Below are positions 1-64,000 of a stretch of 64,000 nt of DNA, in pieces. Positions within the stretch are counted from its first letter, which is position 1; each line of letters begins with the position of its first letter. Both the position numbers and the translations under genes were made by a program. The stretch covers positions 118,234,001-118,298,000 of the forward strand of contig NC_042998.1 in assembly GCF_006345805.1 (NCBI RefSeq), in the 5' to 3' direction. Origin of the DNA: Octopus sinensis. Lineage: Eukaryota. The notes beneath the pieces were generated by a model, which saw nothing but the letters and a program-made list of their open reading frames with translations, made no database searches and had not been told where the DNA came from.

Positions 1-1649
1 CACACACAAGCCACACCATCGCGTTTTCAACAACTGAAAATGAACTGCTAAAAATAACAGCAAAATGCCAGGAATGTGTTTGCGTGTGCGCGCTCAACAA
101 TTTATGCAGCTGATGCCAATGAACAGAGAAATTAAACAGAAATGTTTTACATGCCTGTTCTGTACGAGGGTTTTGTTTTTTCGCTTTAACGGTAAATGAT
201 TCTGATAGAACCCAATACGATATTGAATAATTCTCCGTCATGCTTCATACAATCCCACCTTTTCTTAAGTAAAGATAAACGCTCTTTAATTGTGAATTAC
301 CGCCAAAATTAATTTCTCTTGCAAAAGAGTGGGTGGCATTTTCTCTCTTTTTCAATATATAATTAGAAGAGAGAATATGTTTTTACCAAATATGTTAAAA
401 CTTTACTAACTTGTTCGATCTGCCACTGAACCAAGATTTCAATTTGATTTGACACATACTTTGCTATCATTTATATGGAGAATTGCAAACATGGCATATA
501 AAGATAACTTATTTCAATAGAATTTTTATGTTTACATTTCTGCAAATGATTTTCTTGCGCACTACTCCCCACCCACACACATACATAGACACCTGCACAT
601 ATACGCACTCGGATACACGTGGACGAAGTCTCATTTTGGAAGTATATTAAAGTTTTTATTATTTTGGAATGATGAGCACAAACATAGGTGCTGAGACAGT
701 GACTAAATTGTATTTTGTTGGTATTAATCCAATGAATTGACAGCAAGGTGTGTCAGAAGTACTTTTCTGAAACAAGATTTCAGTCTACGGTGTTGTCGCG
801 TGCGCATTAACCCCAAAACCTTCACACAAATGCTGGTTGCTGAAAAACTAATATTGTAACAGGAAAAGAAAAACTGGGTAAATATTTACAATAGCACCAT
901 ACTCGCTAAATACTAACCCTAAGAGCAACCCTAAGCTATAAGTCTTTCTACAGCAGGGTCGGCGCTAAGCCCCTACAATCAATGCGTTCGCAAGGGGCAT
1001 CCGCGAAGAACTGGAATTAATATAATGTAAAACATAAAGTTCGATGTTGCACACAACTTACGTTATTTTCAGAAGAAAAAGAAACAGTAAGGTTTCTAAA
1101 CAACGGAAGCTCTTCATATGGATACACGCCCGGTGAAAACTCTTATTACATTTATATAAATCATTCATTCATTCATTCGGTCATTTAGTTACTATACACT
1201 GTCGGATATCTTTCAATTTATATGAAAAACTTTACAAATTTCCCGTGACGTAAGTTAAAGATATCGACTTGAGTAATTCAAATAACTGTTCGTGGAATGG
1301 ACCTAATAAAATTAGCTAGAATACATTCTATATTTCATATTTAAATGCGACTCTTTCTATTTGGATAGAGATTAGAAGATGTTATATCTTGATAAACTTC
1401 CAATACATATTTTGGATATTTTTTGAACAACACACCTTATTAACACTTGATATTTCACGTTAAAATCCGACGTGAGTATTTTTTCTTGGATACGGATTGA
1501 AAAGAAATATATGCTGATAACTTACATTACTATTTGTTATATTCTTGGAGCAACTCAACTTATTAACACTGGCTATTTCTATTTATATTTTAAGTCAGAT
1601 GTTAAAAATATTGTATGCTGATAACTAACTTTAGATACTAGACGGCAAA

Positions 1650-2829
1650 GAGGTGGATTGTGCCGTATTGTCCCCTTCTGTCAATGATCTTCAAAGCACA
1701 CATCAATGTGGAGTTTTGTATCTCTGTGAAATTCATCAAGTATGTGTGCAAGTATGTGAGCAAGGGGTAAAATATGGCTGTTTTTGGCCTTCAGGAGGTA
1801 AACAAGAATGATGAGGTGACATGCTACCAGATGGTATGCTACTTTAGCAATAAAACAGTCTGAAACTGTTTAACTATGCGCTGCATCCAACTGTTATCCA
1901 TCTAGCTGTACATCTAGAGAATGGCCAGCAAGTCTACTTTAATACATACAATCCACAATCTCCAGAAGCTACTTGAAACTTGATGTTCAACAACATTGAC
2001 TGTTTCTTTTTTGAGCTTTGTACAACAGATCCATTTGCTTCCACTTTTTTGTACCACGAAGTCCCTCAATATTACACAAAATAATGGAAGACTGTTGAAG
2101 GACATCCAAGAATAAATAGATATTCAGCATTGGGAAGTGTCTACACTGTGCATCCCAACAATTTTGAGTATTATTCCTTGAAGCTTCTTTTGCACACAGA
2201 TCGTGGTCCAAAGTGTTTCCTAGATCTGAAGACTCTTAATGGCCATGTTTGTGATACTTGCAGACAGACCTGCCATTTCCATGACCACATTGAAGATGTT
2301 AGTCATTGGAATGCAGCTCTAGATGAGGCATTTCTTCATGTTCTACATTTCAGTTGCAAAATCTCTTCCGCATTTTACTTCGAGCTTGTGACATCTCTCG
2401 CCCTCGCCAACTGTGGGAGAAGCACCACAAAGCTTCCTGTGCAGACATTGTTCACAGATTGCAGAAGCAAAATCAAGGTCTCGAAAACCTGTTGACAGAG
2501 AGCGTCAAGAATGAAGCTCTACTTCTTCTGGAAGACAAGGTCCTTCTACTTGGAAGAAAATTTGCAGGAGTATGGCTTACCATATCCAATAAGAGAACAG
2601 CACAGAGTAGACCAGGAAATTTTGAGGGAGACATCATATAGCATCCAAAATCTCAATGAGTATGTGAGAGAGAATGTGCCAAAGTTTTTGACTGAACAAC
2701 GGACAGCATACAATTGCATCTTTCGAATTGCTGAAGAGCAAATGGATGGCCTGCTTTTTGTGGATGTTCTTGCGGGCACTGACAAGACGTTTTAGAACCA
2801 CCTTTTGTTCGCAAAAGCCCGTCTAGATC
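1650..2829 (+). mobile_element. Helitron Rep/helicase pseudogene, upstream part (5'-truncated)
   Basis: Translates to WIVPYCPLLSMIFKAHINVEFCISVKFIKYVCKYVSKG and HPTVIHLAVHLENGQQVYF, typical of the Helitron post-Rep region, then VDVLAGTDKTF (Walker A of a PIF1-like helicase). Many stops and frameshifts. Confidence 0.9.
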
Positions 2830-3097
2830 AACGGAGGTCATCTGGAGCTTAATGGGGGCGTTTTGGAGCAAAGCTACGTTAAGAGACTTGGCGGCGCTAT
2901 GTAGGCGCTGGAAGAACCACGTTTTTGATATGTTTAATTTGAAAATAATGAGTTTTTAAGATATTATGCCATTTTGCTTCAAATTTTCAAAAACTTAGAA
3001 AGCACACAAAACAAAAATCTACACACATATGAAGAGTGACATAGGATTAAATTTAAAAAGTAATGAAAAGAAGCGAAAATCAGTATATGTCTGTTTG

Positions 3098-3158
<61 letters not shown>

Positions 3159-3511
3159 GCGTGCGCGCGCGCAAATACATAAAGAATGCTGGTCAGAATT
3201 TTGCATCAAACTGGCTTTTAGGAGTGTTTGATAAGTATGTATCTGTATTAAGAAAAATTAAAATCACAGAGCCGAAAAAACTCTAAAATATTAATTTTAA
3301 TCGTAATGATGGAGGGCAGTAAACATTTTCCCATTCCTTAATACTAACAATAGCATAGTATGAGGGAGATTTGGCTGTTATTTATTGCAAATTGAACAAC
3401 CACATAGAGAGTACCTCTTTGGCTCATTCGTTGATGTGTCTTATTAAACAAAAAGTAAAGGAGAAACAGGCAGTAGCAAACACCCAGACACACACACATG
3501 ACCCACACGTA

Positions 3512-3543
<32 letters not shown>

Positions 3544-4059
3544 CTTCCATATGAATGGGCGGAATTATGATGTAAGCACGTGCTAAAACACCCATAACAT
3601 TTCTAATATTACAAACCTTTTCGATTCTGTCTTCTGCACAATGGAATTGATATGATTATGCAAAAAAAAAAACATCCACCATTTTTTTTTCTTTTTTGTT
3701 AATTCGTGGTTTTAAAATACGGACAGTCCGAATCTACAGTTTGTTTCTTTTTATAATTTCCACATAAATTTTTAATACTTTTATGGAAGAAAGTCACACT
3801 TTTTCATATAAGGCTGAACGTTATACGTGAAATGCCAGTGACATGCTGCAATATCAGCAGACAGACAGCTGTACAGTGGTACGACATATAGTCCAAATAA
3901 ACGAAAACTTTCGTTTTAAAAATAAAAATAAAGTTGGAAGAGTGGCAAAGAAGTTTTGGATGTTTGTGATTGTCGTAACCGACGGTGTGCCAGTTTTTAA
4001 TCTACGTGCGTGTATAAAGATATAATTAAAACAATATGCATACACCCACGCTTATACAT

Positions 4060-4151
<92 letters not shown>

Positions 4152-5320
4152 AACAAACTCTAATAGGGGGGACTTTCTAAAATTCCTTACACAATGAATT
4201 CCAATTTAATCGGAATCTACATAATCTGAGGCATATTTGTAGAAATGAAATATTTTCTCAAGGTTATGAAGGAGCAAATCTTTGGGGCACAATTGTGTAG
4301 ATATGCCGAAATATTTATATATTTATGCAAGGATGTATATAAGACTAACTTTGTAAAAATGTATGTATGTGTATATACTTTTGTGTATGTATGCATTTAT
4401 ACATATATATATTTTAGTTTCAGAAGATATTAGAATAATGGCATCAAAATCAGTCATAATAAGAGATCTCTCAAAACTTTATTTCTGGCACACATATTTA
4501 CGCAATTTTGATTGCGAAATATTTAAAAAAAGTATTTGGAAATTATAAATGGTAGATTCGGACTGTCCATATCTTCAAACCATGTATTATAAAAAAAAAG
4601 TTGCGTGGGTCAAATTTTTTCTCAAGATGTTCATGGCTTCATAAAAATAAGCGTGGAAAACTGGATCAAGATAACCAATTCTCAGGTCTTTCATTTCCTT
4701 TTAAAAGATGAAGATTTTGTGAATGAAACACATTAGATCCTGAATAAAAGAATGTGTTTAATATGACAATTTCTCAGATTTCCTTAAGTCATTTTAAAAG
4801 GGGGATGATTTTGTGACTCAAACTAACTAGGCCCTAGTACAGTGAATCCCATCCTTCACAATTTGCTACTCATATGAACATATGTATTTCGACAATTTCA
4901 ATCAAATACATTATCTTTCCTGATCATAAAGAATCCTCTTACCGGGTGACAATAACTTTTATGTCAGTTTGTTGCACAAGTTCTCACTATTTTGATAAGG
5001 GAAATCGGAAAGCTTTGAAATGATTCATCGGCATTTACTTATACCAAAGAGCACTCTTTCGATAGACAACACGTTGATCTCATAAGTGCCACGTGGTGGA
5101 AATGAACGCAATTACCACACTTTTAATTCATCATTTCGTGGGGTTTTTTTTGCATTTCAATTTGTACGTCTGTACTCCCGGCTGCGTACAAGCGCATATG
5201 TAAAACGGCGTCCTTAATTCTTTAATCATTATCTGCTGATATCAAAATAAGTATTATATTGAATAATTTTTTAAAATATTTTCTAGAGGCTTTTGGTCAA
5301 GAATGTGTTGAGAACATTTT
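2830..5320. mobile_element. 2.5 kb insertion of unknown class interrupting the Helitron helicase
   Basis: GTCTAGATC is duplicated at 2821-2829 and 5321-5329. Removing the insert restores colinear helicase sequence. No terminal inverted repeats or coding region seen. Confidence 0.7.
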
Positions 5321-6698
5321 GTCTAGATCGGTGCATTACATTAGCGGAACATCTTCTGGAATTGCAGCTATTCTTTTAACAGGTGCTCGAACAGCTCATT
5401 CTACTTTCACGCTTCCCTTGAATTTAGTTAGGACAGAGAATCCTAATTTGTAGCATCTCTAAGACATCAGCTAAGGCCAAGGTCTTGCAGTAGACGTGCC
5501 TGATCGTCTAGGATAAACGCACTATGTCTCACTGCGGAGCACTTGAAGTGACCGTAACGTAAGAGATTTGAGAAGAAAGAACATTTTTATGGCTGGGGTC
5601 ATTCTAGTTTTGGCTGGGGATTTCAGACAAACCACACCTGTGATCCAAAAAGGTACAAAAGAAGATGAACTAAAGGGCCGTCTCAAGCAAACCTATACGT
5701 GGCAAGTGACCAACCTTCATATGACAGTTGAAATGAGGGCCCATATATTTGGTGATCAAGCTGTCGGGCTGTTTGCACGCCACCTTTTGAACATAGGGAA
5801 TTGGCAACTATCTTATATCCACCAAATGCATCAAGATAAGCGACCCTCTAGCGAGATTGTACCAATTGTCAATGATCTCAAAACGCATGTGTTTACAAAC
5901 ATTGCATAAAACTTTAGTATCCGTCAATGGCTATGTGAGCGAGTTATCTTGGCTCCACGTAATGATGCTGTTGACAAAATCAATTGGGATTTCGTGCAGC
6001 TGTTGCCAGGATAAAGACAGTCTTTCAAATCCCTCGATACAGTCATTGATCAGGACCAAGCTGTAGTTTTTCCAACTGAGTTCCTAAACTCTCTGCAGCC
6101 ATCTGGGATGGTAATTACTACTTAACACTTAAAAAGGGGACCCTAATTTTGCTATTCAAGAATCTGTATCCACCTCGCCTGTGCAATGGCACCAGACTGG
6201 TGGCGAAAGCGATGCAACGCCATGTCCTAGAGGCAGCAATTCTCACTGCGAAATATAATGGTGAGGATGTCTTAATTCCACGGATCCCATTACTCTTATC
6301 AGACTTCCCCTTTGAATTTAAACGGCTCAAGTTCCTAGTGAAACTAATTTTTTCCAAGTCGATAAACAAATCTAAAGGACAATCGTTCAAGGTTGTTGGA
6401 CCTAATCTTGCTTTTCCTTGCTTCTCTCATGAGCAACAACATGTACGATGTTCGAGAGTTGGAAGTCCCAAAATCCTTTTTATTTGTACCCCAATTAAAG
6501 CACACATTGAAAACATTGTATATTTAGAAGTTCTACAAAATTAAACTGTGACTGATTTTAGGATTTGGTTTATTAGCTTTGTTTATTACTCACGTCGTCA
6601 GATAGAATTTTTCTGAAAATATATTTTTATCAGAATAAATATATTTATTCCTTTTAACAGTCTTTTAACTTCCAAGCAACGCCGGGTACGTAGGCTAG
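5321..6698 (+). mobile_element. Helitron PIF1-like helicase pseudogene, downstream part and 3' terminus
   Basis: Motifs SSGIAAILLTGARTAHS, LAGDFRQTTPVI, PPRLCNGTRL, SINKSKGQS and CFSHEQQHVRCSRVG. Ends GCAACGCCGGGTACGTAGG-CTAG (6695-6698) followed by T, the canonical Helitron 3' end. Confidence 0.92.
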
Positions 6699-6730
6699 TA
6701 CATACGAGTGTATATGTGTGTGTATGCATG

Positions 6731-6814
<84 letters not shown>

Positions 6815-6857
6815 CATATATGTATGTATGTATGTATGTATTTATATATGTATGTAT

Positions 6858-7660
6858 AGGCACTTCTGCATATGGATATGCGGGGGGAAAAAAAGGAAAT
6901 TTTGTTGGGATGAGATCTGGAGGGGGAGCACATCATGGTTTAGTTTTCTTTTGCAAGCCCTTTATGATATACTGCCATCTCCACGCAATCTCCTGAGATG
7001 CAAAATACCGAACGACGGCAAATGTTAATGCGGAAAAGTTGGCAAGCTTAAGCATATTCTAACAACTCAATGGCGTTGGCATCATTCACAGAGAGGCACG
7101 ATGAGATCCTTAGAGATCTCTATAATGCTGCCAAAATGTATGTTGAATAAATCTATGTTGACTAGTAATTGCAGAAGGATGAGAATAAACGGTTTATCAC
7201 GTTTGTCCTTCAAGGTCAAGATGGTGACCCAAAACTAAAGGAAACTGTGAAGGACGACAACTTGGACGGAGTATAGAAGGTAGCAACAGATCGAATAATT
7301 CTGAACGCCTCTTTTCAACAGCAACATAGATGAAGCCGGATATGATGATATAATGTGACGAACGTAAGATAATACACATTCTTGAATTAAGTGACCCACG
7401 GAAGACAATTTAGATACAGCCCAGAATAAGAAAGACGATTGCCATGTGATGCTATTTGGAGTGCAGTACGCTTTCCCGTATAATTTGTATGTAAGAGTTT
7501 TATCGGGTCCAGACTGAGACGGTATCTGCTATCAAATGGTGTCCAAAATCGGCAAGTAAACGTCATAAAGGTGATCCAGACGGCAGGGTGTCAAGGCCAG
7601 CCATTGGATATAGCTGTAAAGAAATGATGAAACCCGACTGGAGAGATAATGACTCTGAAA
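6858..7660 (+). mobile_element. 3' remnant of a restriction-like-endonuclease non-LTR retrotransposon (HERO/NeSL-like)
   Basis: [17 protein letters not shown] followed by a decayed zinc knuckle and RH-D, then MKPDMMI..HILEL and ASHWI. This matches the HERO-type C-terminus. Heavily decayed. Confidence 0.7.
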
Positions 7661-8446
7661 CGGGCTTGAGCTCGAATACTAGTCTGTCGAATCGCTAGGT
7701 GGAGTTTGTTTATTTAGCCTGCAATCTATTCAGGATTAGGATATGAAAGTTAATATCTAAAATGCATTAGGTTAAAACAATTACAGCATATAAATTGAAA
7801 TTTTTATATGGTTTGCTTTATAACTTCAAAATAATGATTAAGTTTTGTTAACTATAGTCTCATTTTTCGAAACAGACTTTCCAATATTTATTATTTTTAT
7901 GATTATCAAAATTATCACAACCGCGTTGTCGTTTAATATGTATTGTATATATTTTGAATGGGCTATTTTTTTCTCTACATTATCACGCAAAAATATTCTT
8001 AATAGTGAAATTAGAAATGAAAACAATTCAGATGTTTATTATTAAAATTTCGTATTTTTCTATAGAAAAGGCATTGCATACAATGTTGTTGTCCTACCTG
8101 TCGGAAATAATCGGAACATTATAAGACCAAACTCTTTGCATCCAGTCAATTTAATAGATGTCTGAATGGTAACCTAATAGAAATTCAACCATTTCATCTG
8201 TTATGTTTTATATAGTGTAGTAACAAAACAAAATAAAAGAATTTATCAAAGCAAGATCAAAAATACTTTTATTTTTCAATCATTTGTCTAGGTAGTAAGA
8301 GAATTCTTGTCTGAAAATTAAGTTTCTTTAGATTAGATTACTTCTGATCATCGGTTGTATTTATCAGCTGTTAACGGTTCAGTGCTTCTCGACTCGCTCA
8401 AACTCCTAAACTTGTGAAAAGGATATACGCATTGTACATATATATG

Positions 8447-8508
<62 letters not shown>

Positions 8509-11500
8509 CGTCTCTGTGTGTGTATGTGTGTGTAAAGCATATATATATATATATGGATAATATGTATACATATGCCTATGTATATATGTATATAAATACA
8601 TATATATATCGATATATATATTCAAATGTGTATATATTTATATATATATATATATTATATATTCAATTATATAAACATACATACATATATAAATATATAC
8701 ATACATATATTCATGTACATATATGTATGTAGGTCTGTATGTGTCTATGTATGTAAGCATGCACCTACATTATTTTATATGTATAAACACAAACGCACGC
8801 ACGCTTATGTGTGTGTGTGTGTGTTTGTAGTTTTATATATTTTTTATATATCCGTCTATATTAATGTATATGTGTATGTTTGATTTATACGATTTCATCC
8901 TTTTCTTGCTTTGAAGACCTATGGGTAAACCAGAACAAAAATTGTGCTACGCTAGAGTACCATTAATGAGAAGTGAATAAACAGTTTCGCAGTAGAAGAT
9001 GAAAACACTTCGTAAATTCTATCAATTTTCATATATTAACTTCATTTCTTTGACTTGAATGTAATTGCTTTCCCATTCAAAGGTAAGTAATGAAGTAGTA
9101 AACGAAATAATAAAATAGAAAATCTGTCTTTGCTGGTAATGGTACCGACTTCATTTCTATTTGGCTAGTCAACGGGAGCGCCAAGAAAAATATTTAAGCA
9201 AATAAATCAAAAAAGGTACACGTAAGTTATTTGTCAGCGTATTGTATCGAGAATAGTTTACTTCAAATATTAGGTTTCAGAAGCGGTCTACAGATTTGTA
9301 GTTAGTAATATTATTTTTATTAGCATTTTTATTATTGTTATCATTAATTTTACCATTATGCTTGTTGGTTTTGTTGTCGTTGTTCTTGTTGTCGTCGTGT
9401 TGTTGTTATTATTGTTATTGTTGTTATGCTCGTGTATGAGGTGGATTCTCTGATCTTAAACGCGTTTCTGTAAATCTATTCACCTATAAGTTTGTATTTT
9501 TGCCGGTAATTGTGTTCTAGACATACTCGGGGTAAAAGTAGTTTGCAATATCTCAAGAGTAAAAATTGCATTTTTCCATTCTTTACAGCTAACAAACGAA
9601 ATACTTCGCTTGGAATTTATTCAACGCATTCAGGATAGTATGTTGTGAAGCAGTAACGCTTTGGTCTGGCTTGAAAGTTTCACCTGTCAAAGCAAAAATA
9701 AAGATTAATCTGAAACTAACTCGTAGTGCGGTAGCATATATGCACATATGTATAATATTGATAAAATACAGGTAGGCGAATAGCTTTAATTTTAGGAGCA
9801 ACAACACCATTAACAATAGCAGTAACATTAAGAAAAAAACGGACAAAGGCGGAATAAAAAATATGAGATACTTGAAGAACAAGAAAGCAACTCTAGCAAC
9901 AATGGTGGCAGCAACAATACATCAAACACAGATAACAACGACAAGAATACACTACAAACATCAAATAAAACAAGTTCTACATCAAGGATAACAAATTCTA
10001 CAACAGCAACGACTCCATCTTTAGTATAACTGCAAGAAGGCCGAGAATGATTCTCAGTAACGTACAGATCAGGATATAAATCCAGCCCAAGAGCGGTCAC
10101 ATGTCACAAGTAGTTGCTGTTAGTGATGAGATGAGGTACTCCGGTCAAAATCTAGAATTTCATTATCATACACTAAACGTGAGTGGATGCGATGTATTTG
10201 TCAGTAGAAATTAAGCTTCCTCGACGGTTAGCTGCTATGTTTCACAAATTGAATTAAAAGTAAATCTTAACTAAGCTCATGTTCAAAGTGTATCAGTAAA
10301 ATCAAGAAATATTTACAGCCACTGACTGCTTAACGACTTTCTTCTCAGTGCAGTAGTCAAGAAATAGGACGCTTGCACTGGTACCAGCTCTACAAGTATG
10401 GAAATAACAAAGAATAAATTAATACAACAAAAATACCCAAACAGGAGTAACAACAACAGTAAAATCACACTTTAAATTCAGTTTTTATTGATCAGATGCA
10501 AGATTTCCTTCTCAAGTGATCGTTCAGTTCCACATTGATTCAGTATTCTCAGGAATATGGAAGTCATTTTCCATGTTATCATAGCGAAACTCCTTTGCAT
10601 TTATTCATCATACTCATTTGTTATTCTTTCTTGCACTTCCATAAAGATATAATCATAAAATGTTTAAGTATTTTCATTCATGCATTGAACAGAACTTTAG
10701 TTTTGTAATTTGCAATAGAGAATATAAACATATGTGTGTGTATGCGTGTTTATCTACGTGTATGTGGTTGTAGTCCACTGTTTTGTTTTTTTGTTTTTGG
10801 TTTTTATTTCATTTTGCTTACTTAAGAATGGGGTAGTTGAGTTGATCATTTCTTAAGGCGCTTCATCTGTAAGGAGCCCCATACGTTTTACGTTCAGTTA
10901 AAAAGTGATTAGTGCGTCGTTTCGGCTGAGTGAGCTCTGGCTTGAAGTACTGCCAAATTCGATTTTGTATTTTATGGTTCTGATAAGTAAAGACACAGTC
11001 CAGCGCTGAGATCGATTTTACCATTCAATTTCTCTTTCTCGTTCTCTTTCTCTCTGAATGAAATTCGTTATGTTGAAACCTCGAGGGGGGATCGGAGAGT
11101 CACTTTTATGTTTACGATGGTCAAAATACGCCACGTTCACGTTAGTGCTCTTATAATTCTATTAGAAATTCAGAGCTTAAGGTATGTAATATCAGGTGGC
11201 GTTTACAATAGATACGAAGTCGAGAATGCACATATAAATTGCGAAGATATGTATGCTCGCACAAATATATGTATATGTATACATGTCTACGAGTATGTTA
11301 GTAACGCAAATTATTTCAACTCATACAACATAACTTGGTCTTAATATTACTTTATCAGATAACAAAATCGTGAAAGGGATTAGCACCGTAATTTATAACG
11401 AAAAATAGTATTTCAACGAAAAGATAGAAATGCAAAATTAAATACACATATAAAGAGTTATAATAACAGATCAAGTAGTGAAGGCATTGAGAGACACATG

Positions 11501-12210
11501 AAGCAATTTAAACGTTAATTAATGACATGAGGGACTGGTAAAATCCCAGCATATCATTTTAAGACTACTCGTTAAATATTTTTCTTCCTTTTACATTAAA
11601 TTTGTTTGTTTGTTTTCATTTATAGTTTCGATAATTGTTTACGATTATTGACTCGATTTATATTTTGCTCTTCTTGCTGATTTTATTAAATGATGTTTTT
11701 CATGTTTGTATTAAATGAAAACAAATAATGAGTCATCTCAAAACTTGATGTTGGGATTGTTTCCAACCCCCTTTATGTAATTCATTACAGATTTAATTGC
11801 TTCGTGTGACATTTATCCTCTCCCCTCACAGCGAAGGTCACACAACATGATTAATGATTGCGCGCCTGCATTTAAGAAGATGCAATATTTTGTTTAAATT
11901 TTATTTCTAGTATTAATATTTGTTAGTGTCTATTCATAAATTAACATTGTTTCACTACAAATTGATCAATTATGCTCCGCAGTTAAACTTGACAATCACA
12001 CACAGGCACATTCAAGTACATACATACATACATACATACATACATACATGCACACACAGACATATATATATATATATATATATGTGTGTGTATACGCACC
12101 CACATACACACGCAAGTACATATATACCTATATGTGTATGTATGTATGTATATATATATACATACATTCATATCTATCTATCTATCTATATATATATATA
12201 TATATTTATA

Positions 12211-12790
12211 TAACTTTGAAAACTTTGATAGGTTTTGGCCAGTATAGTCCAAGCCATGTCTAACTTGATAACACCACCTGGTGAAGTCTTTTAATCATAT
12301 ATGGAGCACCATGGCCCACTCTAGCAAAGGGTCATTATTGTTGAAGACATATGCGGGTGTAGGAGTTTAGTCCGAGATTTTTTGAAGAAATTTTCTAGTT
12401 AGGTTTTGAATTTTAGTGGATCCGTTTCTGTTTTGACGTATTTTGGTATACTATTAAATAGAGCTGGAGCGGTTGAGGTAAAGTAGTTTGGATGTAATGT
12501 TGTTGTGTGTCCTGAGTTCGATTTTTATGGTGGGCGGATTGCATGGTGACCAAATCTTTGGTGGATTTTAAAATTGATGCAAACGTCATTTGTGAAATTT
12601 TGATGAAATATTTTCCACATCACACAAATGATGTAGCGCTTCCGGCAGCGTTGGAGAGAGTAGAGATTGCGTATTTTTAGTCGACCCCCAATAGTCAATG
12701 CCTGTCAGGACACCTACCTTCGAAGATTCGGCTAGCTAAGGAATAATAAGACAGTCCAATGATAGCCTTAGAAGTCACTGCCAGTACTAT
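12211..12790 (-). mobile_element. CR1/L2-group LINE 3' fragment
   Basis: The reverse complement aligns with the 3' end of the 31802-32660 copy (GACTTC-CCAGGTGGTG-TAT-AAGTTAGACATGGC). The tail runs into (TA)n. Confidence 0.75.
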
Positions 12791-12882
12791 TCTTCTAAAT
12801 ATGTTTTACTCTTAACATATGCATAGAATGATCCTTCAAAATAATGTAAAATTGTTATTATTATAACAGGCATATATACATG

Positions 12883-12961
<79 letters not shown>

Positions 12962-14015
12962 ATGTGTGTATAATAAATATATATAAAGTTTGAAGTGACT
13001 TTAATTTTTTACTTGTGTTCAATTCACTCAGTCTGTGAGGAGCTCCTATACACAAGAAGCGGAAATCACAGATTATATTCCCTTTGCAAAAGTAATTCTT
13101 ATAAATCTGAAGCAGCATGAAAAGAGCTTAACGTTAAGAACGTCAGTTAAATTCAACTTTTGGGGATTAAATATCACATTTAAGTGCAGGTCCTGTATAT
13201 ACAGACGTTTGGTGAAATTGTTGGATATATGTTCAGTCAGTAAGCCCTAAAAAGATTTATACATACAAAAATAGAAGGAAGAAAAGCTGTTGTCTATTGG
13301 TATCAACCTATGAACTCAGCACAAAATAAATACAAATATAGGTGAGAATAGTATAAGGTATATAATGATTTGAAAACACCGATTAACAGAGATTATGTTT
13401 TCAAATAGAAAGTAAAATGTTACCTAGAGTACCTTTTGAATCTAACGATCTCTAACTGAGACTATTCGTTTTTGAACTACAAGGTTTCTTCTTATGCTGA
13501 ATTTTCTATTTCCCACGATTTGAATTAATCACTGATTTGTTGATTATATTTAGAATTCAAAATCCCTTACAGTGAGACAGTCAAACAAGCTGGTGGAATG
13601 GAGCAACCTTCCATTTCTCTCTGGCATTAACTGAGTGTATGAAAAAAATGTATATTCAAAAATACACTATTATTAAGAATTTTCAGTGCGGATCGAAACA
13701 GATAAAGAAAATATTCATATTCAAATATAAACAATGTCATATTTATGCTCAAATCTCCAATATACTATAACATTAAAGACAAAATATCGGGAGGAAGGAA
13801 TGAAGAACTTGTAATGTAATCAAATTCAGAGAAATAACATTAACTTACTAAATGCGGCCAAAACTCGCTCTAATTATAATGCTGTATATCATAAACTATA
13901 ACGTCACAAACACAAGACACTCAATGAAGGAGATTAAATGACACAGCAAAAGCAAAACTGTATTAAAACAAAGAATACGATAGCGTCTGACTCTTTCAGA
14001 AAAAATATTCTGAGT

Positions 14016-14390
14016 TAATTACCTCCGCCAAGGAAGGGGGTTATGTTTCCATCGACGTTGGTTTGTCTGTCTGCCCGTCTGTGTGCAAAATATCTCAAAA
14101 CGTTGTGAACACTATTTGAAACTTACGGGAAATGTTGGTAATGGCACAAGGAACAGATGATGAAATTTTTGGTAGTGATCCGGGAATTTTTTTGAATTCT
14201 TGAAGGATTTTTGATTTGTTATATTTACTTTACATGAAGTATTACAATGTTACGTTCTTTGATTATCATTTCCGCGTTCATCATTTCCATCTATTGTGGC
14301 GTTGCTGTTTTCAAAGTTTATTTTCGTTTCTCTATTAGTAATTTTACTCGCGTATTTATCTTAAAATGAGCTGCTTGGCAGAGGTGTGCA
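14016..14390 (+). mobile_element. Non-autonomous Helentron/DINE-like (HINE) element, 3' end lost
   Basis: Starts TTACCTCCGCCAAGGA..GGTTATGTTT, has GTCT repeats, and carries the subterminal inverted repeat CTTGGCAGAGG at about 14374-14384. It is cut off where the CR1 fragment begins. Confidence 0.7.
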
Positions 14391-14836
14391 GATGATGACA
14401 TGACAAGCATTGATTATTGGAATCGACTCAGAAAGCTCGGGCTTTGTTGTATATCATCTGTATGATGTAGAAAATATTCCGTCCACATTGCTTATCCTTA
14501 AAATTCGTCCGAGGCTTCGCCCCCGTGCCATCCATCCACTACAGAAATGTTCGTATCGTATCACAACACTATGACATAACTATTTGGCCCTGCCCTCTTC
14601 AATATCGTGCTAAACACACATAAAGGAGGAAAGTGATTCCACGGCATTCAAACGATCCCTAGATGATTTCCCCCAACAAATACCAGATAAATCACCCACA
14701 CCCTGATATGTCTCTGAAAACAATAACCCTCTGATTGAATGGGCTAAGATTCCCCAGAGCTGGCTGTGTATCTCTTGCAGGTGGTACTATTAAATTAGAT
14801 ACGGCCAGAGTCAACTTCGGCCGAAACTTATCTAAG
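14391..14836 (+). mobile_element. CR1/L2-group LINE 3' fragment
   Basis: DDMTSIDYWNRLRKLGL matches DGMSDLDYWGRLEKLKL of the 31883 ORF. Same 3' end (GGTGGTACTATTAAATTAGATACGGCC...TTATCTAAG). Confidence 0.75.
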
Positions 14837-15300
14837 TGATTGTGGTGAAAGCTGATGATGGTGATGATCGAGATAAGTATAGGAGGAGGATAAAATAGTG
14901 GCGACAGGAGCAGTGTGATGTGTGATGCTGAGGTGATAGTGATAATAGTGGTGTTGATGATAGTGTTAGCTGTGTAATGGTGGTATTGTAGTGATTATAC
15001 TGATTGTAGTGGTGGTGAAAGTGACTGTCAAGGTAACCGTCATGATAACGTTGATTGCGCTGTATGCGGTCGAAGGGGAAGCAATGGCAATGCTGTTGAT
15101 GATGTTGGTGATTGTGGTGGTAGTAATAATGGTAGGATAGTTGTGGTCGTGATTGTGGTATGGTGGTAGTGATGGTGGTGGCGGTCGTCGTCGTCGTTGT
15201 AGTTCTGCTCCTGCTGGGCGGTTGTAGTGATGGCGGTATTACTAGTGGTGTGGTGACATCTGCTGACTGTGGTGGGTAGGTAATGGTACTATCATAACTG
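14837..15300. repeat. Degenerate (GTG/GAT/GTA)n low-complexity tract
   Basis: Interspersed GGT, GAT and AGT triplet runs. Confidence 0.7.
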
Positions 15301-15351
15301 CTTCAGATGATTCCTGTTTCTAAAAGTTTCTTTTTTATTCATATGGCTGTG

Positions 15352-15489
15352 TTATTTTTTTCACCCCGCCAAGGAGGTTATGTTTTGCCGGCATTGATTT
15401 GGGAAATTGGGCGATTTTCAGCATGCGCGTATATGGGTAGAAATGAGCTGCTTATTGGAGGTCTGCGCTCTCCGAGTGCTTTTCTAGTT
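15352..15489 (+). mobile_element. Minimal, internally deleted HINE element with both ends
   Basis: 5' CCCCGCCAAGGAGGTTATGTTTT. 3' GGAGGTCTGCGCTCTCCGAGTGCTTTTCTAGTT with a GCGCTC/GAGTGC hairpin and CTAG-TT end. Same family as 14016. Confidence 0.75.
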
Positions 15490-17463
15490 GCATTTTGAAA
15501 ATTACATAGCAAATAATTCTGTTTATGCAAACAATTATAAAGAATAACACTCCTTGAATTCAGGTTCATCCTGTGCTGTAATAGCATTAATACTTAAGCA
15601 AAGAAGGAAACATCTTACCATGTTTATAAGCCTGACCAAAAGCATGGGGTTCTGTCACAAATTTCAGTTAATCTCCAACATATTTAGAAATGCAGTCGAA
15701 ATGTCTTGCTCTCCTACCCAGAAGCATGGAAGTTTCGTTACAAATTTCCATTATTCTTTAAATGTATTTTGAAAACATTTAAGATTTAATATTATATATT
15801 TTAATTGTATTGGTTTTTCTTAAGCAAGTTCATTTTACATTTGCAACCAAATATGCTTGTTTTATTTTTATTCTTTCATCTAGTTGATTGTAGATTTGCA
15901 CATACATCTGATGAGCGTTTTTTTTTTTATTTCGTTATCCTTCCTTAAATTTTATTCCATGATCTCTATATTGCCTCCAAGATGTATGTAGATATATTTG
16001 AATGATTTTAAAATGTTCATACCGGTGAGATATATTTCTATTCTAGTTTCCATACCGGCAATTAGGAACTAGAATTTTATAGTACCTATAAAATAGTTTT
16101 ATTATATGTACTATAAAGTTTTAAACTTTAATATTCAATCATAATGTTACTATAACATCATGTATTTTACAATTCCACAAAAATAAATACCATATACGCA
16201 CATATATGCACAGATACATATACATACAAACCGACAAAAATCTCATAAACATTTATATTACCTTCAACAAGCCTATAAAAGTAGATACATATTTAATAAA
16301 ATTATATCGTGGGTAAAATACATTACGAATGAAATTTAAAGTGAAAACTTAATATGATTGTTTTATTTTACAATATAACATTTCCCGAACTTTTATAATG
16401 ATGACATCAAAACATGTTAAAATATAAGTACATAGAAAAACTAGGTATGCACATGCGTATACTCACTGACATAAGCATATACACATGGAAAAATATATAA
16501 ATACAATTATCCAATTATATACGCATATATACATACATACACACATACACATTATAATTGAAATTGACAGATATAAATAAGTATGCGATATAAATTTTCC
16601 TCTACTTATTCTCCATAATACAATGTTAAATTTAAGAGAATAGTATCAAGTAGGGCCACTCCTTGGACATTTCATTCAAAATAACAGTCATCGCTTCTTT
16701 TATACCTCATTTATCAAATTTTAATTTTTACAAAAATATCATTGTGCAGTATATCTTCATATAGAATTTAAATAACAAATAGAGTAACAAACCGTTTCCA
16801 AGATGAAATTTTTACTTTTTCTACGTATAAGAGAAATAATTTTTTTTTAGATGTTGTAAACGTCATCAACTGAGATTTATGCAAGGAAATACACATTTCA
16901 AAATAAAGTGACAATAATTGTACTACTGAAACCCAACTCAGTAAACATCATGCACGCACACAAACACACACATACATACATACACACATGCACATACAAA
17001 CACGCGAATATGAAAAGAAAAATACGCACACACACAAATACACATCTACACACACACATACTTATATAGCTTTATGTTTTCTGTAACGATGGTTAACCGA
17101 TGCAGACACATTTCAACAAACATATGTCACACTTCACATACCAAATCTTTTTTTCCGATGTAAAACATATCAAAACGCAGTTCACAGTAATAAGCTACAG
17201 AAGCAGTAGATTGGATCAATATCTCTGTTTCAGATAACCATAGGATATTTGACTTTACTTGAGTATACAACTTTCAGAACATTTGGGAAAAAAGCCTGCT
17301 TCCTGGCAACTCAAGTGCTTCCCTACAGATACCAGTCAATAAGTTTTCCTGTGGAAACCCCTCGCTTTACCCTTAACTTCCACAAAATGTAACTGCTAAT
17401 GTCACGATTAATATTTCCAGAACTAATTTATGAGGAATTTTATGAAAATACAAATGTGTGTGA

Positions 17464-17514
<51 letters not shown>

Positions 17515-17517
<3 letters not shown>

Positions 17518-17705
17518 AGAGTTTACGAAAAACAAAAGACGAAGACAGGTGGTGTACAAAACAAACAGCTGTATTAGCATAACGCTCAGGAATAGAAAAA
17601 AAGTGTTTTACGTTTCGAGCCTACGCTCTTCTACAGAAAGGGACACAGAAAAAACAAGGAGAGAAACAAGGAGAGAAAAAATGTGTGTAGTGGCTAACGA
17701 TCTAT
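17515..17705 (-). mobile_element. Penelope-like terminal repeat remnant in (TA)n, with decayed hammerhead
   Basis: Minus strand reads CTGTAGA-A-GAGC-GTAG-GCTC-GAAA-CG-TA. Homologous to the 37320-37400 and 47130-47230 regions. (TA)n on both sides. Confidence 0.65.
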
Positions 17706-18069
17706 CATATATATATATATATATATATATACGTTTGTGTGTGTTAAATGCCGACAAAGAAACACTAGTGTGTTTGTGTATGTGTGCATGCGTATATGTG
17801 CGTATTTATGTTTGTATGTATGTCTGTTTATTATCTGTACATCGTGGAAGAACTATATCTTTTTAAGTAATATTTTAGTTGCAAAATTTTCCATTTCGAA
17901 CTGTAAACAATTACGCATGTCTTGTTCCCACAAACAGGCGCGCGCGCAGTGAGAGTCTTCGCTCAAAATCTCATTGCAAATAAATGACGTATACTCACAC
18001 ATATTCTCGTACAAATACGGCATTGACCATTATATGAAACTTCAAATTAAAAAATACTTTGGGGTTTTA

Positions 18070-18480
18070 ACATACAGTGCGACCAAGTCATAGAGGCAAG
18101 ACGTCCAGATATCGTGATCATCCATAAAGATGAAAAAGAAGAAAAGGTAATAGATTCGGCGGAGGTGTAAGGAAGAAAAAGAATGAAAGATACCAGCTGC
18201 TGCTGGATGAAATAGGAAAATTATGAGGCATGAGGAAAGTATTGGTGATACCTGTTATAATTGGAGCATTAGTAGTTTCCAAGGGCAGTGGAACAAAATT
18301 AAGAATATTGGAGTTCTTGTCAGGTTCAAAGAGATCCAGAAGACAGCGTCGTTGTGTAAAGCTCACATCCTAAGGAGAGTATTGTTACTTTGAGAAGGCA
18401 CTATTTGATACCTTTGGTGATTTGTTATTGCCTGCTTTCAAGTAAAGAACAACCGAAGAACTATCCGAGAGGCTTTCAGA
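18070..18480 (+). mobile_element. R4/Dong-type LINE 3' remnant (family C)
   Basis: CDQVIEARRPDIVII (endonuclease PD motif) and VIPVIIGAL...EIQKTASL..AHILRRVL. Ends in (AAT)n. Confidence 0.7.
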
Positions 18481-18558
18481 ATAACAATAATACCAATAAT
18501 AATAATAACAATATTAATAATAATATTATTATTATTAATAATAATAATAATAATAATA

Positions 18559-18614
<56 letters not shown>

Positions 18615-18623
18615 TATGATAAT

Positions 18624-18677
<54 letters not shown>

Positions 18678-18691
18678 TATTATTATTATTA

Positions 18692-18753
<62 letters not shown>
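18481..18753. repeat. (AAT)n tract switching polarity to (ATT)n
   Basis: Direct reading; the switch is near 18676. Confidence 0.95.
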
Positions 18754-18860
18754 GTGTTCCTTGGATATGTGCTGTGGTTTGCTGTGATGACCATATGAGC
18801 ATCACAGCAAACCACAGCACATACCCAAAGCGAAAGTACGCTATAAAAATAAAACTACTG
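18754..18860 (+). mobile_element. R4/Dong family B 3' tip with inverted duplication
   Basis: Ends ACGCTATAAAAATAAAACTACTG-(AAT)n like the 24291 copy. Arms at 18760-18789 and 18800-18830 are inverted. Confidence 0.75.
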
Positions 18861-19089
18861 AATAATAATAATAATACATTTTTGTGCTAACCGAAAAGAG
18901 AAAGGGGAGCTTAAAAGTGAACAAAAATACGGGGCATGAACAGGAAGTATGATATTGAAAGAAAGCGTCTGAAAATGGTAATTGAGGCATTGAAACAGTG
19001 CCTCGTTGCAAAGAAAGCGACGATGGTATGATGCGACCAAAGAATGAAGGGTTACCACCAGAATAGGTTAAATGTCGAGCAACTAACAC

Positions 19090-19900
19090 CAAAGTGGTTG
19101 ATATTGGTTAGGACAGTGTTGTGCCTGAAAAACATCGGAAAAGGCAATACGGTAGGCAATACAGGCCGAAATCCTGTTTGCCATTTATGTGGAAGTTATT
19201 GACTGAAATTACTTGCAATGTCAATGTACGAACATTTGGGGGAAATCTTGAAAGCAAACGTGTCTTTTGATGGGGAACAAGTTGTTAGAATTAAAATTAT
19301 TGGAGCGGGAAAATGTATTAGTTAAACTTTTATTGGTACTTTGTTAGTGATGTTTTGTTTTGTGGTGTGTTTGTTGAGTCTGCCTGCGTCTAGTAATTAG
19401 AAGGTGAATATTCTTTCTTGAGTTGAGAGTAGTGACAGATTTTAGGATTCCACCATGTGTGTAGATTGTAGAGCATACGAATGTTTATGGATGTTCCTGG
19501 GTTAATTGCTTATATCTGATTTTAGAAATGATGTGATGGAGAATCGATTGCAAGTAAGGGTAATGTAAAGGTGATGCAGACGCGAAGAACTTCTCTTTAA
19601 TCGCGAACATAGTAGTAGTAGTGACAGAACCAGTAGTAGATAATAGAGATTCTGTCAGCAACGACGATGAATAAAAAGGTTTGGTTGCTAGGCGATTGTG
19701 TACAATTACAAAGAGATGAAGGAAATGGGTTGTGCCTACACAAATGGGACTGGTAGCGATAAGGTAACGAAGGTCAGAGCTAAGTAAAGCCTGTTGCTTT
19801 GTTCTTGTCCTTCCTGAACTGTACCATAACAATGGTTGATGACTGGAACTTTTCGATGTGATCTTTTTATTTTTTTTTTGATAAAATGGAAAATGTATTT
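19090..19900 (-). mobile_element. Possible decayed LINE endonuclease/ORF remnant
   Basis: Weak endonuclease-like motifs on the minus strand only; no intact frame. Confidence 0.3.
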
Positions 19901-20236
19901 CTGTTTTGTAATTTAACAATTTATCTTACTGATCGATTATTGAAAATGAGGATAATTCTGGTAGAAAAGTCATTGAAACATGACACATGTGCATTCTCTG
20001 CTTCGGAGACACCGAACAAGGCGCCGATGAGTGTATCAATCTCATTCTCTGACCAGTTGTAGTAATTACAGATATGGAATTTGTTCATCGTTTGGTAGAA
20101 CGGCAGTCAAACTTTCAAATATACACGTCTATTTTTTATCCATATTATTATTATTATTATTATTATTATCATTAGTAGTAGTAGTAGTAGTATTACTACT
20201 ACTACTACTACTACAACAACAACTACTACTACTACA

Positions 20237-20275
<39 letters not shown>

Positions 20276-20320
20276 ATTGCCATTACTAGTATTATTATGA
20301 TTATTATTATTATTATTAAT

Positions 20321-21830
20321 GTGTTTGTCCGTTTTTCAAATTTTCTTCCATTTATCGCCGAGTGATTTCCGTACACCTAAGGCAGAGAAGCTCATTGTAT
20401 GTATTCCCAGTTTACATACGCAAATTCACAGGTAAAACATGTATTTAAAAAATTAATAAATGAATAAATTCATGAATGGATGTCGTTTTCACAGCGATAA
20501 TTCTTTTCTTAGTACACGAGTGGTTCCAGTTAACACGATTATTTGCACTTCCTGTAGGGATGGTAAGCCTGGTATCATTTTCAAATAGGTTTCAGTACCT
20601 TTTTTTTATCATACCTTGAGATCCTACAATCACTGGTACTGTAGTCGCCTTGAGATGCCACATTTTTTTCAATTTCTGTTAGCAAGTTTTTATATTTACT
20701 GATCTTGTCAAATTCTTCCCCCGCTATATTGTGATCGCAAGGAATACTCATGTCAATTAATAAACACACCTTTTTTGTCTGATCTTTATAATAATATCCG
20801 GTTTATTAGCTTTTATAATTTTGTCGTTATGTACGGGGAAGTCCTATAGAATCGACACATTTTCTCCCTCAGCCACAGCTTCAGGATGGTGTTTACACCA
20901 TTTGTCAGCGGTTTCGATTTTATAATGCCGACATATTGTCCAGTGTAAATACTGGCCGACTCTGTCATGTCTTGCTTTATATTCTACAGGTGCTCAAACT
21001 CTACATGCTGAGATTAGGTGGTCTATACCAAATAGGTTCATATACACCATAATCCAAGAATGTGGGATCGTATCGTACATGGCAATTACCCCTGCACTAT
21101 ATCTAAGAAGTGAAACCGCTCAGGTATTGTTAGCTTCGATCTTATTCCATCTGATTAATTTCGTCTTAAGGATCAGTCTCAGTCTGCACAAGTACTCCAC
21201 CTTAAATTTTTCTGTCGTTTCTTTCTCTATCAATTTATCCATTTCCAATATCCCAAAGTACTTATAGGCCATCTCTTTGATCTGCTTCATAACCTCCCCT
21301 GACGCTAAAGTTAGCCTGTACAAACATTTGATTTTGCCTCTCTTCAATACTAACACAGAACACTTTCTGAGTCCGAAATCCATTCTGATATCATTACTGA
21401 AGGTATACACCGTATCAACGAGGGAAATGACTTGGGATTCCTCTTTAGCATAAAGTCTCAAGCCATCCAATGGTCGACATTTTGTTGGCGGCTTGTGAAT
21501 ACACTTTCCTCAGAATCAGTGTTACTGGTATCAAGCACAGTGCAAAGATCAGTGAGGACAGGCAGTCACCTTGGAAGATGCCCCTCAGAATCCAAGAATG
21601 TGGTATCATATCGTACGCCTTATGATAGTCGATCCATGGCATGGCTAAGTTACTTTTCCTCCTCTTACAGTTTTGTCTATCAGGAGTTGATCCCTGGTAC
21701 CCCTGCCCTTACGCTTGCAGCCCTTCTGCTCATGTCGCAGGACTCCATTTTTTTCAAGCTATCCGTATATCTAAGTCTTCTTTATTCTGTATTTTTTCTG
21801 TCTTTTTCTTTTCACCTGTTATAAAATTGT
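20321..21830 (-). mobile_element. R4/Dong-type LINE remnant (family D), internally rearranged
   Basis: WIDYHKAYDMIPHSWI, RGIFQGDCLS, MDGLRLYAK, FGLRKC, YKYFGILE, RHDRVGQYLHW, KPDIII and CLLIDMSIP. The 3' end abuts an AAT-type tract. Confidence 0.85.
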
Positions 21831-22018
21831 AACTTAAAAACTGATGATGTCATTCCATCAACGTGTGGATGTTAGTTGCTCTCGTTCACACTTTACGTTT
21901 AAATTGCTATAATTTTGAATTTTTCTCACTTCTTATTTTGAATTGTCAAAGAAGTACTGTTGAAATATCGTTCAACTAATAAAATATCTTACGATCGATT
22001 CGCGCTCTTCGTCTTGAC

Positions 22019-22080
<62 letters not shown>

Positions 22081-22103
22081 TAATAATGATAATAATAATA
22101 ATA

Positions 22104-22210
22104 CCAAATAAATGGCACCTTAGTGATAAAACCAATTTGAACTTCTAACTTGGTTCGTGAGTTCCCTGGGTCACACTTAGAGACAACTTGTACAAATAAA
22201 AAGCAAAAGG
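22104..22210 (+). mobile_element. R4/Dong 3' tip related to family A, between (AAT)n tracts
   Basis: Ends CAACTTGTACAAATAAAAAGCAAAAG, matching the family A end at 29958-29985. Confidence 0.55.
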
Positions 22211-22211
22211 C

Positions 22212-22271
<60 letters not shown>

Positions 22272-22273
22272 TA

Positions 22274-22645
22274 TATCGATATCAATACCAACAGATGACA
22301 TTGTCACTCAAAAACAAAACGGAGAAACTTTCAAACTGCAAAGATCTGGAAATAGAGGTAACTCGAATGTGGGGCCTAAAAATACATGCAATTCCTATCA
22401 TAGTAGGCGCATTTGGTACGATATAAAAAAAAAGCATTGATACAACTACATAATGAAAATACCCGGTCTTAACAAGTATATACAATATACAGAAAATAGA
22501 ACAACTAGGCACCGCACACATCCTACGTAAAATACTTACAATACAAGGAAAATAAGAGCAACAAAACGCACGGCAGCATGTACCGAAGGCACAGAGAGCT
22601 GCGCTCGGTAGTGTAGAGAAAGGACGTGGTAAAAATAATACTGAA
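22274..22645 (+). mobile_element. R4/Dong family B-like 3' fragment
   Basis: DLEIEVTRMWGLK..IPIIVGAFG and LGTAHILRKIL. The 3' UTR contains GAGCTGCGCTCGGTAGTG. Confidence 0.75.
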
Positions 22646-22654
22646 TTATAATGA

Positions 22655-22660
22655 TGAGAA

Positions 22661-22692
<32 letters not shown>

Positions 22693-22703
22693 AGACGACG
22701 ACG

Positions 22704-22734
<31 letters not shown>

Positions 22735-22925
22735 TGAAGAAGAAGAAGATGAAGAAGAAGAAGTTGAAGAAGAAGAAGAAGAAGGGGAAGAAGAAGAAGA
22801 AGACGACGACGACGAAGAAGAAGAAGAAGAAGAAGAAGAAGGAGAAGAAGAAGAAGAAGAAGAAGAAGAAGAAGAAGAAGAAGAAGAAGAAGAAGAAGAA
22901 GGAGGAGGAGGAGGAGGAGGAGGAG
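22655..22925 (+). repeat. Interrupted (GAA)n purine tract ending in (GGA)n
   Basis: Direct reading; it explains the poly-K, poly-L and poly-F ORFs. Confidence 0.95.
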
Positions 22926-23039
22926 GCTATAATACCAAGGATTGCAAGAGCACTTGCAATACACAAAAAAGGAACTGAAAATTATTTAAGAATGCTCTTA
23001 GGCTTACCATCCATAAAGGAGGTGCAAAAGATTGTATTA

Positions 23040-24402
<1,363 letters not shown>

Positions 24403-24428
24403 GTAAATGTTCTGCTCAATAGCACATA

Positions 24429-27400
24429 ATGTTCGTCCTTCGGTTCGAAGATGACCAACTGACATCATCTGATGGAACTGCCGCCATGAGACCTGAGCTG
24501 GCTGGTGAGGCCAATCCGGGCAAGGAAGCCCCTCCCACAGGTGGGGCGAAGTGGGTAGGGGCCGTGCTACTGGTGCAGGCGGCTCTGGCTTTACGCATCT
24601 GACGTTTCTGCTCCGCTGACCGAATCCGTCCCTCCTCGGCTGTCCCTGCTCCCACGGTGATTGCGCTGCGCCAGGATGAGCGGTTGGCAGCAAGTGTCTC
24701 CCAGGTCTCTGTTCCGATGGAGAAGTCTTTGAGAGAGACCTTGAGACTATCCTTGTAGCGCTTCTTCTGCCCTCCGACTTTGCGCCTGCCCTGGCCGAGT
24801 TCACCGTAGAAGAGCTGTTTTGGGATGCGAGTGTCGGACATGCGGGAGACGTGGCCCGCCCATCTCAGCTGGGCCTTGCGCATGATTGTGATGGTGCTAG
24901 GGAGATCTGCCTGCTTCAGAACTTCCGTGTCTGGGACTTTGTCCTGCCAGCGGATGTGAAGGAGGTTCCGAAGACACCTGAGATGGAAGTGGTTTATCTG
25001 GCGCTCGTGCCTTCGGTAAGCAGTCCACGTCTCGCAGCCGTATAGTAGGGTGGTAAGCACGACTGCCCGGTAGACTTTCAGCTTGGTGCTGAGGCTGATT
25101 CCTCTCCGCTCCCAGACTTTCTTTCGCAGTCTCCCAAACGCGCTGCTTGCCTTGGAGATTCTGTTGATGGTTTCAGCATCTATGTTGGCATTGCAGGAGA
25201 GAGTGCTGCCCAGGTAGGTGAAGTTTTCCACCACTCGTAGGATCCGTCCGTTCACCCTTATCTGAGGCTCATGGTATTGTTTGCCGGGGGCTGGCTGAAA
25301 CATCACTTCGGTTTTCTTGGCACTGATGGTGAGACCGAAGTTGTCACAGGCTGATGAGAACCTGTCCATCTCGAGCTGCATCTCCTGCTCATCGATTGCA
25401 TTAAGGGCTCATCGACAGCATTGCCGAGAACATGATGCTGAACAGTGTTGGGGCCAGGACACAGCCTGCCTGACTCCGTTGGTCACCTGGAAGGTTTCAG
25501 ATGAGTTGCCGTCTTCAAGGACTCTGGCTGTCATTCCGTCGTGGAACTGGCGGACAATTGCAATAAATTTGCTGGGGCAACCAAATTTTCCCATGACCTT
25601 CCATAGTCCCTCCCCACTGACTGTATCAAAGGCCTTGGTGAGGTCAACAAAGGTCATGCAGAGGTCAAGGTGCTGCTCCATGCATTTCTCCTGGAGCTGG
25701 CGGGCGGCGAATATCATGTCAGTGGTCCCTCGACCCGCGCGGAAGCCACACTGGCTCTCAGGGAGAAGGCCTTGCTCCAAGTGTTCCAGAAGGCGGTCAA
25801 GCAGGACCCGGGCCAGGATCTTGCCTGCTATGGACAAGAGGGAGATACCTCGGTGATTGTCGCAGGACTGCCGATCTCCTTTCCGCTTATAAATGTGGAC
25901 GATTGTTGCGTCCCGGAAATCTTGAGGGAGTTGTTCCCTGTCCCACATCGACTGGAACAGGCTGGTGAGCTGACTGATCATGGTGGGGCCGCCCGACTTG
26001 AACACCTCTGCAGGGATGGCGTCAGAGCCTGGAGCTTTGCCGGTGGACATTTTTTGATGGCTCTGCTCACTTCTTCGACTGCAGGGGGAACAGCCAACTC
26101 GTGGTTTGTCGGCACCTGGGGGAGTCGTGCGATGGCTTCCTCGTTGATCTGGGTTGGTCGGTTGAGCACGATGTTGAAATGCTCCGCCCATCTCTCCAGG
26201 ATCAGCCTCTTGTTAGTCAGGAGTGAGGTTCCATCCGAGCTGAGCAGGGGGGTTGATCCAAAGGAGAACTGCTGTCCATAGACAGCTTTCAGCGCCTCGT
26301 ATAATTTCTTGGTGTCGTGTTTGTCTGCGTATCCCTGAATCTCATCCGCCTTGGCGCTTAACCATGCGTCTTGCATGAGGCGGAGTTTAGCCTGGACTGT
26401 GCTGCGAATGTTGTTGAAAGCGGCCTTCTTTGCCGTGCAGGTGGTGTCATTTTGGTGAGCCCGCAGCAGACGGCGTTTCCCTTCCAGGAGCTTTTGGATT
26501 TCCTGGTCGTTTTCGTCGAACCAGTCCTGGTGGTTCCTCGTAACTTGGCCCAGAGTTTCAAGGGCGATGGAATGAACCATGTCCCTGAATGATTCCCACT
26601 GCTCATCGATGCTGGACTGGTCACTCCGAATGTCCAACAGCTTGCTGTCCATACGTGACTGGAGATCTTGTGCAGTCAGCTGGTTCTTTAATTTCGTGAT
26701 GTCAAGCTTCCTCGTCACTTTCTGACCCTGTGGTCTTCTCTTAGGTCGTATGTAGAAATCCATCCTGGAGATGATGAGGCGATGGACATTTTTTGATGGC
26801 TCTGCTCACTTCTTCGACTGCAGGGGGAACAGGAGGAGCTGTCCGTTGCTGTTGCACTTTCCGATTCCTTGCTTTCCCAGTACGCGATGCCAGGCTTGGT
26901 GGTCAGTCCCGACACGGGCGTTAAAATCCCCAAGGAGGATGAGCTTCCCAGGCTGGGCTGACGTGATGAGGGAGTCGAGTTCCTCATAGAACCTGTCCTT
27001 AACTTCTTCAGGGTTGGTCATGGTGGGGGCGTAAGCACTGATGATGGTCGCACTAGTCTTGTTTCCAAGTGGGAGCTGCATCTTCATCAGCCGATCGTTG
27101 ATGCCCTCGGGGGGTCTTTCCAGTTTCCGCACGTGTACTGACTTAATGGCAAAACCAACACCAGCCTCACGACGCTCTTCGCTGCTGCGACCACTCCAAA
27201 AGAAAGTGTAGCCGCCGCCTGTCACTGTCAGCTGGCCTTTGTCCGCAAGGCGGGTCTCGCTCAGTGCTGCAATATCGACATTGTATCGGCTCAGTTCTCT
27301 GACCACCAGGGCAGTTCGTCTCTCTGGTCTGTCCGCTTTGGTGTTGTCAAGCAGAGTTCTCACCTTCCAAGTTGCGAAAGTGAGCACCTTTGTTTGTTTT

Positions 27401-28113
27401 CTTCTTTCTTTGTTTCGACCGCTTGGAAAGGATCCCCGCCAGCCGCGGTTTGCTGACCAGGGTGAGGTGAGGCAGGCTATGTTTAGGGCAACCTTTTCTA
27501 GCCCCGTCCTCATGCTGGGAAGGCGAGCAGAGCGATCCTGAAGAGGGCTGCTCGGTCACTCAGGAGGCTGCCGGACTCCACTGCTGCCTCAGTTCAGTGA
27601 GGGGCGACCACATGTCCTGAGCCGCCTGTGTGTGGGTTCACGACTGCAGCTCCCAGTGTATCCTCACCTGCTACTTCGCCGTTTCCCCATCGCCACAGGA
27701 CTTTGTGATGGTGTCATGACGTCATGATGTCGTGACATGCGCGTGAATTGGATTATAGTGAGGGTGACTTGCGCAGGATCAGCCTCACTCTCTCGTCCTG
27801 GTGCGCCGGATCCAGTGGCAAAACAAAGTCAAGACGACTGGGGGTAGACCAAGATGCAGGAGCTGCCGGAAGATGGCACGCATGGCGCAATCCAACCGCC
27901 TTACGGGCTCCACTCCGGATTTTGGATGGCCATTGACTCATGAGAGAGTTCCTCTGCCCTTTGACAGGTTTTGTTTTTAGTCCTGCTGGGTGTCTAAATC
28001 ACCCTCCTCACCAAGAAATCTTGGTGGGGTTGCCAGTTTAGTCGCCAACGACCCGACCATGTAACAGGTTGTACTGGGTTACATGTTACCAGTAGCTCCA
28101 AGCGGAGACCTGA
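24429..28113 (-). mobile_element. Near full-length RTE-clade (BovB-like) LINE, pseudogenised
   Basis: Endonuclease: TFATWKVRTLLD, ALSETRL, LILLGDFNARVG. RT: NHRGISLL, PESQCGFRAGRGTTDMIF, FVDLTKAFDTV, GVRQ, FTYLGS, AQLRWAGHV. 3' end GGTCATCTTCGAACCGAAGGACGAACAT. Imperfect target duplication CAATAGCACATA (24417-24428) / CAATAAGCATATA (28114-28126). Confidence 0.95.
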
Positions 28114-28538
28114 CAATAAGCATATATGTGCTTGTCAGTTGTTTGAGCTTAACCAGTTGAGCATGTTCCTTAGTGGCCGAGGATGTGTGCAGCTCTGATC
28201 ACCAGCAGAAGTATTGGGGGTGCATCATAGCCAATAGTTGAAAGGAATTCTTTGGAGTTTGGTTAATTCACCTTTGGAAACATTGGTGTTTCGTTCAGCA
28301 ACCTGAAACAACCCTTATTCTGATACCTTTTGAACTGGATGGGCTACTCGACGTGAGGAAAATTCTAACTCTGCCCTACCTGGAAGGCCGGGAGCTGTTT
28401 ATCTTGATATGATAACACCATATCGCGCACATATGGTTGTGATGCATGTGTCTGGTACACATTTATCAGACGAGAGGTCATGGTGGGTATACTGTTTTCG
28501 TATATTTTACTTTGATGGCATGCACTGCTCTCTCAGTC
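28114..28538 (+). mobile_element. 5'-truncated copy of the ~550 bp (AAT)-tailed retroposon body, split by the RTE insertion
   Basis: Aligns with 28690-29240 and 57223-57778. Its upstream stub TAAATGTTCTGCTCAATAGCAC lies at about 24404-24425 on the other side of the RTE. Confidence 0.8.
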
Positions 28539-28555
28539 AATAATAATAATAATAA

Positions 28556-28673
28556 GCTTACGTCCATATCATTTTGAAAGCACCGGTTCTCGTCCGATCA
28601 CCGAAGTTACGCAACGTCGAGCCTAGTTAGTACTTAGATGGGTGACCGCTTGGGAAACCTAGGTGCTGTAAGC
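28556..28673 (+). rRNA. Full-length 5S rRNA-like sequence (variant, pseudogene or SINE head)
   Basis: 118 nt, GCTTACG...GCTGTAAGC with paired ends. Contains CCGGTTCTCGTCCGATCACCGAAGTT, GTTAGTACTT and GATGGGTGACCGC, as in invertebrate 5S. No T4 terminator immediately after. Confidence 0.93.
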
Positions 28674-29240
28674 GTCACATATTTATGTCCTGATGCAGTG
28701 CCAGGCAGTGGCTCTAATGGCTGCTGATCTTACCGATTGGAAGTGTTATCATGTACATTATTTTTGTCTTGGTATAAGAGATGGGCTACAGCAAATATTC
28801 TACTCAATACCACAGTTTTGCTTGTCAGTTGTTTGACCTTAAGCAGTTGAGCATGTTCCTTAGTGGCTGACAATATGGGCATCTCTGATCACGAGCAGAA
28901 GTAGTGAGGGACCTTCATAGCCGTGTGTTGAAAGGAATTATTAGTTGTTTGGATAATTCACCTTTGGAAACATGGGTGATTCGTTCAACATCCTTAAACA
29001 ATACTTATTCAGGGACCTTTTGAGCAGGATGGGCTACTGGACCAGAAGAAAATTCTGACTGGACCCCACCAGCAAGGTCATGCGCAGTTTATCTTGATAT
29101 GAGATCACCATGTCGCGCACATATGGTTGTGATGCATGAGCCTGGTGTACTCTTATCAGGTAGGTAGTCATGATGGGTATACTGGGCTTCGTATATTTTA
29201 TCCCAGTGTCACTTTGATAGCATGCACTGCTCTCTCACTC
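28556..29240 (+). mobile_element. Candidate 5S-derived SINE (5S head, ~550 bp body, (AAT)n tail)
   Basis: 5S nucleotide +1 directly follows (AAT)n and is joined through about 11 nt to a body found four times in the window. The tail is (AAT)n. Confidence 0.6.
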
Positions 29241-29244
29241 GATG

Positions 29245-29327
<83 letters not shown>

Positions 29328-29330
29328 TTG

Positions 29331-29367
<37 letters not shown>

Positions 29368-29481
29368 TATTTCAAGATCTTTATATTTCAAGATCTTTAT
29401 ATTTGCTCAGTTTGTGGCAGGTCTTGACAGATACGTTTATATCGATTGGGACAGTCATATCAATGAGGAGGCATGTTCTTT

Positions 29482-29993
29482 CATTGAAAGACTTCAAACA
29501 AAGAACATGCCTCCTCATTGATATGACTGTCCCAATCGATATAAAGGTATCTGTCAAGACCTACCAAAAACTGAGTAAATATAAAGATCTTGAAATAGAA
29601 ATCAGCAAAATGTGGAAGCTGAAGACTAAAACAATACCTGTTGTCATAGGTGCCCTGGGAATGATAGCAAAAGGGGCTGATAGCTACCTAACTCAGATAC
29701 CAGGAAACCCCAAAATGGCAGAAATTCAAAAGATAGTGCTCATGGGAACTGCTCATATCCTACGCAAAATACTCTCTATGTAATCTCAAGGTTTAAAACA
29801 AAAATAATTTTCGGTTTAAAAAAAAAAAAAAAATTTTTTTTTTAGACATTCATTAGTACAACATCCTCACCCCCCAAATATATGGCACACTAGGCATAAC
29901 AACAACATGAACTTCCAACCCTGTTGTCTCTTGAGGTCTCTGGGTGAGACTTGGAGCCAACTTGTACAAATATAAAGCAAAAGTCAAACATAG
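29482..29993 (+). mobile_element. R4/Dong family A 3' fragment with a fold-back 5' end
   Basis: LKDFKQRTCLLIDMTVPIDIKVSVKTYQKLSKYKDLEIEISKMW...AHILRKILSM, nearly identical to 40690-40989. Inverted copy at 29385-29481. Confidence 0.92.
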
Positions 29994-30018
29994 AATAATA
30001 ATAATAATAATAATATTG

Positions 30019-30099
<81 letters not shown>

Positions 30100-31008
30100 G
30101 GAAGAAGAAGAAGAAGAGGAATGTTAACTCAAAAAGGAGAGCCGGTGTGGCGAGAGTCATTGACACCCATGTGGGATTTGAAGAACAGACTGGCCAAACT
30201 CTTATAAAAGGTAGCGTATTGTCTGAGGCGACAGAGAAACTTGAGGAGTCGTTGAGAGTTCGTGAAACCGAATAACCACAAGTGTATTAGGTAGAACTGC
30301 ATACATATTCGACCTTGTTTTGATGTCTGGTGTGTAGTTCTGCAAATTATATCGGATATGGTCGATCATACTGAAGATCTACAGATTTAATTGCGTAAGT
30401 AAAATTACGTAATTTGTTGATAGTAAAACATTTGTTTGTGATTAATCTACAATTTTGTTACTTTTCATTTGTCTTGCTCGCTTACGTTTCTGGTGTTTGT
30501 TAAATTTTCTAGAGAACAATTCTTAGTGGTAAGACTATAGCGTATCTTCTTGTGTAAGGGTTTCCATATAGTGATAATTCCCTGTATGAAATATACATAT
30601 ATATATATATATATATATACCACGTATGTGTATACGTGCATGTACACACATACATCTCGATACGTAGACCTGTAGGATTTTTCATGTGATTTTGCGTGTA
30701 CGAATTTTCGTGAGCGTGCGAATACCTACGTATATGTGGATGATGTGCAACTTCTTTAAAAAAAGGCAGAAAAGAAATAAGGAAAAAATTCAGGAAAATA
30801 TAAACGTTTCTGCTGAAAACACGTTTATCTTTCGTGAATTTTAAAAAATCACATAAAATTCTTTCCAGTAATTCAATATTCATGTTCGTTTCAAATCTTT
30901 TTCTTCTTTGCTTTTTCAAACAAACTGCCTTTGGCTATAGCCGTGTAAGGAAAGTAAATAAAAGTTTGTAATTGTTTTTCATGATATACACAAATAAAAT
31001 TAACACTG

Positions 31009-31094
<86 letters not shown>

Positions 31095-31508
31095 CATGCA
31101 TGCATGTATATGTCTATGCAATCATGTATGTGTATACGTACATAAATAAACAGACACGAACATTCACACAGACACACACACACACACATGCACACACACA
31201 TAGATATATACATGATCATTTGGGAAATTATTGAAGTTCGTTGAGTTTCCTACGACTGTAATTGTCAAACTAAAAGAAAATTGAAATACCAAGTGTTTCT
31301 TTTATAACAATTAAGTAGAATGTAGTTTTTAAAAGCAATACTTACGTTAATATGTAGTTATACCAAATTGATTTGAAAACTAACTACCATAATATACAAA
31401 GAACTTGCTGACGATTATGTATATGCGTAGGTGCTTAGGATGCCTGGCCAAGTAATAATGTAAATATCTATCTATCTATCATTTTATCTATATATTTATA
31501 TATATTAT

Positions 31509-31603
31509 GGGTATTACTATACATAAATGCCTCACGCTACGAGGGACCCTTTTTGACTTTAAGAGTCCCTCGTAGCGTGAGGTAATTATGTATAGTAATG
31601 CCC
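31509..31603. repeat. Hairpin with 39-bp arms (36/39 matched) and a 17-nt loop
   Basis: GGGTATTACTATAC...GAGGGAC / GTCCCTC...GTAATGCCC. A single related arm occurs at about 62105-62260. Confidence 0.9.
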
Positions 31604-31763
31604 TTAATATAAATAAATATATCTATATATTTATAGGGAATAATTAATAATTTTCCGTAATGAAGTGTTTCGCGCTGACTACTTGATAATTTCTTATAAA
31701 GTTTTTATCCTATTTTTAAATATGTATCTATATGTATATATATATATATATTATATATATATA

Positions 31764-31801
<38 letters not shown>

Positions 31802-31804
<3 letters not shown>

Positions 31805-32657
31805 GACAAATTCGAACTGATCCACTTTGGAAGGGAGGACGCTCTGAAACTCCCATACTCTCTTCCTTCTGGAGAAATTCTCATGGCATCCAACAACATC
31901 AGAGACCTGGGAGTAACAGTGGACAACAACATAAGCTGGGCTACACATATAAGCAGCAAAGTTGACATGGCCCGCAGAATGTGTTCCTGGATCCTCAGAA
32001 CCTTCCAGTCGAGAGATTCCCACGCTATTATCCTTCTCTTCTCCACTTTTGCCCGACCCCACCTTGAATACTGCTGTCCACTGTGGTCTCCCTACACAAA
32101 ACAAAATATTATGAGAATTGAAGCTCCCCAAAGGTCAATCACAAAAAAGATAGATGGCATGTCAGACCTTGACTACTGGGGTAGACTAGAGAAGCTGAAA
32201 TTGTATTCACTCCAACGACGCCGTGAACGCTACATTATCTGTATGATGTGGAAAATATTCCATCAGCACTGTCCGAATGATGTTGGCATCACCTTCAAAA
32301 TGCATCCAAGGCTTGGACCACGTGCCATCCGTCCACAACAAAAATCTAAATCGCATCACATAACGACAATACGGCACAACTATTTCACCTCAATTGGACC
32401 CGCTCTCTTCAACATTACACCAGGACACGTCAAAAAAGAAACTGACCACAGAAGATTCAAGAAGTCTTTGGACAAATTCCTTCAAACAGTACCGGACAAA
32501 CCATCCACACCCGGATATGTCTCCGCAAACAATAACTCTCTGCTCGAATGGGCCTTGGTGCCCAAATCCTGAACTGAAAGACTTCGCCAGGTGGTGCTAT
32601 TAAGTTAGACATGGCCTGGGCCAATACTGGCCAAAAACCTTTCTAAGTTATTCTAAG

Positions 32658-32660
<3 letters not shown>
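31802..32660 (+). mobile_element. CR1/L2-group LINE 3' fragment with an open 229-aa C-terminal frame (31883-32572)
   Basis: RDLGVTVD, FARPHLEYCCPLWSP, YWGRLEKLKLYSLQRRRERY and GPALFN. Tail TTCTAAG x2. (TA)n on both sides. Confidence 0.9.
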
Positions 32661-32712
<52 letters not shown>

Positions 32713-32760
32713 CACTATATATAGTAGCAAATATTCGTTATAAATATCACTACCAGTGGT

Positions 32761-32817
<57 letters not shown>

Positions 32818-32896
32818 TATATAGGGTAGCGAATATTCGTTATAAATATCACTAGCAGTGGTCTAACATGTATAAATAGTCAATAGACAACATATT

Positions 32897-33143
32897 CATA
32901 TTTTAAAATATTGTACATTTAAACACAAAAGAAAAATTTGACAGGTAATTTTTTTACGTGCTAGAAATAGCAGCCAACACGGCCAAAACCACGATTTAAC
33001 AGCAATTTTCGAAGTATACTTCGAAAATTGCTGTTAAATCGTGGTTTTTGTCGTGTTGGCTGCTATTTCTAGCATGTAAAAAAAAATACCTGTCAAGGGG
33101 TAATTTTTCTTTTGTGTTTAAATGTACACTATTTTGAAATATG
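32897..33143. repeat. Spacerless palindrome, about 120 bp per arm
   Basis: Centre GAAGTA|TACTTC at 33016/33017. Both arms contain TAGAAATAGCAGCCAA. Confidence 0.92.
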
Positions 33144-33181
<38 letters not shown>

Positions 33182-34299
33182 AATTTTTTTGTGTAATAAG
33201 GTAATAAACCAAGGCTGTATAGATATTAGAGCATTTATAGATAGAAGGTCTTACAGCAGTTTCTATGATATTAATTAATAATATCACTTCATCAGAGACG
33301 ATGTGAGTAAGTCAGAGTAGTGTTTAGATGTGATACAAAATATAGAGTGAGATGGAGGAAAGAAAATAGATCTAAGATATGTATGGGTATTGAAATTGTA
33401 AATCAGTGTTATAGACATAACGTTATATAGGCAATATTCCAATATCCTTTGAGTAAAATCCAAAAGTCCAACAGAGTTTTATATGAGTCCTTCCAAATAT
33501 AGAGTTTATAAGCAATGTAAGATTCCCTTATGAGCGAGATCCAGCAGATTTTTAAACTTGGTCATTCCCAGTAGGGAATTTATATACAGTGTTGCAGAGT
33601 CAAGGTTTGTATTTAAAATGACCTCGAAATAAGGAGTGTATTAGTATGGTTAAATTGAAAACAGGAACAGAGGAATGAAATAAAGAGAAAAAAAGAGGGG
33701 AGAGAAATAAAAACTGAAAGAGAAAGGAGAGAGAAGATTAGTAAAAATAACAAAATAATAAAAAATAAAGAATAAAAACCCTTTGTGTGTTTGTCCATTT
33801 GTGTGTGTGTATCTGTATGTTTGTGTATTTGTGTGTGTACCTCAGTTTTCTTGTGTGTACATGCTTGTGTGTGTCTGGTCTGTGGACGGGGTCTTCATTT
33901 GTATGTATGTATATATGTTTGTATGTATGTATGTATGTGTATGAGTGTGTTAGTACTCGCCCGTGCATATTATCTATGTACCTATCTATCTTTATATGTA
34001 CTTGTCCACATGCGTATCCGTACTCCAACGCAAGATACAGACTGCACCAAATTTCCATGCATTCAGCAAAAATGTTCCTACGCTATACGGGTTACGTGAA
34101 AAAATATAAACCCTACACAAACACTATTATTTTGTTCCCAACCCGACTAGTTTGCAGATATCGCCTGCAGTTATAGACTATCCTACTTCCTCTCACCAGT
34201 ATTACGACCACTCCTTCAAATGTCCCCGAATATTTGTGTGAGAACGGAGGATCTCCTCAGTAGAATCAGTAGTTGCGATCACTCCAACGACCTTACAGG

Positions 34300-35510
34300 T
34301 TGTGTAGCAGGGATGAAATTTCACTCTATCCATCTATAGATTTGCTGTAGAAAGATGCATTGAGTGTATCTGTGAGAATAAGGCAGAGGTCCGTAAAGTC
34401 AACACGAGAAAGCAGGGCCTCCTACTTAAACTGAGCTCTGACAGTAACAATCTAGACAACAATAAACTTCGTAGATTTTGCCCCAGAAGGTCAGAGGAGA
34501 AGACCACATACCATCGCCTCAGTGGCGAAGAAAAGCATCGCAGAGCGCTGGGGTTGCTGCACCACACCCTCCCAATACCCTGTGAACAACACTCAGGGGA
34601 AAAGAATAGGGGCTCGCATAAAAACCAGCTTGAAAAACCACATTGTAAAGTTTAACAAGAAACTATACATGCAGTTTGAAGGTGCAGCCATTGGTGTCGG
34701 TATGGCTGGAGATGTAGCCTGCCTCTCCATGACTTGGGTAGATAGAAAACTAAAACAATTCTTAGTAGAACAATTCACTACAGTTTTACTTTACTGTAGG
34801 TATGTAGATGCCATTAATATTCTAGTTAGGACCAACTGAAATATAGAAGCCGAGAAGAGCGTAATGACGAGCATCCAGGATATAGCCAACTCCATCAACC
34901 AAAGTATCAAGATGACTATTGATTATCCCACCAGGCACCCTAACAATAGACTCCTTGCCCTTGATTCTGAAATTTGGTTAGAGACTGAACAACACAGTGA
35001 AGCTCTTCCAGTCCTATGACATGCAGCCTATAGCTTCTAAATATGTGGTTCACAAGAACTCAGCTTTGTCACACAACATGAAAATCAACATACTGATAGC
35101 AGACCTAGTAAGGGTAATGAACAACGTGTTCCCACTATTCCAATCCAAAGAAACAAAGAAGCATGTACAAAACTTCATGCATCGCATGCAGTTCTCCGTA
35201 TATCATCAGAAAGATAGGCTTTGGGTATACAGGAGAGCTAGAAAGACGTCAGATAGTATTACAAGTAAGGGAACCAGTGTTACCTTCCCTACATTCATAA
35301 GTAAAGACTGGCATATGGTACAAAGAGTTTGTGACAAAGCAAACGGGGTGAACATGTGGTACAAGACTGACAAATATCAGGGAATGATATTCTTAGAGGC
35401 CACAGCCCATGGAGAACTATGCAAAATAGTGAACAAACAATCATGCAAAACATGTAACTGTATGTTTTTGCCTCTGAAGAGATTGTGCTCAGAAATAAGA
35501 ACTTAATATT
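34300..35510 (+). mobile_element. Decayed Penelope-like element reverse transcriptase
   Basis: SLYPSI (motif A), KFNKKLYMQFEGAAIGVGMAGDVACLSM (motif B), YCRYVD (motif C), IANSINQSIKMTIDYP and RMQFSVY. Confidence 0.75.
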
Positions 35511-35621
35511 TAATTAATTTCACTGTGTACAATTGAAAGAACTGTAAGGGATTAATGATCGATTTGTTTTTGAAAATAAGCTCTTTTTAACTTCACAATC
35601 CCTATTTTCTTATTATTCTGC

Positions 35622-35676
<55 letters not shown>

Positions 35677-36358
35677 GGTAGGTAGGTAGGTCGGAAGGTA
35701 GATAGGTAGTTAGGTATGTGTGTGTGCATGTGTACAAGTATGCATGTACGTATGCAGATGTGTACATGCGTATGCATGTATATACGCATATATACATGTA
35801 TGTATGTATTACGAATGTATGCATATATTATGTATGCATGTATGCATATGTGTATATCTTTGTAAGTATGTATGCATGTATGTATGTATGTATGTGTGTG
35901 TGTATGTATGTATGTGCGAATTTATGTATATAAGTGTGTAGACGTCTCTGCGTGAGTGTATATGTGTATGTATATGTGTATGTTTATGTACTGATATGTG
36001 TGTCTGATCAAGTTGTATATATGACTTACTCTGTCGAAGGTTGTATGTATATATATTTACTGTTAAAAAAACAAATCGTGTTTTTTCGTCATCAAATCAG
36101 TTTAATCAAAAGGGAAGAGATTCTTCCCTCCCAAGATGAAGTTGAATTTGAAGCATTTTCACATTATGCACCGTTTTGGGTATTTATAGCCCAAACCCGG
36201 AATATCTCAACAACTTCTGCTCCAACTTACGTATTTCATTTCGTTCGTATTACTATTTCAGGATTAACTTAATTCATAGTATTTTCCCGTTATGCGTCAG
36301 TTTGCCTGGGTAACGTTGCAAGCAAACAAGCAATATCGAAACTGACTATCTATCTCAC

Positions 36359-36415
<57 letters not shown>

Positions 36416-36442
36416 ATCTCTCTCTTTCTCTCTCTCTCTCCC

Positions 36443-36476
<34 letters not shown>

Positions 36477-36495
36477 ATATATAATATATATATAT

Positions 36496-36547
<52 letters not shown>

Positions 36548-36989
36548 CACGTGCACACACACACACACACACACTCACACACACACACACGCATGCATAA
36601 GTGCACACAAATATATTAAATACAAAATAGAACCAGAACGCAAAACATCCGGACAGCTAGGTTATACCAAAATGTGGCATCAAAACATCCAGATAGACGA
36701 AACAAAGACGTTTTCTTTCCTCAGTCGAGTACCAAATTATCTTCGCTATTTCGGCTGATTATACTCGAGATTGATCCAATATGGCCAGTCCCAAGAAATT
36801 ATTAAGCTAAGAACTTTATATTCTTTGGAAGAAAACATCGAATGCATACAAATACAAATACAAGGGAAAAAAGGACAATGTTGCACAAATACAATATAAA
36901 TAATAAGAGGACATAACAGGTATTTTTCGACTAAGGACGAATTAAGTTAAGCTGGCGTGTTTGGAAATGAAGCCTTGCGGCAGGGATAC

Positions 36990-37500
36990 AAGTTTTCACA
37001 AACACAGGGAGGAATATCGATTTTGCACGGAGAACGACCAAATCAAGACCAAGAATGAAAGATCAGGCCAGACCAAGAATTAAAGATCAGGCTTGGCCGA
37101 ATGCCGGTAACGTGGGAAGAGAAGAGAGAGAGGAATTAAGGAAGGGCGAGAAAAATGACAGGGACACTGAATGAAAAATGGAGGGAAAGTGAGCAAGAGG
37201 AGAAGGCAAACAAATGTGAGAAAAGGGGGACGAAAGAACGAAAAGTGGAATGAACGAATAAAGCGTGAAAGGGCTGATAGACAGAAATAGAGTCAAGACG
37301 AAGATAGATGTATGAACAACAAGCCAGGATTTTAATTTGATGCTCGGGAAAATTAAAGTCTCTTACGTTTCGAGCCTACACTCATCATCAGAAAGATATT
37401 AGAAAAAATTAACATAGAGAGAATGAAATAAACTTGTAGATTTTGCGGTCAAGCATGGAAACTCAGTAGAAAATGTTTGAAGGAAGAGGTTAGAAGAGAG
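36990..37500 (-). mobile_element. Penelope-like 3' terminal remnant
   Basis: Shares the TTACGTTTCGAGCCTAC block and flanks with the 17515 and 47105 elements. Confidence 0.55.
37359..37396 (-). ncRNA. Minimal type I hammerhead ribozyme with an intact core
   Basis: Minus strand TCTTT-CTGATGA-T-GAGT-GTAG-GCTC-GAAA-CG-TA-AGAGA: 5-bp stem I, 4-bp stem II, minimal stem III and a GUA cleavage triplet. Confidence 0.7.
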
Positions 37501-37676
37501 GCAGATAATAAAGTGATGGAGAGCTCACATGAATGAGCGCGTGCGTGTGTGTGTATGTGAGAACCGTGTGTGTGGATCTGCAAGAGCGTGTGTGTGAATA
37601 GAAACTAGTGACTTTGACGTGTGTAGGTGTGTGCATGTGTAAGTGTGACTGCTCATATATATACATACATGCATAC

Positions 37677-37748
<72 letters not shown>

Positions 37749-38095
37749 ATATGTTTTTTATACGTGCATATGTATCATGTATATGCGTGGGTTTGTATTA
37801 TGCAAGCACATACCGTCTAAAAATCCATTTTGGCTTTTATGAAAAAAGCAAATATTAGTTTGTTTATATTTATATAAACGTGGTTGCACATTTATTTTTG
37901 AAAGCCTCTAAAATGTGGATTGATTTGTCAGCGGGCAGTCTAGCCCAATACACCTAGCCGGAGCTTTCATGAGATACGTATTCAAGTCTCATGGTCGATT
38001 GTTGACAAATTTTTAAGAATTGTAAGGGCAGGCTAACCATTGTTTCTGCTGTTGTAACGGCGTCTCTGCGTTCGAAAACAAATTATCATCTCAAG

Positions 38096-38131
<36 letters not shown>

Positions 38132-38706
38132 ATATATATTATTTATTGAAATTATCTTCACTTTCAGAGGTTGTAAGTAAGCATTTGGTTGTAATTAGTT
38201 TCACCTTTGGAATTGGCATGCCATTACATGAAGAAAAAATGAGTTTTTTTTTCGAGAGAAAAGCGGATAAATTGTCCTTGCTCAAAAGTTGCAGTGATCA
38301 CAGCACTTGCCCTACATTGATTTCAGCAGGCACATGAGGACACAAATTGACATTACCACAAATGTTTAGCATTATACAGGCTTCCATTGATCAAGGAATA
38401 ATTGAACAATAAATTAAGAGAACATATTTCATTCCCATTGGATCAGCTTGTGTCGAGTAGACAATCGCTTGTGTTCAAATAGTAAGCGTCACATGCTGTA
38501 TTCAGATGCAGCGTGTTAAAGATCATATTATCTTATGTAAACTCTTCACTTTGAGACGAATGGAGCTATTGTTTCTAATTCGTCGATGGACATTGCAGGA
38601 TATCTCTCCCTCTCTCTCTTTCATTCACACTATTTCTATCTCTATATACATTTCTATCTATCTATCTTTATCCCTCTCCCTCTTACGCACACACATTCTC
38701 TCTCTC

Positions 38707-38766
<60 letters not shown>

Positions 38767-39825
38767 GTCTCTCGTATCTTGTGATGAATGTGTTTCTTCG
38801 AACAGAGAAAAGCCGTTCATATGATAAACATACGACTTACGCTCCATCTTTGTTATTTAATAATGCCGCCATTTAAAATTGTTTTGCTAGTTATTGAATA
38901 TAACCTACACCGTTTCGATTTAACAGTTGTTTAATAACAAATATATTGTTTTCATGTCATTTATACATGAGGGGACATTTATACATGAGATGACATAAAT
39001 GAGTAGTTATATTTGATATTATTCAGATTTATTATAGTTTCAATTGAATATGGTTTGGTTATTATTATTAATCGATGTAAGTGGTTTGCTAAGTGTGGAT
39101 AGCTAAGTTTGAAAATAATTGAATTGTAGATACCTTTGTATTCATATCCTGATAAGACGCAGATTTCCTTGAAAGATAAGCAATTACACGTTAGATTTCT
39201 CCACTAAAACACCTGTATATCTGTACGCAAACATTTCCGTAAATAATTTTTGCTCCGCACAAAAGAATATGCTTCAAAGCAGAATTCTTCTATAAAGAAG
39301 ATTAAAAAAAAAGGAGAAACATTTTGGATTCAAAATGAATAAATATCCGTTATTCAAAGAACTCTTTGAAAATTTCGAAAACTCGCAATGGTACAACACA
39401 TAACATTCAAGAAAGTAAACAAGAGCTCCCGCAAAAATTGATAAAAAGTAAAAAAAAATCTATTGAACATCTAAGAACCAAATAACGTAATGATAAAAGG
39501 CGATAAAACAAAGCACACATATAGTACCCTGGTAACAAACACCATTAGTAACAATTATCAAAATACTTTAGATTCAATAAACAACGAAAAAAGATAAACA
39601 GCTTTTTATCTAAATATAGTAGTGGTGTAGTTTCAAAAGAATGGTATATTTAAACAGTTACATATCAAATAGTGGTTTAAATCAATACACACACGTTTAC
39701 AACATCATTTGTTTATGAAAATTCAATAAACTATAAACGATTACTTCATTAGAAATACATACACACATATATACATACATACACACACATACACGCAGAC
39801 ACACACGCACGCACACACACACATG

Positions 39826-39867
<42 letters not shown>

Positions 39868-39960
39868 CAACAATTGAGGGCAAAATTAATTAATTATTAA
39901 TCAATTTCACCAAGTGTTCAGTATGCAAAGGGACCATTCAAGGCGAATTCAAATTATTAC

Positions 39961-40217
39961 ATTATATAAAAGGGCTTAGTAAAATAAATTACTTTGCCGC
40001 ATACTGAACTCATTAGAAATAGCAGCCAAAAAACTTTTTTAAAGCTATTTCTAATACTTAAAGAAAATCTCTCTCATATATGTGAGTTGAATTAAGCAAA
40101 CACTATATATGAGAGAGATTTTCTTTAAGTATTAGAAATAGCTTTAAAAAAGTTTTTTGGCTGCTATTTCTAATGAGTTCAGTATGCGGCAAAGTAATTT
40201 ATTTTACTAAGCCCTTT

Positions 40218-40225
<8 letters not shown>
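39961..40225. repeat. Inverted repeat with 121-bp arms and a 23-nt spacer
   Basis: 39961-40081 matches the reverse complement of 40105-40225 with no mismatch found by eye. It contains the same TAGAAATAGCAGCCAA motif. Confidence 0.93.
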
Positions 40226-40254
<29 letters not shown>

Positions 40255-40312
40255 TACGAATGGTAATTGTTACTAATAAATGCAATAGAACCATGTGTCG
40301 GTCTATTTGAAG

Positions 40313-40362
<50 letters not shown>

Positions 40363-40441
40363 GAACTAAAGATAACATAAACAGGAATTAATGGTAATTA
40401 CTTCGTACTAATCCTTATTATTATTATCATTATTATTATTA

Positions 40442-40473
<32 letters not shown>

Positions 40474-40480
40474 TATTATT

Positions 40481-43400
40481 CTATGTTTGACTTTTGCTTT
40501 ATATTTGTGCAAGTTGACTCCAAGTCTCACCCAGAGACCTCAAGAGACAACAGGGTTGGATGTTCATGTTGTTGTTATGCCTAGTGTGCCATATATTTGG
40601 GGGGTGGGGGTGTTGTACTAATGAATGTCTAAAAAAAAGTTGTTTTTTTTTTTTTAAACCGAAAAGTATGTTTGTTTTAAACCTTGAGATTACATAGAAA
40701 GTATTTTGCGTAGGAAATGAGCAGTTCCTATGAGCACTATCTTTTGAATTTCTGCCATTTTGGGGTTTCCTGGTATCTGAGTTAGGTAGCTATCAGCCCC
40801 TTTTGCTATCATTCCCAGGGCACCTATGACAACAGGTATTGTTTTAGTCTTCAGCTTCCACATTTTGCTGATTTCTATTTCAAGATCTTTATATTTGCTC
40901 AGTTTTTGGTAGGTCTTGACAGATACCTTTATATCGATTGGGACAGTCATATCAATGAGGAGGCATGTTCTTTGTTTGAAGTCTTTCAATATGATGTCTG
41001 GCCTATTTGCATCTATATTTCTGTCAGTTGAATGGTGAAGTTCCAGAGGAGTGAGATGTGGTCATTTTCAAGCACTGGGGGTGGTTTGTGTTCCCACCAG
41101 TTTTTTTCATGGGGCAAATCCAGGTTTTTACAGATTACCCAGTGAATGTATTGTGCAGCTCTATCGTGCCTGTTGAGATACTCTGTAGGCGCTAGAAGAC
41201 TGCACTTGGAGACCACATGGTCAATGGTTTCATTTTGTTGCTTGCATACACGACACGTTAGACTGCTTCTGATCTTTAATATGTTGGCCTGGTAGTTTCT
41301 TGTTGGTAGGCATTGATCTTGAGCTGCTATGATAAACCCCTCTGTTTCAGATTTTAAGCCAGAGGCCATTAGCCATTGATGGGTCAGGGCTTTGTCAACA
41401 TCTGCATTATTTGCTCTCTTTGGGTATTTGCCATAAAGAGGTTTTTCTTGCCATTTATCATTCAGAATATCTAAGGCCGCAGATTTAGCACGGGTTTTCA
41501 TGCGCTTGGCTTTTTCTGTGCCTGTTTCTTGTATGTCTATCTCTAATTCCGAAATTTGTTGTATTCGGAATTCACTTAGATATTCCTTTGCCTGTTTTGT
41601 TACTGAGTATGATGCTTTCTTGTTTTCATGTTTTGAGAGAAGTTTTAACATCCAGTCCTCAGAGTTTTTCAGGTAGGTGTCTAGGCCAATTGTAGCAATC
41701 TTCATTGTCACTGCCAGTTGTAAAAGTCCACGGCCTCCCTCTTTTCTTGGCAGATAAAGTCGCTCTGTATCTGCCTTAGGGTGGTGCATTCTATGCATTG
41801 TCAACAGTTTTCGTATTTTTCTGTCAAGATTACATATTTCAGTAATTGACCAGTTAACGATACTGAAACTGTAAGTCACGACTGGTATGGCTAATGCATT
41901 GATCGCTTCGATCCTGTTTCTCGCATTTAGCTCTGTCTTGAGTATTGCTCTTACTCTGCGATAGCATTCTCTCCTGACCCTTTCCTTCATCTCTGAATGT
42001 CTTATTCCTTCTCCTTCAATTACCCCTAGATACTTGTAGTTCTCTGCTGGGTCTAATTCTTTTATGACATTCTGCTGATCAAGGTTAACGTTAGATGTTT
42101 CTGTCATTTTTCCTTTGATAAAGGTAGCTTTTGCGCATTTATCGAGGCCAAATTGCATTCTGATGTCATCACTGAATTGTTTGACAATCGCTAGTAAGCC
42201 CTTGAGTTGTTGGTCATTTTTTGCAAAGAGCTTTAAATCATCCATGTAAATGAGATGATTTATATTTTTATCAAACATTTTATATCCGTACTCCGCGTCA
42301 TTGAGCTGTTTTGAGAGAGGTATTAAGGCTAAACAGAAGAGGAGCGGTGATAGTGAGTCACCCTGGAAAATGCCACATGAAATTTTTACATCACCAGCAT
42401 TTAGAGATTCATTGTCACTGTTCAAAGTTAGTGTGGTTCTCCATGATCTCATACTTACAGACAAAAAGTTTCGCAGAGCAGGTGCTATCTTATACATTTC
42501 TAGGCATTTATTAATCCAGCTATGTGGTAGGCTATCAAAAGCCTTTTTATAGTCTAGCCAGGCTATTGATAAGTTTTTGTGTCGTTTGTGACAATCTTCT
42601 AAGATCATCTTATTGATGAGTAGTTGATCTTTACAACCGTAGGATCCACGTTTACATCATTTCTGTTCATTAGGGAATATGCTGCTGTCTGTCAAAAAAC
42701 TATAGGTATATTCCGTCAGGACAGATGTTAGTGTTTTATACATAGTTGTTAAGCAGGTTATGGGTCTATAGTTTTTGGGTTCATTTGTTTCTTCACTTTT
42801 TGGAAGCAGGAATGTTAACCCATTAACTAGCCAAGGAGGCATCCTACTAGGGTGTTGCAAAACATCATTGTAAAGTTCTGCTATCAGTTCATGGCTCTCT
42901 GGGAAGGCATTCAACCAAAAGTTAGGGATTTTATCCTTTCCTGGAGACTTCCATTTGCTTGACCTCCTGAGAGCAGATCTTATATCTTCTACCTTGACAC
43001 CCTCCCACTTTTGCTCTTCTAAGGAGTCCAGTTCTTTAGATATTATATCAATCCAGGGGGCCTTTTCGCTGTGTGTTTTTTCTTCTGCCCAAATTTTATT
43101 CCAAAATCCCTGCACTTCTTCTTTTGATGGTACAGACTTTACAGTAACTGTTGTTTTTCCTATCTTCCTGTAAAAATGTTTGGGGTTATTTTTGAACATG
43201 TTGTTGTCCCTGAAGAATCTAATACGCTTTTCATACCTCGCTATGCGGGCAGCTTTAGCAGATACCTTTTGTTTGATGGTCTCTATGGTGGCATCAATAT
43301 CAAGTATAGTTTTCATATTATATTTTTTCATTAGTTTTTGGGTTTTTGCAGGTTTGGTAGTCTTATGAACCTTAAGGTTTTTCAAATATTCAATGTCAGA

Positions 43401-44327
43401 TCTAAATAGTTTAATTTGTTGTTTCAAACGCTCTTGCCAAGAAGACTTTTTGTGGAAATGTTGCCGTTTTCTAATCTTTTCACCACATAGGATTGTTGAG
43501 ATTTTCGCGGATGCATAGTATAGGTGGTTGAGATCTGTGATATCAACATCATTAGCTGAAATTATATCCTTAAGTGCAAGCCGGATTTTACCAATTATTT
43601 TCATGTTTTGGTTAGATTTGCGTATTTTAGGGAGTGTATCACGTTCATCCATACTGGTTTCTTTAATTTTCATCCATTCAATCATGATTTGACTTTTTAG
43701 CTCATGTAGTTCTGTCGGGTCAATATTTGTGTGACTTTCTTCATCTATTAGATGTTCATCTGTCTTAGTGTTTCTATTTGGTTCAGGGAGTATTTCACTT
43801 TGCCTATCACTTATACTAACTCTTTCAATCCTCACTTCGTTTGTATTAGCTCTGAGCTGGTCTATAATTATTTCCTTTGTATTATCTTCTTTAGCTGCAG
43901 CTTCGTTCATTCTATCCGTTACTGCTTGTTTAATTTGATCAATCTCTACTTCAGTCAGTAATTTTTTTTTATAATGTTTCTTTGTATGTTTTTTATAATG
44001 TTTCTTTGTATGTTTCTTTTGTATAGTTTGTATAGTGTAGGTTTGTATAGTGTTCGATTTATCTGTGGGGAAATATATGGCATGATAGAAGGCTGCAAGA
44101 ACTTCTTTATTATCTTCTCTAGTCCATTTTTCCTTCTGTTTCTTTTGAGTGTTTGGTGACGAGCATGGATGGCCATCTGTTGGAATATTCCAGTTGCGGG
44201 GTACGTCCAGCTCCTGTGTGTCGGGAAGATTTGATCCAGTAGCTGATTTTTCAATCAGACTTTGGTTCAATTTTCGAGTACGTGGTCTTTTGTAGTCCGC
44301 TCGTCGACCATCGCGGATTGTAGGTTG
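40481..44327 (-). mobile_element. Near full-length R4/Dong-clade LINE (family A) in (AAT)n
   Basis: ORFs 42657-44270 and 41013-42608 share a frame and are separated by a TGA (EQK*CKRGS). One frameshift near 41025. RT motifs NYRPITCL, DYKKAFDS, GIFQGDSLSP, YMDDLKL; zinc knuckle CRVCKQQNETIDHVVSKC; RHD and RPDII endonuclease motifs. (ATT)n on both flanks. Confidence 0.96.
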
Positions 44328-44338
44328 TTATTATTATA

Positions 44339-44409
<71 letters not shown>

Positions 44410-45817
44410 CATCATTTAACTATTATTATTGATATTTGTATAAATATGTGTATGTGTTTGAATGTACGTATGGATGCATTATCTATTTATATCTGTATTT
44501 GTCTGTTTGTATTTGTGTATGAGTGTATGTGTGTGAGAGAGAAAGAGAACGTAAGTGATTTTTAGTGTGTCTGTGTGTGTGCGTGCGTGTGTGTGTGTGT
44601 GTGTATGTGTGTATGCGACTCGTGAGGGAGCACATGTGTATAACTGATATTGTTGCGATTCACTATTGTTATGAATAATATCAACATTCTCAATGAGTGG
44701 GTAATAAATTAAATATCATTTTAATTAATCGTTTTTAGCTTTCAGTTTCACTTACTGAAACGTGTTCGCTGTCTCGATAACTATTCGCATTTAAAATTAC
44801 TTATCTTTTTCACTTAAGGACACACAGACTGGATATGTGTTAATAATATCTCATAGAAAGTTAACATAGTTAAAACACATTCATTTTCATATGTATGTTT
44901 ATTTTTGCTAAGTTAAAATACTCATTATCTTATATGATTTTATATTCTTTATAATCATACTGTGACTCCTAATTAAATATCTAACAATGTAGTAAGATTA
45001 GAGGAATTATTACCAATGCCTAGCGAACAGAATTACATGTTTGTGATATTTCTCAAATAGATATTAAATTTTGTTTCTTATAGAAATGCGTGCTTATACA
45101 TGTTTTTTGCTCTTCATGCAAATGAAAATGTATTCGTTAATTACATCAAACGTCTCACTTTGTTTTGCGATGCATTAGACTAACTTTTGCGATGCATTAG
45201 ACTAACTGATGACCTTTACTGCCAATGTCGAAAACCTGATTACTATAGAATTCTGCTTTTAAGATATTTATATGACAAAGCTTATTATTTTGTGATATAT
45301 CATATATCATCTTAATCGAGACCCCTACCGATTTTAGATGTTTATTTATTTCACCTAGAAATGAAATGTTCATCAAGATCATACAGAATTCAACTTCGAA
45401 AGCTAGATTATTGCTGTTGCTTTTTTCCTTTTGCTTTCTTGTTGTTTAGTTACGTAAGGTTCTTGGGTTTAAGAGATTATTACCATAGCATTCTAGCTGC
45501 AACCATTCTGTCTTCTCATTACGAACAATGTTCTACAAACAAAATTATATATAGTATACAATGAATGATGAGATTTATTATGTGCGAGTTGCAGCCGGTC
45601 GTTTTAGCTATCCGTCGTGGCGCTAAAACGAGTTATTTTTCATTTTGCGTTAGCAAACAATTCCATTAATTAAGAGAGCAAAGTGTACGTACGCCGCTAT
45701 ATGTTTTATATATAAAAAGTACAAAATGGGACAAGAACGCAAAACATTCTGATAGAAAACAGGGACGGGTAATTCGGAGTTTTCTTTCTTCAATCGAGTT
45801 CCAGATTATCTTTGCAA

Positions 45818-45864
<47 letters not shown>

Positions 45865-45867
<3 letters not shown>

Positions 45868-47100
45868 GTAATCCCATAAGGTCTGTCCTATTTTAAATAA
45901 CGAAAAGAAGTGGTCAGATGTTATATTTAATTGAAATTTAATCATCAATGTACTTTCCCTGATTATCAGTGCCTTCCTTCCATCTATTTACAAGCTTTTT
46001 AATCCCGTCAATGTAAAACTCTTTTGGTTTCAATGCGAAGAACTCTGAAATGTCAGTTTCGACCTCCTCCTGGCTTGCGAAAGTTGTGTCCCCCAAATGA
46101 CTGCATAAACTACAAAACAAATGGTAGTCTGAACGAGCAAGGACGCGAGAATTAGGTGGATGAGGAATGTATTCCCAACTAAGCTCTTCAATCTAATGTG
46201 ATGAGATCTGTGCAGTGTAGCATCGCGCATTATCCTGAGGAAACATCACTCCTTTCCGATTCACTAAAGTGGGGCTTTTTTATTCAAAGCTTGGTTCAAA
46301 CACTCTAATTGCTGACAGTAGACTTGAGTATTGATTGTTGTATTAGGTAGTAACAATTCAAAGTGAATTACTCCTTTGCAATCCCACCAGATAGACAGAA
46401 GAACCATTTTTCCATGAAGTTCCCTTCTCGGTTGTGGTTGAGCTATTTCCCTTTTACCAAGCCACTGTTTATGACGTCTAACATTTCGATAGAAAATCCA
46501 TTTTTCGTCACCAGTCACAAGTCTATCCAAAAAGGTTGAAATGAGTTCGCTAGAATGGAGAGAAGAGCAGATGTCAACTCGGGTTTTGCGGTTGCTTTCG
46601 GCCAATTTATGAGGCACCCGATTTCCAAGTTTAGGAAATTTTCCAAGTTATTGAGGATGACGATAAACAGTTGCATGGTTTGATCTATGCTTTATTGCCA
46701 ATTCTTCAATTGATAATGCAGACTTTTTTGCAAGCAATGCCTCAAAGAGCTTATCAGCAAAATCAAATGGACGTCCTGTTCAATCTTTACCTTCAACGCT
46801 GAAAATCTCCACTTTTGAATTTCGCAAACCATCTTTTGCAAGTTCTTTCATTCAAGCATTCTTTCCCACAAACTGAGTTTATGTTCCGAGTCGCTTCGGC
46901 TGCAGAGTTTCCTTTTTTGTACTCACAAAGCATTATGTGCCTTAAATGGTCTTTAGATACTTCCATGTTAGAAAGGGTTTTAATCAAACAAATTTTAATT
47001 CTAGCTTAATTGTACACAAAGGCATAAAAATAATTTTTAATTCCATTAAACATTCTAAAATACTATTAAATTTCATAGGACAGAACTTATGGGATGACCT
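45865..47100 (-). mobile_element. Mariner (DD34D-type) transposon, full length but decayed
   Basis: Inverted ends AGGT(A/C)ATCCCATAAG(G/T)TCTGTCCTA. Transposase motifs: HLRHIML, TCKRWFAKF, VTGDEKWIFY, VLLSIWWD, QDNAR and SDYHLF. Confidence 0.92.
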
Positions 47101-47104
47101 ACAC

Positions 47105-47870
47105 AAAAGATAAATACAGTCGATGTAGAAAACAAACAGATGTATTAGTATAACGCTCGGGAATTGAAAAAAGTCTGTAATGTTTCGAGCCTACGTTCTT
47201 CCATAGAAAGGAACACAGAAAGAAACAAGGATGGAGGAAATGTGTGGAGTGACTATCAAGCTACCATGTCGAATGCCGGACTGAAGGGTCACAGGAGAAC
47301 TAAGAAGAAGGGGAGATAACAAATTAGAAGTGAACCCAAAACAAAGGTGCGCATGTTTGTAAGGGAGTACGTATGTGCGTGTGAAAGAAGGCTGGTGATC
47401 TTGACGTGTGCGTGTGTGTATGTGTAGGTGTGAAAATGTGGGGATCTGAATTTGTCAGTGTGTTGTGTGCGTGGTGTGTTGTGTGGTGTGGTATGATGGT
47501 GTTGGGAGATGGCTAGGCGAGCGTGGGGAAAGCACGGGTGGAGCGTGGGTTAGACTGAGGGTGGGGTAGAGGTGGGATATGTGGGTAGGCCGAGGGTGGG
47601 TAGAGGTGAGGTATGTGGGTGAGGGTGTAAGGGATTGGGTGGTTTGGGATGGGACGGATAGGGAAGTTGTGGTAGGAAGGAGAGTTGACCCCATGTGGCG
47701 CAAAGGAGCGAAAAGAGATGACTAATCCCTGTTCACGTCGCAAACGGGAGTTAGGATGGCCCCTGTGCAAGGACAATACGAACACGGACAGGTGTTGCAA
47801 AGATTGACCGGTAGAGCGGAAATGGCGTGAGACCGGGGTGTCATTGCTGTGGCGGATATCTCAGAGGTGG
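47105..47870 (-). mobile_element. Penelope-like 3' fragment (GIY-YIG C-terminus plus terminal repeat)
   Basis: DIRHSNDTPVSRHFRSTGQSLQHLSVFVL...REQGLVISFRSFAPHGVN. Decayed hammerhead at about 47178-47212. Confidence 0.75.
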
Positions 47871-47956
47871 TAAAATTATATATATGTATATCTATATATA
47901 TATGTATATGTATATATATATATTATATATATATATATATATGCATACATGTATGC

Positions 47957-47992
<36 letters not shown>

Positions 47993-48232
47993 ATGTATTT
48001 ACATACATATATATAATTTTAGCAGTCAACTGCAGAAAAAGTAGCAAGAATGAAATCAATGACGAACATATTCAATCAATCTCTGCCGTATTCGTTCCAA
48101 CAGATTCAAATACAGCAGTAATTAGCATATTGATGATTGTACCTACCGGAAGGTTTTAAGAATGACATTGCACATCGCTCTTCCTTTTATTTTTTGTTGT
48201 TTTCTTTTTCTTTTCTTTTATTATTATTATTA

Positions 48233-48266
<34 letters not shown>

Positions 48267-48984
48267 GTGATCTTTGGTATTTTCCTTGCAGGGTATGATT
48301 TAATAGCGTTTTGGAGGACATCACCACTTATCATCAAATAATGTTTACTAATTTCCATAAAAAAGAGCCGAAATGCTGGTGTAGGTTTATTGATGCGAGT
48401 GTAGGTTTGATTGAAGAGACACAACCAGGTTGAAATTAATCGAGTGTGTTGTCAACACACATTGTCTACAAGAAAAAGTTGTCCTCTACAGACAAAACAC
48501 AGCACTGATTAGCATATTTACGTCGAATATACCGGAAAATAATAAGAATAAATATGTACATCAATTTCTTGACGTTCTCTGTTGTCCGTGCACATGAATA
48601 TTTATTATGAATCATACTATCAATTGCTAAAAGATATTATTATACAATAACATGAGTTAATATTAGTTTCATACTAAATTATATTGAATTCGCTATTATT
48701 TGTGTGTTTGTACCTGTATATTTGTATATGTGGGAGCAACTACGCAATTGCTATGTGCGCAAGAATAGCACCTATATTTAATTCATTTGGAATTCGATCA
48801 TGTGCAAATTGTGTTTAGGAATATGAAGAAGAATTATTGATGTAGAATAACCTAATACAAAAATGCCTCATTTTCATATGATAATAACTTAAAATTGAAA
48901 GTATTTGGAAGATTTTAATATATAGCATATATTTATTGTACAATACATGCTTATATGCAAAACATTATGAGTCTAGAGGTTTTC

Positions 48985-49024
<40 letters not shown>

Positions 49025-50178
49025 GTGTGTATTTACATAGAAGCTTATTGTACATATAAACGTGTAAAGAGAAAAGATGTGAACTTTGACATTAAAATTT
49101 ACGAAATGCCAAATAATGACAAAAAATGTTATATTTATTGTTCATATAGTCAGCTGGTGTGAATCAAATAAGATATTTTATCTGATAGAAAAAATAATAA
49201 AATCTATGTATCTTAAATATTATTGATTTTCGAAATATATTGTTTTAGTTGTATATGTGTTATTCTAATATTGTTGTCACGTACAATCATGAAATCTCAC
49301 ATAAATTTATTTCCTACTTCAAACACATTTATTCTAGTAACAAAAGTCAGTAACAAAAGCCGTACATAACATTCATTTATCCAAAATTTTAGTTGTCAGA
49401 CTGTTCCATTAAGCTATGTAACTAAGTGTTATCTGAATTTTCTTACTATATATCATTATTGTATGTTATCATTTCTTAAACTTGAGGCACAAATTTATTT
49501 CACCAATAGTTTGATCGAGATTTTCAACGACAATTGACAATTCAAGAGCGAAAATTCAGATGGATTTTTAGTTATTTTCTGCTATAAAAGCTTTCTTTTT
49601 AAATGTGTCCTACATCCCTGTATCAAACAGACAGAGCGTTATACAAATGATAATGAAATATACAACTCTATAATAATGAAATGCTGTTCATAATCTTTGC
49701 AGAGGTTCGCAAAAGATGATTGTTAATATTGCAATAATTCATAAAATCATAAACGACGAATTTTAATAATACAACGCTTTAGTTTTCCTAAATTTCATTT
49801 TACGTGCGTTGTATCATTGCATTGATTTTTGGTTTCATTTTTGCAAAAGTAAAGCGCCCAGAATTATACTTCCCATGTTTATGAATTTCTATAAAACATA
49901 CTACAGCTGTCAACTAATGTTTTTCAAATTTTATTTCATGTAGTCTAGTATTATGAGTTGAACTGCCTGGTTAGCTTCTAAGAACGTGTCATACACGTTG
50001 CCAGCTCAACATGTGGATCATGAACTATGCAATATATAGATTCAAATTTTATGTTACGTGGGAAGTATGACCTGTTTATTAGTGGATAACTTGGTGCTGA
50101 AAAGAATAATTTTCAATTTGCTTTGTTTAATATCTCTAACAATTGCGTTATATATGTGTGTGTATCTATGTGCCTGTG

Positions 50179-50227
<49 letters not shown>

Positions 50228-50265
50228 TATATAAATTTATGTATACGTACGTATATGTACACATA

Positions 50266-50339
<74 letters not shown>

Positions 50340-50340
<1 letters not shown>

Positions 50341-51428
50341 AACTAGTCAAATGTCACCAGTGGTTTCCCTCGGTGGACTATCTTGGGCCCGCTTCTCTTT
50401 ATAGTCTATATAAACGAACTTTCCACCGTGGTAAAGCAGAGCAAAATGAAAATATTCGCAGATGACTCTAATCTCCAGAAAATTATGAATGAAGAAGAAG
50501 AACGAACTGAACTCTAGTCTGATCTACATGATGTGAATCAATGGGTAGATAAAACCAAATGTGACTAAACGAGGGAAAATTTGAACTGATGCATTTTGGA
50601 AGAAAGTCTGTACTAAAACAGCTATACGCTCCTCCTTCTGTGGAACTACTCATAGCATCTAATAATATCGCAAACCTAGAAGTAATTGTTGATAACAATC
50701 TCAGGTAGATTATCCACATCAACATTAACGTCGATATAACTCGTAAGATGAGCTCCTGCATCCTAAGAACCTTCCGATCCAGAGAACAAGATGTCATCAG
50801 TCTTCTTTTCTCATTTTTTGTACGGCCACACCTCGAATACCGCTGCCCCCTGTCATCTTGCTATACAAAAGAAAACATTTAAGAAACTGAATCACCTCTA
50901 GATGTCTTTCCCTAAAAGAATGAAGAGCATGACTGATCTTAATTATTGGGATTGCTTTAATGCACCGGAACAATATTCTTTCCAGTGCCGTCGTAAGCTA
51001 TACGTCATTTGCACTGTATAGAGATTATACCACAAGCATTGCCCGAACGAACTCAACATTAGCTTCAAAATTCATCGAAGGGTAGGACCACGTGCCATAC
51101 GTCCCCTACCCAACACAGAAATACAGTGCAACACAATTACTTTTCGCCCTACAGGCTCTTCCCTATCTAGCATTGTCCCGAAAAGGATCAAAGAAAAAAG
51201 AGAATCACATCATCTTTAAACGTAACCTGGACACATTTCTTCAAGGAATTCCAGATAAGCCACTCTTACCTGAATACAACTCACACAACAAGAACACCCT
51301 ACTCGAGTGGCCCATGGTACCACAAAACTTGACTTTAAAAAGATTTAGGTAATCCCATGAGGTGGTACTATTAAAGCAGATATGGCCTGGACCAGCCTTT
51401 AATCGAAACATATCTAAGTTTTCTGAGT
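50340..51428 (+). mobile_element. CR1/L2-group LINE 3' fragment including RT motifs
   Basis: [16 protein letters not shown]...KIFADDS and RPHLEYRCP. Same 3' end as the 32640 copy. (TA)n on both sides. Confidence 0.85.
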
Positions 51429-51448
51429 TATATATATACATGTATGTT

Positions 51449-51522
<74 letters not shown>

Positions 51523-51664
51523 TACACATATATATGTATGTATACGCACATATATATATATATTGTAGATAGAGAGATAGATATATAGACACAACCATTA
51601 CGTAGTAGAGATGAGATTGTGATATATATGTTTAAATATATATATATATAATATATATATATAT

Positions 51665-52037
51665 AAGTTCAGCAAAAATTTAGAATCAAATAAATATGGT
51701 ATTTAATTTAGATGCACCAGTATTTCGTATGGTGTTATTCATAAAAATTTGTGGGGTGATTATAATCAAAATAAGCAACAAGAATGAGTCCGGTAATTTG
51801 GTACAATCGTTTCGTACTACATCATTTTATTAAATGTTGTAAGTATTACAACAGATTTAAGATGCTGATATACTATGTATATCTGTATATGTCTGTATAT
51901 CTACCTTCTCTATAATGTTGCCACTTGATTTGAAAACTTTTGTATTAATGGAAAATCTCTATAATTGGCTGATGAGTACTCAGCATCTTAAATCTGTTGT
52001 AATACTTACATTTAATAAAATGATGTAGTACGAAACG
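51665..52037. mobile_element. Penelope-like terminal repeat with an inverted duplication and a split hammerhead
   Basis: Inverted arms at 51808-51868 and 51980-52037. CTGATGA at 51969-51975; GAAAC in both arms. Confidence 0.6.
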
Positions 52038-53619
52038 TAGATATAAGTCTTTATCAAAATAGTTTTATATTCTATAATTTTCACAGACAATAAATACAAT
52101 ATTAATTGTTATTGTCTGAGATGTTGGTGTAATTTGAGACGATAATACAAAAGTTATAGATGATTTAGTGATTTACTGCAAAACCCATGGCAGCCAAAAT
52201 GATCAGAACGTTTGAAAAAATAACAAAATAATCAAAAATGACAGAGAATACTGGAATTATTTCGTATTTAGTGTGAAGCCCTTTAGCTTCAATCGCACTC
52301 TGACATCTTCGACTGCATGAGGAAATTAAATTTTCAATTTCTTGCTGGGTGATCTTATTCCATTCTTCCTGAAGGGCATTCCATAATTGCTCAGTTGTTT
52401 TAGGATTTCTGGCTTTCGAACGCTCTCCTAGAATATTCCATACATTTTCAATATGATTGAGATCTGGGCTTTGAGCAGGCCAATCCATAACAATAACCTT
52501 TTCAGCCTTGAGGAAGTTCATGATCACCTTAGCCTTATGACATGGGGCATTGTCCTGCATGAATATGGGTGGTCGCTTAGTTGTATTTCTCAGCACAGGC
52601 AAGACATGATCTTCTACAAGTTTTTTATAAGCTCCTGCATTTACCTTTCCATATAATCGCACCAAAGGGCCCACGCTATCTCCAGATATCATCCCCCAAA
52701 CCATAACACTTCCTCCACCGAATTTAACACTAGTCTTAAGGCATTTAGGCGACAAGTTTTCACCTACTTTTCTACGGACGTACCTTTTGCCATCTGAGCC
52801 AAATAACATAAACTTAGATTCATCACTGAAATGCACAATTTGCCATTTTCTTGAGACCACAACACATATTCGGTTGCAAAGGTAAGACGGCACTTTTTAT
52901 TCTTGGTGCTGATCAGTGGCTTCACTGCAGGTGCTCTTGATTGTAGGTCATGTTCAACTAAACGACGAGACACAGTTTTTCGAGATAAAGTTTTCTTCAA
53001 TACAATGCTCATTTTCCGAGAAACAGCAGCGGCAGTTTTAAATCTGTTCTTTTTTAACCAACTTTACCATAGCACGATCTTCTCACTTGGTCGTTTTTCT
53101 TGGCCTACCTGTAAACTTTCTTGCTTCACACGGACCACAATCATAGTAGACCTTAAGAATACCGTGTACAACACTTTTTGACTTGTTAACAATCTTTGCA
53201 ATAGATCCAATACTTAAATTATCCTTCCTTCGAAGCTTAATAATCTGCAGACGAATTGGTAACGGAGTAAGTGGCATTATATTAAGAAAGTACACTGCAA
53301 ATATTCTTACTAATGTTTAGTAAACGAACCGTCACGTAAACAAATTCAAAACATTAGAGTTCGCCGGTTGAATATACTAAAACACGGAGTAAAAGCAACC
53401 GTTCTGACCATTTTGGCCGCCATGGGTTTTGCAGTAAATCACTAAATCATCCGTAACTTTTGTATTATCCTCTCAATTTACACTAAAATCTCAGGCAATA
53501 ACAAATTATATCGTATTTATTGTCTGTGAAAATTATAGAATATAAAACAACTTTGATAAAAAGTTATATCTACTTTTCTGACGAACACAATGCCGTTCTC
53601 AACATTTTGGCCGCCACTG
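52037..53619 (-). mobile_element. Tc1 (DD34E) transposon with long IR/DR-type termini; left terminus truncated
   Basis: FSDESKF, GGGSVMVWG and MQD-34 aa-E (PDLNHIENVW). Inverted repeats of about 200 bp. The right repeat has ATTTTGGCCGCCA twice and ends CACTG|TA. One nonsense codon and one frameshift. Confidence 0.93.
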
Positions 53620-54162
53620 TATATATATATATATATTCATAAGTATATTTATATCATTGTATGTATGCATGTATTACAATTTCTATGTATGTGTATTTGT
53701 GTTTGTGTGTGTGTCTGTGTGTTTACAACTACATCTGCAAGTATATCATATAGAACGGGGTATGATTGTTATTTTAATAATGTAATATAACAAAGTTTAT
53801 TGAATATAACGATAACATTTCTATACATATTTGCTATAGAATCTGATTCGCGTGTACAATTAAATGTGCGTGGTGATTCATTTCAATAAACTATTGTAAT
53901 ATTAAAATATATATATGTTACCTATATGCAATTTCCTCAGGTAGTATATATTTTGTTCAGGTCAGTAGATCTATCAACAAATATAATTTTAAAATGTTAT
54001 ATTTTCGCTTCACCTGTACCATATACAATAAATTCTGGTTTGAAAGATTTACTGATAAACAATAACACAATAAATCTATGTAGGATAATGAGAAAATATA
54101 ACCCATAACATACGTAGACAGTGAAACATGTGTAAGTCAATAAGTACCTATGGAGCTCTCAG

Positions 54163-54335
54163 GTAAGGAGGCATACTGAAAAGTTCCTGGCTCTAAAAGT
54201 ACCTCGAAAGGCATGATTGGAGGCCCAAACGCCCGAGCTACTTTACAGGGGTTAGAAAATCTGAAGGACTGCAACAAGTGTGTGAATTTGAGAGGGGATT
54301 ATAGTGAATAAAATCATAAGTAACTGATCCTCGTA
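54163..54335 (+). mobile_element. Short mariner-derived non-autonomous element
   Basis: Begins GAGGCATACTGAAAAGTTCC, contains a CAACAAGTGTGTG...GGGGATTAT transposase-end remnant, and ends CCTCGTA. Confidence 0.5.
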
Positions 54336-54351
54336 TATAAATATATATATG

Positions 54352-54383
<32 letters not shown>

Positions 54384-54621
54384 ATATTATATATATATAA
54401 TATATATATATATAATATATATATATAAATATATATATAAAATAATATGCACTTATGCACATAAAGATATATATAAAGACATATGAACATACACTATACT
54501 GACACTCATATACGTATAAACTTGGATGTACAAGTATACATATACGCATAAATGTATATATCCGTGTACGTGTATATGTATGTATGTGTGTGTGTGTGTG
54601 TCTGTCTGTGTGTGTGTGTGT

Positions 54622-54656
<35 letters not shown>

Positions 54657-55654
54657 TAGTGCGTGCGTGTGTGTCTGTATTCAATTCTGCACTTCTGCTG
54701 GTGTATGGATATATATTAATGTCTACTTTCTTATATTCTTAAACCAGAAATTTTCTTGCCGGATCCTGGTCAAAAAGATACTTAAATTTTCATTTCGTTA
54801 TTACCAAACATATTTATATCATGTAACATAAGCTGCAACAAGTATTCTAAATACACACATTTATTGTCGCTATTCTCAATATATTAGGTGAGCACGTATT
54901 CACAAGTACATGTTTCTACGTGGATGATTGGAAATATATAGATATGAATAAGTATGATATAAATGTATGAAAAGTGTTCCATTGCATTCTGTGCATTGGG
55001 AAATATCGATAAACTACGCGCCGAATCATTTGACTATCTTTGCGTATAGTTGTTTACGGAATCATTGTTTTCAATAGTTTCAGTAGTTTTCAATGGAGCA
55101 TAAGTGTTCCAGAACTTTCTTCGATTAAAAGGCATATGGGATATGTTAATAAATACCTTCCAGCCTTAACGGATTTATATAATATGAGGAGAGGGTTTCA
55201 GAAGATAAAATGTTGTACATTACTCGATATATTTATTTTTTCATACCTCATCTTATTTATTTACCGAGATAGAATAAATCATGCCCAAACTAACATAATA
55301 ATTTAGAGTGCATCAAAATCTGTTTTCATCAGTTCATCATAGGTTGTTAAATTTAGGATATCAGAGATGTTTTCATAAATCTTCTAAGACATGACACTTT
55401 ACCGTATAATTATTAAGGGCGTATGATTTCCTCAAATGAATGCATGGTAAAATTGCAATGAATTTAGATGATCTTCCTTTTGAATTGTTTCAATTTAGAA
55501 ATAATGATACTTTGCTGATACCTAAGGCATTTCAGATATTGTGTACACAACCTAATTATATATATACAAGTCCGGAATAAACAGTGATTTATAGCATCTC
55601 CATAAATACGTAAATGATATACCAATATGAATAGAAACACAAACGCATATGAGC

Positions 55655-55686
<32 letters not shown>

Positions 55687-55879
55687 TATTATATATATAT
55701 ATATACACACAAAACATTCACAGATGCTCCCCAGATATACATATACATACACACAAACATGTATGTATATATGTGTGTGTATTAATATAGAAGGAGAAAA
55801 ACAAGAAAAAGAACAACACAGTATCTATTCACTTTACATAAGTTGATGCAGATTAGAACTTGAATATCTGATTGCCTTT

Positions 55880-56270
55880 GTTTTTTTGTGATAGAATAAG
55901 ACCACGCTTTCGACGATGAGTATTTACAACACACGCAGTTTATCGCTGTAAGCTTACTTTGAGACACCACGATATCACAAAGTTTTGTGTCGCCTGCATC
56001 GAGCTACCCCACCAGACGAGTGGATATAACGAGAGCATTTTTCTGGCGGAGGAAGCTTGAACGGAAGTGTCATGCAATGAGATGGAATCAACACGGTGAC
56101 TCAAGTCCTCATACAGCAGAAAATCGTATGTGTGATCAACATGCATCGCATCGTCTAAATGGAATAGCTGTTCCCCGATAACGAAAATGCATAATCGGAC
56201 ATATATTACCTTCGAAGGATTTGATACGTTGTTTACATTCTTCTTGTTCTTCGAGCAACCCACTGATATA
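55880..56270 (+). mobile_element. Possible decayed Tc1/mariner transposase 3' remnant
   Basis: YPTRRVDITRAFFW weakly resembles WPPRSPDLTPLDFFLW; ends in CACTG like Tc1 termini. Confidence 0.3.
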
Positions 56271-56407
56271 TAAGCATTGGGTGGGGGTGATTGTTTGTGT
56301 TACACCATTGCTTTAACTCTAAGTATTCATACGAAATTTTCTCTTTGTAATTTACAATGTAAAGAAGAGTGGCATGGTCAGTAAAAATGAAGATATATTC
56401 ATATATA

Positions 56408-56998
56408 CATTATTTACAATTGACGGATATTTTTCCTCATCTTGTTCGTTGTTAGAGTTTCGTCTCATATACCCTCCAGCCTTCATCAGGTGTCCTGTTG
56501 AAATTTCGAACCTGTATTCTCATTCGTAAGGTATTTTTCGATGTTTGTTATTATTATCATTATTAGCCCATTATATCCATCATGACTACCCGTCTGATAA
56601 GGGTACACCACGTACATGTATCACAGCCATATGTGCGCGACATGATGGCCTCATATCAACATAAACAATGCATGACCTTGCAGGTGGAGCCTAGTTAGAA
56701 TTTTCTTCCGGTCGAGTATACCATCCCACTCAAAAGATCCGTGAATAAGGATTGTTTAAGGATGTCTAACGAACCATCCATGAAACCAAAGGTGAATTAT
56801 CCAAACCTTTAAGAATTCCTTTCAACACACAGCTATGATGCTCCCCCACTACTCCTGCTCGTGATCAGAGAAGCACATATCATCAGCCATAAAAGCGACG
56901 TGGTCAACTGGTTATGGTCAGACAACTGACATGCAAATCTGTGGTATTAAGCAGAATATTTGCTGCAGCCCATTTTTTATACCAAGATGCCATATGCC
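56408..56998 (-). mobile_element. Inverted, truncated copy of the composite at 56999-57985
   Basis: The reverse complement gives part of the ~550 bp body, an (AAT) stub and the hammerhead-bearing tail (CTGATGAAGGCTGGAGGG). Confidence 0.8.
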
Positions 56999-57853
<855 letters not shown>

Positions 57854-57902
57854 CATCAAATAATACCTTACGAATTAGAACACAGGTTCGAAATTTCTCC
57901 AA

Positions 57903-57948
57903 GACACTTGATGAAGGCTGGAGGGTATACCAGCCGAAACGTTGTGTT
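57903..57948 (+). ncRNA. Minimal type I hammerhead motif with a C3-to-U change
   Basis: GACAC-TTGATGA-A-GGCTGG-AGGGTATA-CCAGCC-GAAA-CG-TT-GTGTT, with palindromic AACGTT at stem III. Confidence 0.65.
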
Positions 57949-58085
57949 AAATACAAGCAAAATGAGAACAAATATCCGTCAATTGTTCACAAGGGTGAAC
58001 ACATTATTGATTAATTAGTTGTTATTTTTATTAAACCTTAAAAAAACTTTAAATTAAAAAAAACGGCGGTAACTTACTTGCCAAC

Positions 58086-58142
<57 letters not shown>

Positions 58143-58143
58143 G

Positions 58144-58180
<37 letters not shown>

Positions 58181-58315
58181 TTTTTTCTTTACTCGTTTAT
58201 TGCTGTTCTTATTTTATTATTTTAACTCATGTCCATTGTCCGCACACACACACACACAGACTTACACACGTAAATACATGCATACATACATGCATACACA
58301 GATACATACATAGAT

Positions 58316-58350
<35 letters not shown>

Positions 58351-59229
58351 CATTTATGCTTTCGTGCTTTTCAGCCCATAGATTGTGGCCATGCTGGAGC
58401 ACAGACAATGTAACCATATTTTCAATGCCCATTGTTATGCGATCGGCAATAGAACGTTATTTTTTTCTGTATTTAGATTATGTTGGCTGAGAGCCCGTGT
58501 TCAAAAACAATCCTTCCTTTCCTTTAATGTGATAATTATATTTTAGTATGTGTTTTCTTCCTCGTCGTTGTCGGTTCAATTAATTCCATGCAAATATGTG
58601 TAAATCGTTGGGGGCAATGTTCTTATTTAGTTATTATGTGTAGCTGTTACACAGACATAGCGACCACATGTAGACGTAAGTATAGCTGTATGAATTTGGT
58701 ATGTGTATTATTTCAGTCAATCTGGAATTGGTAGCCAGTCAACAATTGAACTGGATTACACAATGATCCTCTTCTAATTTAACAAATGAGTCATTTATAA
58801 TATGTGAAGCATATTATGGATATTGTGATCATGACTATATTGCTATCTTTATGTTTTGTAGTTATCGATAGTTATGGGTTACCTGTGACTTTGCTAGCAG
58901 TTGATATTGCCTTTGGTTTCACATCAACCGAATAGCTAAATGCATTTATACAACCAAATATTGTTGTGTGCGTACGAATAATACCATTAATTTTCTATAA
59001 TTGGTGTCCAAACGTTGCACAAGCCTATTATCTATTAATCATCTTGGAACTTCAAACATATATTTTTCTCGTTAAACATTTTTCCAAATGAACAGTACTG
59101 CTTAATTTCACATATTTCTACTAGAACCTAACAGTGCGTTGTAAACAAACGAATTAAAATTTTCCAAAAGTTGATATTTTTATTCAAGATAGAAATTACA
59201 GAATTATGAATACGAGTTCCAGATTCATC

Positions 59230-59900
59230 TGTCGCTCTAGTAATATTAATAATGACAGTTCTGTGAAGCAACTCTCCTTCTGGGTGATGCTGCAACACAC
59301 AGTTTTGCACCCTATCAGCATTTTGCGGAAGGATTTGTTAGAAGCCTATCTTCGCGTGAGGCATATCTGTTGCGTATTCATATTGTCACCAACTGCACAA
59401 GCCTCTAATTCAGTGCGTTCATCAATTTAGGTCTGATAGCAATCAATTTGGCATTTTACAATGCGCTGTCAAAACTATATATTATTTACTGAGTTGTCAC
59501 CACTAGCCATAAATTCGACCAATTAGAGACATAAAACCAATGTATACAGTTGCCCGATACATCTGTGAAGCTTTGCAAAGCATTCTACTGTCAAAACCAG
59601 GAAGCAGCTCTACACAGATGTAGAATTCTACGCGCTCCCCCTGGATATGTAACTTAGTTATACCAGAGTGGAGCAATTGTGGATCTCATAACAGAAACAT
59701 GTTCGTGATACACTGGATACAAGATCCAAGCACTTCTATATCGATCAGTTGAAACTGAAACTACCCCCTCCTACACATGGATATAATAGCCTCTTTACCT
59801 GCGATGGCAAGTATAGCAGATATATATTCAAATAGCCGGCAATGCAGCCGAGACAGTCGCTAAAGAATTTATGCACAATCCGGTTTCAGGTTATATCACA
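59230..59900 (+). mobile_element. Decayed Gypsy-like pol remnant (RNase H and integrase)
   Basis: KDLLEAYLRVRH resembles RELLAIY.AVRH and LHKPL resembles TDHKPL; HMDIIASLP and AETVAKEF are integrase-like. Confidence 0.5.
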
Positions 59901-61199
59901 TGTTCTAAAATGAAATGTTCAGAAAAAAGACGATTAGAGTATCCCTTTTTAGTGGAATTGGCATGAGTGTTAGACTGCAATGAAAACTGTACTCTCATTC
60001 ACTATATAACAGCATTCATTATGTAAGAGCAAATTAGAATATTTTAGCACCAACTAACGATGGCAATGAATGCCAAAATAGAGATTTTTTTAGAATATGT
60101 GCAAAAACCATTGTTGTTAATGCACTGAGTATAGACAGATATATATATATGTGTGTGTGGTGTGTGTGTGTGTGCATGGGCGCAAATGCGCATGTGCAAA
60201 TATATCTGTGAGTGTATCATACTGACATTAGAAACAGGTGTGTGTACTATTTACGTTATTATCATGGAATCATTATCATTAATCTCTTTCGCCTGCGCGC
60301 TCTCTCTCTCTCTCTGTCTCCCTCTCTGTTTATTTATCCAATCACAGTCACGCACATATACACACGCACTCACACACACGATCACACACACACGCGCGCA
60401 TAACACGTACAAACACACATACATATGTTGCGCGCATAAATATAAGTGTGTGTGTGTGTGCGCGTATGTGTATGAGTGCATTTGTGTCTGTGTGTGTTTG
60501 CGTGTACGTGTACGTGCGTGTAAGTATGTATGTATATGTATAATCAACTCCCTTAGAGATATATTAAATTTGAAAACGTCTTGACATGAATTTTCAATTG
60601 GAGTGTTGAATATTAATCATTAGGCGTTTGATTAATACTGGAAAACTGACTTTTTAAAAGATAAAGAAAAACAGACATGAATATATTGATGTATTTAGTT
60701 TAAGATCTATATTTTGATCTGATGTTCATTCAATCATATAATTATATAGAGTAATATATATTGTGTATATACATTATAATGGTATTTTATTTGAAATCTA
60801 TTATACATAAATACAATAGAAAATTACAAAAGCTTTAGAGAGCGATGGTCAATAAAGAGACAGTAGTTGACGCCAGTAGAGGAAGAAAATGTATTGAAGA
60901 CAAAGTGTCTGTAGAATATGAGAAGTAAAATAGGGGAAAAACAAGTTGAAATATCTGAAAAATATGCTGCAGCTGTAATTTAGAAGATAATTAAAGAGAA
61001 TATGATAATGGAATTTCAAAACAATTATCAATGCATAGGTTTTATTTGTTGTATACAGGATGTAATTAATGTAAGTAATTAATTATAGACCATTTCGTTT
61101 CAGCATTGGCTTCTTTTTAGAAATAATCGCCAAAACTTCAAGTCGTATTATATTATCTTAATAAAAGTACACAATAGGAAATATAGTTCCTGATTCAAA

Positions 61200-61450
61200 A
61201 AGGATAGTATAGTTACGGGCATGTGAACGCTATTGACAATGGGTCCGACTGATAAAGGCAGGCTTTAGGTTAAACAACAAAAACAACAGTACCAAATAAA
61301 CATCTCAGTGAGTTTGCAGAATCGTTAGATAGTCGCGAGAAATAGCATTGTGGTATGTATTTCGGCTTTTTAATCTGTATACTGATTTCATATCGTAAAA
61401 AAGGTCGCCTTTGCATTTCATCCTTTCAGTGGACAATAAAAGGAAATATC
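61200..61450 (+). mobile_element. Decayed tRNA-type SINE remnants
   Basis: GCAGAATCGTTAG and GGTCGCCTTTGCATTTCATCCTTTC blocks plus an (AAC)-type tail, recognised from memory of octopus SINEs. Confidence 0.35.
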
Positions 61451-61779
61451 AATTAAGTAATAGATTTAATACTTGCGTGAAAATTAGTGACTTTGTGCGC
61501 AAATTAGAACCAATCTAATCTGCGTTGTTATGCCCCAAAACTTCTATGCGCGTGCGACTACCAAGACCTTCTAATGCGTGTGCGACTGATCCAACTAATA
61601 ACTGTTGATATCTCTGCTGCCCTACTTTTAACTGGCCAGTGGCTATAGAAAAGGTGTTTCCTTGGTTTACGAAACATGTTGAAAGAGTTTCTTCTCTGTT
61701 CCAGTTATCCGCCACTGCTTCAATTCAATTTATACTAAAAATGGAGCGGTCAATTTACACTAAAAATTGTAAAAGCATG

Positions 61780-61851
<72 letters not shown>

Positions 61852-62070
61852 ATATATATATATATTTATTTATAAATGAGGGTGAACAATTGATATTAAT
61901 TTAATAATACCATTAATTTAACACCGAGTGGCTTAGCACAAAAAACTACGGAGAAAATACATTCCGTTAAATGTATGTTACTTCTAGTTGGAAACATCTT
62001 TTTCTGTGGCTTTACTATCGGGGCTATTTTTAGCCCTAGAGTTATCCACATAGTGGTTAACTCTCTATTA

Positions 62071-62107
<37 letters not shown>

Positions 62108-62282
62108 TCCCTTCCTGCGTGTGTGATTTATGTATAGTAATGCCCTCTATATAATATAAATAAATATATTTAATAGAAAAGATTGGTGGATTTTTCTCTT
62201 ATGATGTTTTTCACGCTAACTACTTGATAAATTCTTGTAACGATTTTATCCTATTTTTAAATTTTATATATATATATATATA

Positions 62283-62663
62283 CTAGCAGTATCGCCCGGC
62301 GTTGCTCAGGTTTGTAAGGGAAATAACTATAAAGCATTTTTAGAGAGTTATAGCCAAAAAATAGCAAAAAAATGGAAAAAAAATGATGGTAAATTTTTTT
62401 TTTGAGAGTAATAAAAGGTTGAGTTGCGTCCCCTAGACAGTCTGTGGTTTGTTTTTTTTTATTCTCGACCCCATGTTGAATTTATCGATTTTTTTCAGAA
62501 CTGGGGGAACTTTTCAAAATTTTCGCTGCGTTAGTTTTGAATATGACATTGGGCTATGTGTGTGTCAAGTTTCATCAGAATCGGTTGAAAGCCGTGGTCA
62601 GGGTGAGGGTACGAGAAAACAGACACACAGAAACACGCACAGACAAACTGCCGTTTATATAGA
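62283..62663 (-). mobile_element. Complete non-autonomous Helitron
   Basis: Minus strand A|TCTATATA...GAGCAACGCCGGGCGATACTG-CTAG|T, with canonical termini and an AT target. Confidence 0.85.
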
Positions 62664-62673
62664 TATATATATA

Positions 62674-62713
<40 letters not shown>

Positions 62714-62744
62714 TGGTTGTTCATCCGCCTGGAATTCTAGGTTT

Positions 62745-63032
62745 TATAACCATGGGTCATCATTTAGAATCAAACATAAGGCTAATAGCACTTCCTTATC
62801 GCGTAGGATATGGGAACTTAAAGACGAAAATATCAACTTTAACCTTTGATGGTCCATACTTGGATCGGCAGCGATTTATAAAAATAATAGAACTGGTTGA
62901 CAGTTATGTTCCTTAGAACTCTTGGAAATCATTAGATTCCCTGATAAGGACAAGCTAGTTAATAAAATATCAGATTTCAAACGAACTTGTATGCATAAAT
63001 TGACTGAAACCTTTAAATACTATGAGCTTTAA
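62745..63032 (+). mobile_element. Penelope-like GIY-YIG C-terminal remnant
   Basis: YNHGSSFRIKHKANSTSLSRRIWELKD...*WSIL...*QLCSLE...LVNKISDFKRTCMH. Confidence 0.7.
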
Positions 63033-64000
63033 GTCTCCATTATCAATTTTTTATCCCTTCATGATCTCTCGTTGGAAATTCCATCATCTGCTCCCTCCTG
63101 CCACTATTCAGGCATTTAATTAACAACTCCTGGGCTTACCTCCAACTACTTATTCGGTTTACTTTCGCCTAGCTAGATTCTAACCCCATATAGTACACAC
63201 TTATTAAACAATCCGAGAACTTTACACTTATTTATAGAGAACATATCTAAATAATTTAGTCACTGACTCTAAAATTTAGAATATCACTACCATACACGTA
63301 GGTCCTATTAGCCAACACTAATAACTTCAATAATGCTTATAACAATATTAACTTCATATAACACTTCCTAAACAATTAAAATAGGAGTATAATTTACACA
63401 AGTGGATAGACTTGAATTTCCCCAATCACTATATTTTCCCAATCATATTATTAATATTATATTATTATATTATTACTATTATTATAATTTTTCTTTATAT
63501 TCTATGTTTAACTTCCATCTTAAGTTTCATTTCATTTTAATTTATTCTTTACATTTTCAATTTGCTTTTTACCTCTTTGTAACCTATTATTATTTACCTT
63601 TTTATGTATCCTGTCAGATATATTTTGTGCATTTCCAAATATATTTGATAGATTTTGAAATTTTTGATATCTTACAACATCTTTCTAACACCACCGGTTT
63701 ATTCTGTCAGTATTTTTACTATTTCTAATGCTCTTTCACTATTATTTTTTTTAAATGATTCTGTAAAACTCTATTTTTTAAAAATGATTCTTGCAAAACT
63801 CTATTCCTATAGGACCTTATATCTCTATATAAATTATTTCAATTGCTAGTTTGTTAGTTTGTTACAATTGTATTGTTAGTTTGCTACTCCTTTTATCACT
63901 TATATTTATTTCTTTTCTTTTTAAATCATTTCATTTATTGATCATCCCTTATTTCAACTTGTTACTTAATACCAGGTCTATTGGATTTGTCACAGACAGA

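What the first reader, a model, noticed from the sequence alone, without database searches (positions are those of the whole stretch)
28556..29240. Candidate 5S rRNA-headed SINE that inserts into (AAT)n microsatellites
Seen: a complete 5S sequence starts at its +1 base directly after (AAT)n, lacks a T4 terminator, and runs into a ~550 bp non-coding body ending in (AAT)n. The body occurs three more times without the head (28114, 56564 reverse, 57223), always beside AAT repeats, and one copy is clearly 5'-truncated. Known: 5S-derived SINEs exist in fish, amniotes and some insects, and Dong/R4 LINEs target TAA repeats. Inference: this is a Pol III SINE3 mobilised by the Dong elements in this window; I do not know of one described in cephalopods. 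Caveat: a T5 run at about 28760 could terminate Pol III early.
Basis: partly seen in the sequence, partly recalled or inferred. Interest (0 to 1): 0.8.

Follow-up and report, generated by a model that had tools for sequence, protein, structure and literature searches.

The report
5S rRNA copy fused to octopus retroposon
A complete 5S ribosomal RNA copy sits fused to the front of one copy of a common octopus "jumping" repeat. The repeat normally moves without that head, so this is more likely a copying accident by a reverse transcriptase than a new 5S-driven SINE family, though a small amplified subfamily cannot be excluded here.

Summary
A full-length 5S rRNA sequence (28556-28674, Rfam 99 bits) starts at +1 right after (AAT)5. 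It has no T-run terminator. After a 10-nt linker it runs into a 556-bp non-coding unit (28685-29240) that ends in (AAT)42. Three more headless copies of that unit lie in the window.

The SINE3 interpretation is only partly supported. The unit is an independently mobile, (AAT)n-tailed, non-autonomous retroposon. It nests among Dong/R4-like LINEs and shows LINE-like 5' truncations. The two other full-length copies I could find are window 57223 and an Octopus bimaculoides locus. Both start at exactly ATGNCCTGATGCAG directly after AAT repeats, with no 5S. No second 5S-unit junction occurs in about 65 kb of distinct O. bimaculoides sequence plus an orthologous 29-kb O. sinensis locus. T4-T5 runs in the unit are as frequent as chance, so full-length Pol III transcription is unlikely.

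[quoted passage not shown] This is documented in vivo for R2. An amplified 5S-headed subfamily remains possible (about 0.3). A genome-wide junction count, which I could not run, would decide.

The parts
28539..28555 (+). (AAT)5AA: the tail of the older copy A and the target into which the 5S-body unit inserted
   Evidence: Sequence read directly. The 5S +1 G follows immediately.
28556..28674 (+). Complete 5S rRNA sequence (head) with no downstream T-run terminator
   Evidence: Rfam RF00001, 99.2 bits, model positions 1-120/120. Aligned with seven bona fide 5S genes from metagenome loci that all carry T-runs after the 3' end. The window copy differs from them at otherwise invariant positions, including one change that creates a T4 run at nt 17-20.
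28675..28684 (+). 10-nt linker TCACATATTT between the 5S 3' end and the body 5' end. It is absent from the other full-length copies.
   Evidence: Alignment A2.
28685..29240 (+). Body copy B: a full-length copy of a 556-nt non-coding, (AAT)n-tailed, non-autonomous retroposon
   Evidence: 93.4% identical to the four-copy consensus. Starts ATGTCCTGATGCAG and ends CTCTCTCACTC.
29245..29369 (+). (AAT)42 tail of copy B, itself the target of the next insertion (a truncated Dong copy)
   Evidence: TRF; sequence.
24403..24431 (+). Copy A, left piece: starts at body position ~105 directly after (AAT)38 (24290-24402)
   Evidence: blastn bodyD 107-131 = 24402-26; sequence.
28114..28538 (+). Copy A, right piece. 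It continues the body to its 3' end. Copy A is split by the LINE at 24432-28113.
   Evidence: Putative TSD CAATAGCACATAATG (24417-24431) / CAATAAGCATATATG (28114-28128), read.
57223..57778 (+). Copy D: full-length and headless, directly after (AAT)49 (57077-57222) and followed by (AAT)24 (57779-57849)
   Evidence: 97% identical to the consensus.
56565..56987 (-). Copy C: 5'-truncated at about position 93 and lacking the last ~65 nt
29370..29993 (+). 5'-truncated 3' end of a Dong/R4-like LINE inserted in the tail of copy B, followed by its own (AAT)35
   Evidence: 98% identical to 40631-40990 (repeat finder I1); sequences.
40481..44330 (-). Near-full-length Dong/R4-like LINE flanked by TAA repeats: the candidate class of autonomous partner
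   Evidence: RVT_1 and zf-RVT domains with no APE domain. CCHC motif and RPD..D..E.K endonuclease motif downstream of the RT, in a shifted frame. TAA arrays at both ends.

Best explanation
The locus is a chimeric retrocopy: a cDNA of mature 5S rRNA joined to the 5' end of a full-length copy of an independently mobile, ~556-nt, (AAT)n-tailed non-autonomous retroposon of octopods.

Proposed mechanism:
1. A Dong/R4-type (R2-superfamily, TAA-repeat-specific) reverse transcriptase nicked the (AAT)n tail of the older copy A.
2. It primed on the (UAA)n 3' end of the retroposon RNA and copied that RNA to its 5' end.
3. It added or copied about 10 extra nucleotides, then jumped end-to-end onto the 3' end of a 5S rRNA molecule and copied it to +1.
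4. The cDNA was then joined to the upstream AAT repeat.

On this reading the 5S is a passenger, not the family's promoter. The family's RNA normally starts at ATGNCCTGATGCAG.

What is shown: the anatomy, the headless full-length copies with an identical 5' end, the 5' truncation series, the shared AAT tails, and the nesting with Dong copies.

What is inferred: the template jump, Dong as the enzyme source, and how the headless family is transcribed (unknown; no recognisable Pol III head).
For: 1. The 5S is complete from +1 to its 3' end, in sense orientation. No AAT tail separates it from the body, and AAT repeats flank only the whole composite. That points to one insertion event.
2. Two other full-length copies, one in the window and one in O. 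bimaculoides (91% identical to the consensus), start at the same nucleotide directly after AAT repeats and lack a 5S. The body therefore has its own defined 5' end and moves without a head.
3. Other copies are 5'-truncated at positions ~93, ~105, 355, 410 and 519, and those retaining their 3' end carry the same 3' end plus (AAT)n. This is LINE-like target-primed reverse transcription.
4. No further 5S and no further junction appear in the rest of the window or in L001-L003.
5. T>=4 runs in the body occur at chance frequency, 3 against 3.6 expected. Copy B has a T5 run at nt 206 and a T4 run inside the 5S. A ~690-nt Pol III transcript is unlikely.
6. About 7-8 changes at positions invariant in real 5S genes match the 6.6% divergence of body B from its consensus. 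This fits a canonical 5S captured when B inserted and decaying neutrally since.
7. Precedent: R2 reverse transcriptase jumps in vivo from the 5' end of its own RNA onto U12 snRNA and tRNAs, giving small-RNA-headed copies (PMC3414825). 5S/L1 and U6/L1 chimeras are known (bioRxiv 10.1101/2025.02.02.635956).
Against: - Only two unbiased full-length copies could be examined. A 5S-headed subfamily making up as much as half of full-length copies is not statistically excluded.
- A one-off chimera is a rare object to meet in a single 64-kb window, whereas an amplified family would be met easily.
- An O. vulgaris annotation lists four 'SINE 5S' families totalling 9.8 Mb, which might include this composite.
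- The 10-nt linker is longer than the few non-templated nucleotides usual at R2 jumps.
- The 5S lacks the terminal U residues of mature 5S.
- The G->A and C->T changes fall on two positions that pair in helix IV, which hints at structural constraint. I did not calculate how likely this is by chance.
Confidence: 0.5

Rival explanations
1. The composite is a member of an amplified 5S-headed subfamily. In variant (a) it is a true SINE3, whose 5S internal promoter drives Pol III transcription of head plus body, mobilised by Dong-type LINEs. In variant (b) a founder chimera was re-transcribed together with its head by read-through or Pol II and copied further, as suggested for the R2-U12 subfamily of Drosophila ambigua.
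For: - Full-length 5S starting at +1 next to the target repeat.
- SINE3 families are thought to arise from exactly such fusions.
- Four 'SINE 5S' families covering 9.8 Mb are tabulated for O. vulgaris.
- A random 64-kb window is far more likely to hold a member of a family with thousands of copies than a unique chimera.
- The possibly compensatory A91/T105 pair in helix IV.
- R2-U12 precedent for variant (b).
Against: - Neither of the two other full-length copies has a head, and both begin at the body's own 5' end.
- No other junction in about 65 kb of distinct O. bimaculoides sequence plus an orthologous 29-kb O. sinensis locus.
- Against variant (a): T-runs at chance frequency, with T5 at +206.
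- In the same paper the 'recently active' 5S family averages 6 kb per insertion, which is not SINE-like, so that class may be something else.
- By my rough density estimate the body family is far more abundant (~1-3% of sampled sequence) than the whole '5S' class (0.35% of the genome).
Confidence: 0.3
2. Two separate events: a 5S rRNA retropseudogene was inserted later into the AAT repeat exactly at the 5' boundary of an already resident copy B.
For: AAT arrays in this window are repeatedly re-targeted: copy A, copy B, a Dong fragment, and copy D inside another repeat's internal AAT array. The linker could be filler DNA.
Against: - A separate insertion should leave AAT repeat on both sides of the 5S. 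There is none between the 5S and the body.
- 5S rRNA has no (UAA)n 3' end to anneal to a TAA-repeat target.
- It requires coincidence with the exact 5' end of copy B.
Confidence: 0.1
3. A dispersed functional or recently functional 5S rRNA gene, or an assembly artefact joining 5S rDNA to a repeat.
For: High Rfam score with an intact overall fold.
Against: - No terminator, whereas all seven compared real 5S genes have T-runs within ~10 nt of the 3' end.
- Single copy, not in an array.
- Substitutions at invariant positions, including GTTAAGC->GTTACGC, and an internal T4 run.
- It begins exactly at +1 after a microsatellite with no upstream gene flank.
Confidence: 0.04

Closest known systems
SINE3 / 5S rRNA-derived SINEs (zebrafish SINE3, AmnSINE1, megabat MEG, lepidopteran HaSE3)
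   Same: A 5S-derived 5' head followed by an unrelated body and a LINE-type tail. Short and non-coding.
   Different: The head-body junction is seen only once here. The body circulates on its own with a precise 5' end. The body is not depleted of Pol III terminators. The head is a complete, near-canonical 5S rather than a diverged promoter fragment. The tail is a TAA microsatellite, not a CR1/L2/RTE 3' end.
In vivo template-jump products of R2 (U12 snRNA-R2 in D. ambigua, tRNA-R2 in D. pseudoobscura and D. yakuba; PMC3414825)
   Same: A small stable RNA copied onto the exact 5' end of a full-length element mobilised by an R2-superfamily reverse transcriptase. A few extra nucleotides or short repeats sit at the junction. 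A new subfamily could be seeded this way.
   Different: Here the 3' partner is a non-autonomous element, the target is a TAA microsatellite rather than 28S rDNA, the small RNA is 5S, and the enzyme (Dong/R4-like) is inferred rather than shown.
U6/L1 and 5S/L1 chimeric retrocopies of mammals
   Same: A small RNA fused 5' to a retroelement 3' part in one insertion event. Each junction is unique.
   Different: In human 5S/L1 chimeras the 5S is usually truncated and antisense. Here it is complete and in sense orientation, as in U6/L1. The 3' part here is a full-length unit, not a randomly truncated LINE.
Dong / R4 clade LINEs and their non-autonomous dependants (the SIDE concept)
   Same: Insertion into and termination in (TAA)n, with 5' truncation. 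The body behaves like a short non-autonomous, non-Pol III element that depends on such a LINE.
   Different: No sequence similarity between the body and either end of the Dong copies in this window. No HDV-like ribozyme was detected at its 5' end.

Membership tests
SINE3 (5S rRNA-derived SINE) | 5' head derived from 5S rRNA containing the internal control region (box A, IE, box C) | tested here: met
   Rfam 5S_rRNA, 99.2 bits, full length. The ICR region is present but carries changes at positions invariant in seven real 5S genes. Promoter activity is not testable here.
SINE3 (5S rRNA-derived SINE) | Head and body form one repeated unit: many dispersed copies share the same head-body junction | tested here: inconclusive
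   One junction only. Neither of the two other full-length body copies has a head. No junction hits in L001-L003. The sample is too small and no octopus genome could be searched by DNA.
SINE3 (5S rRNA-derived SINE) | The unit can be transcribed end to end by Pol III, with no T>=4 terminators in the sense strand | tested here: not met
   Composite B has T4 at nt 17, T5 at 206, and T4 at 261, 463 and 641. The consensus body has 3 runs against 3.6 expected from shuffles.
SINE3 (5S rRNA-derived SINE) | 3' end shared with or recognised by a partner LINE | tested here: inconclusive
   The (AAT)n tail is shared with the Dong-like LINEs of the window. There is no shared unique 3' sequence.
Template-jump chimeric retrocopy (R2-U12/tRNA, U6/L1 type) | Small RNA in sense orientation fused directly to the retroelement with no tail between, and one set of target hallmarks around the whole | tested here: met
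   Order is (AAT)5 | 5S 1-119 | 10 nt | body | (AAT)42. Flanking repeats preclude recognition of a TSD.
Template-jump chimeric retrocopy (R2-U12/tRNA, U6/L1 type) | The 3' partner exists independently, and the junction lies at (R2 type) or inside (L1 type) that partner | tested here: met
   Headless full-length copies D and L001 share the 5' end ATGNCCTGATGCAG. The junction in B is 10 nt upstream of that end.
Template-jump chimeric retrocopy (R2-U12/tRNA, U6/L1 type) | The junction is unique to the locus (or to its orthologues) | not testable with these tools
   Needs a DNA search of an octopus genome. Only about 65 kb of distinct O. bimaculoides sequence plus an orthologous 29-kb O. sinensis locus could be fetched.
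Dong/R4-clade LINE (for the element at 40481-44330) | RT followed by CCHC and a PD-(D/E)xK restriction-like endonuclease, no N-terminal APE, and insertion in (TAA)n | tested here: met
   RVT_1 and zf-RVT only. CRVC..H..C in the ORF. RPDIILKD..LIDMTVP..KDLEIEISK downstream. TAA arrays at both ends. No phylogenetic placement was done.

The most novel reading that the evidence does not exclude
The composite is a young, amplifying 5S-headed SINE of octopods. It would have been born by a template jump onto 5S rRNA and be mobilised by TAA-microsatellite-specific Dong/R4 LINEs. That would make it the first characterised 5S SINE in a mollusc and the first SINE partnered with an R2-superfamily, microsatellite-targeting LINE, caught close to its birth alongside its still-active headless parent family.
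Probability: 0.2. Interest if true: 0.55.

Novelty: new member of a known kind. Interest (0 to 1): 0.3.

Why it matters
If it is a one-off, it is a clean natural example that R2-superfamily (Dong/R4-type) reverse transcriptases make end-to-end template jumps onto abundant small RNAs in a mollusc germ line. That is the raw material from which 5S- and tRNA-headed SINEs are thought to arise. It also flags an abundant, uncharacterised, headless (AAT)n-tailed retroposon family in octopus genomes, where over a thousand 'unclassified SINE' families await description. If the junction proves to be multi-copy, it would extend 5S-derived SINEs to molluscs and to a new class of LINE partner.

Tried and rejected
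1. Exact look-up of ten window ORFs in the protein collection found none. The Dong RT has no relative above 60% identity, so the window's own genome could not be reached.
2. A six-frame pseudo-protein of the body consensus gave one hit, an O. bimaculoides gene model with a body-derived N-terminus. This opened the only route to octopus DNA, loci L001-L003.
3. A homologue search with that gene gave no further octopus handles. A representative search with the GC-rich LINE RT gave none either: its relatives are in shrimp, coral, turtle and oyster.
4. Scans of metagenome and viral contigs for a conserved body motif returned 0 hits.
5. A metagenome scan with a 5S motif returned nine loci of unknown eukaryotes. 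They were useful only as real-5S comparators.
6. I tested whether the body has a hidden Pol III head or ribozyme. There was no Rfam match even at E<=10 and no ARAGORN tRNA. There was no significant similarity to the neighbouring tRNA-like head or to 5S. Fold z-scores were unremarkable.
7. I tested whether the body is a deleted Dong or other LINE. There was no nucleotide or translated similarity.
8. I first thought CCTAG/CTAGG in the 5S was SINE-specific covariation. I rejected this because the same motif occurs in bona fide 5S gene arrays.
9. No paper found in the searches run here describes a cephalopod 5S SINE.

Full report
**Observation.** Rfam finds a single family match in the whole window. 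It is a complete 5S rRNA at 28556-28674 on the + strand (99.2 bits, E 1.9e-20, model positions 1-120 of 120). The sequence shows (AAT)5AA immediately upstream of the 5S +1 G. No T-run follows the 3' end, which reads ...GTAAGCG TCACATATTT ATGTCCTGATG. From 28685 a 556-nt non-coding unit, the 'body', runs to 29240 and is followed by (AAT)42.

blastn and MAFFT confirm three further copies without a 5S:
- Copy D at 57223-57778 is full length and 90% identical to B. It is preceded by a perfect (AAT)49 and followed by (AAT)24.
- Copy C on the minus strand (56987->56565) is 5'-truncated and lacks its last ~65 nt.
It actually begins at 24403, right after (AAT)38, at body position ~105. It is split by a 3.7-kb GC-rich APE+RT LINE (24432-28113, minus strand) bounded by a ~15-bp duplication.

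**Context.** The window is full of TAA-tailed retroelements.
- The element at 40481-44330 (minus strand) has an RT ORF with RVT_1 and zf-RVT domains and no APE domain. It has a CCHC motif and, in a shifted frame, an RPD...D...E.K endonuclease motif. TAA repeats lie at both ends. These are the hallmarks of the Dong/R4 group of the R2 superfamily, which is known to target TAA microsatellites (PMC3812793).
- A 98%-identical 5'-truncated copy of its 3' end sits directly in the tail of body copy B (29370-29993) and has its own (AAT)35.
- The AAT array therefore records serial insertions: copy A, then 5S+B into A's tail, then a Dong fragment into B's tail.
- This supports the inference that the body is mobilised by Dong-type machinery. 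However, the body shares only the microsatellite tail with the Dong copies here, and no unique sequence.

**Organism and outside copies.** The window's own genome could not be reached. A six-frame pseudo-protein of the body consensus hit one Octopus bimaculoides gene model whose N-terminus is body antisense. Through its cluster mates I fetched 33 kb and 48 kb of O. bimaculoides chromosome CM046623.1, which overlap by about 11 kb. I also fetched 29 kb of the orthologous O. sinensis contig.

These loci contain the following:
- one full-length body copy, 91% identical to the consensus;
- 5'-truncated copies starting at positions 355, 410 and 519, all ending ...CTCTCTCACTC(AAT)n;
- some internal fragments.

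They contain no 5S and nothing matching the junction.

The full-length O. bimaculoides copy starts ...gataataataa|ATGCCCTGATGCAG. Copy D starts (AAT)49|ATGGCCTGATGCAG. Copy B has the same start after 5S plus 10 nt (alignment A2).

**What the body is.**
- It is a discrete element with a fixed 5' terminus, a fixed 3' end and a TAA tail.
- It shows a LINE-like spectrum of 5' truncations.
- It has no coding capacity or similarity to the LINEs present.
- It has no detectable tRNA, 5S, 7SL or ribozyme module.
- Runs of four or more T are as frequent as expected by chance: 3 in the consensus against 3.6 in shuffles.

It therefore does not look like a Pol III transcript. How it is transcribed is unknown. 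Conceptually it resembles the non-Pol III 'SIDE' dependants of R2 and R1 (PMC3414825).

**What the 5S is.** I compared it with seven bona fide 5S genes recovered from metagenome contigs. These score 94-117 bits, lie with tRNA, U2 or U3 genes or in 5S arrays, and each is followed by T-runs.
- The window copy has the same architecture, with lineage-type covariation in helix I.
- It carries about 7-8 private changes at otherwise invariant positions. One creates a T4 run at nt 17-20, and one alters the conserved GTTAAGC.
- This amounts to roughly 6% divergence, matching the 6.6% divergence of body B from its consensus.
- That is what a canonical 5S captured at the time B inserted, and decaying neutrally since, would look like.
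- Two of the changes (G->A, C->T) fall on positions that pair in helix IV. I note this as unexplained.

**Mechanism.** The simplest account of (AAT)n | complete sense 5S | 10 nt | complete body | (AAT)n, with no tail between the parts, is a single target-primed reverse transcription event. In that event the enzyme reached the 5' end of the body RNA and jumped onto the 3' end of 5S rRNA.

Exactly this has been documented in vivo for R2. U12 snRNA and mature tRNAs are found copied onto the 5' end of full-length R2 elements, with short extra sequences at the junction. In one species the product has possibly propagated as a subfamily (PMC3414825). End-to-end jumping with non-templated addition is a biochemical property of R2-type reverse transcriptase (PMC8857657, listed; not read in detail). 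Mammalian U6/L1 and 5S/L1 chimeras are the L1 counterpart.

**Why the SINE3 reading is not adopted, and why it is not excluded.**

Against it:
- The headless copies start at the body's own 5' end.
- There is no second junction in the limited sample.
- Pol III terminators are not depleted, and a T5 run lies 206 nt from the 5S start.

For it:
- Only two unbiased full-length copies were available.
- A one-off chimera is an unlikely thing to meet in one random window.
- A 2026 O. vulgaris annotation tabulates four 'SINE 5S' families covering 9.8 Mb without describing them (PMC13282606). However, its 'recently active' 5S family averages 6 kb per insertion, which is not SINE-like.

My estimates are about 0.5 for a one-off chimera and 0.3 for an amplified 5S-headed subfamily, of which a genuinely Pol III-driven SINE3 is the smaller part. 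I give 0.1 to two independent adjacent insertions and a few percent to a gene or an artefact.

**Novelty.** Small-RNA/retroelement chimeras and 5S SINEs are both known kinds. [quoted passage not shown] This would be a new example in a mollusc, involving a Dong-type system. Interest is modest unless the junction proves to be multi-copy. The decisive test is a BLAST of 28640-28720 against octopod assemblies together with a census of body 5' ends. It could not be run with the collections available.

Noticed in passing
window 24432-28113 (minus strand): A GC-rich (52% against ~35% background) APE+RT LINE with frameshifted ORFs, nested in body copy A with a ~15-bp TSD. Its RT fragment is 81% identical at protein level to a Penaeus indicus protein, 70% to a cluster that includes a Porites lutea protein, and 66% to a Pelodiscus protein. 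No octopus relative is in the collection. It is a candidate horizontally spread LINE.
   Followed up: partly
window 56996-57076 (+); L002 12027->11952: A tRNA-derived SINE-type head (A box TGGTGTAGTGG, B box GAATTCGATTCC, 'GTGGTTAAGAGC' motif) followed directly by (AAT)n and then a unit 'X'. The same arrangement occurs in O. bimaculoides, flanked by a perfect 43-nt inverted repeat. ARAGORN and Rfam do not call it a tRNA. Body copy D inserted into its internal (AAT)n array.
   Followed up: partly
whole window compared with L001-L003: The very abundant octopus SINE (motifs TCGATTACATCGACCCCAGTGC and GCATTTCGCCCGGCGTGCTAACG) occurs 5-7 times per 29-48 kb in the O. bimaculoides and O. sinensis loci but not once in the 64-kb window. 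The window may come from a different octopod lineage or from a SINE-poor, gene-poor region.
   Followed up: no
window 29380-29590: The 5'-truncated Dong copy begins with an inverted duplication of its own sequence (29380-29480 is the reverse complement of about 29490-29590). This looks like a twin-priming or snap-back type 5' inversion.
   Followed up: no
window 40481-44330 (minus strand): The Dong/R4-like LINE is near full length, but its endonuclease motif (RPDIILKD...LIDMTVP...EIEISK) lies in a different frame from the RT ORF, which stops at 41013. So this copy is frameshifted, even though a 98%-identical fragment shows the family was recently active.
   Followed up: partly
L001 17344-17896; protein P0121: The antisense strand of a body copy supplies the first ~32 residues (MTTRLIRVHQAHASQPYVRDMVISYQDKQRMT) of an O. 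bimaculoides UniRef gene model. This is probably an annotation artefact or exonisation of the repeat.
   Followed up: no
L002 4960-5163: A body 3' fragment (positions 410-557 plus the AAT tail) directly abuts the 3' end of the abundant octopus SINE. The last ~150 nt of the body may serve as a tail module shared between families, or this may simply be a truncated insertion next to the SINE.
   Followed up: no
window 28646 and 28660 (5S positions 91 and 105 of alignment A3): Private G->A and C->T changes hit two positions that pair with each other in 5S helix IV, which keeps the pair intact. This is either coincidence or a hint of structural constraint on the head.
   Followed up: partly
window 18480-18753; 39958-40228; 52165-52893: A palindromic (AAT)n(ATT)n microsatellite; a near-perfect hairpin with 124-nt arms (99% complementary, 23-nt loop); and a Tc1/mariner-type DDE_3 transposase ORF remnant.
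   Followed up: no
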